Shown: one piece after another, positions 1 to 13,939 of the stretch
Position numbering within the stretch: the stretch's first letter is position 1
Layout of the letters: each line of letters opens with the position of its first letter
Source of the DNA: Gemmatimonadota bacterium
GTDB taxonomy: Bacteria; Gemmatimonadota; Gemmatimonadetes; Gemmatimonadales; GWC2-71-9
Assembly (NCBI GenBank): GCA_036679605.1
Contig: JAZDCZ010000337.1
Coordinates: 1 to 13,939 of the forward strand
DNA: 13,939 nucleotides
Direction: 5' to 3'
The notes under the pieces: generated by a model
Database searches by the model: none
Told to the model about the DNA's origin: nothing
The model's input: only the letters and a program-made list of their open reading frames with translations
Program-made: the position numbers and the translations under genes

Positions 1-397
1 GGACGACGACGAAGGTCGTAACAATGAGTACGCGACCGGACCACCGATGGAACTGAATGTGGCGGCTTCGGATCCGCCGAGAGAACTGGAACGGTGCTAG
101 GGTGAGAAGAATGCAGCCGGGCAGAACGTGCAGCAGGGTGAGGAGTGGGTGAGCGCCAAACCGGCCATCGAACCGCCGCAATTCCTCTCGCCGCTCCGCC
201 CAAAAGGGGTTGTTTCGCTGCAGCGCGGAGAGCAGCTGCTGGCGGAAGGGCTCCAACTGAGTGCCCCAATCGTCAAGGAAGACGGCTCTGGCTATCGCCG
301 TTGCCACACCGATTAGCACGAGGATAACGACGCCGCACCAAAGGGCACGACGTAGCCAAAGCAGCGTCAGGTTGGGAGCCAGGTCTACCGTCTGCAT
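1..397 (-). CDS. DUF2306-like integral membrane protein, 5' part; runs off the left edge of the window
   Basis: Not in the ORF track because it has no stop in the window. Manual translation from ATG at 397 is open to position 1: MQTVDLAPNLTLLWLRRALWCGVVILVLIGVATAIARAVF...HPLLTLLHVLPGCILLTLAPFQFSRRIRSRHIQFHRWSGRVLIV. The hydrophobic helices and the H...FQF...R...HRWxGR pattern match DUF2306 proteins from memory. Confidence 0.75.
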   Translation of the reverse strand, partial: MQTVDLAPNLTLLWLRRALWCGVVILVLIGVATAIARAVFLDDWGTQLEPFRQQLLSALQRNNPFWAERREELRRFDGRFGAHPLLTLLHVLPGCILLTLAPFQFSRRIRSRHIQFHRWSGRVLIVTTFVVV

Positions 398-471
398 AGC
401 ACCTGCGCCGACTCGCAACCTCGATAACGGTCAGCAAGGGCAGTCGAGAGCCGGGACGTGATCTCGGTCAT
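385..471 (-). pseudogene. Remnant of a Ser/Thr protein kinase 5' end; 28-aa mini-ORF MTEITSRLSTALADRYRGCESAQVLCRR*
   Basis: ATG at 471, TAG at 387-385. MTEITSRLSTALADRYR resembles the N-terminus of Hanks-type kinases (..LADRYRIERELGxGGMATVYLA). A shifted frame continues GAGAMQTVDLA. Confidence 0.65.
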
Positions 472-507
472 GGGGCTAAGATGCAGTGCCGCAGCTCAGG
501 TGGCCAG
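437..507 (-). repeat. 71-bp repeat, copy 1
   Basis: Manual ungapped alignment: 68/71 identical to copy 2 and 64/71 to copy 3. A 31-bp core atctcggtcatggggctaagatgcagtgccg (461-491) is invariant in all three copies. Confidence 0.97.
478..506 (-). promoter_or_regulatory. Putative sigma70-type promoter for a leaderless mRNA (TGGCCA-N17-CATCTT-N6-ATG); same arrangement at 966-994 and 2022-2050
   Basis: Minus strand reads TGGCCA cctgagctgcggcactg CATCTT agcccc ATG. Both hexamers are invariant in all three copies, while the upstream mismatches fall in the spacer. There is no Shine-Dalgarno before the ATG. Match to consensus is only 4/6 and 3/6. Confidence 0.45.
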
Positions 508-540
508 TACCAGGGTCAGACGATACCCACTTCACCCGGC

Positions 541-878
541 TCACCGTTTTACGGCAATGCCCTGCACCTCGAACCGGGCTTCGAAAAGCAACGTACCGGC
601 ACCGACAAAGGCCCTCGCTGGAAACTCTCTCGTGAAATACGTGCGATAAACCGCATTGAACGCAGCGTAGTATGCAACGTCGGAGCAAAACACCTGCACC
701 GACACGAGGTCGTCCATCGTCAGCCCTATAGTTCCAGACAGATACAGCGTGTTGCCCACCAGCACCGCGCCGCTAAATGGCAGGGCGGTCGAATCGGTGG
801 CGGACCGTGCGTTGATGTAGCGTCGTACCTCCTGCGCAACATGACCGAAACGAACGCTGCAAATGTTTGGCACCTCAT
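541..878 (-). pseudogene. RidA/YjgF/UK114 (Rid) family gene with an internal deletion and a 5' frameshift
   Basis: Rid motifs PFSGAVLVGNTLYLSGTIG and FNAVYRTYF..FPARAFVG..LLFEARFEVQGIAV are present. The ~30-aa segment normally between ..SGxIGL and GLTMDD is missing. The ATG at 878 with a strong SD (AAGGAGGT) gives MRCQTFAAFVSVML but is out of frame with the Rid domain (ORF 541-873). Confidence 0.75.
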
Positions 879-905
879 AACTCGTACCTCCTTAGTTGGG
901 AAGAT

Positions 906-959
906 TCAAACCTGCTGCTGCTCGAGGGCGGTCGAGAGCCGGGACGTGATCTCGGTCAT
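906..959 (-). other. Repeat-encoded mini-ORF MTEITSRLSTALEQQQV* (17 aa)
   Basis: ATG at 959, TGA at 908-906, upstream of the RidA SD. Whether it is translated is unknown. Confidence 0.45.
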
Positions 960-995
960 GGGGCTAAGATGCAGTGCCGAAGCGCAGGTGGCCAG
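925..995 (-). repeat. 71-bp repeat, copy 2
   Basis: 68/71 identical to copy 1 and 65/71 to copy 3. Lies between the FAH stop codon and the RidA start. Confidence 0.97.
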
Positions 996-1029
996 CGATC
1001 AACCTGGAGTCTTCGCAAGGGATGCGGCT

Positions 1030-1878
1030 CTAGTGCCGCCGGTCTCCCGCGGCAACGACTGTGTTTCGCAAGACCCCTACACCCTCGACCTCGACTTCCA
1101 CCACGTCTCCCGGTTTCATGGCTGCCGTTGTACCCGGAGTACCCGTGAAGATGACGTCCCCGGGCATCAACGTGACATACCGGCTCACGTAGCTCACAAT
1201 CTCGTCTACGTCAAAAATCAAATCGGCGCTGCGCTCTGATTGTCGCAGTTCACCGTTGAGTCGGGTCTGGACGAGCAGGTTGTTGTAATCCAGCCCCGTG
1301 GCGACGGTGGGCCCGAGCGGGCCGAAAGTATCGGACGCTTTGGCCCGAAGCCACTGGAGATCCGCACGCTGCCAGTCGCGCTCGCTCACGTCGTTACCGG
1401 CCGTGACACCGAAGATGTACTCGTGCGCGTCGACGGCCGAGACGTTGCTCGCTTGCTTGCCGATTACCACGACGAGTTCTCCTTCGTAATGCAGGTTCTC
1501 GGCGTCGGGCGGCATTACGATGTGCGCCTCATGTCCCACGATCGAGGTCGGGTATTTCGCGAACAGCCCCGGGTATTCCGCCGGAGGTCTGCTACCAAGG
1601 TGGCTGCGGTAATTGAGGCCGACCGCAATCACTTTCGACGGCTCGACTGGTGCAAGCAATCGCACGGTGGAAAGCGGCATCGTGCGGCCGGTACGGCGCG
1701 GTGACTCGAACAGGCCCCCCTGCAACTCCACGATGATCTCGCCCTCGAGAATACCGTACGACACGCGGCCTTCGAGCGCGTACCGAACGTAGCGAGTGAC
1801 TTGGTCTTGAGCAGCGGCCGTATGCGCTAGCACAGCGACGGCCACCACGCTCAGAACCCCTGAGGCGGTGTTGCGCAT
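1030..1878 (-). CDS. Fumarylacetoacetate (FAH) hydrolase family protein with a predicted Sec signal peptide
   Basis: FAH motifs KVIAVGLNYRSH, HYEGELVVVIGK, GNDVSERDWQ, KASDTFGPLGP and PGDVIFTGTPG. Likely start is ATG 1878 after GGAGGA. The N-terminus MRNTASGVLSVVAVAVLAHTAAA|Q looks like a signal peptide. Confidence 0.93.
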   Translation of the reverse strand: MRNTASGVLSVVAVAVLAHTAAAQDQVTRYVRYALEGRVSYGILEGEIIVELQGGLFESPRRTGRTMPLSTVRLLAPVEPSKVIAVGLNYRSHLGSRPPAEYPGLFAKYPTSIVGHEAHIVMPPDAENLHYEGELVVVIGKQASNVSAVDAHEYIFGVTAGNDVSERDWQRADLQWLRAKASDTFGPLGPTVATGLDYNNLLVQTRLNGELRQSERSADLIFDVDEIVSYVSRYVTLMPGDVIFTGTPGTTAAMKPGDVVEVEVEGVGVLRNTVVAAGDRRH

Positions 1879-1931
1879 GGAGTCCTCCAATAGTGCGGGA
1901 TGTCAGGTGTATCTCTTTATCCCAGCGCGGC

Positions 1932-2015
1932 TCAACCTAGCACGTGGAATCGCCGCGTGAACTTCACGATGAAACCTGCGAGGGCGGTCGAGAGGTCGGA
2001 CGTAATCTCGGTCAT
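1932..2015 (-). other. Repeat-encoded mini-ORF MTEITSDLSTALAGFIVKFTRRFHVLG* (27 aa)
   Basis: ATG at 2015, TGA at 1934-1932, upstream of the FAH gene. Whether it is translated is unknown. Confidence 0.45.
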
Positions 2016-2051
2016 GGGGCTAAGATGCAGTGCCGAAGCTCATGTGGCCAG
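1981..2051 (-). repeat. 71-bp repeat, copy 3 (most diverged)
   Basis: 64/71 identical to copy 1 and 65/71 to copy 2. Shares 3 extra bases (tac) with copy 1 on the right and 2 (cg) with copy 2 on the left. Confidence 0.97.
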
Positions 2052-2305
2052 TACTGTTTGGACGGGCGAACTAACTCTAAGTGATTATGGGAATTTGGTT
2101 GCCCGTACCCACAACCTGATTACGTTGCAATCCCGCGGGTGACGTGTAAGATATGGACATATGTTGGTCAGTCCATTTACGAGTTAGACCGCGACCTCGC
2201 ATGACCGAGTAAGCCCCGCATATTGTGGTAGACTGGTCCGGTCGTTTACAAGTGAGACGGCACGGATGGGGGCGGTTCAGTGTTCTTGATGAAGGAGGAC
2301 AGGCA

Positions 2306-2788
2306 ATGAAAGAGAGATCACCACTGCAATCCACAACCTGCATCGTCTCGGGAGTCATGCTCTTGCTGGCTGGGTGTTCCTCGCAGGAAAGGGGAAACCT
2401 GGAGGCCGATATTGCTGCGGTCAACGACATCTGGAACCAGTACTCTTCCAGCCTTAACTCAGGCGATCTAGATCGCTGGATGTCCCTATGGACCGAAGGC
2501 GGGGTACAGATGCCGCCAGGTGAGCCTCCGGTTATCGGCAAGGATCAGATACGGGCAAGAAACAAAGGTGTACTGGATCAGTTCACCTTCAACATCCGAA
2601 TCACCAACGAGGAGGTCGGGGCGGCTCGTGACTGGGCGTTCGCTCGGGGTACTTACAAAGCAACTTTGACTCCCAAGGAAGAAGGCGACGCAATCGATGT
2701 CGACGGCAAGTACATGACCATCTTTCAAAGGCAACCCGATGGGTCCTGGAAGATTCACCTCGATATCTTCAACTCCAACGTGCCTTAG
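2306..2788 (+). CDS. NTF2-like / SnoaL-like (DUF4440, YybH-type) lipoprotein
   Basis: SD AAGGAGG precedes ATG 2306. Lipobox LLAGC. Motifs MPPGEPPVIGKDQIR, DWAFARGTY and GKYMTIFQRQPDGSWKI are typical of ketosteroid-isomerase-like DUF4440 proteins. Confidence 0.85.
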   Translation: MKERSPLQSTTCIVSGVMLLLAGCSSQERGNLEADIAAVNDIWNQYSSSLNSGDLDRWMSLWTEGGVQMPPGEPPVIGKDQIRARNKGVLDQFTFNIRITNEEVGAARDWAFARGTYKATLTPKEEGDAIDVDGKYMTIFQRQPDGSWKIHLDIFNSNVP

Positions 2789-2930
2789 GCGGCGTCACAT
2801 GGCCAAGGTCATGCCGCGCAAACTCGGAAGCCGACGATGGTAAGTTTCTATATGTAGTCGGCAGTGGTACGATGAAGATCCCCCTCGACTCACTCCCCTT
2901 CGCCAACGAGGTCAGCGACAACTGACACCG

Positions 2931-3233
2931 CTATTTTCGGCGCACGACAAAGAATGCGAACAAGATCAACAGGGTGAGGAAGGCAGGGACAAACAACTCC
3001 CGGCTGTTTGAGCGATCTGAGAAATGATCGAACACGGCTGCAAGCGTGGCTACGCCCAGAAAGACTACCGCGCCGACAATCGCGCCGGTCGCGCCGCCGA
3101 CTGCAACCACCCAACGTTTCCCCTCCAACGGCGTGGTTCGCGAGCGCACAACGGCCGCGATGGCCCCTAGAACGCTGCCAATCCCGAAGCCGATCCAGAG
3201 CAGGTCAGTGTATGGACCAAACATTGTAGGCAA
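2931..3233 (-). CDS. Small hypothetical membrane protein with ~3 hydrophobic segments; start uncertain (TTG 3233 or ATG 3224)
   Basis: Three hydrophobic stretches and a basic C-terminus (VVRRK). Fills an otherwise empty gap. No family recognised. Confidence 0.6.
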   Translation of the reverse strand: MPTMFGPYTDLLWIGFGIGSVLGAIAAVVRSRTTPLEGKRWVVAVGGATGAIVGAVVFLGVATLAAVFDHFSDRSNSRELFVPAFLTLLILFAFFVVRRK

Positions 3234-3428
3234 TCTGTACGCACTTCAATTAGACCCCAACCGTCCAATTCATCCGCAAAGCCTAGCCGGTTGACGCCCG
3301 ATTGCATATTCGCTAGGTCGTGACTGCACCCGACCGTATCTGCATATACATTAAGTTGTCAGCCTGACCGAGCAGCGGCAGCTTCATGCCGACCACTCGA
3401 ACTCAGTATCTGTCGACCAAGAAGCAAT

Positions 3429-4043
3429 ATGGGATTTTACTCGAGGTTCGTAGTTCCGTGGGGATGCAATCTATTGATGGCATCTTCCCAATTCCCCGAC
3501 GTTCGGAAGGCGCTTCTCGAAGGCGTGGAGGGAGACGTGCTGGAAATAGGATTCGGCACAGGCCTGAACCTACCTCACTACCCGGCCAGTGTACGGAAAC
3601 TCACCGCCATCGACAAGAACCCCGGTATGGCCGCCAAGGCAAAACAAAGAATTAGCGATTCGGGCATCGAAGTCGAACATCTCGTGTTGAATGGCGAGAC
3701 TCTCCCGATGGCGAATGAGAGCTACGATTGTGTAGTGAGCGGGTGGACTTTGTGCAGCATCCGTGACGTCGGACAGGCACTGCGAGAAATTCACCGGGTC
3801 TTGAGGCCGACCGGTCGCTTCTTTTTCGCTGAGCACGGACGAAGTCCGGACAGAAATGTGCGGAAATGGCAGAACCGATTGAACCCGGTGCAAAAACTGA
3901 TCGCCGACGGCTGCAATCTGAACCGGGACATCAAACAACTAATCGAGAGCCACGGATTCACCATCACAAAGTTGCGGGAATTCTATTTGGACAAGCTTCC
4001 CAAGTTACATGGCTACATGTATCAGGGGGTGGCATCCAAGTGA
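3429..4043 (+). CDS. Class I SAM-dependent methyltransferase (Methyltransf_11, METTL7/TMT1-like)
   Basis: Motif I VLEIGFGTG, plus YDCVVSGWTLCSI, EIHRVLRPTGRFFFAEHG and GCNLNRDI. Confidence 0.92.
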   Translation: MGFYSRFVVPWGCNLLMASSQFPDVRKALLEGVEGDVLEIGFGTGLNLPHYPASVRKLTAIDKNPGMAAKAKQRISDSGIEVEHLVLNGETLPMANESYDCVVSGWTLCSIRDVGQALREIHRVLRPTGRFFFAEHGRSPDRNVRKWQNRLNPVQKLIADGCNLNRDIKQLIESHGFTITKLREFYLDKLPKLHGYMYQGVASK

Positions 4044-6823
4044 CGATCTAGCTCCAACTCGATCGTAACGATCTCGTGAGGGTCCAAGTGAAGGCGTACT
4101 TCACGCGGTGCTTCGACATCGATGGGAGTCTGTCGCTCCTCCAGCAGATTCGTACGCCAGGCTCTCACCACGTTCACTCCCAGGGTGAGCGTCTCATCGA
4201 CCGGCGAGCCAATGAGGTTGTACAGTCGGACCACGAGAGTATTCCGTGACTCATGCTTCTTGACGGCGCTGATGCTCGTCGCTGATGTACTCTTACGAAG
4301 CAGACCTCGGCCTCCGGCGACGGACCCGTCTCGTACACCCTGGCCGACCGCGACCGGCACTCGGTAACGGCGACTGGCCTCCTTGACCGCTTCGACCTCG
4401 TACTCGACTCCAAGCGGAATCACTCCATACTGGAAGGTGTGTTCTCCGATGCACTGGGCGTCAGGTGTCTTGATCGTTGGACCGGCATTGGACCAGCACC
4501 TAGCGGCAAAGTCGTCGCGCGACAGCCAACCCACCGACCTCAATAGCGTGAGATAAAGCGACGATTTTGCCGAGTCGTCTCGCACGGCTTGTATTTCAGG
4601 CAGACCACGATTCAGTACCGCGAGCCCACGGCTCCCATCATGCTGTAGCGTGAACTCCTGCTGCGGATAGGTACCCGAAGGTGGCTGCACCCAATCGGCA
4701 CCTTCCGGCTGCTCCATCGGGCGCTCATTGATGTAGAACTGGCCGTCCGACAGCACCAAATCGGTCTTCACGGTGGTCGGAAACACCGCCCGCAGACGAT
4801 GGTCCTCGGCGCGATTGTCGAATGACAACTCTACGTCGATGACCGGATCGTTAACCTTGAGCCCGATCCGGGTTCGCACCCTACACTCTACCGTGTCGGC
4901 GACCCGGCGTTCACGGTCGTGAGATACTGCGCTTGGTAGTTCTAGTAGAAACTGAACCTCTATGCAACCGCACAGCCCTCCGGCGTCGACTACTCGCAAA
5001 GTTCCCACCTCGCCGGCGGACGACACCACTTCCCCGCTATCAATAGGCGAGTAATCGTACTCGTCACCGACATCGGCCGAGTCATCGAGTCTGTTGAGAC
5101 CCTCGAAGTGGTTGCCCGTTGATTTGTCGGTGACATCGAACGTCCCGTCACAGTGAACGGTGACATCGTACAACTCGCTACTCATGGTGTTGCCTACAAC
5201 CGCAACCCTGTCCACTTCTCGCTCATCTGTAGGGGGGCCGTCATCGGCACGTTCAGTCAGGTAGTAGTTGGCATGACCCAAAGCAGGTATGTCAGTCGCA
5301 AGAAAACGCATCCATACGAAAGTGTCTCGAACCTGCCGTTCCGATTCATTCCTGACTATGCGCTTTCTAAAATCATCCAAGTAGATCTGAAAATGCTCCC
5401 GCTGCCGCCAGCCAAACAATTCCTTGCGGCAATCGACTCCCCAAAAGTGCTCTACGTAATATGTCTCCAAGATCTCGAATCTTATTGGTCGCCCCGACTC
5501 ATCATGCATGGCAAGCCGATCCACCGATGCGCCCGGCGGCCGAAGAACGATCAATCGATCCACCATGTCGCTGCGCTCCTGCGGCAGAGGATTGCCGACG
5601 CAGACAACGGTCTCTCCATCGGCGTCGCTGCCACGTGCACAGGCTGGAACCAACCATCCCAATTGATCCCGCAACAATTGCTCGGCCGTTTGTATCACTC
5701 CATCGAACCGAGGAACCATGTCGCGGTGTACGTCGTCCGTGCTGCATCCACATATGGAATCGTGCGGATGGTTTTGTAACAGAAGTTTCCACGAATCGTC
5801 GACCAGCCCCTGCTCGTACGGTTGTCCCAGCATGAAGTGCATGTATGCCGAAAACGGCTCAACGTAGTCGGCCAAGATGGTCTGCGCTCTGTCGTTTAGT
5901 TGCTTGAGATACATACGCGCCGACCACACGCCTGACAAAATGAATTGCAGGCGCCCGCCTATGAGTTCGCCGCTGTAACTATTCTTGACGAAGTCGCGTG
6001 AACGAACCTCGCTCAGATAGTGCTCGAACCGGGCGTGTTTGAATTGTGTCTTGGGGAAAGCGCTTCCCAGTGCCTCGAAGATCGAACTCAACTCGCGCTG
6101 CGGCCGAAGATGGTCGCATCCGTTGTTGAGCAAGTACACATCTCCCTGCGACAGACGGCTCATCTTCTCAAATAAAGTTCTGATCTGCTGAACGGCGCGC
6201 TCCGGCTCCACATTTCGTTGCGTATTGGTTTCCCAATCTTCGGAAAACCCGAGCGCACCGGCGTTGCAGTACCCGCCGCATTGATTGATAGCGAGAACGA
6301 TGGCACCGTCCGGCCCTCGCCAGAAGAATTCGTGCCCGATCTCGTCGATCTCAGCACCGTTGCCGCGCGTGTAGATGAAGGAATCAATCTCCGCTTGACG
6401 CAGGATCTGCGGCATCTGCGCGATATGGCCGAAAGAATCCGGCATGTACCCAACCTTCTGTACGGCACCGAACTCACTGCCGACCATATGTCCGATGATA
6501 AGATTCCTAACCGTTGCCTCGGCACTGACCAGAAACTCATCGGGCAGGATATACCACGGCCCGATCGCGAGCTTCCCTTGTTCGACCAATCGCTTGATGC
6601 GGCTCTTGTCGTCTGGACGAACAGCGAGGTAGTCCTCCAGCACTATTGTCTGTCCATCCAACACGAAGTACTCGAAGGTCTCGTCGTGCTCCAGCAGATC
6701 CAATACTTCGCTGACCACTCTCACCAGATCTACGCGAAACTCGTGGTAGGGACGATACCATTCCCTATCCCAATGCGTGTGCGTTACGACAAACGCAACA
6801 ATTGGGTCGGCGTTACTCATCAT
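4022..6823 (-). CDS. Glycoside hydrolase family 38 alpha-mannosidase (MngB-like), no signal peptide
   Basis: 933 aa. HTHWDREWY (Zn ligands), LDGQT, GPWYILPDEFL, YMPDSFGH (nucleophile Asp), HPHDSICGCSTDDVH and TLLRSVGWLSR. Confidence 0.95.
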   Translation of the reverse strand: MMSNADPIVAFVVTHTHWDREWYRPYHEFRVDLVRVVSEVLDLLEHDETFEYFVLDGQTIVLEDYLAVRPDDKSRIKRLVEQGKLAIGPWYILPDEFLVSAEATVRNLIIGHMVGSEFGAVQKVGYMPDSFGHIAQMPQILRQAEIDSFIYTRGNGAEIDEIGHEFFWRGPDGAIVLAINQCGGYCNAGALGFSEDWETNTQRNVEPERAVQQIRTLFEKMSRLSQGDVYLLNNGCDHLRPQRELSSIFEALGSAFPKTQFKHARFEHYLSEVRSRDFVKNSYSGELIGGRLQFILSGVWSARMYLKQLNDRAQTILADYVEPFSAYMHFMLGQPYEQGLVDDSWKLLLQNHPHDSICGCSTDDVHRDMVPRFDGVIQTAEQLLRDQLGWLVPACARGSDADGETVVCVGNPLPQERSDMVDRLIVLRPPGASVDRLAMHDESGRPIRFEILETYYVEHFWGVDCRKELFGWRQREHFQIYLDDFRKRIVRNESERQVRDTFVWMRFLATDIPALGHANYYLTERADDGPPTDEREVDRVAVVGNTMSSELYDVTVHCDGTFDVTDKSTGNHFEGLNRLDDSADVGDEYDYSPIDSGEVVSSAGEVGTLRVVDAGGLCGCIEVQFLLELPSAVSHDRERRVADTVECRVRTRIGLKVNDPVIDVELSFDNRAEDHRLRAVFPTTVKTDLVLSDGQFYINERPMEQPEGADWVQPPSGTYPQQEFTLQHDGSRGLAVLNRGLPEIQAVRDDSAKSSLYLTLLRSVGWLSRDDFAARCWSNAGPTIKTPDAQCIGEHTFQYGVIPLGVEYEVEAVKEASRRYRVPVAVGQGVRDGSVAGGRGLLRKSTSATSISAVKKHESRNTLVVRLYNLIGSPVDETLTLGVNVVRAWRTNLLEERQTPIDVEAPREVRLHLDPHEIVTIELELDRHLDATP

Positions 6824-6832
6824 GCACCGCCG

Positions 6833-8503
6833 CTACCACACCCTGCCATCCTGCGAAATACGGATAGTGCGTCCGCCTGGGCCGGCCAGCGACGCCTCGA
6901 ACAATTCCGACGTAGCTTCCACTGTGGCACCCAACGGTAGTCCATCCACTTCTAGTTGCGACAGATCATCTGTGTAGCGCCCATGTCTGTTGAAATAGGT
7001 CCGCTCGGCGTAGTAGACTCTCCTGAGTGTCCATTTGATAGCATCACTTCCATCGGGCACGAACTCCGCTGGTTTCCCCGGTGGAACACTTGAGAATTGG
7101 ACGATCCCCCACATTTCGGGATAGTGCATGTTGATGATTCCCTGTGGCGACCATACCCAGTTGTCCTCGGGCCGAGTGCGACCCTCTGGATTGTCCGACA
7201 GCCTCACGTACTTGCCCGCTTCTACTTTGGTTCGCCACTCGACTCGCGAAAAGTTGACGCGCCATTGATCCCCCGCTTCGGGCGGGGCCTTCTTGTTTGC
7301 TGCCTGTTTGAGGACGTCCCACGGCAAGGCGATCTCGATGCTCCAACCGCTATCTTTGTCCGTTGGGTCGTTCAGTGTGCCATCGACCGACACGGCAGTA
7401 CGCAGACCCTGGATATCCCATGAGTTGAGCGCAGGCCCACCGTCACGATACGGCTTCACCAGAAAAAGATCCCACTCGGTACCGAGTGCGTTCACCTCCA
7501 GCTCGTAGTACTCGTGCGTATCGCCATCGGGATCTATAAAGATCTCGAAGTCGTTGTCGTGGTAGATCACTGCGTCGCGTTGTCTAAGAGTGGCCCACAC
7601 AGCAGGCTCCTCCATATCAGCCGCAACATAGAAAAACTTATCGTCCCACAGCATCTTGGTGCGTGTACGAAACCGGGGAACTCGTCCAGCAGGCCCTTCG
7701 ATGTCCAAGAAGTCCTCGGTCCAGGGAACCTTGCGCCACGACGACTCGGTGATTTTTCCGTCGATCACGATCGGTGCGTCGGACCGGTGCGCCACGTAAT
7801 GCCTGGGCCGCCAGGCGATGGCGGGCTCGGGGAAACCCTCGACGATCACCTTGGCAGTTTCTATACGATCCAGCTCTGGGAATTCCCTATCGAGATAGGC
7901 GTTTCCGCCGGCCTTGACCTGGCCCTGCTTGCCGCCACGCATCCCTCCACCGGCATTCTCGTCATAGCCCGAATAGAATCGGTCCACTATCTCCATTCCT
8001 TCTACCACTCGGCCGAACGGCGCAAACCCCCCGGCATCCAGCCGAGAGTTATCGTCGTAGTTGATGTAGACCTGCGTGAGGCGCGTATCGGGCCCGGTCA
8101 TGGCGTAACTGACGTACCCACGAGTGTTGCTCTGCAGGACGGGATCGTCCGGTATCGTTCTGCCCTCCCACGCCTTTGTGATCGCGGGGTCTCCCGACAA
8201 GCCGAACTGAGCGATGAAACCGGCTCGAACGCGGGATATGCGCATGTCATCGTAGAAACCGTTCCGAACGAGGTTGTAGAATCGATCGGCGCCGTGGGGC
8301 GCCCAGTCGCGATGCACCTCGACCACGAAGTTTCCCTTGCTCGTCTCGAAATCAGCTCGGAATACCGGTGGTGCAGCCTCAGACCACACCGGGGCATCCG
8401 GGTCCAGCAGGGCTGCCCTGTTGCTGCCTCTCTCGGCGTTGCAGCTCACGAACAGAGCTAGTAGCGACCCTGCACATGCGACCGAACGGAGATTTCGACT
8501 CAT
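6833..8503 (-). CDS. Lipoprotein fusing a cyclophilin-type peptidyl-prolyl isomerase domain to a CBM9-like carbohydrate-binding domain
   Basis: SD GAGGTG before ATG 8503; lipobox-like LFVSC. The N-terminal half has cyclophilin motifs (FETSKGNFVVEV, WAPHGADRFYNLV, RVRAGFIAQFG, PFGRVVEGME). The C-terminal half has CBM9-like motifs (PIVIDGKI.E..W, DNDFEIFIDPDGD, YYELEVNALGT, WRVNFSRVEW, NWVWSPQG). Confidence 0.88.
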   Translation of the reverse strand: MSRNLRSVACAGSLLALFVSCNAERGSNRAALLDPDAPVWSEAAPPVFRADFETSKGNFVVEVHRDWAPHGADRFYNLVRNGFYDDMRISRVRAGFIAQFGLSGDPAITKAWEGRTIPDDPVLQSNTRGYVSYAMTGPDTRLTQVYINYDDNSRLDAGGFAPFGRVVEGMEIVDRFYSGYDENAGGGMRGGKQGQVKAGGNAYLDREFPELDRIETAKVIVEGFPEPAIAWRPRHYVAHRSDAPIVIDGKITESSWRKVPWTEDFLDIEGPAGRVPRFRTRTKMLWDDKFFYVAADMEEPAVWATLRQRDAVIYHDNDFEIFIDPDGDTHEYYELEVNALGTEWDLFLVKPYRDGGPALNSWDIQGLRTAVSVDGTLNDPTDKDSGWSIEIALPWDVLKQAANKKAPPEAGDQWRVNFSRVEWRTKVEAGKYVRLSDNPEGRTRPEDNWVWSPQGIINMHYPEMWGIVQFSSVPPGKPAEFVPDGSDAIKWTLRRVYYAERTYFNRHGRYTDDLSQLEVDGLPLGATVEATSELFEASLAGPGGRTIRISQDGRVW

Positions 8504-8657
8504 CGATACACCTCACTCTTGGCCTTTCGACGGCTGCTCCCGCCTCCGCCGACTCGTCATTCCCCCGCGCAAAGATATGCGACGCCACCCTAGCGGTCTA
8601 CCGAACCGAGTTCATCTTATATGGTATGCGACCGCCACAATGCCCAGGGGTAATTAG

Positions 8658-9872
8658 ATGAATAAGATCCTGTCCCTATTTGCAGTACTTTGCCTTCTAC
8701 CCGTAACCGCCTTCTCCCAAACGAACCCGATCACGCTCGTCCCAGACCGGGTGCTCGACGGTAAGGGCGGAACCGCCGAGCACGTCAATATCGTCATCAG
8801 GGGATCACGCATAGCGAGCGTTGGGTCCGCCATAGAGGGTACTGTATACGATCTTTCCGGTCTCACCGTGCTTCCCGGTGGGATCGACACCCACAATCAC
8901 ATCGTCTGGCATTTCGACCCCGACGGCAAGACACATCACGCCTCGCGCGAAGAGGAGAGTTCGGCGCAGGCCACACTGTACGCCGTCGAGAACGCGTACA
9001 TCACACTGTTGTCCGGCATTACGACGATACAGAGCCTGGGGTCGCCACTCGATCGGGATCTACGCGATGGGATTGCGCGAGGATCCATACCGGGCCCGCG
9101 CGTGCTCACGTCTCTGGGGTCCATAACCCAACGGACAGGGAGTCCGGAGGAGATCCGGGCCAGGGTCAAGAGATTCGCCGGCGAGGGTGCCGACGTCATC
9201 AAGATCTTTGCGTCGGCAAGCATTCGAAACGGTGGTACGCCCACGTTAAGCCAGGAGCAGCTCGACGCCGCCTGCGGTGAGGCTCGCGCACAGGGACTTA
9301 GAACCGCTGTCCACGCCCACGGTCCGGAGAGCGCCCAACGCTCGGTGCTCGCCGGATGTACGGCGATCGAACATGGTGCTTTGCTCGACGACGAGACTCT
9401 CGATCTCATGGCCAGTCACGGAACTTACTTCGACCCGCACATATGGCTCGTATATAGCAATTACTTGGAGAACAAGGAACATTTTTTGGGAATCGGCAAC
9501 TATACCGAAGAGGGATTCGGTTATATGGAGCGGGCGCTCCCCAGTTCACTTGCCGTGTTCAAACATGCGCTCACGCGGGACATAAAGATCATCTTCGGCA
9601 CCGATGCAGTGGCCGGTGCACACGGCCGCAACTTCGAGGAATTGATCTACCGCGTGCGAAGCGGCGGTCAGGATCCCATGGATGCGATCGTGTCGGCTAG
9701 TTCCCTGGCAGCCAAGTATCTCAACATGGATGACCGGATTGGGGCCATCGCATCGGGAATGGAGGCAGACATTATCGCTGTCGAGGGTAACCCGGTAAAT
9801 GACATTACAGCATTGCGGCGCGTGGCGTTCGTAATGAAGGGCGGCAGAGTATACCTGGCGCCGCACAAGTAG
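8658..9872 (+). CDS. Secreted metal-dependent amidohydrolase (Xaa-Pro dipeptidase-like subgroup)
   Basis: Signal peptide MNKILSLFAVLCLLPVTAFS|Q. Motifs PGGIDTHNH, IKIFAS, HAHG, IEHG, FGTDA and ADIIAVEGNP..DI..L.RV.FVMKGG. Confidence 0.92.
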   Translation: MNKILSLFAVLCLLPVTAFSQTNPITLVPDRVLDGKGGTAEHVNIVIRGSRIASVGSAIEGTVYDLSGLTVLPGGIDTHNHIVWHFDPDGKTHHASREEESSAQATLYAVENAYITLLSGITTIQSLGSPLDRDLRDGIARGSIPGPRVLTSLGSITQRTGSPEEIRARVKRFAGEGADVIKIFASASIRNGGTPTLSQEQLDAACGEARAQGLRTAVHAHGPESAQRSVLAGCTAIEHGALLDDETLDLMASHGTYFDPHIWLVYSNYLENKEHFLGIGNYTEEGFGYMERALPSSLAVFKHALTRDIKIIFGTDAVAGAHGRNFEELIYRVRSGGQDPMDAIVSASSLAAKYLNMDDRIGAIASGMEADIIAVEGNPVNDITALRRVAFVMKGGRVYLAPHK

Positions 9873-9880
9873 GATAGACC

Positions 9881-10477
9881 ATGTCACACATCAGCAGAAG
9901 AGGCTTCCTGGAATCCATGGCCGCAGCTGTACCGATCGCGGCCGTTGCAGCCAACGGAACGGTCACTGTAGCCCCGGTCGGTCAAGCTCAGGGACCGCTC
10001 CCTCCCCAATCACTCGGTGCACTGGGACATGCCGTTCTTCCGAGCGAGTTGGGACATGACGGTGTTGAGCGCGGGATCGCGGCGTTCCAGCGCTGGCTCC
10101 GTGAGTACATCCCAAATGCGGAGCTGCTACACGGCTACGGAACAGGTACGATTGGCTACTCGGCGGAAGACCCCACACCTCGGTGGCAATCTCAATTGCA
10201 GGCGCTAGAAGAAATATCCAACCAACAGTTTGGAATCGCTCTAGTAGACCTACCGCGAGAGCAGTTGCGGCAACTGGTGACGACCGCAATCGAACACGAT
10301 CGCCTAGACCGACTGCCATCACCGTCACATGCGCGCCATGTAGCGGTAGCCCTCCTTGCTTTCTTCTACGGCACGTCGGAGGCCACTGACATTTGTTATC
10401 GCGCCACAATAGGAAAGAACGCTTGCAGACCGCTTGCCGAGTTGTCAAAACGACCGGACCCGATGCCCAATGGCTAG
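9881..10477 (+). CDS. Tat-exported small subunit of a flavoprotein dehydrogenase (gluconate 2-dehydrogenase subunit 3-like)
   Basis: Twin-arginine motif SRRGFL followed by a hydrophobic stretch. Its stop overlaps the start of a GMC gene that lacks a signal peptide. Family assignment rests mostly on context. Confidence 0.7.
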   Translation: MSHISRRGFLESMAAAVPIAAVAANGTVTVAPVGQAQGPLPPQSLGALGHAVLPSELGHDGVERGIAAFQRWLREYIPNAELLHGYGTGTIGYSAEDPTPRWQSQLQALEEISNQQFGIALVDLPREQLRQLVTTAIEHDRLDRLPSPSHARHVAVALLAFFYGTSEATDICYRATIGKNACRPLAELSKRPDPMPNG

Positions 10478-12062
10478 AGTCGTGGAGTCCGACATTTGCA
10501 TCATCGGCTCCGGTATCACCGCCGCCCTCATCGCAGAAACAATCACCGGTGAGCGCGATGCCAGGGTCGTCGTGGTGGAAGCCGGTGATGACAACCCACC
10601 GCTCCAACAGCGTTACGCAAAACGGGAACGTTATCTACGCTACGGTGAGAGCCCTTGGCCCAACGATCACATCGCAGGGCAGACATCTCACAACATCCAG
10701 TCCCGTTCCATGCAGGTCGGTGGACTGGCCATGCATTGGGGTGCTGTGACTCCCCGCTTCAGTCCAGAGGATTTCCGCATCAAGTCGCTGTATGGAGTGG
10801 GAGACGACTGGCCGCTCGACTATGAGGATCTGGATCCGTTTTACCAAGAGGCCGAGGAGAGAATGGGGGTCTCTGGCGAACAGGGCCCGGCCGACTTGGA
10901 CCCACGATCCAAGCCCTACCCGCTACCAGCGCTGCCACTGTCGTACAATCTCGAACTGCTCAAGACTTGGGGCGAAAACGCAAATATCCCCTCTTGGAGT
11001 CAGCCGTCGGCTAAGAATTCTGTACCGTACGCCGGTCGCTCGGTCTGCTGCCGCAACGACACGTGCTTTCCCATCTGTCCTGTGGGCGCCAAGTATTCAC
11101 CGGATTTCACGTGGAAGCGGCTGCGCGCAGAGCGAAAAGTGGAACTCATAACCAGGACCCTCGTACGCCAGCTCGTGCCGGGAGCAGGCACCGATCGCAT
11201 TGAGCGCGCCATTGCACTCGATCGTGACAGACCCGGCGAGTCCGTGGAATTCCATGCAAAAACATTTGTAGTTGCGGGAGGATACGCATGGACTCCGCAC
11301 CTGTTACTGCTATCGGCATCCAATAGATTTCCTAGCGGTATCGCCAACAGCTCCGGACTCGTGGGCAAGTACATGGCAGGCCATCGCAACCTCAATGCGT
11401 TCATACGGCTTCCTATGAAGCTCTATCCCGGCATGAACGCGCAGCACAGCCTGGTGTCCAAAAAGTTCATGCGACCCAGCGTGTTGGAAAAGTACGTTCG
11501 CCACGATTTCAGAATATGGGAGTCGACCTTCGGCAGCGAGCCGCGGCTCATCGATGACAGCGGTGTCATCATGCTTGGAGATGATGTTATGCGCGATTGG
11601 AGATCGCGCACCCAACGTGGCACCGCTCGGCTTCGTGCCTACTACGATGTGTTGCCGGCACGCGAGAGCAGTCTCACACTCGATTCCTCCAATCTGAACC
11701 GGTGGGGCGACCCGATGCCCCGAATAGACTTCCGCGACAGCGACGCTTCCCGCAGCCTGCGATCTCACACCGAGAGCAAGATCAGGAGCGTATTCACTGG
11801 GATGGCGAGCGCGGGCAACGGCAAGATCATGGCCGTGCGTACCACGGAATTTCAGGACCATCCGTCTGGAGGCTGCCGGATGGGAGACTCACCCGACAGT
11901 AGCGTGTGTGACAGCTTCGGGAGAACCCACGATCATGAGAATCTGTTCGTGGTCGGCGCGCCCACATGCGTTAGCGGAGGATGTGCCAACGGAACGCTCA
12001 CCTTCGTGGCGCTGGGGCTCAAGTCAGCGACTCAGATAGGCCGCGACTTTCCTGCAAAGTAG
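10470..12062 (+). CDS. GMC family FAD oxidoreductase (sugar dehydrogenase catalytic subunit) with a 3Fe-4S-type Cys motif
   Basis: Likely start ATG 10470 (ATGGCTAG overlaps the upstream stop). Motifs DICIIGSGITA, VGGLAMHW, CCRNDTCFPICP, ANSSGLVGKY, HPSGGCRMG, GRTHDHENLFVVG and NGTLT. Confidence 0.93.
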   Translation: MARVVESDICIIGSGITAALIAETITGERDARVVVVEAGDDNPPLQQRYAKRERYLRYGESPWPNDHIAGQTSHNIQSRSMQVGGLAMHWGAVTPRFSPEDFRIKSLYGVGDDWPLDYEDLDPFYQEAEERMGVSGEQGPADLDPRSKPYPLPALPLSYNLELLKTWGENANIPSWSQPSAKNSVPYAGRSVCCRNDTCFPICPVGAKYSPDFTWKRLRAERKVELITRTLVRQLVPGAGTDRIERAIALDRDRPGESVEFHAKTFVVAGGYAWTPHLLLLSASNRFPSGIANSSGLVGKYMAGHRNLNAFIRLPMKLYPGMNAQHSLVSKKFMRPSVLEKYVRHDFRIWESTFGSEPRLIDDSGVIMLGDDVMRDWRSRTQRGTARLRAYYDVLPARESSLTLDSSNLNRWGDPMPRIDFRDSDASRSLRSHTESKIRSVFTGMASAGNGKIMAVRTTEFQDHPSGGCRMGDSPDSSVCDSFGRTHDHENLFVVGAPTCVSGGCANGTLTFVALGLKSATQIGRDFPAK

Positions 12063-12071
12063 GGGTTGCCC

Positions 12072-13939
12072 GTGAACCACGACATCTGCCTAGGAAATAA
12101 CTCGATTACGCGACGCGACTTCATGGCGCGAGCTGCGGCCGCTGGAGGGGCTGTTGGACTGCTTCCCGTCATAGCCGCGTCCTGCCAACCGCATCGCAAA
12201 CAGCTGTTCGATGCCGGAGAATCCAATGTCCGAGTGGACGGCCGCATCATATCGATCGGAAACAATGCGATCGCGGCGAAGTGGTCTGTGTCCGAAGACA
12301 AGCTGCGGACGTTGGACGTGGTCGATCTCCTCACAAACAATACCATTTCACTGACACCCAACACCTTCGTGCTGAATCTGGCAGATGGAGCCACTATCAA
12401 TTCGTCCGCCATGCGGCTGGCGCGAGGTCCACGCGTGGAGCGGGTGACGGGGAACCCGTCCGCCTCACGGTACGCCGATCGCATGGACGGCCAGGTCGTA
12501 ACTCTCGAACTCGCAGACGACGACAGTGGAGTCGCCGTTACCTGGCGAGGCATTCTCAGAAACGGTGCTGCCTACATACGACAGGAACTCACACTCGCAG
12601 CGACAGGACGAGACGTACCGCTCAGCAACATCACGCTTGTGGACTCGGACATTCCCGAGGCCAATGTCGTGGGAACAGTGCGGGGATCACCGATTGTCGC
12701 CGGCAACATGTTTGTGGGATTCGAGCACCCCCTCTCCGAGAGCAGCGTGGAGAACGGACGGACGCGGTGCAGTTTGACTCGGGAATTGCCGCTCAGATCG
12801 GGTGCTGCTCTGACCTACTCGTCCGTTATCGGAGTCACTCCAGCCGGCCAGCTACGACGCGGCTTCCTCAACTACGTCGAGCGAGAGAGGGCCCATCCGT
12901 ATCGCCCATTCCTGCACTACAACTCGTGGTACGACCTCGGTTACTTCAGCCCGTTCGACGAGGCAGGCGCTCTCGCGGTGATCGAAGCCTACGGTACCGA
13001 ACTTCACGACAAGCGCGGGGTCGTGCTCGATTCCTTCTTGTTCGACGACGGATGGGACGATCATACCACGTTGTGGAAGTTCAACTCCGGATTCCCCAAC
13101 GGCTTCGCTCCGCTGCGCGACGCCACTGCCCGTTACGGGGCTGCACCTGGAGTATGGATGTCCCCGTGGGGTGGATACGGCGAACCCCGTCGCCAGCGAT
13201 TGGAGAATGGGCGCGCACAGGGCTTCGAGACCAACGAACGGGGCTTTGCCCTATCCGGCCCCAAGTACTACGAGCGCTTCGAAGAGACTTGCCTTGAGAT
13301 GATCCGGAACTATGGTGTGGGCCAGTTCAAGTTCGATGGCACTGGTAACGCTGCAAGCGCCATTCCCGGTAGTCAGTTCGACAGTGATTTCGACGCCGCG
13401 ATCCATCTGATCGAGAGACTTCGCAGCGAAAAGCAGGATCTCTACATCAACCTCACTACCGGCACCTACCCTTCGCCATTCTGGCTCAAGTATGCCGACT
13501 CCACCTGGCGCGGCGGAAACGATCACAATTTCACTGGAGTCGGATCGGACAGGCAACAGTGGATCACGTACCGTGATGCGGCAACCTATCGTGGTGTCGT
13601 GCAACGCGGTCCGCTTTACCCGTTGAACGCTCTCATGTTGCACGGACTCATCTACGCCAAGCATGCGAGGAAACTGGACACCGATCCGGAAAACGACTTC
13701 GACGACGAAATCCGCGCATACTTTGGCAGCGGCACCCAACTCCAGGAGATGTATGTTACGCCGTCTCTCTTGACGCAGGACAATTGGGATACATTGGCCG
13801 AGTCGGCCAACTGGGCGCGACGCAACGCCGACATCTTGGTCGACACCCACTGGGTGGGCGGTGACCCGGAAGAGCTGGAGGTGTACGGCAGAGCCTCGTG
13901 GAACGATGATGCAGGCATCCTCGTTCTACGGAATCCCAA
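12072..13939 (+). CDS. Tat-exported clan GH-D (GH36/GH27-like) glycosidase-like protein of the family often annotated 'enterotoxin' (Aeromonas Ast-like); runs off the right edge
   Basis: Not in the ORF track because it has no stop in the window. Manual translation from GTG 12072 is open to the end: MNHDICLGNNSITRRDFMARAAAAGGAVGLLPVIAASC..., with FLHYNSWYDLG, FLFDDGWDD, FPNGF, GVWMSPWGGY, QFKFDG and DSTWRGG. Confidence 0.8.
   Translation, partial: MNHDICLGNNSITRRDFMARAAAAGGAVGLLPVIAASCQPHRKQLFDAGESNVRVDGRIISIGNNAIAAKWSVSEDKLRTLDVVDLLTNNTISLTPNTFVLNLADGATINSSAMRLARGPRVERVTGNPSASRYADRMDGQVVTLELADDDSGVAVTWRGILRNGAAYIRQELTLAATGRDVPLSNITLVDSDIPEANVVGTVRGSPIVAGNMFVGFEHPLSESSVENGRTRCSLTRELPLRSGAALTYSSVIGVTPAGQLRRGFLNYVERERAHPYRPFLHYNSWYDLGYFSPFDEAGALAVIEAYGTELHDKRGVVLDSFLFDDGWDDHTTLWKFNSGFPNGFAPLRDATARYGAAPGVWMSPWGGYGEPRRQRLENGRAQGFETNERGFALSGPKYYERFEETCLEMIRNYGVGQFKFDGTGNAASAIPGSQFDSDFDAAIHLIERLRSEKQDLYINLTTGTYPSPFWLKYADSTWRGGNDHNFTGVGSDRQQWITYRDAATYRGVVQRGPLYPLNALMLHGLIYAKHARKLDTDPENDFDDEIRAYFGSGTQLQEMYVTPSLLTQDNWDTLAESANWARRNADILVDTHWVGGDPEELEVYGRASWNDDAGILVLRNP

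Follow-up and report, generated by a model that had tools for sequence, protein, structure and literature searches.

The window analysed here, which is the entire contig C265 of the source genome G000 (13,939 nt), carries near its left end three copies of a repeat that is probably the leftover of kinase genes whose bodies have likely been deleted, and the genes lying between the copies have swapped neighbours there, most likely by ordinary homologous recombination. Deletion likely makes the cassettes, and homologous recombination at the common promoter-start sequence likely moves them, no dedicated enzyme having been found. The evidence base consists of assembled contigs, in which no circle or excision joint was seen; genes at other loci were called with a simple in-house caller and are approximate.

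A direct-repeat search of the window recovered three ungapped copies in the same orientation, spaced by 488 and 1056 nt, with pairwise identities over a 71-nt core of 68, 64 and 65 of 71, reproducing what the first-pass annotation had reported. The 19 other direct-repeat families listed, of 30 found, are each at most 30 nt long and at most 85% identical, so that the three-copy repeat stands far above chance. All copies read on the minus strand. Copy 1 (428..510, ungapped match 434-510) has a predicted -35 box at 506-501, a predicted -10 box at 483-478 and an ATG at 471, followed by a kinase stub of about 44 nt, MTEITSRLSTALADRY; copy 2 (922..998) has the corresponding predicted boxes at 994-989 and 971-966, an ATG at 959 and a stub of about 37 nt; and copy 3 (1978..2054) has predicted boxes TGGCCA at 2050-2045 and CATCTT at 2027-2022, an ATG at 2015 and a stub of about 38 nt. 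The minus-strand translations of copies 1, 2 and 3 read MTEITSRLSTAL, MTEITSRLSTAL and MTEITSDLSTAL, in frames that end after 28, 17 and 27 codons. Read off the sequence, 71-nt cores begin 34 nt past the stop of FAH at 1030 and 33 nt past that of RidA at 541, in agreement with the distances given earlier, and the sole other match of the 30-nt linkers behind these two stops is the RidA copy on contig C301.

Each repeat copy is followed on the minus strand by one unrelated gene, and Pfam upholds this part of the first description with matches to FAA_hydrolase, Ribonuc_L-PSP and DUF2306; two of the genes need qualification, the second being decayed and the third falling below the cut-off at the end of the contig. 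The cargo of cassette 1 is an FAH-family hydrolase gene (1030..1878; PF01557 and PF10370) with its own SD and ATG. Cassette 2 holds a RidA/YjgF-family gene (541..878) that has lost 28 nt near its start, so that the frame is shifted behind the ATG at 878, and that lacks 30 internal residues, a gap it shares with the C301 copy. Both RidA copies of the genome are broken, so that selection on cargo is not general. The third cassette holds the 5' part of a DUF2306 membrane-protein gene (1..397), scoring 29.9 bits against a cut-off of 31.6.

Judged from sequence, the repeat is the predicted core promoter plus the first 12-15 codons of an expanded Hanks-kinase subfamily. On the minus strand it comprises a predicted sigma-70-type promoter (TGGCCA-17 nt-CATCTT), placed 6 nt before the ATG, and the first 37-44 nt of a kinase gene; with the predicted -10 box so close to the ATG, a leaderless start is likely. 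The proposal that the repeat is a kinase gene's promoter region and first codons was borne out, since of 49 close copies 19 lead into a kinase that is either full or cut by a contig end, and full copies of the repeat-headed gene encode 750-940 aa with PF00069, accompanied by PD40 in two of the three scanned. The bipartite motif with a spacing of exactly 17 nt precedes 42 of 102 kinase starts and stubs, across 23 unrelated spacer families, as against 9 of 4132 other genes; the motif was built from those same kinase upstream regions, so that the spacing specificity alone is an independent test. No independent support for the promoter came from a generic sigma-70 scan, which did not call the window promoter, or from a tRNA-upstream check, which gave two loose matches only, and when leaderless starts were sought throughout the genome in 1695 non-kinase genes, a slight peak at -12 was all that emerged. 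Of 32 stubs that could be scored, 26 (81%) have the next gene on their own strand, close to the background of 75%, so that orientation does not speak for use of the promoter by the cargo.

The source genome holds 114 Pkinase matches by profile search, 68 full kinase starts and 34 candidate 5' stubs, and neighbouring kinase-start sites within 10 kb are co-oriented in 53 of 59 cases; one subfamily has near-identical promoter-start sequences. Across Gemmatimonadales genomes, 13-117 kinase starts are found in each, frequently arranged in tandem with one orientation and close to tRNA genes. The family's short orphan fragments comprise 27 5' ends, 13 3' ends and 2 internal pieces, compared with no orphan 5' end in a 37-member ABC-permease control family, no fragments in a six-member amidohydrolase family and one 5' fragment in a five-member beta-lactamase-like family. 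An SBP5 control family was unusable, its seed being itself a stub fusion. Stubs are also present elsewhere: G298, a 10-contig genome of another genus, has its own homogenised promoter-start ahead of kinases and stubs alike. In G017 all 13 matches of one start pattern are kinase starts, those inspected being full or frameshifted kinases, and stubs are thus not universal. Exact-pattern scans gave only three metagenome loci and one genome locus, which marks this repeat type as lineage-restricted; among 40 relatives, 3 had a match to the 77-nt repeat. The first-pass annotation had named an ordinary REP/MITE-like dispersed repeat as the alternative that would undo it; this candidate was ruled out, since the 49 close copies are clustered on 15 of 434 contigs, with a single orientation on 14 of the 15, while the window copies fold as single strands no better than shuffles (z-scores of +0.85 to +1.69) and have no match in Rfam.

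The birth of one cassette can be traced. In G175 and G298 an intact RidA gene comes directly after a full kinase, and in G212 it comes after a kinase 3' remnant; RidA pieces are 86-94% identical in four genomes from two other genera, against a core-gene identity of 71-73%. Since two other genera have intact RidA downstream of a full kinase, sequence comparison indicates that the RidA cassette of the source genome was born by deletion of a kinase body and not by capture at a site.

The FAH, RidA and DUF2306 cassettes each have a second copy among other neighbours, with the switch within the repeat, and the homology between duplicates begins or ends inside the repeat at five of the six cassette ends compared, the exception being the right end of the FAH copy on contig C88, which diverges about 20 nt past the stop. 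Marker bases place the switch at approximately -2 to +18 of the ATG for RidA, DUF2306 and the joint between FAH and the next start. Gene order, for which a comparison with relatives had been called for, varies from locus to locus and among relatives, and the repeat is where it switches. The C88 copy of FAH is 91.9% identical to that of the window, and a congener assembly contains the FAH cassette with both repeats at equal spacing and 92% identity, the shared repeat-to-repeat unit measuring 1129 nt, whereas tig-clpP-clpX identity with this congener is 78%. The DUF2306 gene leaves the window contig into a two-copy repeat, its other 5' copy lying on C87 and its two 3' ends on C169 and C301, each of which continues into another kinase stub under a differing promoter type; in the same-species public assembly X1 the gene lies behind a third promoter, absent from G000 and G001. 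A 480-nt cassette bounded by kinase ends is 94% identical between G298 and the source genome, and for this cassette as for FAH and RidA, cross-species identity is, by sequence, higher than core-gene identity. Promoter types A and C are each paired with both codon-7 variants, AAG and CGG. A joint in X1 from 1976 to 925 was considered as a circle and rejected, as a second FAH copy preceded by a repeat of its own accounts for the joint.

On these grounds, a course of events can be proposed. The starting point is observed, namely the expanded, tandem and co-oriented kinase starts with their near-identical promoter-start sequences in one subfamily of the source genome. Deletion of kinase bodies at variable points would then bring the following gene under the kinase promoter, as traced for RidA, in some cases as an in-frame fusion and in others with a kinase 3' remnant left in place. 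The resulting cassette would consist of stub tail, gene and next promoter between two co-oriented starts, and a crossover within the shared core of 36-75 nt, probably of RecA type, could account for the observed outcomes through unequal exchange, circles or incoming DNA, with cassettes being duplicated, relocated to another kinase start or passed between species and genera. The kinase promoter is predicted to drive the cargo from a leaderless transcript. The gene comEC is present in G000 and G001 as well as in 10 of 14 control genomes, and its presence is thus not evidence of competence.

The same stubs could instead be passive scars, that is, gutted kinase genes with reused promoters, duplicated as parts of larger blocks by duplication or transfer, the repeat being idle in the movement. 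The variable stub ends (joints from +20 to +146), the RidA gene already behind a full kinase in other genera and a pseudogene in the source genome, the location of arrays in tRNA-linked variable regions rich in tRNA fragments, and the FAH homologs in other genomes, none of whose 18 inspected loci has a kinase start within about 1.5 kb, all fit such an origin; homology limits inside the repeat, the reassortment of promoter and codon-7 markers and the 1129-nt unit common to two species do not, and we regard the explanation as unlikely.

A dedicated site-specific or site-preferring enzyme acting in trans on the promoter-start core (a tyrosine recombinase, an HUH enzyme or another) is a still more doubtful proposition. 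It would suit the sharp left edge at the -35 box seen in many contexts, new upstream DNA in some 20 type-A copies joining mostly 0-10 nt from that box, which is sharper than expected of random deletion and counts against recombination of deletion-born stubs; the clustering of mapped switches near the ATG; and the leading 8-9 nt of the repeat, which equal the tRNA-Phe 3' end, with three copies adjoining a tRNA-Phe fragment with repeated arm-like motifs. The source genome also has 35 tyrosine-recombinase and 12 RT matches and two integron integrases (IntI). Against this, the IntI genes lie on contigs (C73 and C407) with neither kinase start nor stub; G001 carries the cassette and has no IntI above the cut-off; six of 34 stubs share a contig with Phage_integrase or RVT_1 among the matches listed, the integrase nearest to any array being in a tRNA-Pro island 7 kb from that on C426; and genera differ in their homogenised promoter-start, as homology predicts, unlike a fixed site. 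The first-pass annotation had seen no recombinase in the window, and none is linked to the arrays either. Its idea of an integron-like capture site is not supported, given the scattered joints and the tracing of RidA to kinase-body loss; on both strands the surroundings of the three copies lack any RYYYAAC/GTTRRRY core pair, the copies have no stable fold, and positions 1-2400 contain no terminator-like site. An identity as an IntI/attC integron, with neither attC, hairpin, linked IntI nor precise cassette ends, was rejected.

An assembly or binning artefact is very improbable. The source genome is a short-read MAG of 434 contigs whose contamination is 6.3% and whose size exceeds that of most relatives, so that some duplicates could stem from a second strain; the assembly graph branches inside DUF2306; and among the X1 contigs listed none bridges a window junction, the lack of cover by X1 contigs at 90% likeness at 855-904 and 1005-1029 carrying no weight. 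Yet the longest exact matches of the window repeat regions elsewhere in the genome are 38-63 nt, below the 114-nt contig overlaps, an independent congener assembly has the FAH cassette between two equally spaced repeats, and stubs also occur in 4- and 10-contig assemblies. RNA-templated movement, in which leaderless read-through transcripts from the stub ATG are reverse transcribed and recombined into other kinase starts, is likewise very improbable: several switch points do lie at or just past the predicted start site and the genome has its RT matches, but none of these is linked to arrays, and cassettes bear a downstream promoter and in some cases opposite-strand genes.

Homologous exchange at kinase starts has its closest parallel in the PeSLs of the T4-type phages RB49 and phi1, described as repeated sigma-70-like promoter elements before unrelated genes in variable regions, which serve homologous recombination as linkers when genes are inserted, excised or replaced, a dedicated recombinase not being identified in those accounts (PMC2839356, PMC4122927); the Discussion of the 2010 paper considered such shuffling to be then without evidence in cellular organisms (PMC2839356). 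The kinase-start repeat resembles them as a repeated predicted promoter element before variable genes, with breakpoints of gene exchange inside the element, and differs in being located on a cellular chromosome, in having as its linker the start of a paralogous coding family, with 12-49 codons, in lacking a stem-loop terminator and in its predicted leaderless start, and any circles are putative. With integrons it shares compact site-gene rows in which unrelated genes change neighbours at the site, but not their described core sites, palindromic fold or linked IntI, and every kinase-start unit has its own predicted promoter and imprecise joints (PMC3053210). In orphan cdiA-CT/cdiI and rhs-CT modules, a variable length of homology to the full-length gene likewise heads each module, motif-to-motif homology is reported and recombination at the conserved portion has been proposed; the orphans there serve to give the parent protein a new C-terminal toxin (PMC3150448), whereas the kinase stub supplies promoter and N-terminus to cargo that is mostly separate and unrelated to kinases, with only four in-frame fusions. 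Putative mobile promoters are highly similar promoter regions before unrelated genes, some across taxa, and that survey, as its available text presents it, left out cases reaching into paralogous coding sequence and offered no mechanism (PMC3575422); the kinase-start repeat can be assigned to its source gene family, and the units that move are entire gene cassettes. No published description of kinase-start cassette shuffling was found in the open-licence literature, covered mainly at the level of abstracts.

If true, the present reading would extend the promoter-linker shuffling of T4-type phages to a cellular chromosome, and would show a possible enzyme-free origin for a cassette system, in which an expanded gene family provides both homology and promoter. 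It also provides a first promoter model for a little-studied phylum, namely T(C/G)GCCN-17-YATCTT and a start predicted to be leaderless, and accounts for the many MTEITSKLSTAL open frames of 10-50 aa and the odd fusions in such genomes. More tentatively, Gemmatimonadales might run a selected, recombinase-free analogue of the integron, in which the kinase promoter-starts, homogenised lineage by lineage, serve as short standard joints, loss of kinase bodies yields small, self-promoted cassettes, and these are exchanged, in circular form or as incoming DNA, between the dozens of starts in a genome and across genera, so that the kinase family could double as a scaffold for gene exchange.

The three co-oriented repeats (71-nt core) of the window, which is a complete contig (C265) of G000, a 6.7-Mb metagenome-assembled genome (434 contigs, completeness 96.5%, contamination 6.3%), lie at 434-510, 922-998 and 1978-2054. 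Recomputation from the window sequence returned the spacing (488 and 1056 bp), identity (64-68 of 71), reading (MTEITS(R/D)LSTAL) and distances to upstream stop codons (33-34 nt for two copies) given by the first-pass annotation, and a domain search agreed with its identification of the cargo as an FAH hydrolase, a RidA-family gene and DUF2306. Its proposal that the repeat is a kinase 5' end is borne out: BLAST finds 56 loci in G000 at E ≤1 and 49 sites on 15 contigs at E ≤0.05, in a single orientation on 14 of the 15, and 19 of the 49 continue into kinases of 750-940 aa, either complete or truncated by a contig end, with Pkinase in all three full copies scanned and PD40 repeats in two. Pkinase matches in G000 number 114; a profile search recovers 68 full kinase starts and 34 candidate stubs (leftover kinase 5' ends), on 17 contigs, the 34 including one clipped by a contig end and one long frameshifted gene. 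The kinase N-terminus has 13-117 matches per genome in 31 of 31 genomes of the order searched. Elsewhere in the window, 6833-8503 encodes a CBM9-like domain fused to a cyclophilin-type PPIase, adjoined by a GH38 alpha-mannosidase.

Stubs are specific to the kinase family, whose short orphan fragments in G000 comprise 27 5' ends, 13 3' ends and 2 internal pieces (three long fragments and two at contig ends being left out of the count), as against 0, 1 and 3 in a control family of 37 ABC permeases. The repeat had also been read as a repeatedly used capture site, a view that is not supported, since stub ends are scattered from +20 to +146 nt and thus define no single capture point. Another site lies within 6 kb of 24 of 33 stubs, 53 of 59 neighbouring site pairs are co-oriented, and stub and following gene share a strand in 26 of the 32 cases that could be scored, near the background of 75%. 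Cargo, surveyed through 94 proteins picked from 213 called, plus a few others, is a mixture of hydrolases, transporters, binding proteins, TPR and Sel1 proteins and toxin-antitoxin genes, with four in-frame stub-cargo fusions. Tandem kinases with stop-start overlaps (TTGA, ATGA, GTGA) and several different 3' ends, at loci L007:2500-13400 (contig C311), L022:1-8454 and L009:4327-4330, suggest repeated selection for translational coupling.

Kinase starts and stubs are often close to tRNA genes and tRNA fragments. The 3' halves of tRNA-Phe, and one near-complete copy, adjoin three type-A promoters (A to C denote promoter types) on their upstream side, at L003:13850-14180 (C214), L008:11100-11400 and 12300-12450, and L009:7030-7300 (C419); they are interrupted in the T-loop by an insert of ~50 nt and have repeated CAGTGTACA/CAGTGACAC motifs behind them, and one fragment sits on a contig without any tRNA-Phe gene. 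Comparable split fragments derive from tRNA-Lys, Asn, Pro, Met and Arg, while 'tRNA-Ala/Val' calls of 85-89 nt are part of a ~250-nt repeated element near kinase starts (C214, e.g. 86437-86525, C93, C401, C154, C162, C88 and C91). A GCCCGCCCTTCAGGGCGGG palindrome, reminiscent of IS200/IS605 ends, lies 5' of some G000 kinases, and the ~24 tRNA calls that form several clusters in C343:49000-150000, including a second tRNA-Sec, may represent a tRNA array carried by a mobile element.

Kinase starts are preceded by a motif, T(C/G/A/T)GCNN - 17 nt - YAYMYT, with the ATG 6-10 nt further on. With this spacer it occurs at 42 of 102 starts or stubs, in 23 unrelated spacer families, and in only 9 of 4132 other G000 genes, the motif having been derived from the very kinase upstream regions on which it was counted; spacers of 13-16, 18-20 or 22 nt are absent from the 102 sites, and 11 cases of 21 nt are read as a second register of type-A copies. 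Constant spacing with variable spacer sequence is the signature of a -35/-10 promoter, which the motif therefore resembles; its -35 box is the left edge of the repeat, for which we infer promoter activity. Two independent checks (a generic sigma-70 scan and a tRNA-upstream check) lent the motif no support. Given the short gap between -10 box and ATG, kinase and stub transcripts are predicted to be leaderless, a term defined in PMC10783764, in passages that are silent on such mRNA in Gemmatimonadota. Tandem heptamer-like runs (CAGACTC, GGACATT) abut some kinase starts (L046, on G016:C201; C214 at 49108, 51923, 67303 and 86194), as does a GGCGGTAT run directly 5' of some in the relative G298. 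At L017:17004-17050 and L012:10603-10650, the final DUF2306 codons overlap a type-C kinase promoter, the stop lying 13 nt before the next stub ATG. Upstream of the third window copy, a ~70-nt element (2116-2194) with a TGGAC...GTCCA inverted repeat, matched at 85-87% on C87, C90 and C165, is possibly the operator or promoter of the plus-strand SnoaL-like gene.

Gene order differs between loci and relatives, as the cassette reading of the first-pass annotation requires: FAH, RidA and DUF2306 copies have other neighbours, and the switch falls at the repeat. A second FAH copy, on C88, is 91.9% identical and has the same stub joint, but its upstream DNA is different and a Sel1 gene comes after it; the congener G001 carries a 1129-nt repeat-to-repeat FAH unit, 92% identical, between tRNA-Pro and a kinase (tig-clpP-clpX 78%, one common kinase locus 84%). 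The RidA copy of C301 lies behind a type-B promoter, identity with the window beginning at the -10 box, and downstream of it the window's promoter leads into a full 891-aa kinase, not DUF2306. The DUF2306 copy of C87 is 96.9% identical, with different DNA upstream beyond the -35 box; the 3' ends on C169 and C301, which are different loci since the core genes on these contigs differ (eno on one, the single close rho on the other), both have the third promoter type and diverge directly after the ATG. The same-species public assembly X1 is identical to the window over 2013-3000, and its DUF2306 contig combines the window's stub, the first seven substitutions of C87 and, judging from a loose end at position 473, a promoter absent from G000 and G001. 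A fourth cassette (C419/C212, 87%) has a stub joint common to both loci. Marker bases place several switches at ~-2 to +18; one of six compared ends is an exception, the C88 FAH copy diverging ~20 nt past the stop. To the left of the window the assembly graph branches: the intact kinase for which the first-pass annotation proposed to look would be reached through C301, whereas on the C169 branch the row would close with a fourth stub, an Ig-like gene on the opposite strand, the 3' remnant of a kinase and tRNA-Met. Judged from these alignments, cassettes are shown to be mobile at the repeat.

The origin of the cassettes was sought in 401 genomes of the family, 55 of which gave matches. Intact RidA lies directly behind an 871-aa kinase in G175, where its upstream sequence matches G000 from the exact base at the stub end, and behind a 750-aa kinase in G298; it is preceded by a kinase 3' remnant in G212 and a short remnant-like stretch in G188, and the other RidA loci examined have no adjoining kinase. 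On the simplest reading, the window cassette would be promoter-kinase-RidA minus the kinase body. Across two other genera, these RidA pieces show 86-94% identity (core genes 71-73%). The window RidA is decayed, a 28-nt deletion disrupting the frame after the ATG at 878 and 30 internal residues being absent; the second G000 copy has the same gap and is frameshifted there. FAH homologs (71-76%) have no nearby kinase start at any of 18 inspected loci of other genomes, a 12-codon stub being about the detection limit; recruitment of FAH within this genus is therefore probable. Stubs are also present in G001, G014, G027, G188, G212 and G298; the homogenised promoter-start of G298 is one of its own, and this genome carries a cassette framed by kinase ends that is 94% identical to one on C154 of G000, while in G017 the start-pattern matches are kinase starts.

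The pattern is real, and its mechanism is what we infer. Homologous recombination can work at low rate on shared stretches of 36-75 nt, the length of the shared repeat cores; no attC or stable fold was found at the repeat, and no recombinase linked to kinase arrays. Together these favour a model, which we consider fairly likely, in which deletion of the kinase body would create cassettes and homologous recombination would move them. That the stubs are passive scars, set beside copies whose neighbours switch at the repeat, is unlikely; a trans-acting enzyme is more doubtful still. Two bona fide integron integrases occur in G000 (C73:382-1425 and C407:8622-9605; 462 and 456 bits against a cut-off of 265), neither contig being related to the kinase arrays. 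An assembly artefact is very improbable, since the exact repeats span 38-63 nt, less than the 114-nt overlap between contigs, and the FAH unit recurs in G001, and RNA-templated movement is the least credible reading. What deletion and recombination explain least is the sharp left edge of type-A copies, ~20 of which join mostly unrelated DNA 0-10 nt from the -35 box; conversion tracts with one end anchored in the kinase start and the other at a CTNGC common to other kinase promoters could produce it.

The array, first described as integron-like without attC sites, is not an integron by the definition in PMC3053210; no attC, fold or linked recombinase was found. A literature search at the level of titles and abstract starts found no prior description of kinase-stub cassette shuffling. 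As far as the available portions of PMC2839356 and PMC4122927 describe them, PeSL cassettes of T4-type phages work the same way, but here the PeSL stem-loop is absent and the location is a cellular chromosome; as in the orphan cdiA-CT/rhs modules of PMC3150448, likewise consulted in part, the joints are stubs of a full-length gene. Kinase-stub cassettes would be a mechanistic case of promoter reuse, as outlined in the excerpts of PMC3575422.
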